A stretch of 64,000 nucleotides of DNA from Longimicrobiales bacterium (GTDB taxonomy: Bacteria > Gemmatimonadota > Gemmatimonadetes > Longimicrobiales > Gaopeijiaceae). This document shows positions 1 to 64,000 of the stretch, in pieces. A program made the position numbers and the translations under genes. Positions within the stretch are counted from its first letter, which is position 1; each line of letters opens with the position of its first letter. The notes under the pieces were generated by a model, which had not been told where the DNA came from, searched no databases, and worked only from the letters and a program-made list of their open reading frames with translations. The stretch lies in the NCBI GenBank assembly GCA_965116905.1, contig OZ220732.1, positions 3,328,001-3,392,000 on the forward strand, written 5' to 3'.

Positions 1-1018
1 AGGGCCGGTCGGAGCCGCTCTCGGGGAAGACTCGGTTGTCGGCGTCGCGGCCGGTCTTGAAGGAGATGATCCGCGTCATGTTGGTCTCGAAGGCCAGCAC
101 CTGCAGATCGAACATGAGGCGCATGTGCTCGGTGAACGAGTCCGGAACGCCCGCGGGCGCCTCCGGCAGTTCGCGCTCCTCCCCGCTCGTGTTGCGGGAC
201 TCGACGGCGGCGATCCGGCGCTCGATCTCGCGGACGTTGTTCAGGTAGCGGTCCATGCGCAGGCGGTCGGTGGCCCCCAGCTCACGCTTCAGCGCGGCGA
301 TTTCGCCGGCCATCCAGTCGAGGATGCTCTTGCGCGACGCCCGCCGCGCGGCCCGCTCCTCGGGCGTGCCCCCCGCCCCGAAGAGCATGTCGAAGGCGAC
401 GCGCGGATCGCGGATCATGGGCAGCGGCTCGTTCGGCGACGCCCAGCTGATCGTGTCGGTGTAGGCGCAGGAGTAGTTGTACGTGCATCCGCCGGCCTGG
501 TCGAGATTCTCGATGCAGAACTGCATGGACGGCAGCGGCGTGTCCTGGCCGAAGCGCTGCGCGTACATCTGGTCGAGCGAGGTGCCTACCCAGATGTCCG
601 AGCCCTGCGTCTGCTTCGGGTGGGCCTGCGTGAGGAAGACCGCGCTGGAGCGGAAGTGGTCGCCGCCGATCTCGGGCGTGGTGAAGGCCTCCGCCTGGCG
701 GCAGTCCGTGTTGCTGACGATGGTGAGGCGGTCCTGGTAGGGCCGCAGCGAAGTCAGCGCGCTTTCCGGCAGGATCTCGAAGTCCTTGCCCTTGGTGGCG
801 GGCGCGTAGAGGTGCTGGGTCGCACCCCACTCGTTGCAGCCGGCCAGGCCGTGCACCTCCTCGATGCACACGAGACGGGTCGGGCCCGCGTCGGGACGGG
901 TGTGGGCGCGCAGGCGCCCGGCGGGGATCATGGCGTCGAGCAGCGGCAGCGCGGCCGTGGCCCCGAGGCCCCGCAGGAACGTGCGGCGCGGAATGTGGTT
1001 GCCGGTGATGAAGTGCAT
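1..1018 (-). CDS. DUF1552 domain-containing protein (C-terminal part runs off window start)
   Basis: Manual translation MHFITGNHIPRRTFLRGLGATAALPLLDAMIP... gives the Tat-like RRxFL N-terminus typical of DUF1552. AAGGAG RBS upstream. Directly downstream of a DUF1592 gene. Not in the ORF track because it has no stop in the window. Confidence 0.8.
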   Translation of the reverse strand, partial: MHFITGNHIPRRTFLRGLGATAALPLLDAMIPAGRLRAHTRPDAGPTRLVCIEEVHGLAGCNEWGATQHLYAPATKGKDFEILPESALTSLRPYQDRLTIVSNTDCRQAEAFTTPEIGGDHFRSSAVFLTQAHPKQTQGSDIWVGTSLDQMYAQRFGQDTPLPSMQFCIENLDQAGGCTYNYSCAYTDTISWASPNEPLPMIRDPRVAFDMLFGAGGTPEERAARRASRKSILDWMAGEIAALKRELGATDRLRMDRYLNNVREIERRIAAVESRNTSGEERELPEAPAGVPDSFTEHMRLMFDLQVLAFETNMTRIISFKTGRDADNRVFPESGSDRP

Positions 1019-1023
1019 CGTCG

Positions 1024-3537
1024 TCAATTCTCCTTGGCCGTGTCACGGGACGGGTCCGTCCCGTTTGCGGGTTGCTCCTCGGCCGTGGCCAGAGGGGCCC
1101 GTTTCATCCTGAATGCATCGCTCTTCACCACGCCGAGCACGAGCGAAGAGATGCTGTAGTCGTCGTCTGCGGCCCGGCGCACGATCTGCCGGATCGCGGG
1201 CTGGTCGTAGTATTCCACGCGCCGTCCCAGCGCGTACGCCATCAGGTTTTCGCTGAAGGTGCGCACCAGCGGGAGCGGGCGCTTGAGCAGGGCGGCGGAG
1301 AGCTCGGCGGGGGTCTGCACCGGCGTCCCGTCGTAGAAGTCGCCGCGCGTGTCGAGCGGCATCCCGTATTCCAGCGACCGCCACTTGCCCGTCACGTCGA
1401 AGTTGTCGAGGGCGAGGCCGATCGGGTCCATGAAGCGGTGGCACGACGCGCACTGCGGGTTTTCGCGGTGGATCTCCATGCGCTCGCGCGTGGTCAGCAT
1501 GCGGCCGTCGCGCGAGGCCTCCGTCTCCTCCAGATCCGGGATACCGGGCGGAGGGGGCGGCGGGGGCGTTCCCAGCAACACCTCCATCACCCACTTCCCG
1601 CGCAGCACGGGAGAGGTGCGGTTGGCCAGCGACGTGAGGACCAGCACGCTCCCGTGGCCCAGCAGGCCGACGCGCCGGTTGTCGGGGTAGGCGACCTTGC
1701 GGAGATGAGCGCCGGGAACGGGCGGGAAGCCGTAGTGGGTGGCCAGTCGCTCGTTGACGAAGGTGTAGTCGGCGCGGAACAGATCGAGGATGCTCCTGTC
1801 CTCTTCGACCAGGTGGTTGAAGAACGTCTCCGTCTCCAGCCGCATCGCGTCGGCCAGCATTTCGTCGAAGTTCGGGAAGAAGTTGGGGTCCGGATGGACC
1901 TTGTACAGGTCCTGCAGCCTCAGCCACTGGCTGGCGAACCGGGCCCCGAGCGCGCGGGCGCGCGGATGCTCGAGCATGCGCAACGCCTGGCGTTCGAGTT
2001 CGTCGGCATCGTGCAGACCTTCGCCGGCCGCCGCGGCGAGCAGCGTCGCGTCCGGCGGAGCGCCCCACAGGAAGAACGAGAGCCGCGAAGCGAGGTCCAC
2101 GCTCGAGATGGGGTAAATCTCGCCGGGCTCCACCCCTTCCGGCTCGCGCTCGGTGCGGAAGACGAAGCGCGGGCTCGCCAGCAGCGCCTCCAGCGCCATG
2201 CGCACCCCCGTCTCGAAGCCGTCCAGCGCGGCCCCGTTCTCGTAGAAAGCCATGAGCCCGTCGATGTCCGCGGCGGTCGCCGGACGGCGATAGGCGCGGC
2301 TCGCCAGCGTCTCGACGATCCTGCGGGCGCACGGCACCTCTTCCGCAGCCGAGGTCGGACGACAGACGAAGATGCGCTGGCGCGTCGGATTGTCGGAGAT
2401 CCCGGTCACCTCGTACGGGCCGCCGACGATCAACTCGCGCACATGGGGAAGCGTGGTGATCCCTCCCCCACCGGATCCGCCGCCCGCCATCGACCAGTCG
2501 TGGGGCCGGATCAGGTCCTCGTAGGGGCCGTCGAACCCGCGAATGAACGCGGCCGACACCTTGCGCTGGCCCGCGCGCACGAAGATCCGCCCCGTGCTGA
2601 TCGGCGCAGCACCCCGTCCGTCGGCACCCGCCCCGGTGCGCGCGTGATGCAGCAGGGCCACGCTTTCGCCGTCGATCGAGATGTCGATGTCCTCGAAGCG
2701 CGAGTTGGCGCCGGAGGAGAAGCCGAGCTCGAAGACGTACTCGCCGTCGGCGGGGAAGACGTGCTCGACGACGACGCCGCCCCGGGTCCCGTACGGGGTC
2801 CCCTCCACGCGGTCCCAGGGGTGCTGGGACGTGTACTCCGAGACCTTGTAGGAGCGGTCCACCGCCGGAGCCGTCCGGTCGCCGACCGCCCAGCGGCTGA
2901 TCTCGGCGGCTGCGTTCAGGTACGACTCGACGAGGGTCGGCGACATGGCCTGCACGTCGGCGATGTTGTCGAAGTTGGCGCTCATCTGGTCGAGCGGGAG
3001 CCAGTCGCCGGCATCTACCGTGAGGCCGAGCAGGTCGTGGACCGCGCGCTCGTACTCGGCGCGGTTGAGCCGCTGGAAGGTGCGTTCCCCGGGGTCGGGA
3101 CGCTCGGCCGCCGCGCCGTCGAGGACCTCTTCGAGCCGCTCCACCAGAGCGGCAAGCGTGTCGCCCGCGGGTCTGTGCGTGCCCGGCGGCGGCATCATCC
3201 CCGCGCGCAGCTTCCGCACCATGCGCTCGCCGATGTCGGCCTGGCGATCCGCTTCTTCGACCACGAACCCCTCCAGCGACAGGTTGCCGGTCAGGCGACG
3301 CTGGTTGTGGCAGCGGGCACAGACGCGCTGGACCACTTCGGTGTGATCCGGCTCGCCGACTTCGCTTTGCGGCTCCGCGAGGGCCGGCTCCGAGAGCGCC
3401 GGCTCCGGTGCGCCCGGGACGAGCGGACCGGCCGGCCATGCGCCGGGGCCGGAACCCTCGCTCCTGGCGGCACCGTCCGGTCCGACCGCGACAAGGAGGG
3501 CGCCCAGCACCAGGAAGGGGACTCCGAGTGATTTCAT
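1024..3537 (-). CDS. DUF1592/DUF1588/DUF1587/DUF1595/DUF1585 (planctomycete cytochrome c-like) protein
   Basis: Signal peptide, CARCH and CASCH heme-type motifs, and RLNRAEY, LASRLSFFLW, RTSPVLRGKWV, MDPIGLALDNFD motifs. Confidence 0.88.
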   Translation of the reverse strand: MKSLGVPFLVLGALLVAVGPDGAARSEGSGPGAWPAGPLVPGAPEPALSEPALAEPQSEVGEPDHTEVVQRVCARCHNQRRLTGNLSLEGFVVEEADRQADIGERMVRKLRAGMMPPPGTHRPAGDTLAALVERLEEVLDGAAAERPDPGERTFQRLNRAEYERAVHDLLGLTVDAGDWLPLDQMSANFDNIADVQAMSPTLVESYLNAAAEISRWAVGDRTAPAVDRSYKVSEYTSQHPWDRVEGTPYGTRGGVVVEHVFPADGEYVFELGFSSGANSRFEDIDISIDGESVALLHHARTGAGADGRGAAPISTGRIFVRAGQRKVSAAFIRGFDGPYEDLIRPHDWSMAGGGSGGGGITTLPHVRELIVGGPYEVTGISDNPTRQRIFVCRPTSAAEEVPCARRIVETLASRAYRRPATAADIDGLMAFYENGAALDGFETGVRMALEALLASPRFVFRTEREPEGVEPGEIYPISSVDLASRLSFFLWGAPPDATLLAAAAGEGLHDADELERQALRMLEHPRARALGARFASQWLRLQDLYKVHPDPNFFPNFDEMLADAMRLETETFFNHLVEEDRSILDLFRADYTFVNERLATHYGFPPVPGAHLRKVAYPDNRRVGLLGHGSVLVLTSLANRTSPVLRGKWVMEVLLGTPPPPPPPGIPDLEETEASRDGRMLTTRERMEIHRENPQCASCHRFMDPIGLALDNFDVTGKWRSLEYGMPLDTRGDFYDGTPVQTPAELSAALLKRPLPLVRTFSENLMAYALGRRVEYYDQPAIRQIVRRAADDDYSISSLVLGVVKSDAFRMKRAPLATAEEQPANGTDPSRDTAKEN

Positions 3538-3758
3538 CGTTGGGGCTCCACAGCTCCTTCCAGACGCTCCCCGCGCGCGAATGCTACAGCGTCCGCACGG
3601 GCGCACCACCTTCACACTAGCGAAGGCGCGCGGACCTCGGCAAGGCATGGACGCCGAGACGTGTACCCTCCTGTGTACAGAGGATTCGCAGTGCCGCGTG
3701 AGCGTTGACGAGGATGGCGGCGCGGACTAGTCTGGCCGTCCTTGCAGGCAAACCGGAC

Positions 3759-6700
3759 ATGCAGGCAGACTTGAACGAACGGACACGCAGAGCGGCCGCG
3801 ATCGCCCGGGAGCACTTCGGAATCGAAGGCGAGGCGCGCGCGCTTCCCGGCGAATTCGACCTGAACTTCCGCCTGTCGGCCTCCGGCACCGACCGGGCCG
3901 TGCCCCCTGGTGCCTCCCGGAACGAGGCCGCTCCCGCGCCTTGTCACGAATTCGTCCTCAAGCTGAGCCCCACGTCCCGGCATACGGTCTTCGACCTGGT
4001 GACGAAGTCCTTGCAGCATATCGACGGCGCGCCGTTGCGTGCCGTGATCCCCCGGGTCGTGCTGCCCGCGGCACCGGTACGGCAGAGCCCGGTCGTGACG
4101 ATTGGCGACTTCGAGGGGACGCCGCACCTCGCCTGCGCGCTGACCTACGTGGCCGGCCGGCCGTTCGCGGATGTGCGGCCGCGCTCGCTGGAGACGCTGG
4201 AGGAACTCGGCGCCTTCCTGGCCGAACTGGATCTGGCACTGTCCGGATTCGACCACCCGGAGCTCTCCCGCGACTTCGAATGGAGGATGGAATCGGCCGC
4301 CCCGACGATCGGGGCGTACCTGCCCCTCCTGGGGGACCGGCGCGACCGGGTGGAGGGCACCCTGGACCGCGCGACGAGGGTGCTGGACCCGCTGCTCGAC
4401 GCGCTCCCGCGCTGCGTGATCCACAACGACGCCAACGACTACAACGTCATGGTGTCGCCCTCGCTGGACGGGACGCGTCTGTCGGGACTGATCGACTTCG
4501 GCGACGTGGCGCACGGATGGCGGGCGGCCGAGGTGGCCGTCGCCGCAGCCTACGCGATGATGGAGCTGCACGATCCGGTGGCCGCGGCGTGTGCGGTCGC
4601 GCGCGGCTACTCCGGCGTCACTCCGCTCGAGGCATCGGAGTGCCGCGCGATCATCCCGATGGTGGCGCTTCGCCTGTGTCTCTCGGTGAGTGTCCAGGCC
4701 AGGCAGATGCGGGAACAGCCCGGCAACGAATACCTGGCCGTCAGCCAGAAGCCGGCCTGGAGGCTTCTCGCACAGCTCGCGGAGGCCGACTGGCGGGTGG
4801 CCGAGTGCAGGATACGGGACGCGTGCGGGCTGGTCCCGAACCCGCGCCTCGACCCCGTGCTGGCCCACATGGACGGTGCGCGCCCCCGCGCGCCGGTCAT
4901 GGCTCCCGAAGTGCTGGAGCGCCCCCGTTTGATCGACCTGTCGGTCGAGAGCCTGGACCTCCCCCACCTGGACGCGCTCGCCACCGCGGGCGTCCTGGAC
5001 GCCTGGGTCGAGAACACAATCGCGGCGGACGGCGGCACCGTGGGCGTGGGCCGCTACGGAGAAGCGAGAATCCTCTACGACGACCCGGCCTTCGCGGTCC
5101 GGGGAGATCACGGTCCGGAGTCGCGCACGATCCACCTCGGCCTCGACCTCTTCGCCCCGCCGGGCACCCCCGTGCGGGCGCCCCTCGCCGGAACCGTGGC
5201 GTCCGTCGCCGACAACGCCCGGCCCCGGGACTACGGCCCCACCGTGATCCTGCGGCACGAAACCGGCGAGGGGCTCGGCTTCCATACCCTGTACGGCCAC
5301 CTCGACCGGGCCACCCTGGAACACCTCACGCCTGGCGCGACGATCGCGGCGGGCGACGTGCTCGGCTGGCTGGGCGACGCATCCGTCAACGGTGGCTGGC
5401 CACCGCATCTGCACTTCCAGGTCATCGCCCTGGACCCCCTCTACGACGATGGCGCGTCGGCGCCCTCGCCCGGTGAGTTCCCGGGCGTCGCGCTGCAACG
5501 CCACCGCGCGGTCTGGGAGTGCATCCTGCCGGACCCCACGCGGCTCGCGGGCCTGCCCTCCACGGCCGCACCACCCCCCGTACCCGACCCCGTCTTCCGC
5601 TTTGCCGATCTAACCGCGAAGCGCAAGACGAAACTCGGTTCGTCCCTCAGTCTGTCTTACGCCCGGCCCGTCCACATCGTGCGCGGCTACGGCGCGTGGC
5701 TCTACGACGACACCGGCAGGCGCTACCTGGACACGGTCAACAACGTGCCCCACGTAGGCCACGGCAACCGCCGGGTCGCGGAAGCGATCGCCCGGCACTC
5801 CAGGGTGCTCAACACCAACACCCGCTACCTGCACACCCAGATCGTCGCGCTCGCGGAAGAACTGCTGGCGCACTTCCCGCCGCCGCTCGAGGTGGTCTTC
5901 CTCGTCTGCTCGGGGAGCGAGGCCAACGAACTTGCGCTCAGGATGGCGCGGTGCCACACCGGCAACGACGGCGTGGTCTGCCTGGAGGGCGGCTACCACG
6001 GCAACACCGGCGCCCTGGTCGAGATCAGCCACTACAAGTTCGCCGGCCCGGGCGGCGCCGGACGCGGAGACCGGGTGGCCGTCGCCTCCATGCCCGATAC
6101 CTACCGCGGGCGGTACCGGAGCCCCGGCAGCCCGGACGCCGCGGCTCTCTACGCCGACGATGTCGCCGAGGCCGCTTCCCGCCTGGCGCGAAGTCCGGGC
6201 GGCCCCGGCGTCGCGGCGTTTGTCGCCGAGCCGATTCTGAGCTGCGGCGGCCAGATCGAGCCCCCTCCAGGCTACCTCGCGGCGGCCTTCGATCACGTGC
6301 GGCGCGCGGGCGGGGTCTGCGTCGCGGACGAGGTGCAGGTCGGCTTCGGCCGCGTGGGAGACGCGTTCTGGGGCTTCGAGCTGCAGGGCGTGGTGCCCGA
6401 CATCGTGACGCTGGGCAAGCCCATGGGCAACGGCCATCCCGTGGCCGCCGTGGTTACCACGCGCGAGATCGCCGATTCATTCGCCAACGGCATGGAGTAT
6501 TTCAGCACCTTCGGCGGCAACCCGGTTTCGTGCGCGGCGGCGCGGGCCGTCCTCGCCGAGATCCGGTCACGGGGGCTCCAGGACCGCGCGCGCCAGGTCG
6601 GCGGCTCCCTGCTCGACGGCCTTGGGGAGCTGGCCCGGCGCTACCCGATCGTGGGCGACGTGCGCGGCCGCGGCCTCTTTCTGGGCATGGAGTTCGTCCG

Positions 6701-6905
6701 CGACCCGGCAACGCGCGAGCCCTACCCGGAGGCCTGCACCTACATCGCGAACCGTGCGCGCGACCTCGGGGTTTTCCTCAGCGTGGACGGTCCGGACCAC
6801 AACGTGCTCAAGTTCAAGCCCCCGCTCGTCTTCGGCGAGACGGAAGCCGCGCTTCTGATCGCGACGTTGGAGACCGTGCTGGCCGAGACGGCGCTCACGG
6901 TCTGA
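3759..6905 (+). CDS. Fusion of APH/hydroxylysine-kinase-like phosphotransferase, M23 peptidase domain and class III PLP aminotransferase/phospho-lyase
   Basis: Kinase motifs IHNDANDYN and IDFGD. M23 motifs HLGLD, LYGHL and PHLHFQ. Class III motifs [15 protein letters not shown] and LGKPMGNG. Confidence 0.88.
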
Positions 6906-6920
6906 CCCGGCCCAGCCGAC

Positions 6921-7553
6921 TCAGGGTTGAAGGCGGCTGCGGTGCCACACCCCTTGGTCGCCGCGACTGTAGGCAAAGCGGTCGTGCAGCCGCGCCCGGC
7001 CCTCCTGCCAGAACTCGATCCGGTCGGGAACGATCCGGAGACCGGACCAGTGCGGGGGTCTCGGGATGTCCCGGCCGGCGTAGCGGTCCTCCAGCTCCGC
7101 GACGCGGGCTTCCAGCGCGGCGCGGCTCTCCAGTTCACGGCTCTGGTCCGAGGCCCACGCACCGATTCGGCTGCCGCGCGGACGGCTGCCGAAGTATGCG
7201 TCCGCTTCTTGCGGCGACACGGGCACGACGGGACCCCGCACCCGCACCTGGCGCCCGAGCGGCTGCCAGTAGAAGGTCATGCCCGCGCGGGGATGGGCGG
7301 CCAGCGACCGTCCCTTGTCGGATTGGAGATTGGTGTAGAAAACGAATCCGCGCTCATCGAAGCCCTTGAGCAGCACCATGCGCCCCTCCGGAGTGTCGTC
7401 GGGACCCAGGGTGGAGAGACAGGCCGCCTCGGCAAACACGATTGCGGGATCGGCCTCGGCCTCGGCGAACCAGCGCCCGAACTGCTCGATCGGATCAGCC
7501 GCCAGGTCGCCGTGCGCCAGTGAGCCGCCGTACGGGCCGGAGCCGTTCGCCAT
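6921..7553 (-). CDS. pdxH: Pyridoxamine 5'-phosphate oxidase
   Basis: RMVLLK, FYTN, RQVRVRG, SRIGAWASDQS, EFWQ and RLHDRF motifs. Confidence 0.95.
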   Translation of the reverse strand: MANGSGPYGGSLAHGDLAADPIEQFGRWFAEAEADPAIVFAEAACLSTLGPDDTPEGRMVLLKGFDERGFVFYTNLQSDKGRSLAAHPRAGMTFYWQPLGRQVRVRGPVVPVSPQEADAYFGSRPRGSRIGAWASDQSRELESRAALEARVAELEDRYAGRDIPRPPHWSGLRIVPDRIEFWQEGRARLHDRFAYSRGDQGVWHRSRLQP

Positions 7554-7556
7554 GGC

Positions 7557-8945
7557 CTACCGGTAGCCCGGCGCCCCGCGTCCGAGCTGAAAGGCGAGCG
7601 ATTCGCCGAGTCCCTCGAAGTCGAAGCGATAGCCGCTCCGCGTGGCGGCCTGCGGAATCACGCGGGCACCCTCCAGCAGCAGGGTCCTGCCCATCTCGCC
7701 GAACATGCCGCGTACCGCCAGCGACGGCACCGGAAGCAGCGTGGGGCGGCGGAGCGTGCGGCCGAGAATGGTGGTGAACGTGGCGTTGGGGACGGGGTGG
7801 GGCGCAACGCCGTTGACCGGCCCGCGCAACGTGGACGTAATGATGGCGTGGAAGACCAGCCCGACGAGGTCGTCGTGGTCGATCCAGCTGACGTATTGCC
7901 GTCCGCTGCCCAGACGCCCGCCGATCCCGACCTTGAAGGGCAGCAGCATGGTGCCGAGAGCGCCACCCGCGGGGCTCAGCACGAGCCCGGTCCGGAGCAG
8001 CACCACACGGATCCCGGACCGTTCCGCGAGGCGCGCCTCCTTCTCCCACTCCCTGCACAGATCCACCAGGAACCCCTTGCCGGGCTTGCTGGCCTCGACG
8101 AGCCGCTCGCTGCCCCGGTTTCCATAGATACCGATCGCGGAAGACGACACCAGGACGCCCGGCGGCTTGCGCAGGCTGTTGAGCGCGCCGGCAAGCACGC
8201 GCGTGCCGACTACGCGGCTCTGCCAGATCGCCTTCTTCTTCGCGGGAGTCCATCGGCCCTTCGACAGGTTCTCGCCCGCAAGATGCACCACCGCATCGAC
8301 GCCCTCGAGGCGGCTTCCCTCGATCCGTCCCTCCATCGGGTCCCAGTAGATCTCCCCCCGGTCGCGGCGCGGCTTGCGACGAACGATGGGCAGGACTTCG
8401 TGGCCCCCCGTGGTGAGGAAGTTGCACAGCGCGCTGCCCACGAACCCGCCCGCCCCCGTCACGGCCACCCTCAGCGAAGGCCCTTCATGGGCGGCGTGCC
8501 GCCTGAGGTCCTGGACGAGACGCTGATTGCGAAAGCGCAGGAGACGCTTCAACTCGCCCTCGATGGTGGCGCCCGCCAGAGCCGCCGTGGCCGGACCGAG
8601 CGGAGAATCGTAGTTGATGCGGTCGCGAAGCACCGTCGCGCCACTCCCAGCCGGCTCGAACTCGTGGCGATGCACCCAGGACCCCATCGGGCCCGACTCC
8701 TGCTCGTCCTGGAAGAGCCTGCCCTCTTCGTACGCAGTGTGCCTGGCCTTGAAGTCCACCTTGACCGGGCCCCGCCGAACTCTCACGTGCACGAGGCCGC
8801 CGTTGTGGATTCCGCCTTCGCGGGCCACCACGCGCGCGTCCTCCCACGGCGGCATCAGGCGCTCGAGCGCGCCGGGCCGCATGTGCCAGTCCCAAACGTC
8901 TTCGACCGGAAACGGCAACTCCACTTCGTGCACTAGCTTCGGCAT
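7557..8945 (-). CDS. SRPBCC domain fused to TIGR01777-family (YfcH-like) NAD-dependent epimerase
   Basis: N-terminal SRPBCC (RLMPPW, WVHRHEF), then VTGAGGFVG, HLAGE, RTGLVL and WIDHDD. Confidence 0.88.
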   Translation of the reverse strand: MPKLVHEVELPFPVEDVWDWHMRPGALERLMPPWEDARVVAREGGIHNGGLVHVRVRRGPVKVDFKARHTAYEEGRLFQDEQESGPMGSWVHRHEFEPAGSGATVLRDRINYDSPLGPATAALAGATIEGELKRLLRFRNQRLVQDLRRHAAHEGPSLRVAVTGAGGFVGSALCNFLTTGGHEVLPIVRRKPRRDRGEIYWDPMEGRIEGSRLEGVDAVVHLAGENLSKGRWTPAKKKAIWQSRVVGTRVLAGALNSLRKPPGVLVSSSAIGIYGNRGSERLVEASKPGKGFLVDLCREWEKEARLAERSGIRVVLLRTGLVLSPAGGALGTMLLPFKVGIGGRLGSGRQYVSWIDHDDLVGLVFHAIITSTLRGPVNGVAPHPVPNATFTTILGRTLRRPTLLPVPSLAVRGMFGEMGRTLLLEGARVIPQAATRSGYRFDFEGLGESLAFQLGRGAPGYR

Positions 8946-8954
8946 GCGGTATCC

Positions 8955-9677
8955 TCAGCCTCCGTCCGGCCGCGGGTTGACGTCCTGTATGGCCTGGATG
9001 TCCTGTGTGGCATTGATGTCCTGTATGGCCGCGCGGATCGCGTCGACGCCCGCGCCGGGGCCTCCGGGGTGCCTGAAAACCGCCGAGCCGGCCACCAGCA
9101 CCGTCGCCCCGGCTTCGACGAGTGCGGGCGCCGTCGTGGCGCTCACCCCGCCGTCCACCTGGATATCCACCTCGCCGGGGCGCCGCTCCTCGATCATGCG
9201 CCGCGCCCGGGCGACCTTGTCGAGCGACTGCGGGATGAAGGCCTGTCCCCCGAACCCGGGGTTGACCGTCATGATGACGAGCAGGTCGAGGTCGTCGAGC
9301 ACTTCCTCGACCGCGGCGAGCGGCGTAGCCGGGTTCAGCGCGACCCCGGCCTTGACACCCAGGCTCCGGATCAGCCCGAGCGTGCGATGCAGGTGGACCG
9401 CGGCCTCGGCGTGCACAGTGATCACGTCGGCGCCCGCGTCGGCGAAGTCGGCGACGTACCGGTCCGGGTCCTGGATCATGAGGTGCACGTCCAGGGTGCG
9501 CGCGGTCACCCCGCGGACGGCGTCGGCGATGAGGGGCCCGATCGTGATGTTCGGCACGAAATGCCCATCCATCACGTCGACGTGAATCCACTCCGCACCG
9601 GCTTCGTCGACCGCGCGGACCTCGCTCCCCAGTTCGGCGAAGCGGCAGGCCAGAATGGATGGCGCGATCCGTATCAC
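8955..9677 (-). CDS. rpe: Ribulose-phosphate 3-epimerase
   Basis: [34 protein letters not shown] and VDGG. GTG start overlaps the rpiA stop (GTGA). Confidence 0.95.
8977..9030. repeat. 3 x 18-bp degenerate tandem repeat in rpe C-terminus
   Basis: ttgacgtcctgtatggcc / tggatgtcctgtgtggca / ttgatgtcctgtatggcc, encoding [18 protein letters not shown]. Confidence 0.9.
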
Positions 9678-10399
9678 CGCGACTCGTCTCCGGTCAGGCG
9701 GTAGGCGCCCACCTTCCCCGCCACGACAACCTCGTCGGCCATCCCCAGAAACAGTCCCGACTCGACCACCCCCGCCCGCCGCCCGAGGCGATCGTCCAGC
9801 GCACTCGGGTCGGGGATGCCATCCGCGAAGTGGCAATCGATCACCAGGTTGCCGTTGTCGGTCACGTACCTGCTTCCGTCCTCGCTCCGGCGGACGACGG
9901 GTTCGGCTCCCATGCCCTCCAACCACGGCAAATGGCTCGCGAACTCGAACGGGACAACCTCGACCGGCACGGGGGCGCGTTCCCCGAGCCGTTGGACCAG
10001 CTTCGTGTCGTCCACGATCGCCAGCATTCGTCGGGACGCCTGCGCCACCATCTTCTCCCTGAGCAGCGCTCCCCCCAGCCCCTTCACCAGGTTCAGCCGC
10101 GGATCCACTTCGTCGGCACCGTCGACCGTGAGGTCGAGTGCCCCAAGCTCGCCGAGCGTGCCCAGCGGGATCCCCAGCTCGAGCGCCGCCTTCTCGGTGC
10201 GCACGGAGGTCGGGACCCCGATCACCTCGGAAAGCTCACCGCGCGCGATCCGGTTGCCCAGATGGATGAGGAAGTGTGCGACGGTCGAGCCGGTGCCAAG
10301 CCCCACCCGCATGCCCGACTCGACGCTGCCGGCCGCGTCACGCCCCGCCAGGCCCTTGAGCTCGTGTATGGTGGGCGGGTCGACGGTTGATGGAGTCAA
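9674..10399 (-). CDS. rpiA: Ribose-5-phosphate isomerase A
   Basis: [23 protein letters not shown] and TDNGN. TTG start chosen from a GGTGAGG RBS. Confidence 0.93.
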
Positions 10400-10455
10400 G
10401 GCCTCACCGGGTGACGGGTTGCGGGGGTTGGCGAGACCCAAATCTATGCCATGCC

Positions 10456-10554
10456 GCCGGGCGGTTCCAGTTGGGCCGGCCGACCACTTCCGGCTGGGCG
10501 GGCCGGGCGGTTCCGGTCGGGCGGGCCGGGCGGTGCCGATCGGGCCGGGCCGGG
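10456..10554. repeat. ~4 x 23-bp degenerate tandem repeat in the rpiA-aroF divergent intergenic region
   Basis: gccgggcggt(t/g)cc at 10456, 10502 and 10525, with a degenerate copy at 10479 (23-bp period). Confidence 0.7.
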
Positions 10555-10556
10555 AG

Positions 10557-10565
10557 TGCTATACT
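10557..10565 (+). promoter_or_regulatory. Candidate extended -10 promoter (TGcTATACT) for aroF
   Basis: TGn-TATACT in an AT-rich patch ~55 nt upstream of the aroF start. Confidence 0.55.
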
Positions 10566-10618
10566 TCATTTGTTTCCCCCAGCACGCCACTTGAATCGCA
10601 ACCCCGGGAACCTTCAAC

Positions 10619-11635
10619 GTGATCATCGTCGCCAGGAAGGACATCACCGCGGATCAGATCGACCACATCCGCGAGCGTATCGAAGCCGTCGGGCTTCGCA
10701 CTCACATATCGATCGGCGAGAGCCGCACGATCATCGGCTGCATCGGCGACGAGGCGCGGCTGGCCAGCATGCCGCTGCTGTCGATTCCCGGGGTGCAGTC
10801 GGTGCACCCGGTCATGCGTCCCTACAAGCTGGCGGCCCGTGGCTTTTCCGCCGATCAGGCCACCAGGGTGCGAATCGGCGACAACAGCTTCGGAGGACCG
10901 AAGTGCCTGGTCGCGGCGGGGCCCTGCTCGGTCGAGGGGCGTCCGATGATGGTGGAGACGGGGAATGCCGTCGCCGGCTCGGGTGCCTCGCTGCTGCGCG
11001 GAGGCGCGTTCAAGCCCCGTACTTCGCCGTATTCCTTTGACGGACTCAAGGAGGAAGGCCTGCGCATCCTTGCGGAGGTCAGGTCCGAGACCGGGCTCCC
11101 CGTCGTTACGGAAGTGCTCGATCCGCGAGAGGCGGAACTGGTGGCCGGCTACGCCGACATGCTGCAGATCGGGGCGCGGAACATGCAGAACTTCTCCCTT
11201 CTCCGCGAGGTGGGACAGCTGCAGCGCCCCGTGTTGCTGAAGCGCGGCATGTCGGCGACGCTGAAGGACCTGCTGCTGGCGGCGGAGTACGTCATGAGCC
11301 GCGGCAACATGCAGGTCGTGCTGTGTGAGCGCGGCATCCGCACATTCGGGGCCGAGACGCGGAATACCTTCGACCTGGCCGCCATTCCGTGGTTGAAGAT
11401 GGAGACGCACCTCCCCGTCATCGCCGACCCGTCGCACGCCGGGGGACGCCGTGACCTGGTGGCTCCCCTGAGCTACGCGGCGCTTGCAGCCGGGGCCGAT
11501 GGACTCATCGTCGAGGTGCACCCCGATCCGGAAGCAGCCATGTCCGACGGGGACCAGTCACTGACCTTCGACGAGTTTGCGGACCTGATGGACGGTCTGA
11601 CGGTCTTCGCGGAGGCGGCGGGTAGGTCCTTGTAG
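10619..11635 (+). CDS. aroF: DAHP synthase type I-beta with N-terminal regulatory domain
   Basis: [35 protein letters not shown] and DPSHA. Confidence 0.93.
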
Positions 11636-11693
11636 GGAAGGTCCCTGTGGCGCAGGGTCCCTCTAGCGCCCGATCCCTCTAGCGCCCGGTCCC
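11625..11693. repeat. ~4 x 16-bp degenerate tandem repeat beginning at the aroF stop codon
   Basis: ggtccttgtagggaa / gtccctgtggcgcagg / gtccctctagcgcccg / atccctctagcgcccg. Confidence 0.65.
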
Positions 11694-11703
11694 GGAGGCC
11701 TGG

Positions 11704-13092
11704 TCAGGCCCGCGCCAGAGCCTCGGCCAGCGCCTCCAGCTGGGCCTGCATCGCGGCCTCGGAGGTGCCTCCGCGCACGGTCCGCGATTCCACCGAGGCG
11801 ACCGGATCGAAGACCGCGAATACGTCCTCCTCGAACGCGGGGTGAACCGCGGTCATCTCCTCCAGGGTGAGGTCGCCCAGTCCCCTGCCCGCGCCCTCCG
11901 CCACGCGTACCAGTTCGCCCACCACGTGATGTGCCTCCCGGAAGGGCACCTCGCGCCGCACGAGGTAGTCGGCAAGGTCCGTGGCATGGAGTTCGGCACG
12001 GAGCGCCCCGCCCATCCGGCGCGGGTTCAGCGTCATGCCGGCCACCGCACCCCTCACGGCCGGCAGGACGACGGCCAGCGTATCCACCGAGTCGAAGACG
12101 GCCTCCTTGTCCTCCTGCAGGTCCCGGTTGTATCCGGTCGGCAGGCCCTTCAGCACGGTCAGCGTGGCCATCAGGTTGCCGACGAGGCGACCCGACTTGC
12201 CCCGCGTCAGCTCGGCCACGTCCGGATTCCGCTTTTGCGGCATCAGCGACGACCCCGTCGTGAAGCCGTCTCCCAGCCGCACATACCCGAACTCGCTGCT
12301 GGAGAACAGGACGAGGTCTTCGGCCAGCTGGGACAGGTGCACGCCGGTCATGGCCCCTCCGAAGAGCAGCCGGGCGGCCCAGTCGCGGTCCGACACGCTG
12401 TCCATGGAGTTTTCCGAGACCCGGCTGAAGCCGAGATCGGCCGCCAGGGCACCGCGATCGACATCGAAGGGGCAACCGGCGATGGCGCCCGAGCCCAGCG
12501 GAAGGACATCGCACTCCCTGCGCACGGCACCCAGGTGCTCCATGTCGCGGACCAGGGGCCACGCCCTGGACAACAGCCAGTGTCCCGCGGGAACCGGCTG
12601 GGCCTGCTGCATGTGGGTGTAGCCCGGCATCACGATGTCCGAGTTGTCCCGCGCCCGGTCCGCGATCGTGACAATCAGCGAGGACAGGTGCCCGCGCAGC
12701 AGGTCGATCGCCTCCTTGCCCCACAGCCTGAAGTCGGTGGCGACCTGGTCGTTTCGGGATCGGCCCGTGTGCAGCTTGCCGCCAACCGACCCGATCCTCT
12801 CGGTCAACAGGCGCTCAACGACCGTGTGGATGTCCTCGTCGGCAAAGCGCGACGGCCCGCCGGCCGCCTTCAGCTCCTCCGCGACCTCCACGAGACCACG
12901 ATCGATCTCGGCAGCCTCGGCGGAAGAGAGCAGTCCCGCACGTTCAAGTCCGCGCGCCCACGCCCGGCTTCCCCGGACATCTTGACGCCAGAGGCGCCAA
13001 TCCGTGTCGAGTGAGCGGTTGAGGGCCTCCATGTCGGGCGCCAGCCCGTCGTCGAAACGCCCTCCCCAGAGCGCGTGGCCCGAGCCCTCCAC
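11704..13092 (-). CDS. argH: Argininosuccinate lyase
   Basis: LWGGRF, EDIH, HTGRSRNDQ, PGYTHMQQAQP and GSSLMPQKRNPD. Confidence 0.96.
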   Translation of the reverse strand: MEGSGHALWGGRFDDGLAPDMEALNRSLDTDWRLWRQDVRGSRAWARGLERAGLLSSAEAAEIDRGLVEVAEELKAAGGPSRFADEDIHTVVERLLTERIGSVGGKLHTGRSRNDQVATDFRLWGKEAIDLLRGHLSSLIVTIADRARDNSDIVMPGYTHMQQAQPVPAGHWLLSRAWPLVRDMEHLGAVRRECDVLPLGSGAIAGCPFDVDRGALAADLGFSRVSENSMDSVSDRDWAARLLFGGAMTGVHLSQLAEDLVLFSSSEFGYVRLGDGFTTGSSLMPQKRNPDVAELTRGKSGRLVGNLMATLTVLKGLPTGYNRDLQEDKEAVFDSVDTLAVVLPAVRGAVAGMTLNPRRMGGALRAELHATDLADYLVRREVPFREAHHVVGELVRVAEGAGRGLGDLTLEEMTAVHPAFEEDVFAVFDPVASVESRTVRGGTSEAAMQAQLEALAEALARA

Positions 13093-13116
13093 GGTGACAG
13101 GTGGCCAGGTGGCCGG

Positions 13117-14418
13117 TCAGCCGTCCCTGGTGTGGACCAGGCCGGCGGCTTTCGGCGGCCTGCCATTCCGTCCGGCCGATTCCGGTGCGACCGATTCCGG
13201 TGCCGTGTCCACGGCGCCGTCCGCGACCGCGATCCTCTGGGCGGCAACGGCGCGCTGAGGCAGGCTGAAGAGCTTCAGGAAGCCCGAGGAGTCGCTGTGG
13301 GCATAGCCCTCGCTGGCGCCGAAGGACGCGAGATCGAGGTCGTAGAGGGACGCGGGCGCACTGCGCGACAGCACAGTCGCCTGTCCCTTGAACAGGCGCA
13401 GCCGGACCGTCCCCGTCACGTTGGCCATCAGCGAATCGACCATCGCGTTGAGGGCTTCGCGCTCGGGGGTCCACCACCGTCCCTCGTAGACCAGGTCGGC
13501 GTAGCGCGGGGCAAGCTGGTCCTTGAGTCCCAGGCACTGCCGCGAGAGCACCAGCTGCTCGAGTTCCTGGATTGCGGTGAGAAGGATCGTGCCGCCCGGC
13601 GTCTCGTACACGCCGCGCGACTTGATTCCGACCACGCGATCCTCGATCACGTCCGCTCGTCCCACACCGTGCTCCGCCCCGGCCGCGTTGAGTGCCTCCA
13701 GCAGGGCCAGCGGCGACAGCGCCTCCCCGTCGACCGTCACCGGGATGCCCTTCTCGAAGCCGACCTCCACCTCGAGCGCGACGTCGGGCGCCAGGGAGGG
13801 ATCACGCGTCCACAGGAAGACATCGTCGCCGGGAGCGTTCGCGGGATCCTCCAGCGGCCCGCCCTCGTGGCTTATGTGCCACAGGTTCTCGTCGCGCGAG
13901 TAGAGCTTCTCCTCGTCGATGCCCTCGAGCGAGATCCCCCTCTTTTCCGCATAGGAGAAGGCGTCTTCGCGCGAGCCGATGTCCCACTCCCGCCAGGGAG
14001 CGATCACCTGCAGGTCGGGCGCCAGGGCGGCGAAGGACAGCTCGAAGCGCAACTGGTCGTTGCCCTTGCCGGTGCATCCGTGCGCCAGGGAGTGAGCCCC
14101 CGTCTTGCGAGCGATCTCGACCATGCGACGCGAGATCAGCGGGCGTGCCATGGCGGTGCCGAGCAGGTACTTCCGGCTGTACACCGCGCCTGCCCGCAGG
14201 ACCGGGAACACGTATTCGGAGACGAACTCCTCGCGAAGGTCCTCGCCGAAAAAGGCCGAGGCCCCGGTCGCAAAGGCCTTTCCGGCCAGCATTCCGACGC
14301 CGCCCCGCTGCCCCACGTCCGCGGCCATGCATATGACGTCGGCCCCGTAGTTCTCGCGCAGCCACGGCACGATGACCGAAGTGTCGAGGCCTCCCGAGTA
14401 TCCCAGCACCACTTTCAT
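13117..14418 (-). CDS. argG: Argininosuccinate synthase
   Basis: YSGGLDTS, HGCTGKGNDQ, YSRDENLWH and GIKSRGVYETP. Confidence 0.96.
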   Translation of the reverse strand: MKVVLGYSGGLDTSVIVPWLRENYGADVICMAADVGQRGGVGMLAGKAFATGASAFFGEDLREEFVSEYVFPVLRAGAVYSRKYLLGTAMARPLISRRMVEIARKTGAHSLAHGCTGKGNDQLRFELSFAALAPDLQVIAPWREWDIGSREDAFSYAEKRGISLEGIDEEKLYSRDENLWHISHEGGPLEDPANAPGDDVFLWTRDPSLAPDVALEVEVGFEKGIPVTVDGEALSPLALLEALNAAGAEHGVGRADVIEDRVVGIKSRGVYETPGGTILLTAIQELEQLVLSRQCLGLKDQLAPRYADLVYEGRWWTPEREALNAMVDSLMANVTGTVRLRLFKGQATVLSRSAPASLYDLDLASFGASEGYAHSDSSGFLKLFSLPQRAVAAQRIAVADGAVDTAPESVAPESAGRNGRPPKAAGLVHTRDG

Positions 14419-14536
14419 GATTCGCTTCCCCCGGCGGTTGGGGGGCCGGAGCCACAGGGGGCGTACGTCTCCCGCCAAGGCCGTACGACATCCATCACCC
14501 TGTGCTCCGGACCCACCCGCGGTTCCCGCCGTGTGT

Positions 14537-14575
14537 GAAGAAAAAAAATACAGCTATTATGAATGAATATGCATT
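14537..14575. promoter_or_regulatory. ArgR operator (ARG box, with degenerate second box)
   Basis: TATGAATGAATATGCATT (14558-14575) matches WNTGAAT-N4-ATT/GCANW. A degenerate 18-mer ending ATACAGC lies 3 bp away (14537-14554). Located between argR and argG. TTGACT on the minus strand at 14587-14592 is a candidate -35. Confidence 0.8.
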
Positions 14576-14628
14576 TCGTCGTTGGAAGTCAACAGGTTGG
14601 AGGCGTCGGGAGTCCGGCTCGCGTCCGC

Positions 14629-15090
14629 TTACCGGGCGTCCGCCAGCTGGCTGAGAATCTCCACGACGCTCCGGGCGGACGCGTCGTCACGCAGAATGAT
14701 CAGCACCGTGTCGTCCCCGGCGATGGTCCCCGCGAGCCCCTCGAACTCCTCCCAATCGATTCCGGACGCGACCGTCTGCGCCCCGCCGCTCAGGGTTCGC
14801 ACGACGATGAAGTTGCCCACCGCCTCCGCGGACACGAAGAGCGCCGGGAGAATCGAGTCGAGGGGCGGTACGTGGTCCCACTCCTCGGGCACCGTGTAGT
14901 GGGGCTTGCCGTCCGCCGCCTGAACCTTGACCAGGCGCAGGTCCCGGATGTCGCGCGAAAGCGTGGCCTGGGCCACCCGGAACCCCTGCGCGGCCAGGAG
15001 CTTGCGCAACGCCTCCTGATGAGGCACACGCGTGTGTCGGATGATCTCGAGCAGCCTGGCCTGCCGCTCGCGCTTCCCTCCGGACGTCAC
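14629..15090 (-). CDS. argR: Arginine repressor
   Basis: QATLSRDIRDL helix-turn-helix and GTIAGDDT arginine-binding motif. Confidence 0.95.
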   Translation of the reverse strand: MTSGGKRERQARLLEIIRHTRVPHQEALRKLLAAQGFRVAQATLSRDIRDLRLVKVQAADGKPHYTVPEEWDHVPPLDSILPALFVSAEAVGNFIVVRTLSGGAQTVASGIDWEEFEGLAGTIAGDDTVLIILRDDASARSVVEILSQLADAR

Positions 15091-15130
15091 GGCGGCGTCC
15101 GGCCGTCACGGTCCATGGCCCGCCCGGCGA

Positions 15131-17875
15131 TCAGAAGTCGTACCTGACCCGCGCCAGCAGCATTCTGCCGATCTCGGGGGCGCCCACAAACTCCTGGTGC
15201 AGATTGTTCAGCAGGTTGTTGGCCGTCAGCGAAACGTGCGTGCCGGGCTGGAACGGAAGCCTGTACCCGACCGACGCGTCCAGGACGCTGTACCCCTCCA
15301 CATTCCCGATGTACACGCCCGAGTTCATCGGAAACGCGGTGGACATCCGCATCCGCCCGCCGAAGGTGAATCCCGAGGTCTGGTCGTCGAAGACGAACCC
15401 GACGGACCCCTTGTGGCTCGGGGCGTTCAGCGCGATGTCGTCCGACGTGGTGCAGTTGCCGTCCTCATTGAAGTCGAAGCACTCATCGCTCTGGAACGAG
15501 TAGCCGGCGTTGATCCTCAGGCGGTCGGAGGCCAGGATCTGGGCGGAAAGGTCCGTTCCCCAGAAGTCGACCTCGCCGAAGTTGCGGTACGTCACCAGCA
15601 GATCGGACGAATCCACCTGGTCCGGCACGATGGTGCCGAGCGGGAGCTGAGCCACCCCCTCGACGATCGGTCTGAGCTGCTCCAAAGTCACGATGCCGGC
15701 CTGGATCAGCGGCGCCAGCCGGTGAACGACGAAGGCGGTGGTGCTCTCGGGGTCGAAGAAGACGTTCGGGGTCACGACCCGGAGCGGGCCGACGAAGTTC
15801 TCCACCCGGCTGAAATACACGTCGGCGGCCAGTAGCACGCGGTCGTTGATCAGGCCCTTGTACCCGACCTCGTAGGTGTTGTTGATCGTCGACGTGAGGT
15901 CGGCGATGGTCTCCACGGGCGAGGAGTCGAGCGGGAACGCGTCCGCCGGATCGATGGCGGCCTGGTTCAGCCGGCGGAGCACCGTGCCGATCATGGGATC
16001 ACCCGGCAGCGCGCCCGGACTCTGCAGAAGATTCTTCAGAAGGTCGGCGAAGGGCACGAAACTGGCGGGGAGGATCGCCGGCAGCATGTCGAGGAGCCCG
16101 GGCCACAGCGCCGCTGCGTTCGCGGGAAGGGGCTGGCCCGGCGCGAAGGGCGAGCGCATGCAGTAGGACATGAGCCCGCCGGGGCACTGGGCGCTGAAGG
16201 TGAAGCCGCCGGAGGGCACGCCCAGGGCGCGGATGTTGTAGGTGATGGGCAGCGGGGAAAGCGGAATCTGCGCGGCGATGATGTCCAGGAAGAGATTGGT
16301 TGTGGTCGGCGTCGCGAACGCCCGGTTGTAGGTGAAGCGGAAGTTCTGCTCGTCCGTGGGCCGGAACACGAGTGCGGCGCGCGGCGAGATGTTGACGTCC
16401 GTGAGCCGGTTGTGGTCGTCCAGGCGGATGGCCGCGACCAGGTCGATCCGGTCGCCGAGCGACGTCTCCGAGTGCAGGTAGGTCCCGACTTCGGAGATCA
16501 TGTCGTCGTTCTCGTTGCGCCCGAAGATCGTGCCGCCGGTGCGCGGGTCGGTCCGCTGCCAGTCGACGCCGTAGGTGAAGCTCTGCCAGGACCCGATGTC
16601 GAAGCCGTACTGGAACTGCGCCGCCATGGTGCGCGACTGGTCCACGACCGCGGCGCCGGTGCGGAGGCCGTAGGTGCCCTCCTGGACCGGCGCGTTGGGA
16701 TCGCCCCCGGAATCGGTCATGTTGAGGAAGGCCTGGGCGAAGAGCCGGCCCTTCGACAGGCGCGCCTGCGCGAAGTTGTACGCCCAGTTCTTCACCTGGA
16801 AGGCCCCGATGCCGGTCATGTCCACGCCACTGGCCAGGACGCTGGTCCCGCCGTTGACGATGAAGGACCCGTCGCCGGCGAATCGGAAGTCGAGACGGGC
16901 GTCGGCCGAGTAGCGCTCGGAGTCGTAGCTCCGGGTGCAGATGCTGCATCCCGCCATGCGCGCCTGCGCCTCGCCGGGATCGTCGTATTCCCAGTCGTTC
17001 CCGCGCTGGTACTGGCCGGAGATCTTCAACCCGAAGTTCTCGGAGGGGGAGTGGGACGAGCGAAACTGGCCGTGGAACAACGAGCGCTCGCCGCCGGCCA
17101 GCGAGATCGTCGTCCCCTGCCGGTCGATCGGCGAGGACGTGATGATATGCATCACCCCGTTCGAGGCATTGGGTCCGTAGAGCGCGGCCCCGGGACCCAG
17201 CGAGACTTCGATCCGGTCGATGTCCAGGTCGGTCGTGGGAAACATCTGGTACGCGTTGAATCTCAGCGACGGAACACGCGCGTACCGGTTGTCGATGATC
17301 GTCAGCAGCGATCCGGAGAAGACGTTGTTGAAGCCGCGCGCCACCACGGTTCCCTGGGCGATGCCCGTCTGGACCGCGTCCACCCCCGGAAGCGTCTTGA
17401 CATGCTCGGCCACCGTGACCGCCGCGACCCTCGCCACGTCGGCCTCGGAGACCGTCGCGATCGAGGCGGGCGCGTCGAGCGCTTTCTCCTGGCGGCGCGA
17501 GGCCGTAACGACCACGGGGTTCAGCAACAGCGCCTGGGAGCGGATCGGGATGTCCACGTTCGCGGTTGCCCCGGCCGCCACCTGGACACCGTCCATCCGC
17601 GTGGTCTCGTAGCCGATCACGGTCACCACGACGGAGTGCGTACCCGCCGCGACCGTGAGGCTGAACCGGCCTTCCGCATTGCTGGCGACCGGTCCGGCCG
17701 CACCCAGCGCCTCCACCGCCGCGTCCGCGATGGGTGCACCCGTTTCGATGTCCGTCACCTGGCCGGTGATTGTACCCTGTTGAGCCTCGGCGCCCGCAGG
17801 AAAGAGCATCGGAGCAGTGACCAAGACAGCAGATGCGACAAAAACGAGACCTTCAAACCGTGATCGGATTCTCAT
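15131..17875 (-). CDS. TonB-dependent receptor with N-terminal carboxypeptidase-regulatory-like domain
   Basis: Signal peptide, VVVTASR TonB box region, plug DIDRIEV..GPGAALYG, and C-terminal VRYDF. Confidence 0.92.
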   Translation of the reverse strand: MRIRSRFEGLVFVASAVLVTAPMLFPAGAEAQQGTITGQVTDIETGAPIADAAVEALGAAGPVASNAEGRFSLTVAAGTHSVVVTVIGYETTRMDGVQVAAGATANVDIPIRSQALLLNPVVVTASRRQEKALDAPASIATVSEADVARVAAVTVAEHVKTLPGVDAVQTGIAQGTVVARGFNNVFSGSLLTIIDNRYARVPSLRFNAYQMFPTTDLDIDRIEVSLGPGAALYGPNASNGVMHIITSSPIDRQGTTISLAGGERSLFHGQFRSSHSPSENFGLKISGQYQRGNDWEYDDPGEAQARMAGCSICTRSYDSERYSADARLDFRFAGDGSFIVNGGTSVLASGVDMTGIGAFQVKNWAYNFAQARLSKGRLFAQAFLNMTDSGGDPNAPVQEGTYGLRTGAAVVDQSRTMAAQFQYGFDIGSWQSFTYGVDWQRTDPRTGGTIFGRNENDDMISEVGTYLHSETSLGDRIDLVAAIRLDDHNRLTDVNISPRAALVFRPTDEQNFRFTYNRAFATPTTTNLFLDIIAAQIPLSPLPITYNIRALGVPSGGFTFSAQCPGGLMSYCMRSPFAPGQPLPANAAALWPGLLDMLPAILPASFVPFADLLKNLLQSPGALPGDPMIGTVLRRLNQAAIDPADAFPLDSSPVETIADLTSTINNTYEVGYKGLINDRVLLAADVYFSRVENFVGPLRVVTPNVFFDPESTTAFVVHRLAPLIQAGIVTLEQLRPIVEGVAQLPLGTIVPDQVDSSDLLVTYRNFGEVDFWGTDLSAQILASDRLRINAGYSFQSDECFDFNEDGNCTTSDDIALNAPSHKGSVGFVFDDQTSGFTFGGRMRMSTAFPMNSGVYIGNVEGYSVLDASVGYRLPFQPGTHVSLTANNLLNNLHQEFVGAPEIGRMLLARVRYDF

Positions 17876-18041
17876 GGGGATCAATCCTCGTGTTCGGGGT
17901 CGCTTGCGGCGGATCCGCCACCCGGCATTCGGTCGCCCCGGCCCAAATGGGTGCCTTGGCCCGAGGCGCTGTCTGGCCCAAACTACGAACTTGCGGAGGC
18001 AAAGACAAACGCCGGTGGCGTACGAGCCCGGGAGACAGCGC

Positions 18042-19037
18042 ATGAAGGTCTGGCTTGACGAGAAGGACTTCGAAAACGCCAGACAGCGTGTGGCGCCGGT
18101 GCTTCACCGCACGCCGCTTTTGTCGTTTCGCACGCTGGGCGACAGGATCGGCGCTCCCGTGTGGCTGAAGTGCGAAAGCCTGCAGAGGACGGGGTCGTTC
18201 AAGGTTCGTGGCGCGCTCAACTCCATCGCCTGTCTCGGCGACGGGGAGCGGGGGCGCGGGGTGGTGACGATTTCGGCCGGGAATCATGCGCAGGCCGTGG
18301 CGTGGGCGGCCGCACGAACCGCCACCCGCGCGGTCGTGGTGATGCCGGAGCAGGCGTCGCCCACCAAGGTGGCGGCAACCCGGGGCTACGGTGCCGAGGT
18401 CGTGCTGCACGGGACGGCGGCCGACGCCTTTCGCGAGGCGCGGCGTCTGGCCGAGCAGGACGGGCTGACATTCCTGCACCCCTTCGACTCGGCGGCGGTG
18501 ATCTCCGGGCACGGCTCGACCGGTCTCGAGATCGACGAGGATCTGCCCGGCCGCAAGACCATCGTGGTGCCGGTGGGCGGCGGGGGGCAGATCGCGGGGA
18601 TCGCCGGGGCGCTGGCCGCCGCGGGCCGGGTGGCGCGGCATGGGGCGGCGGTGGGCATCGTGGGTGTGGAACCCGAGGGAGCTCCATCGATGCGCCGGAG
18701 TCTCGATCAGGGGGGCGCCGCGCGTCTGGACGGCACGGACACGATCGCGGACGGACTGGCGCCTCCCATGGCCGGACAGCTGAACTATCGGTACGTCGCC
18801 GAATTCGCCGAGGACGTGGTGCTGGTCTCCGATGCCGAGATTCTCGCCGCCATGCGCCTGCTGCTGACCCGGGCCAAGCTGGTGGTCGAACCCTCCGGAG
18901 CGGCGGCGGTGGCCGCGCTGATGTACGGGCGCGTGCCGTTCGAGCCCGGTCGGCCCGTCGTCGCACTGGTCACGGGCGGCAACCTGGACGACGACCTGCT
19001 CGTGCGGGCCCTGCGCGAGGGGGCGGCGTGGCCCTGA
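18042..19037 (+). CDS. PLP-dependent threonine/serine dehydratase family (no ACT domain)
   Basis: KCESLQRTGSFKVRGA, SAGNHAQ, PVGGGG and VEPSGAA. Confidence 0.9.
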   Translation: MKVWLDEKDFENARQRVAPVLHRTPLLSFRTLGDRIGAPVWLKCESLQRTGSFKVRGALNSIACLGDGERGRGVVTISAGNHAQAVAWAAARTATRAVVVMPEQASPTKVAATRGYGAEVVLHGTAADAFREARRLAEQDGLTFLHPFDSAAVISGHGSTGLEIDEDLPGRKTIVVPVGGGGQIAGIAGALAAAGRVARHGAAVGIVGVEPEGAPSMRRSLDQGGAARLDGTDTIADGLAPPMAGQLNYRYVAEFAEDVVLVSDAEILAAMRLLLTRAKLVVEPSGAAAVAALMYGRVPFEPGRPVVALVTGGNLDDDLLVRALREGAAWP

Positions 19038-19756
19038 TTCGCATAGACCGCGCGGTCAAGCGGTACGGCGACGTGCTGGCGCTGAACGACGTGACCCTCC
19101 GAGTGGACCGGGGCGCCTGCCTGGCCCTGGTCGGCGAGAGCGGCTCCGGGAAGACGACGCTCCTGCGGACCATCAATCGCCTGACCGAGCTGGACAGCGG
19201 CCGCGTCACCGTTCGCGGCCGAACCGTCGACGCCGTGGATCCGGTGCGCCTGAGGCGTTCGATCGGGTACGTGCAGCAGGACGGCGGACTGATTCCGCAC
19301 TGGACGTGCCTGGACAACGCGGGACTGGTCCCCGCGCTTCTCGGCCACAACGACCCGTCCGAGCGCGGGCGCGATGCACTGCGCGCCGTCGGGCTGGATC
19401 CGGCCGTCTTTGGTGGCCGATATCCCCGCGAGCTGTCGGGTGGTCAGCGGCAGCGCGTCGCCATCGCGCGGGCGATGGCGGCCGATCCCGACATACTGCT
19501 CATGGACGAGCCGTTCGGGGCACTCGACGCGATTACCCGCAACGAGGCGCAGGAGTCGTTCGCCGCGCTGCGCGAGTCCGCCGGTGTCACCGCGGTCTTC
19601 GTTACGCACGATCTGCGGGAGGCGCTGCGCGTGGCGACACGGGTGGCCGTGATGCGCGCGGGCGAGGTCGTCATGGAGTCGGCGGCCGGCGAGGTCGTAC
19701 AGGACGCGACGGGCTACGCGGCCGAACTTCTCGAGAAATCCGGAGTCGCGCAGTGA
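19028..19756 (+). CDS. Osmoprotectant-type ABC transporter ATP-binding protein (OpuCA/ProV-like)
   Basis: GESGSGKTT, LRRSIGYVQQ, LSGGQRQR and LMDEPFGALD. Confidence 0.9.
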   Translation: MALIRIDRAVKRYGDVLALNDVTLRVDRGACLALVGESGSGKTTLLRTINRLTELDSGRVTVRGRTVDAVDPVRLRRSIGYVQQDGGLIPHWTCLDNAGLVPALLGHNDPSERGRDALRAVGLDPAVFGGRYPRELSGGQRQRVAIARAMAADPDILLMDEPFGALDAITRNEAQESFAALRESAGVTAVFVTHDLREALRVATRVAVMRAGEVVMESAAGEVVQDATGYAAELLEKSGVAQ

Positions 19757-21438
19757 CCGGGCGTCGGGGGCGGGCGGGCCTGGTGCTGCCGTTTTTCGCG
19801 CTGTGGGCGCTTTTGGCCGCGGGGGCCCGTGCGGACGCGCAGACGGCATCGGTCTCGGGGGACCACGCGGGCACGCAGACGGCACCGGCCGCGGGGAGCC
19901 AGGCGGGCGCGCAGACGGCACCGATCGTCGTCGCGTCCAAACCGTTCGCCGAGAGCTACCTGCTCGCCGAGGCGTTCGCGCAGGTGCTCGAGTCGCACGG
20001 GCATGCGGTCGACCGGCGACCGGGATTCGCGTCTACCGAACTGGTGTTCCAGGCCCTGTTGCGCGGCGACGTGGACGTCTACCCCGAATACACGGGCACC
20101 GGGCTCGCGGCGATCCTCGGAGAAACCGCGGCCGGAAGCCCGGCAGAGGTGTTCCGCAGGGTCAGCGACGCGTTCCTGGAGCGCTGGGGTGTGCGCTGGC
20201 TGCCCCCGCTGGGCTTCGAGAACACATACGCGATCGCCATGCGCAGGGCGGCGGCGGACTCCCTGAGTCTGCGTACGTTGACCGGGCTGGCAGACGCTGC
20301 GCCGGGGCTCGCCGGCGGCTTCTCGCCGGACTTCATGGGCCGCGCCGACGGACTCGACGGACTCACCGCCGCGTACGGGATCGAATTCCGGGAAACGCGC
20401 AGCCTCCTGCAGGCGGTCAAGTACCAGGCGCTCGCCGAGGGCGCGGTCGACGTGATCGATGCGTACTCGACGGACGGCGCGATCTCGCGCTACGACCTCA
20501 CCGTGTTGGCCGACGATCGCCGCTTCTTCCCCCCGTACGACGCGGCCCCGCTCGTGGGCCGTGCCTTCTACGACGAGCGCCCGGAGGCGGTCCTCGCGCT
20601 GGCACGCATGGCCGGGCGGGTCGATGTCGAGGCCGTGCGGCGCGCGAACGAGCGCATCGAGGTCGAGGGCGTGCCGGTCGACGAGGCGGCGGCCCTGCTC
20701 CTGGTGGACATCGGGCTGGCGGAGGGGGTTCGGGAGGAGGTTGGGGATGAGGTTGGGGATGCCGGGAGCCGGCCGGTGCGCGACGCCGACCGGGGCGTCC
20801 TGCTCGCCCTGCCCGCGTACATGTGGAACGAGCGCACGGAGCTTGCAAGACAGATCGGCCGCCACCTCCTGCTGGTTCTGGCTTCGCTGGGCGCGGCGAT
20901 CCTGGCCGCACTGCCCGCCGGAGTCGCACTGGAACGGCGGCGTTCGATCGCGGAGGGCGTCATTCGCGCCGCGGGTCTGCTCCAGACCATCCCCGGGATC
21001 GCCCTCCTCGCCTTCATGATCCCCGTGTTCGGGATCGGCGCGGCGCCGGCGGTCGTGGCGCTCTTCCTCTATTCGCTCCTGCCGATCCTTCGCAACACCT
21101 ACACGGGCATCGTCGAAGCCGCGCCCGACGCGGTCTCGGCGGGCCGGGCGCTGGGAATGACCGAGGTGCAACTCCTTACCCGCATCCGAATGCCCCTGGC
21201 GGCGCCGGTGATCATGGCCGGCGTCCGCACGGCGGCCGTCATCAACGTCGGGACCGCGACGCTGGCCGCCTTCATCGGCGCGGGCGGGCTCGGCGACCCC
21301 ATCGTGGCCGGGCTCGCGCTCTCCGACCCGGTGATGATTCTGTCCGGCGCCGTGCCGGCGGCGATCCTCGCCATGTTCGTGGACTGGGGTCTTGCCCGTG
21401 CGGAGTCCGTGGTGGCGCCGCCCGGCATCAGGTCCTAG
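19753..21438 (+). CDS. Osmoprotectant-type ABC transporter, fused substrate-binding (N) and permease (C) protein
   Basis: YPEYTGT, LGFENTYA and FFPPY binding-protein motifs, then QTIPGIALL, LPILRNTYTG and FIGAGGLG permease motifs. Confidence 0.9.
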   Translation: MTGRRGRAGLVLPFFALWALLAAGARADAQTASVSGDHAGTQTAPAAGSQAGAQTAPIVVASKPFAESYLLAEAFAQVLESHGHAVDRRPGFASTELVFQALLRGDVDVYPEYTGTGLAAILGETAAGSPAEVFRRVSDAFLERWGVRWLPPLGFENTYAIAMRRAAADSLSLRTLTGLADAAPGLAGGFSPDFMGRADGLDGLTAAYGIEFRETRSLLQAVKYQALAEGAVDVIDAYSTDGAISRYDLTVLADDRRFFPPYDAAPLVGRAFYDERPEAVLALARMAGRVDVEAVRRANERIEVEGVPVDEAAALLLVDIGLAEGVREEVGDEVGDAGSRPVRDADRGVLLALPAYMWNERTELARQIGRHLLLVLASLGAAILAALPAGVALERRRSIAEGVIRAAGLLQTIPGIALLAFMIPVFGIGAAPAVVALFLYSLLPILRNTYTGIVEAAPDAVSAGRALGMTEVQLLTRIRMPLAAPVIMAGVRTAAVINVGTATLAAFIGAGGLGDPIVAGLALSDPVMILSGAVPAAILAMFVDWGLARAESVVAPPGIRS

Positions 21439-21465
21439 CTTGACCGCCAGCTCCAACCAGCGGAG

Positions 21466-22569
21466 GTGACCAACGTGAGCGTCCTGCGCCGCTATTTGCT
21501 CCCCGGCTTCATGTTCCAGTCGGTCGTGATCGCCGGCGGATACGGCACCGGCCGCGAGTTGGCCGAGTTCTTCCTTTCGCACGGTCCGCTGGGCGGCATT
21601 CTCGCCATGGCGCTGTCCACCGCCGTCTGGAGCGCGGTGTGCGTCGTGAGCTACGAGTTCGCGCGCGTGTTCCGCGCCTTCGACTACCGAAGCTTCTTCC
21701 AGCGGCTGCTGGGTCCATACTGGATCGCGTTCGAGATCCTCTATCTCGCGCTCATGATGATCGTGCTCGCGGTGATCGCCGCGGCCGCCGGATCAATCAT
21801 GGAGGAGACTTTCGGCCTGCCCTACCTTGCCGGCGCGATCGGCATCCTGACGCTCGTCGGCTTCCTGGTCTTCGGCGGGAACCGCGTCATCGAGCGGGCC
21901 TTCGCCGGATGGTCGGGCGTGCTGTATCTGGTCTACTTCATCTTCTTCATCCTTTGCATGCGCAACTTCGGCCCCGCCATCCACGCGTCCTTCGCCGCCG
22001 GGGTTGCGGAGCCCAGCTGGATCCGGGGCGGCCTCGAGTACGCGGGGTACAACCTGGCCGTCCTCCCCGCCGTCCTCATCACGATTCGCCACCACCGGAG
22101 CCGCAGGGACACCCTGATCGCCGGGTTGCTCACCGGACCGATCGCGATGATCCCCGCCCTGCTCTTCTTCGTGGCGATCGCCGGCGAGTACCCGGAAATC
22201 GTGGTGGCAACCGTTCCGGTGAACTACATGCTGGAGATGCTCGGCTCGCGCGGCTTCCAGATCGCCTTCCAGGTGATGCTGTTCGGGACGCTGGTCGAGA
22301 CCGGCGCCGGGATGATCCATGCCGTCAACGAACGGATCGCTCAGACGTACGAAGAGAGGGACCGGGAGCTCTCGCCGCGAACGCGTGTCATCGCCGCGCT
22401 GGTGATGCTGGGCCTGGGGGCGTTGATCGCCCAACTGGGCCTCGAAACGCTGATTGCCCAGGGCTACGGCTGGATTACCTACGGCTACCTCGCGGTATTC
22501 GTCGCCCCCGTGCTGACCTGGGGCGTGGTCCTCATCCGCCGCCGGCGCGCAGCCGCCGAAAGCGCCTGA
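21466..22569 (+). CDS. YkvI-family membrane protein (putative amino-acid transporter)
   Basis: N-terminal SVVIAGGYGTGRELAEFF motif and about 10 hydrophobic segments. Confidence 0.75.
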   Translation: MTNVSVLRRYLLPGFMFQSVVIAGGYGTGRELAEFFLSHGPLGGILAMALSTAVWSAVCVVSYEFARVFRAFDYRSFFQRLLGPYWIAFEILYLALMMIVLAVIAAAAGSIMEETFGLPYLAGAIGILTLVGFLVFGGNRVIERAFAGWSGVLYLVYFIFFILCMRNFGPAIHASFAAGVAEPSWIRGGLEYAGYNLAVLPAVLITIRHHRSRRDTLIAGLLTGPIAMIPALLFFVAIAGEYPEIVVATVPVNYMLEMLGSRGFQIAFQVMLFGTLVETGAGMIHAVNERIAQTYEERDRELSPRTRVIAALVMLGLGALIAQLGLETLIAQGYGWITYGYLAVFVAPVLTWGVVLIRRRRAAAESA

Positions 22570-23743
22570 TCGCGGCGATTCCCGCGGCGGGCCCGAAGGC
22601 GAGGAAGGCGAAGGCCCAGGCCCAGCCCGTGATTCCGGCCACCACGGGCACAGCCTGGATTGTGGCCGCGGCAAGCAGGAATCCGAGGCAGGTCTGGAGC
22701 GTCAGGGCGGTCCCCGCCGCGCCGCGAGGGGCGACCTCGGTGACCAGCGCGCTGAACTGCGCCGAGTCGGCCACCACGAAGAAGCCCCACGCGAGCGTGG
22801 CGGCGGCGACCAGTATGAACGCCTTCCCGAACAGGAACCCGATCGCGAGGCAGCACACGCCGCTCGCGGCCATGCACTGGATCACAAGCCGTTCCCGGCC
22901 CATCCGGTCCGCCGCCCAGCCACCCAGTACACACCCCAGGCCACCGGCGGCCAGGGCCCCGAAGCTGGCGAGCTCCACCCACTCGTGCCCCGCGCCAGCG
23001 GCCTCGCTCGATGCCGCAAGGAACACCGGAACCCACGCCCACATCGCGTACAGCTCCCACATGTGCCCCAGATAGCCGCCCGTGGCAAGCCGCGTCTCGC
23101 GGTGGCGCAGCACGGTGCGAACGAGGCCCCATGAAAAGGGACGGCGGGAGAAGGGGAACGGACCGTCGCGATAGAACAGCGCCACCAGGACCGCCCCCAG
23201 CAGGGCACCGATCGAGGCCCCGAGCACCACCTGTTCCGGACCCGCCGCCGGTAGCGCCTTGAGCAGGTACGGCGTGGCCTTGCCGACGGTCAGCGCACCC
23301 ACGATGGTGCCGATCGCGAGCCCCCGCGCCGAGCGAAACCACGTGGCCGCCATCTTCATCGCGGGCGGATACACGCCCGCCAGGAGGAAACCGGTGGCGA
23401 AGCGCAGCCCGGCCGCCTGGCCGAATCCGCCGGCGAGAACCACTGCCCCGTTGGCAAGAGCGGCGAGAATGGCGGCGGCGGCGAAGTAGAGCCGCGACGG
23501 CACGATGTCGGCAAGGTTGAGCACGGCGGCCACCGCCGTCCCCGCGACGAACCCCAGGTTGACGCTGGTGGCCAGCCACCCGATCTGGCCCGGCGAGAGG
23601 CTCCACCGGGCACCCAGGTCCTCCGATACGGCGGTGGCGGTGAACCACAGCGACATCCCCAGAAGCTCGGCCACACCGACCAGAACGAGCATTCCCCAAC
23701 GGCGCGGGTCCGAATCCCCGGCGTCGTACTTCCGAGTGCTCAA
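22532..23743 (-). CDS. MFS transporter
   Basis: About 12 TM segments, with GWAADRMGR, LAGVYPPAMK and ADSAQFSA motifs. Confidence 0.88.
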   Translation of the reverse strand: MSTRKYDAGDSDPRRWGMLVLVGVAELLGMSLWFTATAVSEDLGARWSLSPGQIGWLATSVNLGFVAGTAVAAVLNLADIVPSRLYFAAAAILAALANGAVVLAGGFGQAAGLRFATGFLLAGVYPPAMKMAATWFRSARGLAIGTIVGALTVGKATPYLLKALPAAGPEQVVLGASIGALLGAVLVALFYRDGPFPFSRRPFSWGLVRTVLRHRETRLATGGYLGHMWELYAMWAWVPVFLAASSEAAGAGHEWVELASFGALAAGGLGCVLGGWAADRMGRERLVIQCMAASGVCCLAIGFLFGKAFILVAAATLAWGFFVVADSAQFSALVTEVAPRGAAGTALTLQTCLGFLLAAATIQAVPVVAGITGWAWAFAFLAFGPAAGIAAIRRFRRLRAGGG

Positions 23744-23797
23744 TCGGGTCTGCGGTCCCGTGTCGCGGCCGGTGGCCTCCGCAGCCGGCCGGCGAAC

Positions 23798-25288
23798 TCA
23801 GGGGGACGCGTCAACCAGCCCGAATCCATCCTGCAGCATGGACAGGCCAGCCGGGTTCAAGACCACGTAGGCTGTGTCTCCCGGTACCAGGCCGCACTCG
23901 AGCAGCGCCTCCCGGAGGCGGCCCATTTCGGGGCCGTTGGGATCGTAGGATCGCCAGATCACGGAGGCCGCATCCACGCCGGCCGGGTGCACAAAGGGAA
24001 TCTTGGCGGACTCGTCGAGACCCACGCCCAGATGCTGGGCAACCGCTCCGGAGATCTTCTGGCTGTTGCCCTTGAGATGATGCCCGCCGATCGTGAAATG
24101 AAGAACCGGCCGCCCCTCGCGGGTCCAAACGACGTCCCGTGCCTCGGACAGGCTCTGCACGGGCGTTTTCGGCCGTTCGACGACGCGGACCGTGTCCCCT
24201 ACGACCTGGAACTTCCTCGTGCCGATGTAGTTCCTGACCGTAGCGGGAAGTACGTCGAAGCGCGCCGGAATCTCGTCGACCAGCGACGCCACGCTGGCTT
24301 CGCCGCCGCCATCGTTGATCCGCTTCATGATCGCCTCGACGACGCCCTCGTAGGGCTCTTCCGCCCACTCGGCAAGCCCCCAGCGATCCTTGGTGAACCG
24401 CACGAAAAGCGGATCCGACGACAACAGGCTGGAGAGAGAGGAGCTGTCCGCCAGCCCGCCAACCTCCGCGATCGTCTCCCTCCGGCATGGCCGGTCCAGC
24501 TGCCGCAGCGCCACGTAGACGCGTGCCCTTCGCGTGTCGCGGACCACGAGACTGGGGCCGATGCGGACCAGGCGCGCGTTGCGGACCAGCGCTTCCCACT
24601 CGCGGGATTCGCCGTCGCCGACGACCGACCGCAGGCGCTCCTCGTCGACGACCCCCGCTTCGTTGGCAAAGCCGGGCGCGAGCATGCGCGCGTCCGCGAT
24701 CGATTCCCTGAAGCGCTCGTCCCCCACGACACCGTCCAGGCGTTCGTATCCGCCCGCCGACATTACGGCGACCTCCGCGGCCGTCCTCAAATCGGAAGGC
24801 GCATCGCCCACGAGCAAGTCGAGAATCCTGTCGAACTTCTCCGGTTTGGCGGCCGACCCCACGGCGCGCCGCAGCCACCCCACCGCCCTCGCGATGGAAT
24901 CGGACACCTGCAGGTCCACCGCGTACCGCAAACGGACCTCCAATTGCCGGGCCCGCTCGCGGCTGACCCCGAACTCGTCGCCCAGCGCGGCCAGCTTCAC
25001 CGGATCCCGGGCGTACGTCCTCCTGAGCGCGATCCGCCGACGCCTCTCGTCGAGACTCTGCAGGGCGTTCGCAAACTCTTGCCCTATCTGTATTTCGGAG
25101 CGCAGCGCCGACGCGGATCCGGTGAAGTCGATCTCGCCGGCCACGGTCTCGAGACCGCTCTGCTCCAGGAGCGAGTTCCAGTCAATGCCGGTCAGGTCGG
25201 CTACGGTATCGGCGCCGTGAAAGAGGACCGCGCACGCCAGAAGTCGGTCCACGGCATCATGGTAGTCGGCGTAGTCGGGCTGGGTCAT
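23798..25288 (-). CDS. Sigma70-region-4-like HTH protein with downstream winged-helix (HARE-HTH-like) domains
   Basis: LDERRRRIALRR...LAALGDEFGVSRERARQLE is sigma region 4. LSSDPLFVRFTKDRWGLAEW resembles HARE-HTH/RNAP delta. No sigma region 2 recognised. Confidence 0.7.
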   Translation of the reverse strand: MTQPDYADYHDAVDRLLACAVLFHGADTVADLTGIDWNSLLEQSGLETVAGEIDFTGSASALRSEIQIGQEFANALQSLDERRRRIALRRTYARDPVKLAALGDEFGVSRERARQLEVRLRYAVDLQVSDSIARAVGWLRRAVGSAAKPEKFDRILDLLVGDAPSDLRTAAEVAVMSAGGYERLDGVVGDERFRESIADARMLAPGFANEAGVVDEERLRSVVGDGESREWEALVRNARLVRIGPSLVVRDTRRARVYVALRQLDRPCRRETIAEVGGLADSSSLSSLLSSDPLFVRFTKDRWGLAEWAEEPYEGVVEAIMKRINDGGGEASVASLVDEIPARFDVLPATVRNYIGTRKFQVVGDTVRVVERPKTPVQSLSEARDVVWTREGRPVLHFTIGGHHLKGNSQKISGAVAQHLGVGLDESAKIPFVHPAGVDAASVIWRSYDPNGPEMGRLREALLECGLVPGDTAYVVLNPAGLSMLQDGFGLVDASP

Positions 25289-25344
25289 CAGGTGTTTCTC
25301 ACAGGGGTCAAGCAAACGAGGCCATCATAATGAGGGGAACTCAT

Positions 25345-25373
25345 AGTATACTGCGAAAACACCTTTTCGTCAA
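25345..25373 (-). promoter_or_regulatory. Sigma70 promoter TTGACG-N17-TATACT with embedded palindrome
   Basis: -35 at 25368-25373, -10 at 25345-25350, exact 17-bp spacer. Inverted repeat CGAAAA-cacc-TTTTCG at 25354-25369. Confidence 0.75.
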
Positions 25374-25414
25374 CTGGCGTGCTCCCGGGTGGCGTGCTTA
25401 TCCTGTCCTCCACC

Positions 25415-26575
25415 ATGAGCCGGCGCACAGCTGTTCGTACCCACACGTTCACCGAGTCCGTCATCCGCGACATGACGCGGGTCGCGCGCCGGTTCAACGC
25501 GGTCAATCTGGCCCAGGGCTTCCCCGACTTCCCTGCTCCGCAACTGCTGAAGGACGCGGCGTGCAGGGCGATCCAGGACGACGTCAACCAATACGCCATC
25601 ACCTGGGGCACACCTGCGTTGCGTGCGGCCCTCGCGCGCAAGTACCGGGAATGGTACGGGATCGAGGTGGACCGCGACCGTGAGGTGACCGTCACCTGCG
25701 GGGCCACCGAGGCAATGGCCGCCGTGATGCTGGCGACGATCGACCCGGGAGACGAAGTCGTCGTCCTCGAGCCGTTCTACGAGAACTACGGACCGGACGC
25801 GGTCCTGTGCCAGGCGACGCCGGTGTTCGTGCCGCTGTCGTTGCCGGGGTTTCGGCTGGACCCGGATCGTCTCGAGCGGGCGGTGGGTCCGCGTACCCGC
25901 GCGATCGTGATCAACACGCCCAACAATCCCTCCGGCCGCGTCTTCGACGACGGCGAAATGGAGGCGGTTGCGAAGCTCTGCATCGAGAACGACCTCCTGG
26001 CGATCACGGACGAGATCTACGAGCACATCGTCTACGAGGGCGCGCACATTCCACTGGCCGGACTGCCCGGAATGCGCGAACGGACGATCATCATCTCCGG
26101 CCTGTCCAAGACCTTCAGCGTGACCGGATGGAGAGTCGGCACGATCGTTGCACCCGCCCACCTGACCGACGCGATCCGCAAGGTCCACGACTTCCTCACG
26201 GTCGGAGCGCCGGCTCCGCTCCAGGAGGCGTGCGCGGCGGGCATCGAGGCATTGGGAAGCGACTACTACGAGGGCATCGCTCGGGACTACCTGAGGCGCC
26301 GTGACGTGCTCTACACAGGGCTTCGCGAGTCGGGCTTCGCCTGCCGGCCGCCCCAGGGCGCGTACTACATCATGGCCGGCTATTCGGAGCTCAGCGCCCT
26401 CGACGACACCGCCTTCAGCACCTGGCTCGCCCGTGAATGCGGCGTCGCGCCCGTTCCCGGGTCATCCTTCTACAACCGGCACGAGGACGGGAACGGGCTG
26501 GTGCGCTTCGCCTTCTGCAAGAAGGTGGAAACCCTGGAGCGCGCGGTCGCGCGGCTCCGCCGCTTCTTCGCCTGA
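25415..26575 (+). CDS. Class I/II PLP aminotransferase (YbdL/kynurenine aminotransferase-like)
   Basis: NLAQGFPD, NTPNNPSG, DEIYEH, SKTFSVTGWRVG and VRFAFCK. Confidence 0.9.
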   Translation: MSRRTAVRTHTFTESVIRDMTRVARRFNAVNLAQGFPDFPAPQLLKDAACRAIQDDVNQYAITWGTPALRAALARKYREWYGIEVDRDREVTVTCGATEAMAAVMLATIDPGDEVVVLEPFYENYGPDAVLCQATPVFVPLSLPGFRLDPDRLERAVGPRTRAIVINTPNNPSGRVFDDGEMEAVAKLCIENDLLAITDEIYEHIVYEGAHIPLAGLPGMRERTIIISGLSKTFSVTGWRVGTIVAPAHLTDAIRKVHDFLTVGAPAPLQEACAAGIEALGSDYYEGIARDYLRRRDVLYTGLRESGFACRPPQGAYYIMAGYSELSALDDTAFSTWLARECGVAPVPGSSFYNRHEDGNGLVRFAFCKKVETLERAVARLRRFFA

Positions 26576-26608
26576 GCCGGTCGCGGACCCGGCCCGTTTC
26601 GGGGGCCG

Positions 26609-26634
26609 TGAAACATCTTCGCGCGACAGGCGTA
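26609..26634 (+). promoter_or_regulatory. Candidate ECF-sigma promoter TGAAAC-N16-CGTA
   Basis: Exact match to the SigW-type consensus, ~125 nt upstream of the 26760 ORF. Confidence 0.5.
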
Positions 26635-26759
26635 TCTGACCACCGTGCGGCGAAAGGATTCCGGCGCGGTGCCGGGATCGGAGTCCGCCGCCGGGGCGCG
26701 GACAGCGTGAACGGCCAGCGCCCGAACCCAACATCCGCTTCAGGAGACGGAGAATCGAT

Positions 26760-27299
26760 ATGCAGATCAACACAGGATGGACCCGTGCCGCGATGGCGGC
26801 AGTACTGGTGGCCGGCAGCGCCGCTGCGGCTTCCGCGCAGACCACCGCCAACGTCCCCGTGGGCGAGATCGAAACCCTCGAGATGAAGGCTCAGGAGCAC
26901 ATGCAGAAGCTGGGCGACTGGGGCCGCGCGGCCACACTGTTCCGCCGGGCGGCCGAGCTTCGCCCGTCGAGCGACCCGGTGGGGGTGGACGACCTCCTTC
27001 AGGCGGCTCGCCTTGCCTACTACCACGGCGACAAGGGTGATGCCGTGCGTGACTTCGAGGCGGCAGGCCGGCGCGCGCTCGCGCTCGGCGACGTGATCGC
27101 GGCCGCGAACGCGTTCGTGGACGCCGCATGGGTCGCCGACGAGAACGGTCGTGGCGCGAAGGCGCTGGACCTGGTCGACCGGGCCCGGCTGCTCGCCAAT
27201 TCGCCCCTCATGCCGGACGAGATCCGGGACAACCTTCGGAACCGCTGGATCGAGTCGACGGTTTCCGCGGTCTCCACCACTTCCGGCGCGACCCAGTAG
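26760..27299 (+). CDS. Secreted alpha-helical (TPR-like) hypothetical protein
   Basis: Signal peptide ending ASA-Q, GGAG RBS, amphipathic helix pattern, followed by a terminator. Confidence 0.75.
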   Translation: MQINTGWTRAAMAAVLVAGSAAAASAQTTANVPVGEIETLEMKAQEHMQKLGDWGRAATLFRRAAELRPSSDPVGVDDLLQAARLAYYHGDKGDAVRDFEAAGRRALALGDVIAAANAFVDAAWVADENGRGAKALDLVDRARLLANSPLMPDEIRDNLRNRWIESTVSAVSTTSGATQ

Positions 27300-27369
27300 C
27301 GCGACGCGGCAACGCGACTGAGCGCGACTGAAACGCACCGCCGGATGGCGCGGCGGGCGTTTGCATGCC

Positions 27370-27409
27370 GGACGGGGCGCCTCCGCCGAGGAGGCGCCCC
27401 GTCCTTTTT
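27370..27409 (+). terminator. Rho-independent terminator
   Basis: Perfect 15-bp stem GGACGGGGCGCCTCC / GGAGGCGCCCCGTCC, 5-nt loop, then TTTTT. Confidence 0.9.
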
Positions 27410-30040
27410 CTAGTCTTCCGCCGCCCGGAGTACCTGCAGCGGTGTGGCACGGCCGCCTCCCCGCCCGCTGGCCGCGCCCGTGAGCACCGTCAGGCCCACC
27501 ACCGCCACCCATATGAGTGCGGTGGCACCCAGGGCGGGCCGGTAGTCCAGTCCGAAGAGGCGGACGGTCAGCAGCCAGCTGGCCGCGATGGACAGGACGC
27601 TGCCGGCAAGCCCCGCCAGGGCTCCGAGCGCGACGTATTCGCTCAGGAGGATCCGGCGTACCTGGTTGAACCTGGCCCCCAGCGTCCGAAGGAGGGCGCC
27701 CTCTCGCCGACGCTGTGCACGCGTCGACGCGATCGATCCCGTCATCACGATCAGCCCGGCGGCCGTACAGATCCCGGCCAGAATCCGAACGGCGGCGACC
27801 ACGCGCGAAAGAACGGCCTCGACCGTCTCCCTGATCGTCACCACGTCCAGAACCGCCACGTTGGGATGGTCCCGGACCAGCGCTTCCTGGAACCGGGCCC
27901 GATCGTCGCCGTCCGGCACGCTGGCGAGCATGATGCTGGTACGCGGCAGGTCCTCCAGCACGCCCGGCTCGAAGACCACGAAGAAGTTGGTGTCCAGGCG
28001 TGCCCAGTCCACGCTGCGCACATTGCCCACGACGGTCCGGATCTCCCTGCCGGCCACCGTCCACGTGATCTCGTCACCTACACCCACGCGCAGGTCGTCG
28101 GCCAGTTCCTCCTCGACCGACACACGGCCCGTTTGCGGCGATCCCGACTGCCGCGGTCTCCCGTCCTGCGTCCCCGCTTCCTGTGACCTCCCGTCCTGCG
28201 ACCCCGCTTCCTGCGACTTCGCTTCCTGCGGCACCGCTTCCCCACCATCCCACCACTCCCCCGCGACCACGGCCTCGCTCTCCTTCAACTCGGCGCGATA
28301 GGTGTTCCTGTACTCGCGCCGCAACGTCCAACGTTCGGGACGGCGTTCGTCGAGGCTGTCGGCCAGGATATCGGTTACGGGACGGCCGTTCAGCGCGGCC
28401 AGGCGGGCCGTCACCATCGGCGCCACCTCCGGCGCGCCCTCCGAGTACCGGCTCAGCAGGGCCTCGACCGGCGCCTCCTGGTCCGGCTGGATGTCGAAGA
28501 GGATCATGTTGGCCGCGTTGGCGCCGCGCTCGAAAGAAAGTTCCCTTGCGAGGTTGCGTTGCAGCTGGGCGATCACGCCCACCACGAGCACGCCGAAACC
28601 GAGAGCCAGCGTCACGGCGACCGTCTGGTTGCCGGGGCGATGGAGGTTGGCCACTCCCTGCCGTACCGTGTAGCCGAATCGACGCGGGAAGAACCTGCGG
28701 GTGCCGCGGGCGAGACCCAGCGCGACGAACCAGAGCAGCCCGGTGATCACCGCCAGGCCACCCGCGAACGACACGCCGGCCCCGGGCGACGGAGCCTCGA
28801 AAAGCGTGAGCGCCAGGACGGTCGCGGCAAGTAATGCCACGGCCGCAATCCGCTCGCGGTCCCGGCGCCGCGTACCCTCGGCCACCACCCGCAGGGTTTG
28901 CAGGGGTGAGACGTGCCGCACTTCCAGCAGCGGCAGGAGCGCGAAGATGAAGGCGATCCACGTCCCCAGCGCGAGCCCGAAAGCGACCGACCCGGCGGAG
29001 ATCGACAACTCGACCTCGACGGGCAGGACATCCCGGATGAGGAGGGGGAGGAAGCGCTGCACGGCGAGCCCGGCCACCACCCCGAAAACGGCGCCCACGA
29101 ATCCCATCCCGACCGATTGCAGAAGGTAGGTGGCAAACACCTGCCGGCGTGTTGCCCCCACGCAGCGCAGCACCGCGATGGATGTGAAGTTGGCGCGCAC
29201 GAACACGTTGACCGCACTGCCCACGCCGATACCTCCCAGCAGCAGCGCAGCCAGGCCGACCAGGCCCAGGTAGTCGGCGAAGAAGTCGGTGGACCGCGTC
29301 AGGGAGCGGGCGTGTTCCTCCGGCGTGCGAAACGACACCCGGGCGGCGCGCAGCACCTCTTCGTGCGCCTCCTCGATCTCGTCCGGATCCGCGCCCGCCG
29401 GAAGCCGGAGGTAGACGTTGTGCCTCGAAAGGCTCCCCGTTCCGAGAAGTCCGGTAGCCGGGAGCCGATCGTGCGCGACGAAGACGCGCGGTCCCGTGGC
29501 GGTCTGGAACCCCACGTCGGTGGGCAGGCCGGCTACGGTCCCCGCGACCACGAAGTCGGCACGCCCCAGGCGCAGGACATCGCCCGCTGCGATGCTCATC
29601 TGGGCCATCAGGGCGGGATCGACGAGCACGGCGCCCCGTGCCAGCCCTCCCCACAGGCCCGGCGGATCGGTGGTGACCTGTCCGTAGTAGGGGAAGCCGG
29701 GTTCCACGCCCCGCAATTGAACGAGCCGGGTGCGACCGCTCTCCTCGGCCAGCGCCATCGACAGGAGACCGGTCACCCGCGCCGCCTCGGCGCCCCCCGC
29801 CACCAGTGAGTCGACGATGCCCGTCACCGAATCGGGCAGCGGCCGGTTGGCCCCGATCCGGACATCCGCCCCCAGCAGGGTCCGGTTTTCCGCCTCGATC
29901 GAACGGACGACGTCGTCGCGGAAGGAGTGCAGCGCGACCAGGGCGGCGACGCCCACCGTGATCGACGTCATGTAGACCCCGAGGCGGCGTAGCGTGGCCC
30001 GCCACTGCCGCCGCGCCATGCGGAGGGGGAACGCGTCCAT
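27410..30040 (-). CDS. FtsX-like ABC permease (YbbP family)
   Basis: Duplicated MacB/FtsX architecture, with LLGADV, IAVLRCVGA, NFFVVF and ALLRTLGA motifs. Confidence 0.88.
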   Translation of the reverse strand: MDAFPLRMARRQWRATLRRLGVYMTSITVGVAALVALHSFRDDVVRSIEAENRTLLGADVRIGANRPLPDSVTGIVDSLVAGGAEAARVTGLLSMALAEESGRTRLVQLRGVEPGFPYYGQVTTDPPGLWGGLARGAVLVDPALMAQMSIAAGDVLRLGRADFVVAGTVAGLPTDVGFQTATGPRVFVAHDRLPATGLLGTGSLSRHNVYLRLPAGADPDEIEEAHEEVLRAARVSFRTPEEHARSLTRSTDFFADYLGLVGLAALLLGGIGVGSAVNVFVRANFTSIAVLRCVGATRRQVFATYLLQSVGMGFVGAVFGVVAGLAVQRFLPLLIRDVLPVEVELSISAGSVAFGLALGTWIAFIFALLPLLEVRHVSPLQTLRVVAEGTRRRDRERIAAVALLAATVLALTLFEAPSPGAGVSFAGGLAVITGLLWFVALGLARGTRRFFPRRFGYTVRQGVANLHRPGNQTVAVTLALGFGVLVVGVIAQLQRNLARELSFERGANAANMILFDIQPDQEAPVEALLSRYSEGAPEVAPMVTARLAALNGRPVTDILADSLDERRPERWTLRREYRNTYRAELKESEAVVAGEWWDGGEAVPQEAKSQEAGSQDGRSQEAGTQDGRPRQSGSPQTGRVSVEEELADDLRVGVGDEITWTVAGREIRTVVGNVRSVDWARLDTNFFVVFEPGVLEDLPRTSIMLASVPDGDDRARFQEALVRDHPNVAVLDVVTIRETVEAVLSRVVAAVRILAGICTAAGLIVMTGSIASTRAQRRREGALLRTLGARFNQVRRILLSEYVALGALAGLAGSVLSIAASWLLTVRLFGLDYRPALGATALIWVAVVGLTVLTGAASGRGGGRATPLQVLRAAED
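28158..28240. repeat. ~5 x 15-bp in-frame tandem repeat in ybbP-like gene
   Basis: Encodes QEAKS-QEAGS-QDGRS-QEAGT-QDGRP. Confidence 0.85.
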
Positions 30041-30041
30041 C

Positions 30042-30749
30042 CTACCCGACGGCCATGCGCTGCTTCTCCACGACACGGCCTCCCTCCAGGCGCAGGATCC
30101 GGTCGGCACGGCCCGCGAGTTCCCCGTCATGCGTGACCAGCACCAGGGTCGTTCCCGTGTCGCGGTTGAGCTGTTCGAGCAGCGCCGCAACCTTCGCGCC
30201 GGTCTCGCGGTCGAGATTCCCCGTGGGCTCGTCGGCGAAGAGGATCCGGGGACGATTCGCGAATGCGCGCGCGAGCGAGACCCGCTGGCGTTCCCCTCCC
30301 GAGAGCTGCACCGGGTAGTGATGGGCCCGGTCGCCGAGCCCGACGCGATCGAGAAGCGCAGCAGCACGGACCCTGGCATGGCGCGCGGAGTGGCGGGACC
30401 CGGCCGCCGCGGCGCCCGCCAGTTCCAGGGGCACCAGCACGTTCTCGAGCGCGGTCAGGGTGGGAAGCAGGTGGAAGGTCTGGAAAACGAAGCCGATGCG
30501 GTTGACCCGGAATCGCGCTCGCTCATCTTCAGTGAGGGCGTCGAGATCCTGCCCGTCGACGATGACCCGTCCGGCCGTCGGTCGGTCGAGCCCAGCAAGG
30601 AGACCCAGAAGGGTGGTTTTCCCGCTCCCAGACGGCCCAGCCACCGCCACGAATTCGCCGGCGGGAATCTCGAGTTCGACGCCCTTGAGCACCTCCAGCG
30701 GACGGCCGCCGCTCCTGAATGTCCGGGTGAGCCCGTGGGCTTCGATCAT
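30042..30749 (-). CDS. ABC transporter ATP-binding protein (YbbA/LolD-like)
   Basis: GPSGSGKTT, IGFVFQ, LSGGERQR and FADEPTGNLD. Confidence 0.92.
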   Translation of the reverse strand: MIEAHGLTRTFRSGGRPLEVLKGVELEIPAGEFVAVAGPSGSGKTTLLGLLAGLDRPTAGRVIVDGQDLDALTEDERARFRVNRIGFVFQTFHLLPTLTALENVLVPLELAGAAAAGSRHSARHARVRAAALLDRVGLGDRAHHYPVQLSGGERQRVSLARAFANRPRILFADEPTGNLDRETGAKVAALLEQLNRDTGTTLVLVTHDGELAGRADRILRLEGGRVVEKQRMAVG

Positions 30750-31479
30750 CTTCCGCGCGATCCTTGTCCTTTCACCGGCCGCCTGGACGGCAACACTCGC
30801 GGCCTGCAGCGAAGGCTCAGACCGTCCCGGCACCCCGCCGGCAGCCGTCGCAACGCCCTCTGAAGCTGGCGAACGCGATTCGACGGGTACACCCCGCATC
30901 GTTTTCGTCGGGACGAGCCTGACCGCCGGCTACGGGCTGGACGATCCCGGACTGGCGTTTCCGGCCCTGCTCGGACGCCGCATCGCCGACGCCGGACACG
31001 GGTACCGGGTGGTCAACGCGGGCGTCAGCGGCGACACCTCGGCCGGTGGACGCGCGCGCCTGGCAAGCCTGCGCGAGCAGCACGGTTCCCGGCTGGCCGT
31101 GCTTTTCCTGGAGCTCGGTGCGAACGACGGTCTGCGCGGACAGAGTCCCGAGGCCCTCTTCGAGAACCTCGACTGGATGATCCGGGAGACACGGCTCCAC
31201 CATCCGGGGGTCGGCATCGTCGTGGCGGGGATGCAGGCCCCCACCAACCTGGGGATTGATTATACCGAGGCCTTCCGGGCGGTGTACCCGCGCATCGCCG
31301 AGGAGAACGAGGTTCTGCTGATTCCGTTCCTTCTCGAGGGCGTGGCCACGGTCCCGTCTCTCAACCAGCCGGACGGTATCCACCCCAATGCCGCGGGGCA
31401 CGAGGCCGTGGCCGGCCACGTCTGGTCCTTTCTCGGCAGCTACCTCGCCGACCGCTGCGCGTTGGACGGAGCCTGCTGA
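30727..31479 (+). CDS. tesA: SGNH arylesterase / acyl-CoA thioesterase I (TesA-like), probable lipoprotein
   Basis: GTSLTAG, NAGVSGDTS, ELGANDGLRG and DGIHPN, with an LAAC lipobox. Start codon uncertain; it overlaps the ATPase gene head-to-head. Confidence 0.85.
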   Translation: MSPWASIIFRAILVLSPAAWTATLAACSEGSDRPGTPPAAVATPSEAGERDSTGTPRIVFVGTSLTAGYGLDDPGLAFPALLGRRIADAGHGYRVVNAGVSGDTSAGGRARLASLREQHGSRLAVLFLELGANDGLRGQSPEALFENLDWMIRETRLHHPGVGIVVAGMQAPTNLGIDYTEAFRAVYPRIAEENEVLLIPFLLEGVATVPSLNQPDGIHPNAAGHEAVAGHVWSFLGSYLADRCALDGAC

Positions 31480-32040
31480 ATGCTGCGCACCGTGGCGCGT
31501 CCGGGCGTGATCGTGGCGGGCATCCTCGCCCTGCTGGCCGCCGCATTCCTGATCGTGGGCATCCTCCTGTCGGGGATCGTCGAGGTCCGGCGGACGGTGG
31601 AGATCGAAGCAGCTCCCGAGACGGTGTTCCCCTTCGTCAACGACCTGGAGGCGTGGACGGAGTGGACGCCGTGGGGCGAGGTGGACTCACGGCTCGAAGG
31701 CCCGCGCGGGGGCGCTGGCGCGCGCCGCGTTTGGGACGACCCCTCGCTGGGGTCCGGATCGCTGACGCTGCTGGACACGCGGCCGCCGGCAAGGGTGGAC
31801 TACCTCGTTGAAATCGAGGATGGGGCCATACGCTTCGAGGGAACGATCGCCATCGAGGCCGGGGGACCGGGATCGCTGGTCACTTGGACCGAGCGGGCCG
31901 ATCTCGGCTGGAATCCCATCCTGGGGTGGACGGCCCTGACGCTGGACGAGTCCCAGGGCCGGCAGTTGAGCGAGAGCCTCGAAATGCTGAAGCGGCTCGT
32001 TGAAGAACGTGGGAGCGGCGCGGCCGGCCAGAGTCTCTAG
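31480..32040 (+). CDS. SRPBCC (polyketide cyclase/dehydrase-like) family protein
   Basis: N-terminal TM, VRRTVEIEAAPETVF..WTEWTPW, and C-terminal LEMLKRLVE helix. Confidence 0.8.
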   Translation: MLRTVARPGVIVAGILALLAAAFLIVGILLSGIVEVRRTVEIEAAPETVFPFVNDLEAWTEWTPWGEVDSRLEGPRGGAGARRVWDDPSLGSGSLTLLDTRPPARVDYLVEIEDGAIRFEGTIAIEAGGPGSLVTWTERADLGWNPILGWTALTLDESQGRQLSESLEMLKRLVEERGSGAAGQSL

Positions 32041-33323
32041 AGTCTCTCCAGAGCCACGGCAATGAGTTCGTCGTTGGACCGTGTCTGACGCATGACCCGC
32101 AGGAGCTCGTCCATCGCTTCCGCGGGATGCGAGGACGAAAGCTGGCGCCGCATGGCCCGCGACAGCCTGAGCGCCTCCGGCGAAAGCAGCAGCTCCTCCT
32201 TCCGCGTCGCGGAGGCCCGCAGATCGATGGCCGGGAAGATGCGGCGGTCGGCGATTTCGCGGCTGAGCACCAGCTCACTGTTCCCCGTACCCTTGAACTC
32301 CTCGAAGATCACCTGGTCCATGCGCGACCCCGTGTCGACCAGGGCGGTGGCAATGATCGTAAGCGATCCGCCCCCCTGATCCTCCTTGATCAGCCGTGCG
32401 CTCCCGAGGAACCGCTTGGGCTTCTCGAGCGAGTTCGCGTCCAGTCCACCCGAGAGCGTGCGCCCGCTCCCCTCCTCGACCGTGTTGTGGGCACGCGCCA
32501 GGCGCGTGATGGAGTCGAGTATGATGACCACGTCGTGGCCCGCCTCGACCCGCCGGCGGGCACGCGCAAGCGTCATCTCGGCGACCTGGCAGTGGCGCTC
32601 GGCGGTGAGATCGAATGTCGAAGCGATGACCTCGCCGAAGCCGCACATCTCCATCTCGGTGACTTCCTCGGGCCGCTCGTCGACCAGCAGGATCATGAGC
32701 TCGCACTCCGGGTGGTTATTCACGACACCCTCGGCCACGGCCTGCAGGATCGTGGTCTTCCCCGCCTTTGCGGGGGCCACGATCATTGCGCGTTGTCCTT
32801 TGCCCAGCGGGCAGAAGAGGTCGATGATCCGATTGGTCATGTCCGGCTCTCCGGCGTGCACGCGGTCGCACTCCAATCGGAGTTGGTCTCGCGGGTGCAT
32901 CGCGCTGAGCCGGTTGAAATCGGGCCGGCCGGTGGCGGTGTCCGGCGCCTGTCCGTTGACCTGGTCCAGGTAACGGAGCGGCGGACTCTTTCCGTTGCGG
33001 GGGCGACGTCCGACGATCCCGGCCAGTTGGTCGCCCGTACGGAGGCCGAACCTGTGGATCAGGCGGGATCCCACATAGATGTCGTTCTTGCCGGGGATGT
33101 ATCCGTCGTCGGGCCTGCGAATGAAGCCCGACCCGCTCGGGAGTACTTCGAGCACCCCGAGAACCTCGCCGGATTCTCTGTTCTCGTCGTTGACCTGCAC
33201 TTCGTCTTCCTCCTGGGGACGCCACCCTCGCCTGCGGCGCCCGCGCCCTCTTCCCCGTCGACCTCTCCGGGGCTGTCTGTTTTCTCGGGATTCTGTGGGG
33301 GCTTGTTCGGTCACGGTTGTCAC
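32037..33323 (-). CDS. rho: Transcription termination factor Rho
   Basis: GSGFIR/DIYV RNP motifs, GKGQR..APAKAGKT, LVDERPEEVT, DSITRLARAHN and EEFKGTGNSEL. Start is GTG 33323 or 33314. Confidence 0.95.
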   Translation of the reverse strand: MTTVTEQAPTESRENRQPRRGRRGRGRGRRRRGWRPQEEDEVQVNDENRESGEVLGVLEVLPSGSGFIRRPDDGYIPGKNDIYVGSRLIHRFGLRTGDQLAGIVGRRPRNGKSPPLRYLDQVNGQAPDTATGRPDFNRLSAMHPRDQLRLECDRVHAGEPDMTNRIIDLFCPLGKGQRAMIVAPAKAGKTTILQAVAEGVVNNHPECELMILLVDERPEEVTEMEMCGFGEVIASTFDLTAERHCQVAEMTLARARRRVEAGHDVVIILDSITRLARAHNTVEEGSGRTLSGGLDANSLEKPKRFLGSARLIKEDQGGGSLTIIATALVDTGSRMDQVIFEEFKGTGNSELVLSREIADRRIFPAIDLRASATRKEELLLSPEALRLSRAMRRQLSSSHPAEAMDELLRVMRQTRSNDELIAVALERL

Positions 33324-33704
33324 GCCTTGCAGAGAGTAGGACTCTGTTCGTGCGGGCCGCGCACCCGGCGTCGTGCGGAGCGCGAACCCGGTCTTGAGCG
33401 AGGTGTGGTCCCGCCGTTTGCAAGGGCTGCGGACCCGGTCGAACCATGCCCGTCCCCCAAGGGGGCAGTTCCGGGAAACACCACGGGCCTTGAGTGGGGG
33501 CAGGAACTGCGGGTCCCAAAAAACACCCCGTGCGGGCACTCCTTCGTCTCGATGCCGAGCACGGTGTCGATGTAATCAAGATTGACCAGGGGGGCGTGCT
33601 TGGCAAGGGTCCCTCCCGGAACGGGCGCCCGGACCGCGGTCGCACGATGCCCACTTGCGGATGGAAACCGAAGCGTCAACACTTGGACGAGGCCAGTCGT
33701 GACC

Positions 33705-33965
33705 ATGCCCATTCACGCATCCCGGCAGGCGCATCGGACGGGAAGCGGCGGCCGCGCACCGGCAGCAGCGAGGAGAACCTTGACCCGGTCTTCCAGCACG
33801 CAACGAGCAGGCTCCAAAACGCAGCGAGCCTCGTCCGGCGCACCAGGAGCGTCTTCCAGCGCGCGGCGCGCCTTCACGAGTACCGTGGGCAAGCTCGTCC
33901 TTACCGCTGCGCCCCTACTCGCCTTCCTGGGGTTGCTGCTGGTGCACCGGTGGCTGTTCGCATGA
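33705..33965 (+). CDS. Small hypothetical protein with C-terminal TM helix
   Basis: Ends in hydrophobic LVLTAAPLLAFLGLLLVHRWLFA and contains an in-frame 4 x 21-bp repeat (33788-33871). Start uncertain. Confidence 0.4.
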   Translation: MPIHASRQAHRTGSGGRAPAAARRTLTRSSSTQRAGSKTQRASSGAPGASSSARRAFTSTVGKLVLTAAPLLAFLGLLLVHRWLFA

Positions 33966-34057
33966 CGTCTGTCCACCGGGAGTGTCGGACGGTGTCCTCA
34001 GACCCGGACAGGCGCAGGCGGACCGGTATCTCCGCCTGCCGTCAACCCTTGCCGGGA

Positions 34058-34098
34058 CAAGGAGTTAGTCCGATCTTTCGTTTTGGCATGATCGATGC
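34058..34098 (+). promoter_or_regulatory. Candidate sigma54 promoter with upstream IHF-like site
   Basis: TGGCATGATCGATGC (34084-34098) is GG-N10-GC in a TGGCA..TGC context. CAA-ggag-TTA at 34058-34067 resembles the IHF core. GGAGG RBS and ATG at 34140. Confidence 0.6.
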
Positions 34099-34139
34099 GT
34101 GTCGTTAGCCGCGATTCCCTCTTACGCGGAGGCCGAAAT

Positions 34140-35477
34140 ATGAAGCACGCAAGAGCGATACTCGTGGCGGCGGCGATGCTTGCGGGGCCGGCCTCGGCCG
34201 GTGCTCAGGTGACCAATCACGTTTCCTGGCAAATGGGTCTGGCTGCGGGCGGCTATCCGTCCTGGACCGTCCCCGGAGTCGGGCTCGGTTACGAGCCGTT
34301 CGGCCTGCGCCGGGGGATCGGGTTCGGATTCGGGTTGGGTGTGTCGTTCGGCATTGGCTTCGGATGGTCGGACGACTATTGGGGCGGATACCGACACGGA
34401 TTCCTCGGGGGCTCCCACTGCTGGGATGCCTACTACGATCCATTCCTCTACGATCCGTACTTCGATTGCTGGGGCGTCGGTCCACTCGGTTACAGCCCAT
34501 TCGGATGGTACGGGTGGGACACCCCCTGGTTGAGGCCCTTCGGATTTCTCGGTTGGCCGTCCCGCCGTTATGTCGCCCGGCACTACTACGGGTGGGCGCC
34601 GGGTTGGACCTACGGGTGGGGACCGAGCTGGTCCTATGCGTGGGCGCCGAGTTGGTCGCACTACCCATACGGGTTGTACGGGGGACGGTCCTGGGGATAC
34701 GGAAACTGGGACGACGACTGGCGGTACCGATCCCGTGTCCGCTACGCGAACGATGGCTACGGTGGCCGGTCGCCCCTCTTCGGCCCTCAATTCAAGGAGC
34801 CACCGGTGTACGTGACCGACAACGGTCCGGAGCGCCCGGTGGCCACCCTGAGGCCACGAGGACCCAATGCAACCCTGGACGATATCGACTCCCGGCGCGG
34901 CCGCAGCCGCCTTGGGGACGGGGCAGCCCAATTGCGGGGCAACACGGGGGTGCGCACGGCGCGTCCGCGCAACCAGCCGGGAGCCAGGACGGCGACCCCG
35001 AGGCCATCGACGCGCGGCGCGCCCACCGCGACCAGACGACCCTCACCGCTCCGCGGCACGCCGCCGAAGGTGACCAGGCGTCCGGAAGCCGTGACCACCC
35101 GCCAGCCCACCCGGCGACCGACGCCGCAGACGCGCTCCGCGCCGACGCGGCGGCCACAGCCTTCCGTGCGGACGCCGGCTCCCCGCCGCACGCCGACCAC
35201 GGTGCGCACGTCGCCTCCGAAGCGTCCGCCAGCGGTCCGGACCGCGCCCCGGCGGCCCGCGGTCAGGTCGACCGCGCCTCGCCGCTCGCCGCCGAAGGTA
35301 CGGTCCTCGGCGCCGCGGCGATCGCCGCCCAAGGCTCGTCCGGCACCACGGCGCGCACCGCCCAAGGCCCGTCCAGCGCCACGGCGCGCACCGCCCAAGG
35401 CCCGTCCGGCGCCCAAGCGCCCCCCCTCGAGGGCGCCCGCCAAGCGAAGCGCGCCGCCGCGGCGGCGCGGAGGATGA
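34140..35477 (+). CDS. Secreted low-complexity protein with Gly/Trp/Tyr-rich domain and Arg/Pro-rich repetitive tail
   Basis: Signal peptide ending AGA-Q, GGAGG RBS, and 33-bp repeats encoding RR(S/A)PPKARPAP. Confidence 0.75.
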   Translation: MKHARAILVAAAMLAGPASAGAQVTNHVSWQMGLAAGGYPSWTVPGVGLGYEPFGLRRGIGFGFGLGVSFGIGFGWSDDYWGGYRHGFLGGSHCWDAYYDPFLYDPYFDCWGVGPLGYSPFGWYGWDTPWLRPFGFLGWPSRRYVARHYYGWAPGWTYGWGPSWSYAWAPSWSHYPYGLYGGRSWGYGNWDDDWRYRSRVRYANDGYGGRSPLFGPQFKEPPVYVTDNGPERPVATLRPRGPNATLDDIDSRRGRSRLGDGAAQLRGNTGVRTARPRNQPGARTATPRPSTRGAPTATRRPSPLRGTPPKVTRRPEAVTTRQPTRRPTPQTRSAPTRRPQPSVRTPAPRRTPTTVRTSPPKRPPAVRTAPRRPAVRSTAPRRSPPKVRSSAPRRSPPKARPAPRRAPPKARPAPRRAPPKARPAPKRPPSRAPAKRSAPPRRRGG

Positions 35478-35495
35478 CGGGTCCGGGGCCGCGGG

Positions 35496-36722
35496 TCAGG
35501 AGATCGGCTCGCCGTTCTTGACCAGCGACCGAAGCGGACTGGTTCCCACCCAATAGCACAACTCCGCCACGTCGCGAACATCCCACAGGGCAAAGTCGGC
35601 GCGCATCCCGGGCCGCAGAACGCCCCGGTCGTGCTCCAGCGCCAGGACCTTCGCCGCGGCGGCGGTCAGTCCCAGCAGGGTCTCCTCCGGGGTGAGTCCG
35701 AAGAGGATGCACGCGAGGTTCATGACCGCGCCCACATGGGTGATCGGTGAGGAACCGGGGTTGGCATCCGTGGCGATGGCCATCGTCACGCCGCTTCGCC
35801 GCAGGGCGGTGACGGGCGGCCTGCGGTCCGCCCCCAGAGTGTAGGCCGCGCCGGGAAGGAGGACCGCGCACACATCCGCCTCGGCCATGGCGGCGACGCC
35901 CTGAGGGGAAAGGTACTCCAGGTGGTCGGCGGAGCGGGCGCCCACGGCAGCGGCCAGTGCGCCTCCGCCGAGGTCGGCGAGCTGGTCGGCGTGGAGACGC
36001 CCGTGCAGCCCCGCCCGGGTCCCGGCTTCCAGGATGCGGCGGCTTTCCGAGGGCGTGAAAGCGATGTCCTCGCAGAAGACGTCGATGGCCGTGGCGTGAC
36101 CCTGTTCCAGCGCGGCGGGCAGGATGCGGTCCAGGACCAGGTGGACGTAGTCTTCGCGGCGCCCGGCGTATTCGGGCGGGAGCGCGTGCGCGGCGAGCAG
36201 CGTGGGCGAGATGTCCGCGGGGAGGTGGCCGGAGAGTCCGGCGGCGACATCGAGCATGCGAAGCTCGGTGTCCGGATCCAGTCCGTAGCCTGACTTGACC
36301 TCGATGGTGGTGACGCCCCAGGAGCAGAGTTCACGGCCCCTGGCGACGGCGCCGGCGGTCAGTGCGTCGTGTGTGGCCGCGCGGGTGGCGCGCACCGTCG
36401 ACATGATGCCGCCGCCCGCTCTGGCGATCTCGGCGTAGGACTCGCCCCGCAGCCGACGCCGGAAGTCGTCGGTTCGGTCCCCGCCGAAGACGATGTGGGT
36501 GTGGCAGTCGATGAGACCCGGGGTGAGCCAGGCGCCGTGGCAGCTGACGACGTCCCGGGCCATCTGCGCGTGGCCGGCCGGAAGTTCAGCCTCCCGTCCG
36601 AGCCAGGCGATCCGCCCGCCGGTGGCCGCAATGGCGCCGTCCTCGATCAGTCCCAGCGAGGCATCGGTCATGGTTGCAAGGTTGACGCCGGTCCAGAGTC
36701 GGTCCCAGGGCTTGGCGGGCAT
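35496..36722 (-). CDS. hutI: Imidazolonepropionase
   Basis: PGLIDCHTH, EVKSGYGL, HADQL, SADHLE and TDANPGS. Confidence 0.95.
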   Translation of the reverse strand: MPAKPWDRLWTGVNLATMTDASLGLIEDGAIAATGGRIAWLGREAELPAGHAQMARDVVSCHGAWLTPGLIDCHTHIVFGGDRTDDFRRRLRGESYAEIARAGGGIMSTVRATRAATHDALTAGAVARGRELCSWGVTTIEVKSGYGLDPDTELRMLDVAAGLSGHLPADISPTLLAAHALPPEYAGRREDYVHLVLDRILPAALEQGHATAIDVFCEDIAFTPSESRRILEAGTRAGLHGRLHADQLADLGGGALAAAVGARSADHLEYLSPQGVAAMAEADVCAVLLPGAAYTLGADRRPPVTALRRSGVTMAIATDANPGSSPITHVGAVMNLACILFGLTPEETLLGLTAAAAKVLALEHDRGVLRPGMRADFALWDVRDVAELCYWVGTSPLRSLVKNGEPIS

Positions 36723-36829
36723 GTGGCGGCGGTCCGGTGACGGAGGCTTAGATTGAGCGTCTGGCGCGGCATTGTCGCATGGCCGCGCGCCGTTTCGCAA
36801 CGCAGTCGACCGATCAGCCGAGGAGCACG

Positions 36830-38293
36830 GTGGCCGAGAACACGCTGAACGCAAACTCCGGATACCGCGCCTACCGGTTCGATCGGGTCCTGGTCGGGGA
36901 CGGCTGGCGACGCGATGTCGAGGTCCGGGTGGATGGGGTCGGCCGGATCGCCGAGGTGAGGGCGGGTGTCGAGGAGTCCCGCGGCGAACGGGTGTCGGGG
37001 TGGGCCGTGCCCGGGGTGCCGAACGTACACGGTCACTCGTTTCAGCGCGCCCTGGCCGGGCTCGCGGAGGGACCGGGGCCCGATTCGTTCTGGGGCTGGC
37101 GGGATGCGATGTACTCCTTCCTCGAACGGCTGACGCCCGACGACCTGGAGGCGATCACGACCCACCTCTACGTCGAGCTTCTGAAGGCCGGCTTCACGTG
37201 CGTCGGCGAATTCCACTACCTCCACCGCCCGCCCGGGGGTGGCGCGTACGACGATCCCGCCGAGATGAGCCGGCGCATCCTGGCCGCGGCGCGGACATCG
37301 GGGCTGTGCCTGGTGCACATGCCGGCCGTCTACGAGTCGGGCGGCTTCGGCGGACAGCCGCTCGCGGGCGGTCAGGAGCGATTCCGCATGGACCTGGCGG
37401 GCGCGGTGCGGTTGCACGAGATGTTGGGAAGCGAGGCTCGGGGATCGTCGGTCTCCCTGGGGTGGGCGCTGCACAGCCTGAGGGCGGTGTCGCCCGGGTC
37501 GTTTCGGGAGTTGGCGGCGCTGCTGGCCGGCGATGCGGAAGACGGCGCCCCGCCCGTGCACGTTCACGTGGCCGAACAGCGGCGGGAGGTGCGCGAGTGC
37601 ATCGCCGACCGGGGCGCGCGCCCGGTGGAGTGGCTTCTCGATCACGCGGCCGTCGACGAACGGTGGTGCCTGATCCACGCCACCCACACGACCGAGGCGG
37701 AGCTGGACGGCGTCGCGCGTCGGGGTGCGGTCGTGGGGCTGTGCCCGACCACCGAGGCGAACCTGGGTGACGGGCTGTTTCCTCTGCGCGCCTTCGCGGC
37801 CCGGGGCGGGAGCTTCGCCATCGGCACGGACAGCCACGTGTCGCGCAGCCCGGTCGAGGAACTGCGCCTGCTGGACTACGGACAGCGGCTTCGGTCGGAG
37901 GGCCGTACCGTGTTGGGCGGTGCCGGCGAGGGGGGACCTGGCGGCGAGCCCGGGGATGACGCCACACGGGCGGTCGGAGCCCTGTCCGGGGCGGGCGGCA
38001 CGCTCCTGCGCCACGCCTGGCGGGGCGGATCGCAGGCGCTGGGCGTGGACTGCGGAAGCATCGAGCCCGGGATGCGGGCGGATCTGGCGGTCCTGGACGC
38101 GGACCACCCGGCGCTGGTCGGGCGCCGCGGCCACGCCGTGCTCGATTCGTGGATCTTCTCCGGCACCGACAACCCGGTGCGCGACGTGATGGTCGGCGGA
38201 GAGTGGGTGGTGAGGGATGGCCGTCACCCGCGCGAGGAGGCGGTGCGGCGCGCGTATGCCCGGGCCGTGGAGGGTCTGGCACGCCGCAGATAG
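36830..38293 (+). CDS. hutF: Formimidoylglutamate deiminase
   Basis: NVHGHSFQR, GEFHYLH, HSLRAV, HVHVAEQ and CPTTEANLGDG. AGGAG RBS before GTG. Confidence 0.93.
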   Translation: MAENTLNANSGYRAYRFDRVLVGDGWRRDVEVRVDGVGRIAEVRAGVEESRGERVSGWAVPGVPNVHGHSFQRALAGLAEGPGPDSFWGWRDAMYSFLERLTPDDLEAITTHLYVELLKAGFTCVGEFHYLHRPPGGGAYDDPAEMSRRILAAARTSGLCLVHMPAVYESGGFGGQPLAGGQERFRMDLAGAVRLHEMLGSEARGSSVSLGWALHSLRAVSPGSFRELAALLAGDAEDGAPPVHVHVAEQRREVRECIADRGARPVEWLLDHAAVDERWCLIHATHTTEAELDGVARRGAVVGLCPTTEANLGDGLFPLRAFAARGGSFAIGTDSHVSRSPVEELRLLDYGQRLRSEGRTVLGGAGEGGPGGEPGDDATRAVGALSGAGGTLLRHAWRGGSQALGVDCGSIEPGMRADLAVLDADHPALVGRRGHAVLDSWIFSGTDNPVRDVMVGGEWVVRDGRHPREEAVRRAYARAVEGLARRR

Positions 38294-38359
38294 ACCCGCC
38301 CTTGCACGGAAAGCGGCGGCGGGAACGCGCGCCGCACCGCGCCCGCGACGTCCGCCGCC

Positions 38360-40021
38360 CTACGGCATCGGGATCCGGACGCCCTTGTCGCGCGCGGTCG
38401 CGATGGCTGCCTCGTACCCCGCGTCGGCGTGTCTGGCCACGCCGAGCCCCGGGTCGTTGGTCAGCACCCGCTCGATCCGGGTCCGCATCTCGGGGGTGCC
38501 GTCGGCCACCAGCACCTGTCCCGCGTGCAGCGAGTCCCCGATGCCCACGCCGCCACCGTGGTGGAACGACACCCAGCTCGCGCCGGACGCCGTGTTGAGA
38601 AGCGCATTCAGGACCGGCCAGTCCGCCACGGCGTCGGTGCCGTCCTTCATCGCCTCGGTTTCGCGGTAGGGCGACGCGACCGAGCCCGTGTCGAGGTGAT
38701 CGCGTCCGATCACGATGGGGGCACTGATCTCGCCGCTGGCGACCAGATCGTTCATGGCGACGCCGAACGCCGCCCTCTCCCCCTGCCCCAGCCAGCAGAT
38801 CCGCGACGGCAGCCCCTGGAACGCCACCTGCTCGCGCGCCAGGCGGATCCAGCGGCAGAGATGCTCGTCGCCGGGGAACATTTCCAGCACGAGGTCGTCG
38901 GTCCGGTGGATGTCGGCAGGGTCACCCGAAAGCGCCACCCACCGAAAGGGCCCCTTGCCGAGGCAGAACAGCGGGCGCACATACGCGGGCACGAAGCCCG
39001 GGTAGGCGAAGGCGTCCTCGAAGCCCGCTTCCCGCGCGTAGCCGCGGAGGTTGTTGCCGTAGTCGACCGCCACGGCGCCTCGCGCGGCCATCTCCACGAT
39101 GGCTTCGCAGTGTTGGCGGATCGATGCCATCGCGTGCTGCCGGTATTCGGCTCGATCGCGATTCCGCAAGACGGCGGCCTCATCGATCGAGAAACCGCAA
39201 GGCACGTACCCATCCACCGGATCGTGGGCCGAGGTCTGGTCGGTCACGATGTCGGGCGTCACGCCGCGCCGGACCAGCTCCGGGAGCACGTCGGCGCAGT
39301 TGCGGACCAGCCCCACCGACAGCGCCTCCCCGGCCCCCGCCGCCTCCTGCGCCCAGCCGACCGCCTCGTCGAGATCGTGCGTCATGCGGTCGCAGTAGCG
39401 GGTCTCGATCCGGCGGCGGATGCGCTCGGGGTCCACCTCGACGACGAGGACCGCGGCCCCGTTCATCGTGCCCGCGAGCGGTTGGGCGCCCCCCATGCCC
39501 CCCATGCCCCCCGTGAGGATCCACCGCCCCGCCAGGGTCCCGCCGAAGTGGGTCCGCGCGATGGCGCCGAAGGTCTCGTAGGTGCCCTGCAGGATGCCCT
39601 GCGTACCGATGTAGATCCACGAGCCCGCGGTCATCTGGCCGTACATCATGAGCCCCTTGCGCTCCAGCTCATGAAAGTGCTCCCAGGTGGCCCAGCGGCC
39701 GACCAGGTTCGAATTGGCGATCAGCACGCGGGGGGCGTGGGCGTGGGTGCGGAAGACGCCGACGGGCTTGCCGGACTGCACCAGCAGGGTCTCGTCGTTC
39801 TCGAGCGCCCGAAGAGCCGCAACGATGGCGTCGAAGGCCGCCCAGTTCCGCGCGGCCCGCCCGGTGCCCCCGTAGACCACCAGGTCCTCCGGCTTCTCGG
39901 CCACCTCGGGATCCAGGTTGTTCATGAGCATCCGCAGCGCCGCCTCCTGGGTCCACCCCTTGCAGGTGAGCGTCCCGCCGCGGGGAGCCCGGATCGTGCG
40001 CGTCCGGCCGATGATCGTCAT
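38360..40021 (-). CDS. hutU: Urocanate hydratase
   Basis: [33 protein letters not shown] and GRDHLD. Confidence 0.97.
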
Positions 40022-41586
40022 TGCAGTTCTCCCGTGCGAACCAGTGCCGCGAGCGCCTCCAGATCGTTACCGAGGGGTCTGTCCTCCGTCAGACGCGGGA
40101 CGTGGTTGCGCACGCTCGCCAGTGCGCGTTCCACGCCGACCCCCGCGCGCAGCGGACGGTGGAACTCCACCGCCTGAGCGGCGCACAGGAACTCGGCCGC
40201 AAGCACGATTTCGAGCAGCTCGACGCTCCGCCGCACCTTTCTGGCGGCGGCCATCCCCATGGAGACATGGTCCTCCTGGGCAGCGCTCGTCGACACGGAG
40301 TCGATACTCGCGGGCGTCGCGAGGACGCGCATTTCGGACAGGGCGTCGGCGGCGGTGACCTGCGCGATCATCAGGCCTGACCGGATGCCGGGCCGCGTCG
40401 TAAGGAAGGCCGGGAGCGCGGAGAGGTCGGGATTGAGCAGGCGGTCGATCCGCCGCTCGCAGATCGACGCCATGTCGGCAGCGGCGATGGCAACCAGGTC
40501 CAGGCACTGGGCAACGATTTGCGCGTGGAAGTTGCCGCCGCTGAGCACCACGCCGGGCGCGGCCTCGCCGGGGACGGGTTCGCCGGGGCCGTGCTCGCCG
40601 AGGGGCGCTTGCGGCCGGTCCCCGACAGCCTCGCCCGGCAGGACGAGCGGGTTGTCCGTGGTCGAATTCGCCTCGGTGCTCAGGATGCGGTGCGCATAGC
40701 CGCACGCCTCCCTCGCGGCCCCGTGTACCTGCGGCATGCAGCGCAGCGAGTACGCGTCCTGCACGCGCGGGTCGCCGGTGCGATGCGACTCCCGGATCCC
40801 GGAGCCGTGGAGCAGCGCCCACAGCCGCCGGGCGGTCGCGATCTGGCCCGGGTGCGGACGGGCGGCGTGGATCTCGGGACGGAACGGATCGGGCGTCCCC
40901 CTGAGCCCCTCCAGCGACATGGCTCCCGCGACGTCGGCCGCGTCGAGAGCTCGCTCGAAGCGCCGTAGCGCGAGGGCCCCGATTCCGGTCGTGGCCTGCG
41001 TGCCGTTGATCAGCGCCACCGCCTCCTTCTCGGACAGATCGAGCGGCTCGATGCCGACGGCGCGCAGCATCTCGGTGGCGTCTCCCAATTCGCCGTCCCG
41101 CTCGGCCCGGCCCTCCCCCGTCAGGGCAAGCGCCACGTGCGACAGGGGCGCCAGGTCCCCGCTGGCGCCGACCGAACCGATCTCCGGAACCTCCGGATGG
41201 ACCCCGTGATTGAGGAGATCGAGCAGCCGCTCCACGACGACGAGCCGGCAACCCGACTGGCCGCGCGCCAGCGTATTGGCACGGAGCAGCATGATCGCCC
41301 GGACCTCCGCCACCGGCAGCCGGCGGCCGACTCCGGCGGCGTGGCTGCGGACCATGTTGTGCTGAAGGGCACGCTGGTCAGCGGGGGAGATCCGCACGTC
41401 GGCGAGCCTGCCGAACCCCGTGTTCACGCCGTAGATCGGCCGGCCGCTGCCAAGAAGCTCTTCCAGGATGTCGCGCGAACGGCGTACCCGTCCGGCAGCT
41501 TCGGGGTGGAGGCGCACCGGGCGCCGATCGCACGCCACGGCCTCCAGCTCCGCCAGCGTCAGCCCCTGTCCGTCGATCGTGATCAT
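40018..41586 (-). CDS. hutH: Histidine ammonia-lyase
   Basis: [19 protein letters not shown]-forming [14 protein letters not shown] and GGNFH. Pro/Gly-rich insertion before GGNFH. Confidence 0.96.
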
Positions 41587-42203
41587 GGGCGGTCGTCCGC
41601 GTTGTCGTGCCTTGTTCGCCGCCCGGCATCGAATTCCTCGCGGGTCAACGTGTGGCGCGCGTCCTCCCACTCCTCCTCCAGCTCGACCCCGAGGCCGTCG
41701 GCCAGACGGTTCACGTAGTTGTAGTAGCACGCTACCTGGCAGATATCGAGGACGGCACGGTCGTCGAACCCCGCATCCTTCAGCCGCTCGACATCGGCCG
41801 CGGCCATCGCTCCCGGATCCCGCGTCAGCTTGACCGCGTAGTCGAGCATCGCGGCGTCGGCCGCAGCCAGCGTGGCCGGCCGCCTCCGCCGTGCCAGCGC
41901 ACGGCCAAGATCGGCACTGCCCGTGAGTCGACGGAGTCCCGCCCCGTGGTGGTTGATTCAGTAGAAGCAGTCGTTCTCAACCGATACCGCCACCGCGATC
42001 ATCTCCCTCTGGACCCGCGACAGGGGGGACGGACCCGCCATCAGATGCCTGTACAGGTCGTAGTGGTGCTCCATTGTCGGCGGATTCAGCGAGTGGATGC
42101 GCAGAATGTTGTCCAGCCGCCCGCGGGGGTCGGAGTACCGGTCGTAGAGCGTGGCCAGCCGCTCGCCCGCGTCGCCGCGCCCCACGTATCTGATGTGTGC
42201 CAT
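41583..42203 (-). CDS. AhpD-like/carboxymuconolactone decarboxylase family selenoprotein (CxxU; UGA at 41958-41960)
   Basis: ORFs 41958-42203 and 41583-41849 share a frame. Reading through TGA gives ...REMIAVAVSVENDCFY-U-INHHGAGLRRLTG...AMLDYAVKLT...YYNYVNRLADGLG, an intact ~206-aa family member. Confidence 0.88.
41931..41947 (-). promoter_or_regulatory. Putative bacterial SECIS hairpin
   Basis: ACGGGG-CGGGA-CUCCGU: 6-bp stem with one G-U pair and a G-containing 5-nt loop starting 16 nt after the UGA. Confidence 0.7.
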
Positions 42204-42286
42204 GTGTTCCGGTTTCCGTTCCCCGGTTTGCAGGTCGTGGAATCTACCCTCAGCTTGTCGGATCAGCCTACACCCGGGAGAAGACG

Positions 42287-44932
42287 ATGTTCAAGGTTAC
42301 GGGGAGCCCATGGGCCCGCCCGCAGGGGCAACGAGAGCGGCGCGGCGGCGGGTCGGGAAGCCGCGCGCGGAGCCGAATGGCAGGTCTGCTGGGCGCCACC
42401 GCGGCGCTCTGGGCGGTTGCGGGCCCCGCGCTGGCCCAGGACGATTTCGGGAGCATGGTCGCCGTGTCGGAGGAGGTCGTGATCGTCGGGAAGCCGGGCT
42501 CGGCCCGGGGACCCGCGGCGTTGTACCGGTACGCGCGGTCGGCGGGAGGCGCGTGGATACTGGCCGGGACGATGTCGGTGGCGGCGGAGGCGGCCGCGGG
42601 ACGGCCGTGGTCGCCGTCGTTGCAGTGGCGGGACGGGCGGCTGGTGGTAGCGGCGGGGGATCCGGACGTGCGCTTCGGAGCCCACCTCTTCCGCGACGCC
42701 GGAGGTGGAGACTGGGCACATGAGACCAGCCTCGAGCTGTTGGATATGCCGACCCTCGAGGAATTGACGGACCCCGAACCGCAGACGGACACCGAACCGC
42801 AAACGGGCCCAGGAGCGCAGACGGGCCCCGGAGCGGCAGCCGTCGACTTCGCGGGGATCATGCGAATCCTGCAGCCCGCACCTCGGGCGGTGGCCGTGCA
42901 GGGGGACCGGGTGGCGGTGGCCGTGGGCCGCAACGGGGCGTCGTCGCCCGCGCTGCACATCTTCACCCGCCACCCTGAACGCGGATGGGAACCTCCGACC
43001 ATGATCCAGTTCCCGGCAACCCCGGTGGACGACCTGGGAACGGTGGTTCTGGACGGCGACGAACTGTTCGTGTCCTCCCGGAGTGTCGATGGCGGGGGGA
43101 CGGTGCACGTCCTGGCCCACGACGGGGACCAGTGGATCCCACGCACCCTGCTGCTCCCGGATTCCACGGACTCCGATGCAGGGTTCGGCGCGGCCATCGC
43201 CCGCGCGGGGGACAGGCTTGTGGTCGGCGCGCCCGGATCGGGTCAGGGTACGGGCGCGGTGTATGCGTACCGGCGGGCGATGGACGGAGGGTGGGAGAAG
43301 GACCAGACCCTTCATCCGCCGGATGCCGGGCGAACGGAGGCCGCGCCGGTCTCGGAGGCCGCCACTGACGCCGCAGCCACCGGGGCCGCCGCCACTGACG
43401 CCGCAACCGCCGCGCCCGCCGCCCAGGAGCGCCCCGTGCAGCCCCGGCGTTTCGGGAGCACGGTCGCGATCCTGGGCGACGAACTGTGGATCGGCGCACC
43501 AGGGGCCGCCGCCGGCGCAGGACGGGTGCACCGTTACGAGCTGCGCGATGGGGGCTGGCAGACCGCCGGGCCCGTGGAGAGCACGGCCGGCCCGGGAGCG
43601 GCGTTCGGGGCCGCGCTCGCCCTCGGCCCGACGGTTGCGGTGGTGGGCGCGCCCGGCACCGACGGGGGCTCGGGAGCCGCCCACGTCTTCACGCGGGAGC
43701 CGGGCGGCGAATGGCAGGCGGCGGGGGCGCGGCTTGTCCCCGACAACGGTCTCGAAGCCGTCACCGGCGGCGAGGTGCGCTGCTCCGACGGCGCGGCCGC
43801 GGGATTCGCCTGCGACGGCGTGGATCTCCTCGCATTCCTGCCCACGTCCGCCCTCGGCGGCACACCCGGCGAACGCGTCAGCGACGTCTGGGGGTGGACC
43901 GATCCCGTCACGGGACGTGAATACGCGCTCATCGGCCGCTCAGGAGGCGCGGCGATCGTCGACGTGACCTACGCGGCGGCCCCCCGGTACGTGGGCGTGG
44001 TCCCCGCCAATCCGAGCGGTGCGCGCGACCTGAAGGTCTACGCCGACCACCTCTTCTTCACCGGCGACGGCGCGGGCGACCACGGCCTCGTCGTCTTCGA
44101 CCTCACACGGCTCCGCGACGCCGGCCCGGATCCGGTCGAATTCTCCCCGGACGCCATCTACCGCGGCATCGCGAGCGCCCACAACCTCGTGCTCGACCCG
44201 GAGAGCGGCTTCGCGTTCCCGGTCGGGGCCAGCGGCGGCGGCCAGACGTGCGGGGGCGGCCTCCACATGGTCGACGTGCGAGACCCGAAGTCCCCCGTCT
44301 TCGCCGGCTGCTTCACCGACACCGAGGGGCTGATCTACCCGGGTCGCACCCACGACGCCCAGTGCGTGGTCTACCGCGGGCCGGACGACCGCTTCCAGGG
44401 CCGGGAGCTATGCTTCGCGTCCAACGAGACCGCGCTCCGGATCATCGACGTGACCGACAAGCAGGCCCCGGCGCCGATCGGCACGGCCACCTATCCCGGG
44501 CTGGCCTACGTGCACCAGGGCTGGCTCACCGACGACCAGCGCTACTACTACCTGGACGATGAGCTGGACGAACTGGTCGGCACGGCACCCGCCACGCGGA
44601 CCTTCATTTTCGATGTGGCGGAGCTGGACGACCCCATCCTGGTGGGAAGCGTCGACGGTCCCACCGGGGCCACGGACCACAACCTGTACGTCAAGGGGGA
44701 CCGGATGTACCAGGCCAACTACCAGGCCGGCTTCCGTCTCTTCGACATCAGCGACCCCGAGGCGCCGGTCGAGATCGGCTGGTTCGACACCACGCCGTAC
44801 GAAGGGGATCCGCCCGGGTTCGTGGGCGCGTGGACCGCCTATCCGTTCTTCGAGAGCGGGACGGTGGTGGTCACCAGCATGTACGAGGGTGTGTTCCTGC
44901 TGAGGCCCGGGCCGAGACCGCTGATTCCGTAG
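42287..44932 (+). CDS. Choice-of-anchor B family protein with FG-GAP and LVIVD repeats
   Basis: FG...VVGAP repeats, DVWGWTDP..GREYAL, THDAQCV, YVHQGWL..DDELDE and GAWTAYPFFESG. Confidence 0.85.
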   Translation: MFKVTGSPWARPQGQRERRGGGSGSRARSRMAGLLGATAALWAVAGPALAQDDFGSMVAVSEEVVIVGKPGSARGPAALYRYARSAGGAWILAGTMSVAAEAAAGRPWSPSLQWRDGRLVVAAGDPDVRFGAHLFRDAGGGDWAHETSLELLDMPTLEELTDPEPQTDTEPQTGPGAQTGPGAAAVDFAGIMRILQPAPRAVAVQGDRVAVAVGRNGASSPALHIFTRHPERGWEPPTMIQFPATPVDDLGTVVLDGDELFVSSRSVDGGGTVHVLAHDGDQWIPRTLLLPDSTDSDAGFGAAIARAGDRLVVGAPGSGQGTGAVYAYRRAMDGGWEKDQTLHPPDAGRTEAAPVSEAATDAAATGAAATDAATAAPAAQERPVQPRRFGSTVAILGDELWIGAPGAAAGAGRVHRYELRDGGWQTAGPVESTAGPGAAFGAALALGPTVAVVGAPGTDGGSGAAHVFTREPGGEWQAAGARLVPDNGLEAVTGGEVRCSDGAAAGFACDGVDLLAFLPTSALGGTPGERVSDVWGWTDPVTGREYALIGRSGGAAIVDVTYAAAPRYVGVVPANPSGARDLKVYADHLFFTGDGAGDHGLVVFDLTRLRDAGPDPVEFSPDAIYRGIASAHNLVLDPESGFAFPVGASGGGQTCGGGLHMVDVRDPKSPVFAGCFTDTEGLIYPGRTHDAQCVVYRGPDDRFQGRELCFASNETALRIIDVTDKQAPAPIGTATYPGLAYVHQGWLTDDQRYYYLDDELDELVGTAPATRTFIFDVAELDDPILVGSVDGPTGATDHNLYVKGDRMYQANYQAGFRLFDISDPEAPVEIGWFDTTPYEGDPPGFVGAWTAYPFFESGTVVVTSMYEGVFLLRPGPRPLIP

Positions 44933-44970
44933 GCCCACGGGCACGCGCTCCCGCGGGCACGCACTTATAG

Positions 44971-45042
<72 letters not shown>

Positions 45043-45154
45043 GACAGCAAAGGGGCGTCCGGCACCGGCCGTCGCCCCCTCCGGCGATTCGGCTGTCAAA
45101 GCTGCCCGCCCGCATCCGTGGCGAGGCATCCCTGCACCCGACTGCCGTCGTCAG

Positions 45155-45227
<73 letters not shown>

Positions 45228-45275
45228 GATTGAACCACTCCGCGCCGCATCGATGCCCGCGAAGCGGGGGAATAA

Positions 45276-45304
45276 ACCCTAGGCGCGCCACGTTGCGGTG
45301 TCAA
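45276..45304 (-). promoter_or_regulatory. Sigma70 promoter of the tRNA-Gly/tRNA-Cys operon
   Basis: TTGACA (45299-45304)-N17-TAGGGT (45276-45281). Confidence 0.7.
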
Positions 45305-45466
45305 GCGTCGGAGCGGCCCCGGAACGAGGCCATCGTCCCCGCCTGTGACGGCCCGCCGCGGCTCTCCACGCGTTCGCCCGGCGGGCGGGCCGCATTATCT
45401 TGTCTTCGCGATCCCGTTCGCGGCGTCAGCGCCCGGTCCCCGGGCCCACGACCACCCGGAAAAGCC

Positions 45467-47110
45467 GTGCACCGAACCTCGACCTTCATCTCGAAACTCC
45501 TTTGCGCGCTCTGCGTCTGCGCACCCGTCGCCGCCGCCGCGCAGGAACCGTATTCACCGCTGGTGCCCCGCGGCATGGTGCGCCTGGGCCTGCGCGGGGA
45601 CTACGTTTCCTTCTCCTCGCGCTTCGGCATGTGGGGGACCGGCTCGGCCGGACTGGAGCAGCTGAGCGACGCCTTTTCCGGCCCGGCCAACGAAAACGTC
45701 TTCCCCCAGCTGGCACCGTTCTCGACGGCGCTGAGAAACGCCGCGGGCGAACCGTTCGCCGTGAGTCTCGGGGCGCTGGATGCCGTGATGGAGAAAGCGA
45801 CCGTGCGCGTGCCGGTGTCCCTCGACGTGGGGGTTTTCGACTGGCTGACCGTGGGGGCGGAGGTCCCGCTCGTCCGGAGCGACACCGAGTTCTCCCTGAC
45901 CTTCGCCGCCGACTCGGCGAATGCCGACGCCGGCTTCAGTCCCGGGATGGCCGATCCCGGCGTGGTGAACGGCTTCCTTTCCCGTCTGCAGAACTCGATC
46001 ACGGCGTACGACGCATTTCGGGCGGCCACCTGCGGCACCGATCCCACCTCGCCCGAGTGCCGCGACGCGACAGATCTGGTCGCCGACGCGCGGATCTTCC
46101 GCAATTCGCTCGCGACGATGTACGGCACGATGTTCGCGCCCGTGGGCTGGTCACCCGCCGGCATGGCCCTGCAGGCCCGGCTGGCGGCACTGGCGGAAGC
46201 ATTTCAGGCCGCAGGCGTTGCGGGAACCCCCGCCTCCGTCCCCCTGGCCGCGGGCGCCCTGACCTTCGAGGAGTTGCTGGGTCTGGTCATGGACCCCGCG
46301 TACGGCATCGCGGCCAGCCATCCGTTCGAGAACTGGCAGTCCCTCTGGGCGCTCGGGGACATCGAAGCGCGGGTGGACGCGCGCCTCCTGGAGTCGGGCG
46401 ATCCGGAAGGGCCGACCCACGTCTTCGCCGGCGCGGGCGCGCTCGTCCGCCTCCCCACGGGACAGCAGGACGACCCGGCCAACTTCATCGACATCGGCAG
46501 CGGGGACGCACAGATGGACATCGAAGCCCGGGCCTGGATGAACGGCCGCTGGCGAAGGGTGGGACTGTGGGCCGACCTCCGCTACGGCGTGCAGATGACG
46601 GGGACCACGGAGCGCCGCGCCTTCGACCCCAACGTCACCTTCGCTCCGATGGCGTCGCAGGTTCAACTCGACTGGAATCCGGGCGATTACCAGTTCCTGG
46701 AGCTCTCGCCGTGGTATCAGGTGGCGCCCACGCTCCGGCTGATGACCGGATACCGCTACTTCCGCAAGGGGATGGACGCGTTCACGATCCGCACGGCCCC
46801 GCCGCCGGACACCGTGCCGCCCGCAGGCGCCGCGGCTTTCGCCCTCGCAACAGCGGACGCGGCAGACGCGAGGCTGTCGGCGGTTCCCGACCCCGAAGCG
46901 CTGGTGCCCGAGAGCGGGGCGTCGTCCGGCCGGGTGATGCTCGGGCTCGTCTACAACCGGGATGTCGCCGTGCGCGACGGGGTGGCCGGCCGACCCCTCG
47001 AGATCCGCGCGGTGTACCGCCACGTGGTCGGAGGCAGCGGCGGGGACGTGCCGAACGCGCGTTCGTTCGAGGCCGGGTTCAGGTTCTTCGTGGGGTTGTG
47101 GGGGGGTTAG
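45467..47110 (+). CDS. Exported hypothetical protein, possible outer-membrane beta-barrel
   Basis: Signal peptide ending AAA-Q, alternating beta-strand patterns, C-terminal FEAGFRFF. The longer ORF upstream overlaps the tRNAs, so the start was moved. Confidence 0.65.
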   Translation: MHRTSTFISKLLCALCVCAPVAAAAQEPYSPLVPRGMVRLGLRGDYVSFSSRFGMWGTGSAGLEQLSDAFSGPANENVFPQLAPFSTALRNAAGEPFAVSLGALDAVMEKATVRVPVSLDVGVFDWLTVGAEVPLVRSDTEFSLTFAADSANADAGFSPGMADPGVVNGFLSRLQNSITAYDAFRAATCGTDPTSPECRDATDLVADARIFRNSLATMYGTMFAPVGWSPAGMALQARLAALAEAFQAAGVAGTPASVPLAAGALTFEELLGLVMDPAYGIAASHPFENWQSLWALGDIEARVDARLLESGDPEGPTHVFAGAGALVRLPTGQQDDPANFIDIGSGDAQMDIEARAWMNGRWRRVGLWADLRYGVQMTGTTERRAFDPNVTFAPMASQVQLDWNPGDYQFLELSPWYQVAPTLRLMTGYRYFRKGMDAFTIRTAPPPDTVPPAGAAAFALATADAADARLSAVPDPEALVPESGASSGRVMLGLVYNRDVAVRDGVAGRPLEIRAVYRHVVGGSGGDVPNARSFEAGFRFFVGLWGG

Positions 47111-47150
47111 GGTCTACGCGGGCACGGCGGGCAGGTCTAGCTCGGGCCCT

Positions 47151-48233
47151 TCATCGTGCGACGAGTTCGGTCTCTGCGATCACCAGGGCTGCTGGTCCGT
47201 CATTGAGCCCTTCCATGACCAGCCGGTCACCGTCGAAGAAACTGGCTCCGGTCCGCGGAATCCAGGCCCATTGGCTGCCCTCCGGTCTCCTCACCGGAAT
47301 CGCGCGCAGAGTGTTAAGGTCCAGGACGAAGCCAAGGGTGTCAACATAGGTGATCCGCACGAAAAGCCGGCCGTCCTCCAACACCTGTAGCGAGAGCGCC
47401 AACTGGGATCCGAGGACTCTTGCCGCTCCTCCCATCGCCTCAATCCGGTTGGCGTCACGCTCCAGCAGCGACGTGCGCATGGGCTCGGGCAGATAGGCCA
47501 ATCCCACCAGATCTCCGACACTGTCATAGCTGGCAAGAACCAGTTGGCTGCCATCCAGGACGTGCACTCGGCCATCGGGTGTTGTCGCCACCAGGTCGAT
47601 AGGTAGCTGGAACACATCCGGTTCGCCCCGGAACCCCACGGGTACCTCGGCAAAGGCCGTCTGCCCAGACTCGGTCACGCGACCCAGGTAATGGTCGGAG
47701 AACTCCATCCCCACGACGAGAAGGCCGAGTTCGGGATGCACCGCTGCATCGCTCAAGTAACCCCCCAACTGGTGCATGCGGACAAAATCACCGCGGGAAG
47801 TCAGGTAGGTCACGCGCGCGTGGATTTGGTCCACTACGGCAATCTGGTCCCCATTCCTGATCAGCACCCCCGGCAACTGGTATTCGCCTGGGCCCTCGCC
47901 GTGCCTTCCCACCGTTCGCACGGGGTTCAAATTCCTGTCCATGAAGACCAGCCGCTGATTCAGGCCATCGGCGGCGACGTACCCTCCGTCGGCATTCTCC
48001 ACCACGGCCGTGACAGAGCCGAACAGCGCCCGCTCGTCATCGATGTCCAACTGTGCGATCAAGCCGCGAATGGCGTACGCGGAGTCGCTCTCCGTGAAGA
48101 CCGCGATGTCGGCGACGGAATCGGAAGACGGGGCATTGCACGCCGCCAGCACCAGGAACGGGAATCCAGCGGCGACCAGCCTTCCAGCATGCCCGCGGGA
48201 CCAATCTCGGCGTCTCGTCACGCTCTCGGCCAT
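47151..48233 (-). CDS. 6-bladed beta-propeller (NHL-like) lipoprotein, copy 2
   Basis: LAAC lipobox and VGRHGEGPGEY motif. Paralog of the adjacent gene. Confidence 0.78.
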   Translation of the reverse strand: MAESVTRRRDWSRGHAGRLVAAGFPFLVLAACNAPSSDSVADIAVFTESDSAYAIRGLIAQLDIDDERALFGSVTAVVENADGGYVAADGLNQRLVFMDRNLNPVRTVGRHGEGPGEYQLPGVLIRNGDQIAVVDQIHARVTYLTSRGDFVRMHQLGGYLSDAAVHPELGLLVVGMEFSDHYLGRVTESGQTAFAEVPVGFRGEPDVFQLPIDLVATTPDGRVHVLDGSQLVLASYDSVGDLVGLAYLPEPMRTSLLERDANRIEAMGGAARVLGSQLALSLQVLEDGRLFVRITYVDTLGFVLDLNTLRAIPVRRPEGSQWAWIPRTGASFFDGDRLVMEGLNDGPAALVIAETELVAR

Positions 48234-48261
48234 GTGCACCTGCCCGGATACGCGCGGGGTT

Positions 48262-49326
48262 TCATCTTGCAACGAGCTCGGTCTCTGCGATCACCAGGGC
48301 GGCTGGTCCGTCCTCCAGCCCTTCCACGACCAGTCGTTTGCCGTCAAAGAGGCTGATCGCGGTCCGCCGCAACCAACGCCATTCCGGACCCTCCGGCACC
48401 CTCACCGGCGTCGCGCGTAGGGAGTCGGGGTCCAGGACGAAACCCATGGCGTCCAGATAGGTGATCCGCAAGAAGAGTCGGCGGTCCCCCAACGCATGAA
48501 GCGCGGTCCCCAATTCCGACCCCAGGACCACCGTCGGTCCGCCCAATGCCTCCGTCGTTTCAGCGTCCCGCTCCAGCAAATGCACGCGCATTTCCTGTGG
48601 CAGGTACGCCACGCCCAGCAGATGTCCAGCACTGTCATAGCTGACCAATGCCAGGTGACGGCCGTCAAACACGTGAATCTTGCCGTCTGGCGTTCCCTCC
48701 ACGAGATCGTTGGGCAGTTGAAAGACAGCGGGGTCAGCGCGGAACTCGACCGGCTTCGCAGCGAAGGGAGTCTGTTCCGATCCGATCACGCGGCTCAGGT
48801 AGTGGCCGGAGAACTCCATCCCCGCGACCAGGAGTCCGAGCTCGGGATGAATGGCCATATCCCGGATGAACCCTCCAATTTGTTGCATGCTTACGAACTC
48901 GCCGCTGGCAGTGAGGTGGGTTACGCGCGCGTGTCCTTCGTCCAGCACTACGATCTCATCCTCATCGCGCACCATCACCCTCGGAAACTGGTATTCGCCG
49001 GGGCCCTCACCGTGCCTTCCCACTGTTCGCACAGGGTTGAGGCTGCGGTCCATGAAGACCAGCCTCTGGTTCAAGCCGTCGGCGGCAACGTACCCTCCGT
49101 CGGCGTTCTCCACCACGGCGGCGACAGAACCGAACATCGCCCGCTCGTCATTGATGTCCAACTGTGCGATCAGGCCCCGAATGACGTAAGCGGAATCGCT
49201 CTCGGTGAAGCGGGCAAACGCGCTATCGGGAGCCTCAGACGTCGCATCGCACGACGTCAGGAACGGGAGTCCCGCGGTAACAAGCAGGACTCCCGTCCGG
49301 ACACCCGCCCAAGCCCAGCGATCCAT
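48262..49326 (-). CDS. 6-bladed beta-propeller (NHL-like) lipoprotein, copy 1
   Basis: LTSC lipobox and VGRHGEGPGEY motif. Shares the identical C-terminus GPAALVIAETELVAR with its neighbour. Confidence 0.78.
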   Translation of the reverse strand: MDRWAWAGVRTGVLLVTAGLPFLTSCDATSEAPDSAFARFTESDSAYVIRGLIAQLDINDERAMFGSVAAVVENADGGYVAADGLNQRLVFMDRSLNPVRTVGRHGEGPGEYQFPRVMVRDEDEIVVLDEGHARVTHLTASGEFVSMQQIGGFIRDMAIHPELGLLVAGMEFSGHYLSRVIGSEQTPFAAKPVEFRADPAVFQLPNDLVEGTPDGKIHVFDGRHLALVSYDSAGHLLGVAYLPQEMRVHLLERDAETTEALGGPTVVLGSELGTALHALGDRRLFLRITYLDAMGFVLDPDSLRATPVRVPEGPEWRWLRRTAISLFDGKRLVVEGLEDGPAALVIAETELVAR

Positions 49327-49354
49327 CAGGACGTTTGGCAATGCGGCGATCCCA

Positions 49355-51022
49355 CTATACCGCCCCTCCCAACAGCTCTCGCGCGTGCTCCAGTGACGGA
49401 CCCGACTCCGGGTCCCCACCCAGCATCCGGGCGATCTCCCCGACTCTTTCCTCCCGGGTGCCCACACGCCGCAAGACGCTGACCGCCGCACCATCCACCG
49501 CACGCTTCTCGACCACAAGATGGTTGGACGCGCGCGCCGCGACCCGCGCGAGATGAGTGACCACGAGCACCTGCCGTCCGCGGGCCACGGCTGCGAGCCG
49601 GTCCGCCACCCTGGCAGCGACGCCGCCTCCGACGCCGGCATCCACTTCGTCGAACACCAGGGTGGGAAGATCGTCGATGCCGGCCAGCACGGAGTTGAGC
49701 GCGAGCATGACGCGGGACATCTCGCCGCCGGAAGCGATCTGCGAGAGAGGGGCCGGCGGAAACCCGGGGTTCATCGTGGCCATGAAGCGAACGCGTTCCA
49801 GTCCGCCGGGCGACGGCCCGGCCCGGTCCTCGAAGTGCACCTCCAGGCGCCCGCCCTCCAGCCCGAGTCCGGGGAAGACGGCCTCCGCCTCGGCCGAAAA
49901 CCGGGCGGCCGCTTCCCGCCGCCGCTGCGACAGTTCTTCCGCACGGGCTCGCCAGGCGGCATCGGCCCGGTCCAGCTCGGCCCGCAGGGCGCCGGCGTCC
50001 ATGTCGGCGGTCTCGAGTTCGTCCAGTTCGCGGCGCAGGGTCTCGCCACGCTCGATGACCACGGCCAGCGAGGGGCCGTACTTGCGCTCGAGCCGCTGGA
50101 TCAGGGCCTGCCGCTCGCGAACGGACTCGAGCCGGGCCGGGTCGTGGTCGATGCCCGCCGCGTAGTCCCCAAGCGCGCCGGCCGCATCCGCCACCTGGTG
50201 ATACGCGTCGTCGAGCGCCGCCGCGCTGGCCCCGAGCGCCGGGTCCATCTCGCTCAGGCGCCGCACACGGGCCGCCGAATCCGCGAGCCGGTCCGCGACG
50301 GCGTCCTCGCCCGCGTGGAGAAGCTCGTGCAGCGCGTGACCCTCCCGCGCGAGCGTGTCGGCGTGCGCGAGCCGGTTCGCCTCGATGCGCAGTTCCTCGT
50401 CCTCGCCCGCGTGGAGCTTCGCGCCGACGATCTCGCCGAGCTGGAAGCGGATGAAGTCGGCGCGGGTCTCCAGCTCCCCGCGCCGCTCCTCCAGCGATGC
50501 CAGCCGACTCCCGAGTTCCGCCGCCCGACGGTAGCCGTCCGCAACCTCCACGGCCAACTCGGCGCACCCTCCGAAGGCGTCCAGCACCTGCCGCTGGAAG
50601 CCCGGCGACAGGAGCCGCTGATGCTCGTGCTGCCCGTGGATGTCGACCAGCAGCGACCCGATGCGGCGCAGCATTCCGGCGGTCGCGGGCGAGCCGTTCA
50701 CCCAGCCCCGGCTTCGGCCCTCGGCGCGAACCTCGCGGCGCAGCACCAGGTGGTCGTCGTCACACTCCAGGCCCAATTCGGCCAGCAGTTCCGTGACGGC
50801 GTCGAGGTCGCCGACGTCCACCACGCCCTCGACGAGCGCGCGGGCTTCCCCGGCGCGCACCATTCCCGACGAGGCGCGGCCACCCAGCAGAACCTCCAAA
50901 GCGTCCACCACGATGGACTTGCCGGCCCCGGTTTCCCCCGAAAGCACATTCAGTCCTGGTTCAAGAGAAACACGCAAGTCCCTGAGGACAGCGACGTTGC
51001 TTATTCTGAGTTCAATGAACAT
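49355..51022 (-). CDS. recN: DNA repair protein RecN
   Basis: GETGAGKS, DIHGQHEHQ, ASGGEMSR and FDEVDAGVGG. Confidence 0.96.
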   Translation of the reverse strand: MFIELRISNVAVLRDLRVSLEPGLNVLSGETGAGKSIVVDALEVLLGGRASSGMVRAGEARALVEGVVDVGDLDAVTELLAELGLECDDDHLVLRREVRAEGRSRGWVNGSPATAGMLRRIGSLLVDIHGQHEHQRLLSPGFQRQVLDAFGGCAELAVEVADGYRRAAELGSRLASLEERRGELETRADFIRFQLGEIVGAKLHAGEDEELRIEANRLAHADTLAREGHALHELLHAGEDAVADRLADSAARVRRLSEMDPALGASAAALDDAYHQVADAAGALGDYAAGIDHDPARLESVRERQALIQRLERKYGPSLAVVIERGETLRRELDELETADMDAGALRAELDRADAAWRARAEELSQRRREAAARFSAEAEAVFPGLGLEGGRLEVHFEDRAGPSPGGLERVRFMATMNPGFPPAPLSQIASGGEMSRVMLALNSVLAGIDDLPTLVFDEVDAGVGGGVAARVADRLAAVARGRQVLVVTHLARVAARASNHLVVEKRAVDGAAVSVLRRVGTREERVGEIARMLGGDPESGPSLEHARELLGGAV

Positions 51023-51060
51023 GGACCTTCACGTTGGCGCCTGCGGACGGGCGCCGCCAT

Positions 51061-51144
51061 AGTCGCATGGGCGCCCCAGGAAGCGGCATGGACGCCACCA
51101 GCAGCGGCATGGACGCCACAGGCTGCGGCATCGGCGCCCCCACG
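51061..51144. repeat. 4 x 21-bp degenerate tandem repeat between nadK and recN
   Basis: agtcgcatgggcgccccagga / agcggcatggacgccaccagc / agcggcatggacgccacaggc / tgcggcatcggcgcccccacg. Confidence 0.85.
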
Positions 51145-51169
51145 GCGGCGCGGTGCCCCGCGTGCCCCT

Positions 51170-52111
51170 TCACCCGCCGTCGATCGGCCGGACGGCCCAA
51201 CTCAGCTTCTGCCGCAACGTGGTGAAGAAGGAGTGGCCGGGCAGCCGGACGAGCGGCACCCGTGACGCCCCCATGCGCACCACCACGCGGTCGCTGTATC
51301 CGACCGGCCCGCCCTCCTGGCCGTCCACGGTCAGGAAGAGGGGTTCGCGGCGGTCCAGAGCCGTGACGGTGATCTCCTCGTCGCCGGGCACGACCAGGGG
51401 CCGGACCGCGAGGGTATGGGGAAGGATGGGCGTGACCAGGAAGCAGTTCAATTCGGGCACGATGATGGGGCCACCGGCAGAAAGCGAATACGCGGTAGAC
51501 CCGGTCGGGGTGGCCAGAATGACGCCGTCCCCGGAGAAGCTGCCGATCTCCTCCGGATCGTCCTCCGGTCCCACCCACAGGTCGAGACGGATGACCTGGG
51601 CGGCTCCCGCCTTGTGAACCACCACGTCGTTCAGAACGGTGAACCTGGCCCGGGCCATCCCTTCAGGGGACCGCACCTCTGCCTCGAGCGTCCGTCGCTC
51701 TTCGATCGAGTACTCGCCACCCAGCACCCGCCGGAGACCCTCTTCGATCGCCTGGCCGGACACCGAGGTCAGGAACCCCATGCTCCCCATGTTGATTCCC
51801 AGTACGGGGATCCCGCGGCCGAACACGGACCGCGCGGCGCGCAGCAGCGTGCCGTCGCCGCCGAGCGAGATGACCAGGTCGACGGGGTGGTCCGCGTCGG
51901 GGTCGTGCCGCTCCGCGGATACGACAAAATCGGACATACTTGCGACAATTTCGGCGGATTGCGCCACCGGTGACCCCAGATCCGGCTCCAACGACGCCGA
52001 AGCGCCGAATTCACCCGCAACCCGCGCGACCTGCTGGTACGCGTCGCGGATGCCGGGATCCGCGCCGTCCCTGCCCAGAACCGCGATATGCCGGAATGCC
52101 AAGGTCGTCAC
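51170..52111 (-). CDS. nadK: NAD(+) kinase
   Basis: LGGDGTLL, GINMGSMGFL, LNDVV and TPTGSTAYSLSAGGP. GTG start overlaps the ispA stop. Confidence 0.95.
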   Translation of the reverse strand: MTTLAFRHIAVLGRDGADPGIRDAYQQVARVAGEFGASASLEPDLGSPVAQSAEIVASMSDFVVSAERHDPDADHPVDLVISLGGDGTLLRAARSVFGRGIPVLGINMGSMGFLTSVSGQAIEEGLRRVLGGEYSIEERRTLEAEVRSPEGMARARFTVLNDVVVHKAGAAQVIRLDLWVGPEDDPEEIGSFSGDGVILATPTGSTAYSLSAGGPIIVPELNCFLVTPILPHTLAVRPLVVPGDEEITVTALDRREPLFLTVDGQEGGPVGYSDRVVVRMGASRVPLVRLPGHSFFTTLRQKLSWAVRPIDGG

Positions 52112-53082
52112 CGTTTGCGTTGAATCACGAAATCCGCCAACTGTCTGAGCCTGGGTGCGGCCAGGCCCGCAGCGTCGAGCGACGCCAGTCCGCGGGCGAT
52201 GAGCTCCTCTGCCCGCCTGCGCGCCCCATCGACACCCAACAGCCCAACATAGGTGGATTTCTCCAGTTCCGCGTCGGAAGGGCGCTTTCCGAGCACATCC
52301 GCGGACTCCGTGGCGTCGAGCACGTCGTCCATCACCTGGAAGGCCACTCCCAGCGCGCGGCCGTAGCTGCCGATCGCGCGCAGCGCCCCTTCCCCGGCCC
52401 CCGATGCCATCGCGCCCATCTCCAGCGAGGCGGCGAGGAGCGCACCCGTCTTGAGGCCGTGCAGGGTCGCCAGCTCCTCCTCCGTCAGCGACCGGCCCTC
52501 CGAGAGCAGGTCGAGCGCCTGACCGCCGATCATGCCGCCGGCTCCGGCCGCTTCGAGCAGGTGCGCTGTGATGTCCCGGGCTCCGGAAGTCGTGCAACCC
52601 GCCGCGCGGGCGCTGCCATAGGCCCATGCCGCAGCCCAGGGGATGAGGACGGCACCCGCATAGGTGGCCGTATGCACGCCATGAGCGACGTGGACCGTTG
52701 GCTTCCCCCGGCGCAGGGGGGCATCGTCCATGCAGGGAAGGTCGTCGTGAATCAGCGAATACGCGTGGATCAGCTCCACCGAGGCCGAAAGGTCGTAGAG
52801 CGAGTCCCCGGGCTCGCCCCCGGTCTCCTCATGAGCCGTGGCAAGCAGAAGAGGCCGCAGGCGCTTTCCCCCACTCATGACCCCGCCCTCGACAGCGGGG
52901 AGCAACCCGTCAGGCACCACCGCGGCCATCTCGTCCAGGCAGCGGCGCATTCCGGCCTCGATACGCTGTCTGCGGTCGTCCAGCCACGCCGCGAAGGAGA
53001 GGTCAGTCGCGGTCTCCGCCATTGCGGTCTCCGTCATTGCGGTCTCCGTCACTCCGGTCCCCGTCATTGCGGTCCCCGTCAC
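52108..53082 (-). CDS. ispA: Farnesyl/geranyl diphosphate synthase
   Basis: GGKRLRP, HAYSLIHDDLPCMDD..LRRG, KTGAL and FQVMDDVLD. Five possible in-frame starts (53022-53082). Confidence 0.92.
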   Translation of the reverse strand: MTGTAMTGTGVTETAMTETAMAETATDLSFAAWLDDRRQRIEAGMRRCLDEMAAVVPDGLLPAVEGGVMSGGKRLRPLLLATAHEETGGEPGDSLYDLSASVELIHAYSLIHDDLPCMDDAPLRRGKPTVHVAHGVHTATYAGAVLIPWAAAWAYGSARAAGCTTSGARDITAHLLEAAGAGGMIGGQALDLLSEGRSLTEEELATLHGLKTGALLAASLEMGAMASGAGEGALRAIGSYGRALGVAFQVMDDVLDATESADVLGKRPSDAELEKSTYVGLLGVDGARRRAEELIARGLASLDAAGLAAPRLRQLADFVIQRKR

Positions 53083-53332
53083 TGCGGTCGCCGCGGCCAG
53101 GGGGCCTATGGCCAGGGGCCCCGAACTCGCGCGCCTCCTCCCCTTCCGGTCCGATCAACTCTTCAACCTTCAGCTCGGCCGACTCGAGAATCCTTCGTGC
53201 GCGCCGGAGGTGGCCGACGCCCTCCTCGAACAGCGCAAGCGCCTCGTCGAGGTCGATTTCATCGGAGTCCAGCGCCGCGACGATCTCCTCGATCCGCCTG
53301 AGGCGGCCGTCCAGTCCGCCTTCAGCCGGCAC
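53003..53332 (-). CDS. xseB: Exodeoxyribonuclease VII small subunit
   Basis: LRRIEEIVAALDSDEIDLDEALALFEEG..AELKV. Lies between xseA and ispA. Confidence 0.92.
   Translation of the reverse strand: MPAEGGLDGRLRRIEEIVAALDSDEIDLDEALALFEEGVGHLRRARRILESAELKVEELIGPEGEEAREFGAPGHRPPGRGDRSDGDRNDGDRSDGDRNDGDRNGGDRD
53008..53095. repeat. ~6 x 15-bp tandem repeat shared by the xseB C-terminus and ispA N-terminus
   Basis: Minus-strand unit ~ATGACGGAGACCGCA, read as MTETA in ispA and GDRND in xseB. Confidence 0.9.
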
Positions 53333-54611
53333 GCTGAGGCCTCCCGGCGGAGCGGCGACCTGTCCCGGCGCGGCCCGGGGTCGCCCCGGGATCATCGCCC
53401 GTGTCGGCGACCGTACACGCCACGCGCCCGTCCACGACCCGCAAGCCGAAGTCCAGCGCCGGGGGGAAGTCCGCCGTCGTGCGCAGGAGCCGGCCCTCGC
53501 CGTCGAGGGGGACTGCGTACCCGCGCGCCAGGGTGGACATGGGAGACAGCGCCTCCATGGCCGCCGCGTCCCGGGCGAGACGGGCCCGAAGGCGCGCAAT
53601 CCGCTCCCGCATGATGCCGGCCATCCGCGCCCGTTCTCTCGCCAGCCGCTCTCGACAGGTCCCCACCCGCCGCCGGCCGCGCCGTTGGAGCAGGTCACGC
53701 GCCTGATCCAGCCTCCAGCGGCGGGACCGGGCCTGGGCGGCGAGCCCCTTCCCCAGCCTGGTCCCGACGTTGGCCAGCGTCCGGACGACCGCCTCCCGAT
53801 CCGGAACCACCGCCCCCGCCGCCGCTGACGGAGTCGCCGCGCGCACGTCCGCGACCAGGTCGCAGATGGTGACATCGGTTTCGTGCCCCACGCCCGACAC
53901 GACCGGCACCGGGCTCGAGGCAACAGCGCGCGCGACGGCCTCCTCGTTGAAGCCCCAGAGGTCCTCGATCGTGCCGCCTCCGCGAGCCACGATGATCACG
54001 TCCACGTCCCGCGACGCCAGGGTCGAGATCGCCGCCGCGATCTCCTCGCCCGCCCCGCGGCCCTGCACACGCGTCCCCCGTACCAGGAGCCGCACCCACG
54101 GGGCTCGCCGCGCGATCACCGCGATCACGTCTCTCAGGGCGGCACCCGTCGGCGACGTCACGACGCCCACCGTGCCGGGGAACGGCGGAGGGCTCCGCTT
54201 GCGGGCCGGGTCGGTCAGCCCCTCTGCATCCAGCTGCCTCTTCAGCCGGTCGAACGCGAGCTTCCACATGCCGCCTTCGCTCTCGGCCTCCAGCCTGGCC
54301 GCCACGAGCTGATAGATGCCCCGCGCCTCGTACAGCGTCAGTCCGCCGAAGACGCGCACGGTCATGCCCTCGCGGGGATCGGTGGGCAGCCGGGCGGCCT
54401 CTCTTCGGAACATGACGCAGCGGAGCTGGGCGGCATCGTCCTTCAGGGTGAAGTAGCAGTGCCCGGAGCGCTGCCGCCGGAAATTCGTGACTTCGCCGCC
54501 CACCCAGAGCTGCGGAAGGCTCTGCTCCAGCTGCAGGCGCACCGCCCGGTTGACCTGGCGGACCTTCCACACGCGGGGAGCCGGGAACAGATCCAGTGTG
54601 CCGTCGGTCAC
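53322..54611 (-). CDS. xseA: Exodeoxyribonuclease VII large subunit
   Basis: [30 protein letters not shown] and GVGHETD. Confidence 0.95.
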
Positions 54612-55501
54612 CGTGCGCGGCTGTTCAGCCGGATCGCCGCCTCGACGGTGTTGGCCAGAAGCATGGCGATCGTCATCGGACCCACTCCACCCGGCACCGG
54701 CGTGATCGCGGAAGCCACCTTGCTCACGCCCTCGAAGTCCACGTCCCCGACCACGCGGTACCCCCGCTCCCGGGTCGGGTCGTCCACGCGGTTCGTGCCC
54801 ACGTCGATCACGGTGACTCCGGGCTTGACCATGTCGCGCGTGATGGTGTCGGGCCACCCGACCGCCGCGATCAGGATGTCTGCGGTACGCGTGACGGCGC
54901 CGAGGTCGGGGGTGCGGCTGTGGGCGACCGTCACCGTGGCGTTGCCGCCGGCCGCCTTGCGAAGCAGCAGCAGCGCCATGGGCTTGCCCACGATGTTCGA
55001 CCGCCCCACCACGACGGCGTGCTTCCCCGAGGGGTCCACGCCGCTCCGGACGAGCATCTCGATCACGCCCCGGGGGGTGCAGGGCGCCAGCACATTCGGG
55101 TCGCCCGTCGCGAGGCGGCCCACGTTTACGGGATGGAAGCCGTCGACATCCTTGTCGGGGTCGATGGCCATGAGGACCTTGGACTCGTCGATCTGCCGCG
55201 GCAGCGGAAGCTGCACGAGAATCCCGTGGATCGCCGGGTCCGCGTTGAGGTCGGCGATGAGGTCGAGCAGGTCGGCCTCGCCGACGGAGTCCGGCAGGGT
55301 GATCTGACGCGAGTGAATCCCGGCGGCGGCGGCCGCCTTGTTCTTCATGCCCACGTACAGCCGGCTGGCCGGATCCTCGCCCGCCAGCACGGTCGCCAGA
55401 CCGGGCACAAGCCCCTCCCGGGCCAGCGCCGAGACCTGCTCGTTCAACTCATTCCGGATCGTTCCGGCGATGTCCTTCCCTGAAATGATCTTGGCCGACA
55501 T
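54608..55501 (-). CDS. folD: Methylenetetrahydrofolate dehydrogenase/cyclohydrolase
   Basis: [30 protein letters not shown] and [11 protein letters not shown]. Confidence 0.97.
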
Positions 55502-55600
55502 GAATCCCCAGTTCCGCTGGTTGCGTGTGGTGGCAAGGGCCCCGATCAGGGGATCGCGGACCCCGAACAATGAAAGGTGTTCCCGCTGGCGGCATTCCCG

Positions 55601-57169
55601 CTAGCGCGCGAAGTCGATGGCACGGGTCTCGCGAATCACGACGACCTTGATCTGACCCGGGTACTGCAACTCGTCCTCGATTCTCCGGGCCACCGCCTCC
55701 GACATCCGGGTCATGGCGTCGTCGGACACCTGCTCCGGCTCGACCATGACCCTGAGCTCGCGTCCCGCCTGAATCGCGAAACAGCGCTCGACGCCGGGGT
55801 GTTCGGTGGCGATCTCCTCGAGCTTCTCGAGTCGCTTCACGTACCCCTCGAACATCTCCCGGCGCGCGCCCGGGCGGGCCCCGCTGATGGCGTCGGCGGC
55901 GGTCACGAGCCAGGCCTCCGCATAGCGGTGCGGTTCCTCGTCGTGGTGGGCCTTGATCGCGTTCAGCACGACATCGGGCTCCTTGAAGCGCTTGCAGAGC
56001 CGGTAGCCAAGTTCCACGTGCGTGAGTTCCTGCTCGTGCGTCAAACCCTTGCCGACGTCGTGGAGAAGCCCCGCCCGCCTCGTCGCCTGCACGTCCAGCC
56101 CCATCTCGGCAGCCATGTTCCCCGCCAGGAGCGCGACTTCCCTCGCGTGAGCCAGCTGATTCTGCCCGTAGGAGGTGCGGAACTTCAGGCGCCCGAGCAC
56201 CTTGATGACCTCGGGGTGCACGCTGTGGATGCCCAGGCCGTAGAGCACCTCCTCGGCCGCCTCGCGCATTTCGACCTCGACCTCCTTCTCGCTCTTTGCG
56301 ACGGTCTCCTCGATCCGCGCGGGGTGAATGCGGCCGTCCTCGATCAGCCGGGCCAGCGCGACGCGAGCGACCTCGCGGCGCACGGGATTGTACCCCGACA
56401 GGACGACCGCTTCCGGAGTGTCGTCGATGATCACGTCGATGCCGGTGGCCTGCTCGAACGCGCGGATGTTGCGCCCCTCGCGCCCGATGATCCGCCCCTT
56501 CATCTCATCGGACGGGAGCTGCACGACCGAGACGGTAAGCTGGGCCGTCTCGTCGGCCGCCATGCGCTGGATGGCCATCGCCACCAGCTTCTTCGCCTCG
56601 CGGTCCGCCGTGCGCTGCGCCTCGTCGCGAATCTCCCGAACCCGGTTGGCGGCTTCGGCGCGCGCCTCGTCCTTGATCTCGGCGACGAGTTCGCCCCTGG
56701 CCTCCTCGGCGGTGAGCCCCGCCAGCGACTCCAGCCGGGTCCGCGTCTCGGCCAGGGCCCGCTCGACTTCCGCTCCCCGCCCGGCGACCTCCGACTCGCG
56801 GCGCTTCAGGCCCTCCTCCCGTTCCTCCAGTGCATCGGAACGGCGGTCGAGAAGATCCGACTTGCGGTCGACGGCCTCGGCGCGGCTGACCAGCCTGCGC
56901 TCACCCCGCTCGACATCCTCGCGGCGCCGGCTCTCTTCGGACTCCCAGGTCTCCCTGAGCCGGTAGACCTCTTCCCTGGCCTGCAGTTCGGCGGTGCGGC
57001 GGAGGTTTTCTGCGTCTTCCCCTGCCCGCTTGCGGATCAGCGACGCCTCGTCCCGTGCCTCTTCCTTTTCCTCACGCTGCCGCGCGCGCTCCCGGTTCCT
57101 CCCCAGGAGGTAACCGAGGATTGCCGCGACAACCGCGCCGACCGCCAGGGACATACCCAGCGGATCCAT
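55601..57169 (-). CDS. rny: Ribonuclease Y
   Basis: N-terminal TM, coiled coil, KH motif KGRIIGREGRNIR and HD motif LLHDVGK. Confidence 0.97.
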   Translation of the reverse strand: MDPLGMSLAVGAVVAAILGYLLGRNRERARQREEKEEARDEASLIRKRAGEDAENLRRTAELQAREEVYRLRETWESEESRRREDVERGERRLVSRAEAVDRKSDLLDRRSDALEEREEGLKRRESEVAGRGAEVERALAETRTRLESLAGLTAEEARGELVAEIKDEARAEAANRVREIRDEAQRTADREAKKLVAMAIQRMAADETAQLTVSVVQLPSDEMKGRIIGREGRNIRAFEQATGIDVIIDDTPEAVVLSGYNPVRREVARVALARLIEDGRIHPARIEETVAKSEKEVEVEMREAAEEVLYGLGIHSVHPEVIKVLGRLKFRTSYGQNQLAHAREVALLAGNMAAEMGLDVQATRRAGLLHDVGKGLTHEQELTHVELGYRLCKRFKEPDVVLNAIKAHHDEEPHRYAEAWLVTAADAISGARPGARREMFEGYVKRLEKLEEIATEHPGVERCFAIQAGRELRVMVEPEQVSDDAMTRMSEAVARRIEDELQYPGQIKVVVIRETRAIDFAR

Positions 57170-57263
57170 GTATTTTCTCCAAGGCCGAACCTTCGTCCGG
57201 CCGCGTGATTCGACAAGGTAAACACGGCGGGGGATCCGGCCGCGGACTTCCTTGATTGCGCCT

Positions 57264-57292
57264 ACGTTATTCCCGTGCCGACCCTGACGCAA
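57264..57292 (-). promoter_or_regulatory. Candidate sigma70 promoter for rny
   Basis: TTGCGT (57287-57292)-N17-TAACGT (57264-57269). Confidence 0.55.
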
Positions 57293-57349
57293 GCATCGGC
57301 GCGGCGCCTCGCCGGCCCGGTATGGGACGCCGGGGTGGTCCGCGGATCG

Positions 57350-58030
57350 CTAGCGAATCTCCGGCCCACCCGTCCGGTTGTCGGGCACGAAACGGTCGCG
57401 ATAGGGCATCTCGACCGCCGCCAGCGAGGCGGCATCCATGACCCCGTCCGCGGGCACCAGGCCGCCCAAATGAAGCACGTAGGCCACGACGGCATAGACA
57501 TCGTCGTCGCTCAGGATCCCGGGGGTGGTCTGCGGCATCGCCTTGCGGGTGTAGTCGTAGAGCGTCGTCGCGTAGGGCCAGTATCCGCCTACGGTGCGGC
57601 CGGCCGGCCACTGCTCCCAGGGGCCCGGGCTGACCAGCCGGTCGTTGGGGCCCTCGGTGCCCGTGGGGCCGTGACACTGGAGACAGTGGGTCTCGTAGAC
57701 CAGCCGTCCCTCGGCGACCGACCCGCTGCCGGGAGGCAGCCCCTCGCCGTCCGGCTTGACGTCGATATCCCAGAGGGCCACCCGCTCTTCCGTGGCCGGT
57801 GTTCCGAATCCGAAGCGCCCGGGCGCATGCTCCGCCAGCGCGACGTGCCAGTCGTCGCCTTCTTCGGCCACCGCCCGGGCTGCGGGCGTCCCCCCCACCA
57901 CTGCCTCGGGCGCAGGCGCCCCCGGCGAGCACGCGGCCACCGCGGCCAGCGCGCCCGCGGCCAGGAGCATGGCCGACCGTGGCATCGCCGACCGGAGCAT
58001 CGCCGACTGGGACATCGCCGACCGTGGCAT
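57350..58030 (-). CDS. SoxD-like monoheme cytochrome c, probable lipoprotein
   Basis: WDIDVKPDGEGLPPGSGSV..G, CLQCHG, TVGGYWPYATTLYDY..KAMP and MPYRDRF, with a VAAC lipobox. Confidence 0.85.
   Translation of the reverse strand: MPRSAMSQSAMLRSAMPRSAMLLAAGALAAVAACSPGAPAPEAVVGGTPAARAVAEEGDDWHVALAEHAPGRFGFGTPATEERVALWDIDVKPDGEGLPPGSGSVAEGRLVYETHCLQCHGPTGTEGPNDRLVSPGPWEQWPAGRTVGGYWPYATTLYDYTRKAMPQTTPGILSDDDVYAVVAYVLHLGGLVPADGVMDAASLAAVEMPYRDRFVPDNRTGGPEIR
57967..58030. repeat. ~4.5 x 15-bp tandem repeat containing start codons
   Basis: Encodes MPRSA-MSQSA-MLRSA-MPRSA-ML. Confidence 0.9.
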
Positions 58031-58044
58031 CCCGCGGCCGGGCG

Positions 58045-59343
58045 TCACAGCAAGTCCCCCAGACCGAAGGTGACCACGCCGTCCGCGGCGACCTTCCAAG
58101 CACGCTGATGGTTGTGGTGGTACGACGTGCGGTCTCCGCGCGCATCCCACAGCTGCTGCACCGTGGGCTGCACGTAGCCGGTCTCGTCGGTCGCGCGGCT
58201 GAGGATCACGGTTTCGCGGCCGTCCCAGTTCCAGAGATGCCGGAAGCGGACCGTCGACTTCGACAGCACGGGCGGCTGCAGCGCGGCGTCGGACCACGAC
58301 CGGCCGCCGTCGGTGCTCACTTCGACCCGGGTGATCCTTCCGCGACCCGTCCAGGCCAGGCCCTCGATCTCCCACCAGCCGCGCTCGGGCAGGACATAGG
58401 GGTAGGACGGAAAGGTGATGAGCGACTTGGCGTCCATGACGAAGCTGAAAATCCGAGCCGTACCGTCCTTGAGCGGATCGGTGTAGCGCGACGTTTCGTC
58501 CCGGGTCATGGTCGGCCGGTCCGAGACCTCGATCCGGCGCAGCCACTTCACCTGGGCGTTGCCCTCCCAGCCCGGCAGAAGCAGACGCACCGGGTATCCC
58601 TGCTCGGGACGAATCGCCTCCCCGTTCTGCCCGTAGGCCAGCATGGCGTCGTCCATCGCCTTGTCCAGGGGAACGCTCCGGGACATGACCGCGGCGTCGG
58701 CGCCCTCCGCGAGGATCCAGCTGGCGCCCGGCCGCACGCCGACCTCGCGCAGGATGGTCGACAGCATCACCCCCGTCCACTCGCTGGTGCTGAGCAGTCC
58801 GTCCAGCTGCTGCGGCGAAATCTCTGTGGGCATTCGGCTGCGGCTGTACGCTCCGCCACCGTTGCCGGAACATTCGACGAAACAGATCCGGGACGTCTGG
58901 GGATACCGTCTCAGGTCAGCCATGCGGAACACCATCGGCCGCTCGACCATGCCGTGCACGAGAACCTCGTGATCCTCCGCGGCGATGTCCGGAACGCCCG
59001 CGTGGTGGCGCTCGAAGTGGAGGTCCGAGGGCGTGATCGTACCCTGCAGGTCCTGGAGCGGCGTGCGCGACGAACTCGACAGGGCCAGGGTGCGCAGGAG
59101 GCGCCGCGGCTGCTCGCCCGGGGCGCGCGTCCCCAACTCGGAGACGAACCGTCCCGGGACCTTCGTCGGGTCGGCGGGCGCGGGAACGACCTCCTGCAGT
59201 GCCGGGGCCGGGACCGGGATCGTGCCCCCGGACGGCTCCGCCCTGAGCGCGTCCCAGCGGGTCATCACAATCCCCGAAGCCGCCGTTCCGGAAGCGGCGA
59301 GCCAGGCGCGGCGGGAAAGGCGGGTGTGCTCGGTGTCGGGCAT
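58045..59343 (-). CDS. soxC: Sulfite dehydrogenase / SoxC-type molybdopterin enzyme (Tat-exported)
   Basis: LSRRAWL Tat signal, GTITPSDLHFERHH, ECSGNG, EQGYPVRLLLPGWEGN..KWLRR and SRATDETGYVQP. Confidence 0.9.
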   Translation of the reverse strand: MPDTEHTRLSRRAWLAASGTAASGIVMTRWDALRAEPSGGTIPVPAPALQEVVPAPADPTKVPGRFVSELGTRAPGEQPRRLLRTLALSSSSRTPLQDLQGTITPSDLHFERHHAGVPDIAAEDHEVLVHGMVERPMVFRMADLRRYPQTSRICFVECSGNGGGAYSRSRMPTEISPQQLDGLLSTSEWTGVMLSTILREVGVRPGASWILAEGADAAVMSRSVPLDKAMDDAMLAYGQNGEAIRPEQGYPVRLLLPGWEGNAQVKWLRRIEVSDRPTMTRDETSRYTDPLKDGTARIFSFVMDAKSLITFPSYPYVLPERGWWEIEGLAWTGRGRITRVEVSTDGGRSWSDAALQPPVLSKSTVRFRHLWNWDGRETVILSRATDETGYVQPTVQQLWDARGDRTSYHHNHQRAWKVAADGVVTFGLGDLL

Positions 59344-59365
59344 CTGCTCGATCCTCCCCTGTCTG

Positions 59366-59647
59366 CTATTCTGCCAGTGCGTTCTCGATTTTCCCGGCCA
59401 GGGCCGTTGCGCGGGCGCGCGTGCGGGCCTCCTGCCGAAACAGTTCGTCGGAAAGCGCGAGCGCGGCCAGGATCGCGGTCTTCTTCGCGTCGAGCCCCGT
59501 CTCTCCGCCGATTTCGCGCATGCGCTCGTCCACCAGCGCGGCGCAGCGCCGGGTATACTCTTCGTCGGCGTCGGTGCGCAGCGTGTAGGTCTCTCCCGCG
59601 ATCCGGACCTGGATCGCGTGGCGTGATCCATCCCTCGGCCCGCTCAT
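59366..59647 (-). CDS. zapA: Cell division protein ZapA
   Basis: VRIAGETYTL..VDERM..AILAAL..DELF, downstream of pheT. Confidence 0.88.
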   Translation of the reverse strand: MSGPRDGSRHAIQVRIAGETYTLRTDADEEYTRRCAALVDERMREIGGETGLDAKKTAILAALALSDELFRQEARTRARATALAGKIENALAE

Positions 59648-59958
59648 CGCCGATCCTCCAGGAAACGAATGCTGGCCAGCATCCGGTCGACGCCCTCCCG
59701 CCCCTGCTCGATCCGGGCCCGGAGACTTTCGTTTTCGGCCTCCAGCTCCGCGACGCGGCTGGCAAGCGCGCCAGGGTCCTCGCGTCCGTCCACGAATTGG
59801 CGCAGCAGCTGCTCGTTTCGCTCGGCGCGCGCCTCCGCCTGCGCGGCCCGCTCCCGGGCCACACGCACCTCCTCTACCGCGCGCTCCACCGCCGACTCCA
59901 GCGGGTCCAAAGCCGGAACCCGGGGTACGGCCGAGAACTCACCTCCTCGGTTCGACAC
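59644..59958 (-). CDS. ZapB-like coiled-coil protein
   Basis: Heptad pattern (LEAENESLRARI) and position between pheT and zapA. Confidence 0.7.
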   Translation of the reverse strand: MSNRGGEFSAVPRVPALDPLESAVERAVEEVRVARERAAQAEARAERNEQLLRQFVDGREDPGALASRVAELEAENESLRARIEQGREGVDRMLASIRFLEDRR

Positions 59959-62437
59959 CGGTCTTCTCCTTTACTGTTCTGAGCACGCGGCGGCACACCT
60001 TGTCCACTTCCCTGTCCGTCAGGGTCCGTCCCCGCGCGCGGAAACGCAAGCGCAGCGCCACGGAACGCGTCCCGGGAGGCAGGTCGTCTCCCTCGTAGAC
60101 ATCGAAGACATCTCCGGTTTCCAGCAACCGGCCCGCGGCCCTCCTCGCGGCGCCAAGCACCGCGCCGGCAGGCGTGCCGGCGGGAACCAGAAACGCCATG
60201 TCGCGCTGGACCGCGGGCTGATCGGGCAGGTCCCGGGCGGTCACGTCGGGACGGGGAGCGGGCACCGCCGGAAGCACGACCTCGGCCCCCACCACCGCAC
60301 CCGCCCAGCGCGGAAGGTCCATCCGCTCGGGGCGTACCTGGCCGCCCCATCCCACCACGTCCCCGCCACCGGATACGACCTCGTAGCACCTCCCCCGCGT
60401 GAACAGGCGCGGCGTTGCCCAGGGCGAATCCGCTTCCCGGCGCGAAGCCTCTTCGGGGCCGGAGCGTGCGCCCTCCGCGCGCGCAGGCACGACCGCGGCA
60501 CCCGGGCACGCTTCCCGGACGATCAGTTCCAGCACACCGGCGATATCGTGCACGTCGAACGGCTCGGCTTCGGACGACCAGTGGGGCGGCGTGCGCCCCC
60601 CGGTGAGCACCACCGCCACCCGGGACGACTCGGCGGGAGGGCCTTCGCCCGATGGCGCGAATGCGGTCCCGATCTCAAAGAGGCGCACATCGCGCACGCC
60701 CCGGGACATGTTCCTCTCCACGTGCGCGAGCAGCCCCGGAAGACGATCCCGGCGAAGATGGCTCTCGTCCCGCGACATCGGGTTGAGGAGGGCCACGTCG
60801 CCGTGCCGCTCCGGCCCCAGCGCGGGAGTCTGCGCCTCGCTGATGCCGTTGGCCGCAAGCAGGACCCGCAGGCGGTCCTCGAGCTGGAAGAGGGGATGAT
60901 CGGCGACGGCACCGGTCCGCGCCGGGGACATCACCGCCGGGAAGGCATCGTAGCCGTGCGTGCGGGCCACCTCCTCGATCAGGTCCACTTCGCGCAGCGT
61001 GTCGTAGCTGCGGTGGCCGGGAACCGTCACGTCGAGCCGGTCCGCGCCCGCCGTCTCGACCGCGTAGCCGAGCGGGGCCAGGAGCTCCGAGATCGCTTCC
61101 GGGGTGAAATCGACGCCGAGCACGTGGCTGACGCGGGACGGCCGCAAACTCACGACCGGCGGCGTCCAGGGACGGGGGTGGGCATCGATGATCTCCCCGT
61201 CGAGCGTCCCGCCCGCGGTGGCCAGAATCAGCTGCGTGGCCCTCAACACCGCCACCTCCATCGAGGCGGGATCCACCCCGCGTTCGAAGCGGTAGCTCGC
61301 GTCGGTCGACATCGCCAGCGCGCGGCGGGTCGCACGCACCTGTCGCGGTTCGAAGAGCGCGCACTCCAGCAGGATGTCCGAGGAGTGCTCCGACACCTCG
61401 GAGTCCCGGCCGCCCATCACGCCGGCGATCGCGACGGGCTGCCGGGCGTCGCGGATCATGAGCATGTCCGGAGTGATCGCCCGCGTCTCGCCGTCGAGCG
61501 TCACCAGCGATTCCCCGGGACGGGCGCGCCCGACCACGATGGTGGCGTCGGCCAGCTTCTCCAGGTCGAAGGCATGCAGGGGCTGGCCCAGTTCCAGCAT
61601 GACGTAGTTCGTCGCATCGACGACGTTGTTGATGGGACGCGCCCCGGCCGCGCGCAGGCGGTCGGCCAGCCAGGCCGGCGACGGACCAACGGTGACCCCG
61701 CGGATCACCGCCCCGAGATAGCGGGAACACAGTTCCGGGTCCTCGATCCGGATGCGGCACCCCGCCGAAGCGGCCTCGGCGCGCCCGCGCGCGAACGAAG
61801 CCGCCTGCCCGGCCGTCTGTCCCGACATCGGCGGCGCCGCCGGCCCACCCTCGCCGCCCGGTAACGGCGGCAACGCGATCCCTCCCTGCCCCGCCGGATG
61901 GAGTTCCCGCGCGATGCCCACGTGCGAGAGGAGGTCTCCGCGGTTCGGGGTCACCTCCACCTCCATCCGGACGTCGTCGAGTCCGACCGAGGCCGCGAAG
62001 GGCGCCCCCACCTCGTAATCCCCCTCGAGCAGCATGATCCCCGCATGGTCCTCGCCCAGCTCGAGCTCCCGCTCGGAACAGAGCATCCCCTCGCTGTAGT
62101 GCCCGCGGATCTTGCGCTTCCCGATCCGGAGTCCACCGGGGAGCACCGCGCCCACCGGTGCGAAGGGATAGTGCGCTCCCACCCGCACCACAGGGGCACC
62201 GCACACCACCGGCACCTCTCCATCGGGCCCGGCCACCCGGCACAGCGTGAGCCTGTCCGCGTTCGGGTGCGGGCCGGCTTCCAGGACGCGGCCGATCACG
62301 ATGTCCTTCAGCCCCTCGGCCAGGTCCACCGCGTCCTCGACCGGCGCCCCCCGCAGCGCGAGGCGCTCCATCGTCTCCGCGGCACCGAGTCCGATGCCGG
62401 GGGCCACATCGCGGACCCAGCGGAACGAGACCTTCAC
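59939..62437 (-). CDS. pheT: Phenylalanine-tRNA ligase beta subunit
   Basis: HPNADRL, SEGMLCS, TPNRGD, INNVVDATNY, RFERGVD and RDMAF. Confidence 0.97.
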   Translation of the reverse strand: MKVSFRWVRDVAPGIGLGAAETMERLALRGAPVEDAVDLAEGLKDIVIGRVLEAGPHPNADRLTLCRVAGPDGEVPVVCGAPVVRVGAHYPFAPVGAVLPGGLRIGKRKIRGHYSEGMLCSERELELGEDHAGIMLLEGDYEVGAPFAASVGLDDVRMEVEVTPNRGDLLSHVGIARELHPAGQGGIALPPLPGGEGGPAAPPMSGQTAGQAASFARGRAEAASAGCRIRIEDPELCSRYLGAVIRGVTVGPSPAWLADRLRAAGARPINNVVDATNYVMLELGQPLHAFDLEKLADATIVVGRARPGESLVTLDGETRAITPDMLMIRDARQPVAIAGVMGGRDSEVSEHSSDILLECALFEPRQVRATRRALAMSTDASYRFERGVDPASMEVAVLRATQLILATAGGTLDGEIIDAHPRPWTPPVVSLRPSRVSHVLGVDFTPEAISELLAPLGYAVETAGADRLDVTVPGHRSYDTLREVDLIEEVARTHGYDAFPAVMSPARTGAVADHPLFQLEDRLRVLLAANGISEAQTPALGPERHGDVALLNPMSRDESHLRRDRLPGLLAHVERNMSRGVRDVRLFEIGTAFAPSGEGPPAESSRVAVVLTGGRTPPHWSSEAEPFDVHDIAGVLELIVREACPGAAVVPARAEGARSGPEEASRREADSPWATPRLFTRGRCYEVVSGGGDVVGWGGQVRPERMDLPRWAGAVVGAEVVLPAVPAPRPDVTARDLPDQPAVQRDMAFLVPAGTPAGAVLGAARRAAGRLLETGDVFDVYEGDDLPPGTRSVALRLRFRARGRTLTDREVDKVCRRVLRTVKEKTGVEPRR

Positions 62438-62456
62438 CGTCCAGCCTCCCCGGCCC

Positions 62457-63467
62457 TCACCTGAACTGCCCCAGAAAGCGCATGTCGTTCTCGTAGAAGA
62501 GTCTGAGGTCGCGCACCCCATGCCTCAGGAGCGCGACCCGGGCCGGCCCCATCCCGAAGGCCCAGCCGGTGTAGCGCTCCGAATCGTATCCCACGTTGTC
62601 GAGCACCGCCGGATCGACCATGCCCGCGCCCATGATCTCGATCCAGTCGGTCTCCTCCTCCCGCCCGTCCTCGCGCACGATGATCCTCTTGACGTCCACC
62701 TCGGCGGACGGCTCGGTGAAGGGGAAGAACGACGGACGGAACCGCACGCGGGTTCCCGGTCCCCAGAAGCGCCGCGCGAACTCGGCCAGGGTGGCCTTGA
62801 AGTCCACGAAGGTCACTCCCTCGTCGACCACGAGCCCCTCGATCTGCGCAAAGGCGGGTGTATGGGTCGCGTCGTAGGTGTCCCTGCGGTAGACCATGCC
62901 CGGCGCGACAATGCGAATCGGCGGGGCGTGCTGTTCCATGGTGCGAATCTGCACCGGCGAGGTGTGGCTTCTGAGCAGCAGGCCCGGCGCGAGGTAGAGC
63001 GTGTCCTGCTCGTCCGCCGCGGGATGATCGAGGGGCGTGTTGAGCGCGACGAAATTGTACCACTCCGTATCGACCTCGGGGCCCCGGGCTCTGGTGAACC
63101 CCAGACTGCGGAAGATCGACCAGATGTCGTCGATGACCCGGGTGACGGGATGAATGGTGCCCTGCCAGCCCGTCCGCGCGGGCAGCGTCAGGTCCGGGCC
63201 TTCCCGGCCGGACGCGCCATCCCGCGACAGCGCCGTTCGCCTCTCCTCCAAGGCCTTGTCGACGGCACCCTTGACCCGGTTCGCCTCGGCCCCGGCCGCC
63301 GGCCGCTCCTCGGGACTCAGTCCGCCCAGGCGCCTGAGAAACCCGGAAACCAGGCCATCCCTGCGGCCCAGATAGCGGACGCGAACCTCTTCAAGCGCGG
63401 CCTGATCGCGGGCCGCACGGACTGCCGCAATGGCGTCCTCCTCCAGCCTCCTCAGGTCCTCGATCAC
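62457..63467 (-). CDS. pheS: Phenylalanine-tRNA ligase alpha subunit
   Basis: LLRSHTSPVQIR, RFRPSFFPFTEPS and GWAFGMG. Confidence 0.97.
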   Translation of the reverse strand: MIEDLRRLEEDAIAAVRAARDQAALEEVRVRYLGRRDGLVSGFLRRLGGLSPEERPAAGAEANRVKGAVDKALEERRTALSRDGASGREGPDLTLPARTGWQGTIHPVTRVIDDIWSIFRSLGFTRARGPEVDTEWYNFVALNTPLDHPAADEQDTLYLAPGLLLRSHTSPVQIRTMEQHAPPIRIVAPGMVYRRDTYDATHTPAFAQIEGLVVDEGVTFVDFKATLAEFARRFWGPGTRVRFRPSFFPFTEPSAEVDVKRIIVREDGREEETDWIEIMGAGMVDPAVLDNVGYDSERYTGWAFGMGPARVALLRHGVRDLRLFYENDMRFLGQFR

Positions 63468-63533
63468 GGATCGCCGCGCAGCCGGACGCACCCGCGGGAT
63501 CCGTCATCCGCGGGTTCCCGTCGCCGCCCTGTG

Positions 63534-63893
63534 CTACCTGTCGAGGGCCGACTTCGCCCGATCCGCGAGCGACGCGAAGGCGTCCGGACTCCGAATCGCC
63601 AGGTCGGCGAGCGCCTTGCGGTCCAGCTCGACTCCGGCCCGCCGCAGCCCGTTCATGAAGCGGGAATACGAAAGGTCGTTCTGGCGGGCCGCGGCGTTGA
63701 TCCGGGTAATCCACAGGCGCCGGAAGTTGCGCTTCTTCTTCTTCCGGTCCCGGTAGGCATGCTCCCACCCCTTCTCCACGGCGTCCTTGGCCGTCCGGTA
63801 CAGGTTCTTGCGCCCTCCGAAGTAGCCCTTCGCGGACCCGAGGACCTTCTTCTTCCGCTTATTCCGTGCGACGGCGCGAGTCGAACGCGGCAT
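63534..63893 (-). CDS. rplT: 50S ribosomal protein L20
   Basis: [29 protein letters not shown] and [10 protein letters not shown]. Confidence 0.98.
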
Positions 63894-63926
63894 CGGTCTA
63901 TTCTCCTGGCAGTGACGACTGTTTGG

Positions 63927-64000
63927 CTATGATCCCGGCAACATTCGGCGGAGCCGGCCGGCGTCGGCCTTCGAGGCCGTGGTCTTGCTGCGAAGTCTGC
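63927..64000 (-). CDS. rpmI: 50S ribosomal protein L35 (C-terminal end only)
   Basis: Manual translation ...RLRSKTTASKADAGRLRRMLPGS*, immediately upstream of rplT. Confidence 0.8.
   Translation of the reverse strand, partial: RLRSKTTASKADAGRLRRMLPGS

What the first reader, a model, noticed from the sequence alone, without database searches (positions are those of the whole stretch)
38360..42203. Histidine catabolism possibly gated by selenocysteine read-through (selenoprotein-hutH-hutU chain of ATGA overlaps)
Seen: the true stop of the selenoprotein overlaps the hutH start (ATGA, 41583-41586), and the hutH stop overlaps the hutU start (ATGA, 40018-40021). I see no clear Shine-Dalgarno before hutH or before the internal Met at 41849. 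Inference: ribosomes reach the hutH start mainly by decoding UGA as Sec, so selenium supply could tune HutH/HutU through translational coupling or Rho polarity. The redox enzyme may also act on a histidine-derived thiol/selenol (thiohistidine, ovothiol or selenoneine type) feeding the pathway; this part is speculative. I know of no described selenoprotein-hut operon.
Basis: partly seen in the sequence, partly recalled or inferred. Interest (0 to 1): 0.72.

Follow-up and report, generated by a model that had tools for sequence, protein, structure and literature searches.

The report
Selenoprotein heads histidine-breakdown operon
In one family of marine Gemmatimonadota bacteria, a known type of selenium-containing redox enzyme gene sits directly in front of, and usually overlaps, the first histidine-breakdown gene, so selenium shortage would likely dampen histidine use, but the comparative evidence suggests this is a side effect of gene order rather than a purpose-built switch.

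Summary
A 206-aa AhpD-like gene (TIGR01926, CFYU; UGA at 41958-41960, conserved SECIS-type stem, selA/selB/selD/tRNA-Sec in the genome) overlaps hutH by ATGA, and hutH overlaps hutU. The order is family-wide: hutH follows the gene in 90 of 117 genomes (71 with the 4-nt overlap); a hut gene follows in 28 of 33 genera, and in 0 of 30 loci from other families. Translational coupling, hence some selenium-dependent polarity, is likely. A selected selenium gate is poorly supported: the one Cys-coded orthologue with context keeps the overlap; 19 of 90 pairs have a gap; hutH stays intact where the selenoprotein decayed (4 genomes), and the selenoprotein persists without hutH (4); a missed in-frame GTG at 41670 has a GGAGG ribosome site; weak Shine-Dalgarno sites and ATGA overlaps are common genome-wide; sister families keep unrelated genes (LptD, MgtE) before hutH. 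HutH/HutU are canonical and no EgtB/SenB was found, so the thiohistidine idea is unsupported. Known selenoprotein family, known polarity mechanism, undescribed operon context.

The parts
41583..42203 (-). AhpD-like (TIGR01926, CxxU) selenoprotein gene, 206 aa, first gene of the unit
   Evidence: fold matches 3c1l/2pfx/6k40; TGA in all 29 best genus matches
41958..41960 (-). in-frame UGA, Sec82 of C79-F-Y-U82
   Evidence: aligns with Cys of homologues; Sec machinery in genome
41931..41947 (-). SECIS-type stem-loop starting 14 nt after the UGA (6-bp stem, 5-nt G-rich loop)
   Evidence: synonymous sites frozen: Gly codon GGR in 167 of 167 and Leu codon CTY in 167 of 167 distinct UGA homologue sequences vs 40% and 42% genome usage; relaxed in the Cys orthologue; no covariation
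41668..41679 (-). GGAGG (41679-41675) plus in-frame GTG (41670-41668): possible SD-led alternative start of hutH, adding 28 aa
   Evidence: same site kept open in the four genomes where the selenoprotein decayed; use is inferred
41583..41586 (-). ATGA stop/start overlap selenoprotein-hutH
   Evidence: 71 of 90 adjacent pairs in the family
40018..41586 (-). hutH, histidine ammonia-lyase (ASG MIO motif, SH specificity motif)
   Evidence: TIGR01225 644 bits > 539; closer to HAL structures (357-392 bits) than ergothionase (210 bits)
40018..40021 (-). ATGA overlap hutH-hutU
   Evidence: kept in only 4 of 22 genus loci but 26 of 39 loci of other genera
38360..40021 (-). hutU, urocanate hydratase
   Evidence: TIGR01228 950 bits > 375; below cut-offs of thiourocanate and S-methyl-thiourocanate hydratase models
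36830..38293 (+). hutF, formimidoylglutamate deiminase (start 36779 or 36830), convergent with hutU
35496..36722 (-). hutI, imidazolonepropionase, divergent from hutF, outside the selenoprotein's unit
42241..42246 (-). TAGATT, possible -10 element 38 nt before the selenoprotein start (weak)
   Evidence: TAnnnT within 70 nt upstream in 20 of 43 orthologues; the consensus scanner found no promoter

Best explanation
A real AhpD-like selenoprotein gene sits first in a selenoprotein-hutH-hutU gene run inherited across one family of Longimicrobiales, and its stop overlaps the hutH start, so hutH is likely translated in part by ribosomes that re-initiate after finishing the selenoprotein; selenium shortage would then lower HutH/HutU output, probably as a leaky by-product of gene order rather than a selected switch. 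Shown: gene identities, overlaps, Sec codon, SECIS-type constraint, family-wide order, independent losses. Inferred: co-transcription from a promoter upstream of the selenoprotein, termination-reinitiation at ATGA, partial rescue by the SD-led GTG at 41670, and a general thiol/peroxide-reducing role for the enzyme unrelated to histidine chemistry.
For: Known family and fold (PMC13188914 lists TIGR01926 CxxU as a selenoprotein family). Order conserved only within family f1: 90 of 117 genomes vs 0 of 30 loci of other families. Sister groups keep other, unrelated genes before hutH: LptD-like in f3, MgtE in genus g19, and the divergent K+-channel gene upstream of the selenoprotein is also kept across at least 8 genera, so deep synteny is normal here. 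Outside the genus the selenoprotein-hutH overlap (39 of 58) is kept no more often than hutH-hutU (26 of 39). The Cys orthologue (G443, no selA found, 78% complete) keeps the GTGA overlap with its SECIS relaxed. Losses run both ways: selenoprotein decayed before intact hutH in G004, G026, G028, G032 and absent in G019, G151, selB kept in the five tested; selenoprotein kept with no hutH found in G016, G135, G185, G334 and with hut genes decaying in G469, G514, G515, G530, G501, G616. In other families the same selenoprotein overlaps or abuts unrelated genes (M28 peptidase, RCC1-repeat, DUF885).
Against: Within the genus the overlap is kept in 32 of 32 adjacent pairs while hutH-hutU is kept in 4 of 22, tails vary in length, and no stop arose in 551 tail codons where about 4.5 are expected and 6-7 occur in the other two frames (kin not independent): selection holds this junction, which a regulatory role would also predict. 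A link kept in 28 of 33 genera is strong for a passenger. None of six other selenoprotein candidates in this genome overlaps a downstream gene. No HutC repressor over cut-off, so the hut genes lack their usual control. Only one Cys orthologue had context. No expression data (uninformative).
Confidence: 0.55

Rival explanations
1. The selenoprotein is a working partner of the Hut pathway, co-expressed on purpose: for example it removes peroxide or repairs thiols while histidine is being broken down (imidazolone-propionate is oxygen-labile and urocanase is thiol-sensitive; both recalled, not from a call). The overlap fixes its ratio to HutH; selenium dependence is incidental.
For: Next to a hut gene in 28 of 33 genera and 54 of 65 long-tailed metagenome loci; kept when Sec became Cys; directly coupled to hutU where hutH was deleted (L225); the closest characterised relative DR1765 protects against H2O2 through its CxxC (PMC8945050 passages).
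Against: Each side is lost without the other; no such link in 30 loci from other families of the phylum; no paper with AhpD plus hutH plus histidine utilization.
Confidence: 0.2
2. Selected selenium gate: UGA decoding is the main route to hutH, and the arrangement is kept so that histidine catabolism runs only when selenium is available.
For: Overlap invariant in the genus (32 of 32) with stop-free variable tails; genomes that lost the selenoprotein have good SD pairing before hutH (-8.6 to -10.2 kcal/mol in the four remnant cases) and G004/G026 moved the start to the GGAGG site, as if compensating for lost coupling; Sec recoding is only 30-40% efficient and selenium-dependent in E. coli (PMC4513850, search listing only); polarity at a Sec codon shown in Treponema primitia fdhF (PMC3892789); no HutC.
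Against: Cys orthologue keeps the overlap; 19 of 90 pairs have gaps of up to about 125 nt; SD-led in-frame alternative start in this genome and 14 of 27 orthologues; SD match of 4 nt or more before the overlapped start in 23 of 41 orthologues vs 38 of 123 shifted controls; no C>G rut-like tract after the UGA, only 2 of 11 windows with C>G and then by 1-2 bases; hutI and hutF lie outside the unit; no rationale found for tying histidine use to selenium.
Confidence: 0.12
3. hutH is translated de novo (from the GTG at 41670 or the ATG) or transcribed from an internal promoter, so selenium has no effect at all and the overlap is just compact packing.
For: SD-led in-frame GTG; SD-poor starts are common and hutH genes that lead their own unit in relatives are often SD-poor too (median -3.85 kcal/mol in 40 loci that my script scored as lacking the selenoprotein, a set that by a scoring slip includes this window's own); hutH survives selenoprotein decay.
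Against: No conserved -10-like hexamer in the 3' half of the selenoprotein gene and none from the scanner; the alternative start is absent in 13 of 27 orthologues; most tested E. coli overlaps were coupled (PMC6728339 passages).
Confidence: 0.1
4. The selenoenzyme reduces or desulfurises a thio- or seleno-histidine (ergothioneine, ovothiol, selenoneine type) and feeds the product into HutH/HutU.
For: Adjacency only; the CMD/AhpD fold includes small-molecule enzymes such as debrominase Bmp8 (weak match).
Against: HutH is HAL-type, not ergothionase; HutU is below both thiourocanate hydratase cut-offs; each is single-copy in the genome; no EgtB-family or SenB-family gene over cut-off.
Confidence: 0.03

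Closest known systems
AhpD-like selenoprotein family (TIGR01926 / COG2128, CxxU; 'AhpD-like 1' of the Sargasso Sea and GOS selenoproteomes)
   Same: Passes TIGR01926 cut-off, CxxU motif, AhpD fold; family listed as a selenoprotein in PMC13188914 and PMC2398784 (passages).
   Different: Carries a C-terminal extension typical of this clade and heads a hut operon; the review's operon section names only selenoprotein-selenoprotein or same-pathway operons.
Selenium-dependent transcriptional polarity at the Sec codon of Treponema primitia fdhF(Sec) (Matson et al. 2013, PMC3892789)
   Same: An upstream UGA whose decoding needs selenium can uncouple translation and cut downstream expression.
   Different: There the effect was measured and concerns the selenoprotein gene itself; here it is untested and would fall on non-selenium enzymes of another pathway; no rut-like tract seen here.
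Termination-reinitiation (TeRe) at ATGA overlaps (Huber et al. 2019, PMC6728339)
   Same: 4-nt stop/start overlap; about 15% of co-directed pairs overlap in most groups; SD contribution ranges from essential to none (passages).
   Different: Upstream gene here can be completed only by recoding; coupling not measured.
Deinococcus radiodurans DR1765 (PDB 6k40) and Mlr4105 (3c1l)
   Same: Best structural relatives, 33-36% identity in the structural alignment; DR1765 mutant is H2O2-sensitive and needs its CxxC (PMC8945050 passages).
   Different: Cys enzymes; substrate of the protein here is untested.
Canonical hut pathway (HutH, HutU, HutI, HutF)
   Same: All four pass NCBIfam cut-offs.
   Different: No HutC over cut-off; extra leading selenoprotein gene.

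Membership tests
AhpD-like selenoprotein (TIGR01926, CxxU) | Score over TIGR01926 cut-off | tested here: met
   137.1 vs 81.8 bits
AhpD-like selenoprotein (TIGR01926, CxxU) | In-frame UGA at the position of a conserved catalytic Cys, conserved in relatives | tested here: met
   TGA in 116 of 117 family orthologues, TGC in one; Cys homologues aligned
AhpD-like selenoprotein (TIGR01926, CxxU) | SECIS stem-loop just downstream of UGA | tested here: met
   5 of 5 inner pairs in 167 of 167 distinct sequences with frozen synonymous sites, relaxed in Cys orthologue; no covariation and no folding z-score signal, so support is from constraint only
AhpD-like selenoprotein (TIGR01926, CxxU) | Sec machinery in the genome | tested here: met
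   selA (13), selB (24), selD (46), tRNA-Sec (8)
AhpD-like selenoprotein (TIGR01926, CxxU) | Selenium incorporation and redox activity | not testable with these tools
   needs 75Se labelling or MS and assays
NF041238 AhpD_rel_CFYUT selenoprotein | Score over cut-off 175 | tested here: not met
   58.2 bits
Translationally coupled (TeRe) gene pair | Stop/start overlap conserved | tested here: met
   71 of 90 adjacent pairs; 32 of 32 in genus
Translationally coupled (TeRe) gene pair | Downstream translation depends on upstream termination at the overlap | not testable with these tools
   needs reporter; alternative SD-led start exists
Selenium-responsive regulatory gate | Arrangement specific to the Sec-coded allele | tested here: not met
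   the one Cys orthologue with context keeps the overlap; n = 1
Selenium-responsive regulatory gate | No bypass route to the downstream gene (no SD, Rho-loading tract after UGA) | tested here: not met
   GGAGG-GTG in frame at 41670; no C-rich tract
Selenium-responsive regulatory gate | Downstream mRNA or protein falls under selenium limitation | not testable with these tools
   only contig-level RNA run, flat depth
Ergothioneine/thiohistidine catabolic cluster | Ergothionase-type lyase and thiourocanate hydratase | tested here: not met
Canonical HutH/HutU | Over TIGR01225 and TIGR01228 cut-offs, ASG motif | tested here: met

The most novel reading that the evidence does not exclude
A family of marine Gemmatimonadota that lacks the HutC repressor uses the Sec codon of a leading redox selenoprotein as a selenium sensor, kept by selection, that sets the translation of a selenium-free catabolic pathway: the first case of Sec recoding serving as a trans-pathway metabolic switch.
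Probability: 0.12. Interest if true: 0.75.

Novelty: new variant of a known kind. Interest (0 to 1): 0.33.

Why it matters
The protein family, the pathway and both candidate mechanisms (termination-reinitiation, polarity at an undecoded Sec codon) are known; the new fact is a family-wide operon in which a selenoprotein precedes and overlaps enzymes of an unrelated pathway. It offers a compact natural test of whether Sec recoding efficiency propagates to neighbouring selenium-free genes, and a genomic-context lead for an uncharacterised selenoprotein family. If a selected gate were shown, trace selenium would directly control amino-acid catabolism in common sponge, sediment and seawater bacteria. 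It also flags an annotation trap: callers split this gene into two ORFs.

Tried and rejected
RNA evidence: one metatranscriptome held about half of the words but its contigs cover both strands and intergenic DNA at a flat depth near 33, like DNA; nothing on co-transcription or polarity follows. Single-sequence folding of the SECIS region and of the start regions gave z-scores of 0.2-0.9; covariation was nil because the stem is invariant. Promoter/terminator scan found nothing; Rfam only two tRNAs. De novo selenoprotein scans of the genome were insensitive (they missed this very gene), so the six other candidates are a partial list. The metagenome scan aimed at Cys versions returned none among 80 loci; six other Cys homologues (P0002, P0005-P0009) have no context. 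The hutH tree is a quick tree (careful search unfinished) and cannot tell whether the four remnant genomes are one or several losses. Rejected: TGA as sequencing error or pseudogene stop (conserved in 116 of 117), TGA=Trp code (TGA is the normal stop genome-wide), re-initiation at Met 41849 as a designed second cistron (no SD), thiohistidine catabolism. No complex prediction was sent because I make no binding claim.
Full report
Observation. On the minus strand a 206-aa ORF runs 42203-41583 if TGA at 41958-41960 is read as Sec. Its stop overlaps the hutH ATG (ATGA, 41583-41586), and the hutH stop overlaps the hutU ATG (40018-40021). The protein scores 137 bits on TIGR01926 (cut-off 81.8); HutH, HutU, HutF (36830-38293, +) and HutI (35496-36722, -) pass their cut-offs. 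Record titles of relatives place the organism in Gemmatimonadota, Longimicrobiales.

The selenoprotein is real. The genome has tRNA-Sec, selA, selB and selD. The TGA sits at the second Cys of the CxxC motif of homologues and is kept in 116 of 117 family orthologues. A stem-loop begins 14 nt after it; among 167 distinct UGA-carrying sequences the Gly codon in the stem is always GGR and the Leu codon always CTY (genome usage 40% and 42%), all five inner pairs form in 167 of 167, and the Cys orthologue has CTG there. Covariation is nil and single-sequence folding is not exceptional. The model (pLDDT 76) matches AhpD-like structures 3c1l, 2pfx, 6k40. The family is a listed selenoprotein family (PMC13188914, PMC2398784; passages seen).

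Conservation of the order. I examined 120 genomes of the family (f1) with an orthologue, drawn; 3 could not be parsed. Of 117, hutH follows directly in 90 (71 with the -4 overlap, 19 with a gap), hutU in 2, something else in 24, contig end in 1; a hut gene follows in 28 of 33 genera, the overlap occurs in 16. Four of the 24 'other' cases are decayed hut clusters. In 80 metagenome loci, 54 of the 65 long-tailed UGA forms had hutH or hutU next (5 lacked room), and 0 of 10 short-tailed forms (3 lacked room); 4 were not parsed and 1 had no readable motif. None of 30 loci from other families of the phylum has a hut gene downstream (three had under 2 kb of room); there the gene abuts or overlaps an M28 peptidase, RCC1-repeat or DUF885 gene. 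A quick hutH tree shows the arrangement on several deep branches of f1, consistent with one old origin and many losses.

Is the overlap under selection? In the genus, yes in appearance: 32 of 32 adjacent pairs overlap, tail length varies from 7 to 49 codons, and 0 stops lie in 551 tail codons against about 4.5 expected and 6 and 7 in the other frames (27 loci, related), while hutH-hutU overlaps in only 4 of 22. Outside the genus the two junctions behave alike: 39 of 58 versus 26 of 39. Overlaps are common here: 588 of 1727 close co-oriented pairs offer a -4 start (own gene caller, upper bound), and about 15% of co-directed pairs overlap in most prokaryote groups (PMC6728339, passages). So coupling is likely but not special.

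Is hutH reachable only through Sec decoding? Probably not. The ATG has a weak SD (3 nt, -3.2 kcal/mol), but so do half of the genome's overlapped starts and the selenoprotein itself. In orthologues an SD match of 4 nt or more precedes the overlapped start in 23 of 41, against 38 of 123 shifted controls. An in-frame GTG at 41670 has GGAGG 4 nt upstream and is open to hutH; a comparable SD-led start exists in 14 of 27 orthologues. In G004, G026, G028 and G032 the selenoprotein has decayed to a 3' remnant that keeps just this site, hutH is over cut-off with no internal stop, and in G004/G026 the old ATG is out of frame so hutH must start in the remnant; G019 and G151 have lost it wholly. selB is present in G004, G019, G026, G028, G032. 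These cases cut both ways: hutH does not need the selenoprotein, but good SD pairing in the remnant genomes (-8.6 to -10.2) fits compensation for lost coupling. The 375 nt after the UGA are G-rich and structured, with no rut-like tract. No internal promoter signal was found. The one RNA run was uninformative.

Is it about selenium? The one Cys-coded orthologue with context (G443; no selA found, 78% complete) keeps the GTGA overlap with hutH. The selenoprotein persists with no hutH found in G016, G135, G185, G334 (93-98% complete) and with hutH elsewhere in G011, G219, G432, G398. Sister groups keep other genes before hutH just as faithfully: LptD-like in family f3, MgtE in genus g19, and a divergent K+-channel gene upstream of the selenoprotein recurs in at least 8 genera. 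On the other side, none of six other selenoprotein candidates in this genome overlaps a downstream gene, and HutC is not found.

Thiohistidine idea. HutH is closer to histidine ammonia-lyases (357-392 bits) than ergothionase (210) and has the ASG motif; HutU is under both thiourocanate hydratase cut-offs; both are single-copy; no EgtB-family or SenB-family gene reaches cut-off. Unsupported.

Mechanism committed to. One transcript (inferred) starts upstream of the selenoprotein; SelB reads the stem and inserts Sec in a fraction of passes (30-40% in E. coli fdhF, PMC4513850, search listing with start of abstract only); ribosomes that finish re-initiate at ATGA on hutH (inferred); those that stop at codon 82 do not, with partial bypass by the GTG start (inferred). 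Selenium limitation would then lower HutH/HutU, as it truncates fdhF transcripts in Treponema primitia (PMC3892789, abstract and passages). I rate this a by-product of an old operon (0.55) over a co-expressed protective partner (0.2), a selected gate (0.12), no coupling (0.1) and thiohistidine chemistry (0.03). The enzyme's likely job is thiol-dependent peroxide defence, as for DR1765 (PMC8945050, passages of a review).

Novelty. Searches for selenoprotein + histidine ammonia-lyase + operon (2 unrelated genome papers, listing only), histidine utilization + AhpD + hutH (none), and selenium/polar effect/coupling terms found no description of this operon in the open library; subscription journals and supplements (for example selenoprotein databases) were not seen. 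An earlier scan report on another genome reached the same reading; it is not independent support. Verdict: confirmed observation, known parts, new conserved context, regulation unproven; interest 0.33.

Noticed in passing
window 32037-33200 (-): Rho-family gene (RNA-binding and ATPase domains); a second Rho, 55% identical, lies at G000:C1:4152716-4153789. The window copy is syntenic with the hut cluster in relatives.
   Followed up: partly
window 42377-44932 (+): Choice-of-anchor B protein with FG-GAP repeats, divergent from the selenoprotein; at least 8 full paralogues in the genome. It lies between tRNA-Cys and the selenoprotein; relatives lacking it have the selenoprotein or hutH about 20-45 nt after tRNA-Cys, so the operon may there be read from the tRNA promoter.
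   Followed up: partly
G000:C1:1296478-1298432: Array of 17 tRNA genes on one strand within 2 kb, possibly a mobile tRNA array.
   Followed up: no
G000:C1 near 3674310, 3903242, 169688, 1254176, 3690576, 4177906 and 641772-642698: Other likely selenoprotein genes: a second CFYU AhpD-like paralogue, a UxxC peroxiredoxin-like gene, two OsmC-like and one MerB-like gene (family labels recalled from motif, not scanned), one uncertain candidate, and selD with an in-frame TGA.
   Followed up: partly
L122 (G152): A Cys-coded homologue outside the family still carries most of the SECIS-type stem (4 of 5 inner pairs), suggesting a recent Sec-to-Cys switch.
   Followed up: no
L302, L260, L272, L305, L298, L315: hut clusters with internal deletions behind an intact selenoprotein; some keep hutU and a formiminotransferase (ftcD) gene. 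Could be real decay or assembly collapse.
   Followed up: partly
L038, L039, L041, L055: In family f3 a TAnnnT hexamer lies 6-8 nt before the hutH ATG, the signature of leaderless transcripts.
   Followed up: no
window 34095-35477 (+): 460-aa ORF with a Gly/Trp/Tyr-rich middle and a Pro/Arg/Ala-rich repeat tail, no Pfam hit, kept next to rho in relatives.
   Followed up: no
window about 40550-40630 (-): HutH carries a roughly 25-residue Pro/Gly/Glu-rich insertion (residues 319-345) absent from solved histidine ammonia-lyases.
   Followed up: no
G000 genome: No HutC repressor over cut-off although hutH, U, I and F are present.
   Followed up: partly

Follow-up and report, generated by a model that had tools for sequence, protein, structure and literature searches.

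A probable AhpD-like selenoprotein gene overlapping hutH in a Longimicrobiales bacterium

The locus and its reading frame

The window analysed here is a stretch of 64,000 nucleotides from a Longimicrobiales bacterium (contig OZ220732.1, positions 3,328,001 to 3,392,000, GenBank assembly GCA_965116905.1). The list of open reading frames (ORFs) holds two entries in one minus-strand frame, at 42203-41958 (81 aa) and 41849-41583 (88 aa), and between the TGA that ends the first and the ATG of the second (41849) lie 108 nt (36 codons) with no stop. Translation of 42203-41586 with TGA read as U yields 206 residues; there is one internal UGA, at codon 82 (41958..41960, minus strand), in the motif NDCFY-U-INHH; with its terminal TGA, the resulting AhpD-like (TIGR01926) gene occupies 41583..42203 (minus strand). 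The initial annotation had proposed exactly this arrangement, namely two small ORFs sharing a frame, a single TGA where the second Cys of the family CxxC motif should be, 36 open intervening codons and a product of about 206 residues, and the sequence bears it out on every point. It had noted neither the strand nor the overlap with hutH described next.

The stop of the selenoprotein gene overlaps the start of hutH in an ATGA at 41583..41586 (minus strand). hutH encodes histidine ammonia-lyase (40018..41586, minus strand; TIGR01225, 644 bits vs a cut-off of 539) and is the sole copy found in the genome; hutU, for urocanate hydratase (38360..40021, minus strand; TIGR01228, 950 bits vs 375), follows with a further 4-nt overlap. 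Beyond it lie hutF, for formimidoylglutamate deiminase (36779..38293, plus strand; TIGR02022, 522 bits vs 413), and hutI, for imidazolonepropionase (35496..36854, minus strand; TIGR01224, 434 bits vs 298), which matches from residue 70 and whose true start is probably downstream of the ORF start. Ergothioneine-type catabolism is ruled out, given that the scores of the neighbours are those of ordinary HutH and HutU; hutU also falls under the cut-offs of the thiourocanate hydratase models. Elsewhere in the window we noted tRNA-Cys and tRNA-Gly genes just past a choice-of-anchor B gene (44970-45042 and 45154-45227, minus strand), two tandem similar ORFs downstream of recN that share about 330-370 residues (47151-48272 and 48262-49641, minus strand), and a 460-aa ORF (34095-35477, plus strand) whose product begins with a signal-like segment, is rich in Trp, Tyr and Gly in one part, ends in a repetitive tail rich in Arg and Pro and has no NCBIfam match.

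Scored against TIGR01926 (curated cut-off 81.8 bits), the read-through protein reaches 137.1 bits over residues 7-175 and is over the cut-off, whereas its halves, at 42.3 and 74.6 bits, are each under it when taken alone. The read-through protein also aligns across the UGA with the solved Cys proteins 3c1l, 2pfx and 6k40, with a Cys opposite the UGA and homology on both sides, which is the outcome that the initial annotation had expected of a tblastn-type comparison. Its wider assignment to the AhpD/CMD family holds for the AhpD-like part (TIGR01926) and not for the CMD decarboxylases. When 20 genus orthologs are aligned without gaps, with the TGA as anchor, the pooled pairwise dN/dS comes to 0.212 upstream of the TGA, 0.215 downstream of it and 0.315 in the 36 linking codons. 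The two ORFs are thus very likely one gene, with the internal UGA read as selenocysteine (Sec).

Conservation of the UGA and a candidate SECIS element

The TGA stands at the same codon in 20/20 genus orthologs. A match was present in 25 of the 41 genomes in a first draw of relatives and, at E 1e-20, in 59 of the 151 genomes of an order-wide draw, whose 74 match rows comprise 61 with the TGA and 13 without a stop. After duplicate loci were collapsed and L045, L079 and L080, which do not cover the motif, were dropped, 83 distinct loci remained, of which 70 carry TGA and 13 a Cys codon (TGC or TGT), with no TGG, TAA or TAG; since these homologs are related by descent, the counts do not represent independent events. 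selA is present in 31/31 TGA-bearing genomes of one set and in 25/25 of the other sets (one partial, at a contig end), and among 12 genomes with the Cys form, several of them 85-93% complete, it was found in five and not found in seven. A midpoint-rooted FastTree of 81 proteins, from which L038 and L077 were left out as they run off their contigs, separates the 68 Sec forms as a group (support 0.84) from the 13 Cys forms; every gene linked to hutH belongs to a single subclade of this tree, with modest support. Two further kinds of variation were seen. Loci L126 and L127 (genomes G155 and G060) form a third TGA subfamily, with the motif CRYU-IDSHAEFL and a hairpin in the same register but of different sequence and with a GUU loop, and in L044/L055 (G028:C95) and L056 (G011:C3) an insertion located behind the catalytic helix divides the tblastn match into two parts.

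The genome, which is 97% complete, encodes the machinery for Sec insertion, with selA (498 bits), selB (308), selD (373) and a tRNA-Sec (79.7; anticodon UCA) all over cut-off, and selD has an in-frame TGA of its own. The initial annotation had anticipated selA, selB, selC and selD elsewhere in the genome, and had counted the lack of such machinery, together with relatives all carrying Cys or Trp, against its own reading; what we find is the machinery itself and relatives that have either TGA or Cys and in no case Trp. In a rough gene model of the genome TGA is the commonest ordinary stop (1440/2142 counted), and tRNA-Trp has the anticodon CCA. There is hence no change of the genetic code, as TGA is the main ordinary stop and tRNA-Trp reads CCA. 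The genome holds at least nine candidate selenoproteins, counting two AhpD-like genes. The second of these (G000:C1:3674067-3674651, plus strand; locus L050:6068-6652) encodes 194 aa with the motif CFYU-TQAH and scores 122 bits against TIGR01926; it has its own conserved 7-bp hairpin and no adjacent hutH. The other in-frame TGA genes on G000:C1 lie at 641802 (+), 3656670 (+), 1254176 (-), 169688 (+), 3903242 (-), 3912652 (-) and 1303595-1304035 (-), and correspond to SelD, a formate dehydrogenase alpha subunit (UHAP), two OsmC-like proteins (GU-L) and three AhpC/TSA-like proteins; the gene at 169688 gave no NCBIfam hit at 1e-5 and is labelled OsmC-like solely for its resemblance to the other such gene. 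A genome scan listed 75 candidates, most of which look like noise (gene junctions and opposite-strand frames); seven of the 75 and the AhpD-like paralog were scanned further. The genome also carries 17 co-directional tRNA genes at G000:C1:1296478-1298432, largely duplicate isoacceptors found elsewhere, an array that may be part of a mobile element.

Downstream of the UGA, a hairpin ACGGGG-CGGGA-CUCCGU at 41947-41931 (41931..41947, minus strand) has a 6-bp stem and a 5-nt loop, CGGGA, with G at loop position 2, and 16 nt lie between the UGA and the loop, as the initial annotation had described. The bacterial SECIS (bSECIS) model described in PMC13188914 has a loop of 3-9 nt, a stem of 4-16 bp, a G in the first two loop positions and a spacing of 16-37 nt, and this geometry accommodates the hairpin (5 nt, 6 bp and 16 nt). 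The consensus model in the same source has a free energy of -7.5 kcal/mol or lower; the hairpin has -6.4 kcal/mol bare and -7.2 in a 30-nt window, and a 42-nt window folds differently. The hairpin is absent from the minimum free energy fold of 50-100-nt regions, and the stability of its region is no better than that of shuffles (z +0.5 for 61 nt, +0.9 for 50 nt).

Conservation is more informative. The five core pairs are present in 58/58 TGA genes of the subfamily to which this gene belongs (subfamily A) vs 1/13 Cys genes in the same register; the initial annotation had held that a non-conserved hairpin would count against it, and the hairpin is conserved. Codon usage in these 58 genes follows the pairing. 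The Gly codon at +5 is GGG in 33 and GGA in 25, which keeps a G-U or A-U pair, and never GGC or GGT, although these two make up 55% of the other Gly codons in these genes; codon +4 is CAC in 58/58, compared with an even split of the preceding His codon (CAC 10, CAT 10) in 20 orthologs, and Leu +8 is CTC in 57/58. Random synonymous coding of the same peptide yields the five pairs in 16% of draws, a figure that is not a P value because kin are not independent. No two-sided compensatory change was found in the subfamily-A hairpin, 11 of 31 distinct rows do not keep the outer A-U pair, and the subfamily-A shuffle controls (500/500) carry no information, since every pair has one invariant side. A loose hairpin rule is also passed by 6/13 Cys genes, and therefore the fixed-register comparison alone discriminates. 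In the paralogous subfamily B, a separate 7-bp hairpin, with its loop 24 nt after the UGA, is 100% paired in seven distinct rows and shows one compensatory change, C-G to U-A, which 68/500 shuffles match. As a single sequence the hairpin is thus marginal, and it exceeds chance by its conservation only; on geometry and conservation together it is likely to be a bacterial SECIS element.

Family, fold and predicted chemistry

The gene is a member of an already catalogued family of AhpD-like selenoproteins. Such proteins with a CxxU motif were predicted in 2005 from Sargasso Sea data (27 sequences; PMC1088965), are the fourth most numerous family in the table of the GOS survey (299; PMC2398784), are placed by a 2026 review (PMC13188914; TIGR01926, CxxU) among the families 'predicted with high confidence', as opposed to experimentally verified ones, and form a browsable family in BSepDB (PMC13326102). 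The statement in the initial annotation that AhpD-like selenoproteins are known from environmental genomes agrees with these sources (PMC1088965, PMC2398784). The gene shares with the AhpD-like 1 family (COG2128/TIGR01926, CxxU) the domain model, the CxxU motif and, in all likelihood, a bacterial SECIS within the coding region, and differs from it in its host lineage (Gemmatimonadota, Longimicrobiales) and in the hutH overlap; none of the papers listed by our literature searches deals with this lineage's copy or with the link to hutH. The selenoprotein model NF041238 (AhpD_rel_CFYUT) has the same CFYU motif but spans 357 positions, and the protein, at 58.2 bits, is under its cut-off of 175 (70 bits for the paralog).

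An AlphaFold2 model built from a 12-row alignment (pLDDT 86.5) matches 3c1l with a TM of about 0.87. The all-helical fold is shared with Mlr4105 (3c1l), 2pfx and Deinococcus radiodurans AhpD (6k40) at TM 0.82-0.88, and the relay E-x11-C-x-Y-C-x3-H is common to these proteins and Pseudomonas aeruginosa PA0269, all of them Cys proteins of 23-37% identity that have a second Cys where the gene described here has Sec. Within the 81 aligned proteins E67, Y81 and H86 are invariant (81/81); C79 was part of the search pattern and is hence outside this count. Sec82 occupies the position of AhpD Cys133, in AhpD the residue activated by the His-Glu relay. In Mycobacterium tuberculosis AhpD the relay comprises Glu118, Cys130, His132 (Tyr in PA0269), Cys133 and His137, and PA0269 has weak H2O2-reducing activity (PMC3141380). 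This Glu-Cys-(His/Tyr)-Cys-His proton relay is matched by E67, C79, Y81, U82 and H86, with Glu118, Cys130, Cys133 and His137 corresponding to E67, C79, U82 and H86 at the same spacing. M. tuberculosis AhpD itself is a reductase of AhpC and differs in being a weak sequence match (E 0.003) and in that the gene here has no adjacent ahpC.

From the relay match and the AhpD mechanism we infer a selenolate nucleophile, with Cys79 as resolving residue, that acts in peroxide or disulfide reduction. In the proposed course, the UGA of this mRNA would be recoded by the genome's own SelA, SelB, SelD and tRNA-Sec acting with the hairpin; by analogy with the family mechanism, the Glu67-His86 relay would then activate Sec82 (the Cys133 position of M. 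tuberculosis AhpD), a peroxide or the disulfide of a partner would be reduced by the Sec82 selenolate, with Cys79 resolving the intermediate to a selenenyl-sulfide, and a cellular reductant would recycle it. The 206-residue product is accordingly a predicted thiol/selenol oxidoreductase or peroxidase. The genome has no AhpC above the TIGR03137 cut-off, and the classical pairing of AhpD with AhpC is therefore not applicable; none is adjacent either, as the neighbours are hutH and the choice-of-anchor B gene, and the genome has 10 AhpC/TSA-family genes.

Position ahead of hutH and alternative readings

Of 58 distinct subfamily-A loci, 38 have hutH next to the selenoprotein gene: 33 show the -4 overlap exactly, three a possible in-frame NTGA start and two a gap of about 24 nt. 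Of the other 20, 16 have at least 1 kb of downstream sequence without hutH and four have too little sequence. The part of the protein after Sec ranges from 114 to 165 codons across loci where the hutH junction is kept. Most likely, the position ahead of hutH-hutU is a lineage-specific operon arrangement and not a step of histidine breakdown. In RNA run X1 one contig spans hutU, hutH, the selenoprotein gene and the divergent neighbour; given its flat depth, the contig may stem from DNA carry-over and is evidence of neither a transcript nor an operon. Among the relatives, locus L131 (G004:C28:19049-23629) lacks the selenoprotein gene and retains hutH-hutU and the divergent choice-of-anchor B gene, and L130 has a tRNA-like sequence, similar to those in the window, directly upstream of hutH.

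Compatible with the recoded enzyme is an added role in which the UGA acts as a selenium gate. Since the stop of the gene and the start of hutH overlap, ribosomes would get to hutH with good efficiency only if the UGA had been recoded, and selenium shortage would lower HutH and HutU through lost translational coupling and polarity. Such selenium-dependent coupling is plausible because the hutH overlap is recurrent and both elements have precedents: coupling is most efficient at spacings of -4 to +3 (PMC12548453), and without selenium fdhF-Sec transcripts are truncated past the UGA in Treponema primitia (PMC3892789). Adjacency in 38/58 loci, 33 with the exact -4, despite tails of 114-165 codons, points the same way, as does the failure to find a sigma-70-like promoter or terminator around the junction, in a search of low power in G+C-rich DNA with 0 expected in shuffles. 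However, -4 is the commonest prokaryotic spacing (PMC12548453); here it accounts for about 34% of close co-directional neighbours (581/1734, rough gene model), and the hutH-hutU junction is itself a -4 overlap. In addition, a hutH match is missing in 4/5 tested genomes with an unlinked ortholog, hutH-hutU is kept in 2/5 genomes without the ortholog, and in several orthologs hutH is preceded by an SD-like, purine-rich stretch. On balance we regard the gate as unlikely. If true, the selenoprotein gene would be a selenium-sensing leader that gates histidine catabolism, a pathway without a selenoenzyme of its own, and would show in simple form how a trace element can govern an unrelated catabolic pathway by way of stop-codon recoding. 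The boldest form of the proposal would have the Sec enzyme also convert halogenated or thio-histidines of a sponge host into HutH substrate.

The chemistry invoked there has also to be weighed in its own right, as a Sec-dependent reductive dehalogenase or thio-histidine reductase resembling the debrominase Bmp8 that would prepare halogenated or sulfur-modified histidine for HutH. We considered it on account of the match to the AhpD fold of Bmp8, which also has a CxxC motif (6ohi/6ohj; TM 0.76-0.77, profile E 5e-6), the sponge metagenome label of the RNA runs for this stretch and the report of monobromohistidine in sponge skeleton (PMC4145324); that the gene precedes hutH in many loci would fit as well. 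Yet Bmp8 is distant, at 17-19% identity vs 35-37% for 3c1l-type proteins and with a profile score of 29.5 bits to 6ohi vs 165.6 to 3c1l. Its Cys82, presumably the attacking residue of Bmp8, appears, judging by which ranges align and by the reduced score of a C82A variant, to correspond to Cys79 here, which would place Sec at the other Cys position. The gene also persists without hutH, and the neighbours look like standard HutH and HutU and do not reach the cut-offs of the thiourocanate hydratase models. Such a role is quite improbable. Least probable are two separate genes, a nonsense-mutated pseudogene or a UGA read as Trp or Cys: the ATG of the second ORF (41849) and the unexceptional stability of the hairpin would fit such readings, but 70 loci, with identities as low as about 40%, share this TGA as their catalytic codon and none has TAA, TAG or TGG there, purifying selection acts on the 36 codons that link the ORFs (dN/dS 0.32) and the Met of the second ORF aligns with an internal Met of Cys homologs, while TGA as the main ordinary stop and a tRNA-Trp with anticodon CCA, with no code change, speak against the last.

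Taken as a whole, a recoded 206-residue AhpD-like enzyme, predicted to be an oxidoreductase or peroxidase and placed ahead of hutH most likely by a lineage-specific operon arrangement, is the explanation in which we have high confidence. A gene that ORF callers had split in two is hereby corrected, and a well-sampled collection of natural variants, 70 loci with Sec and 13 with Cys, is added to a predicted family that is abundant in marine metagenomes.
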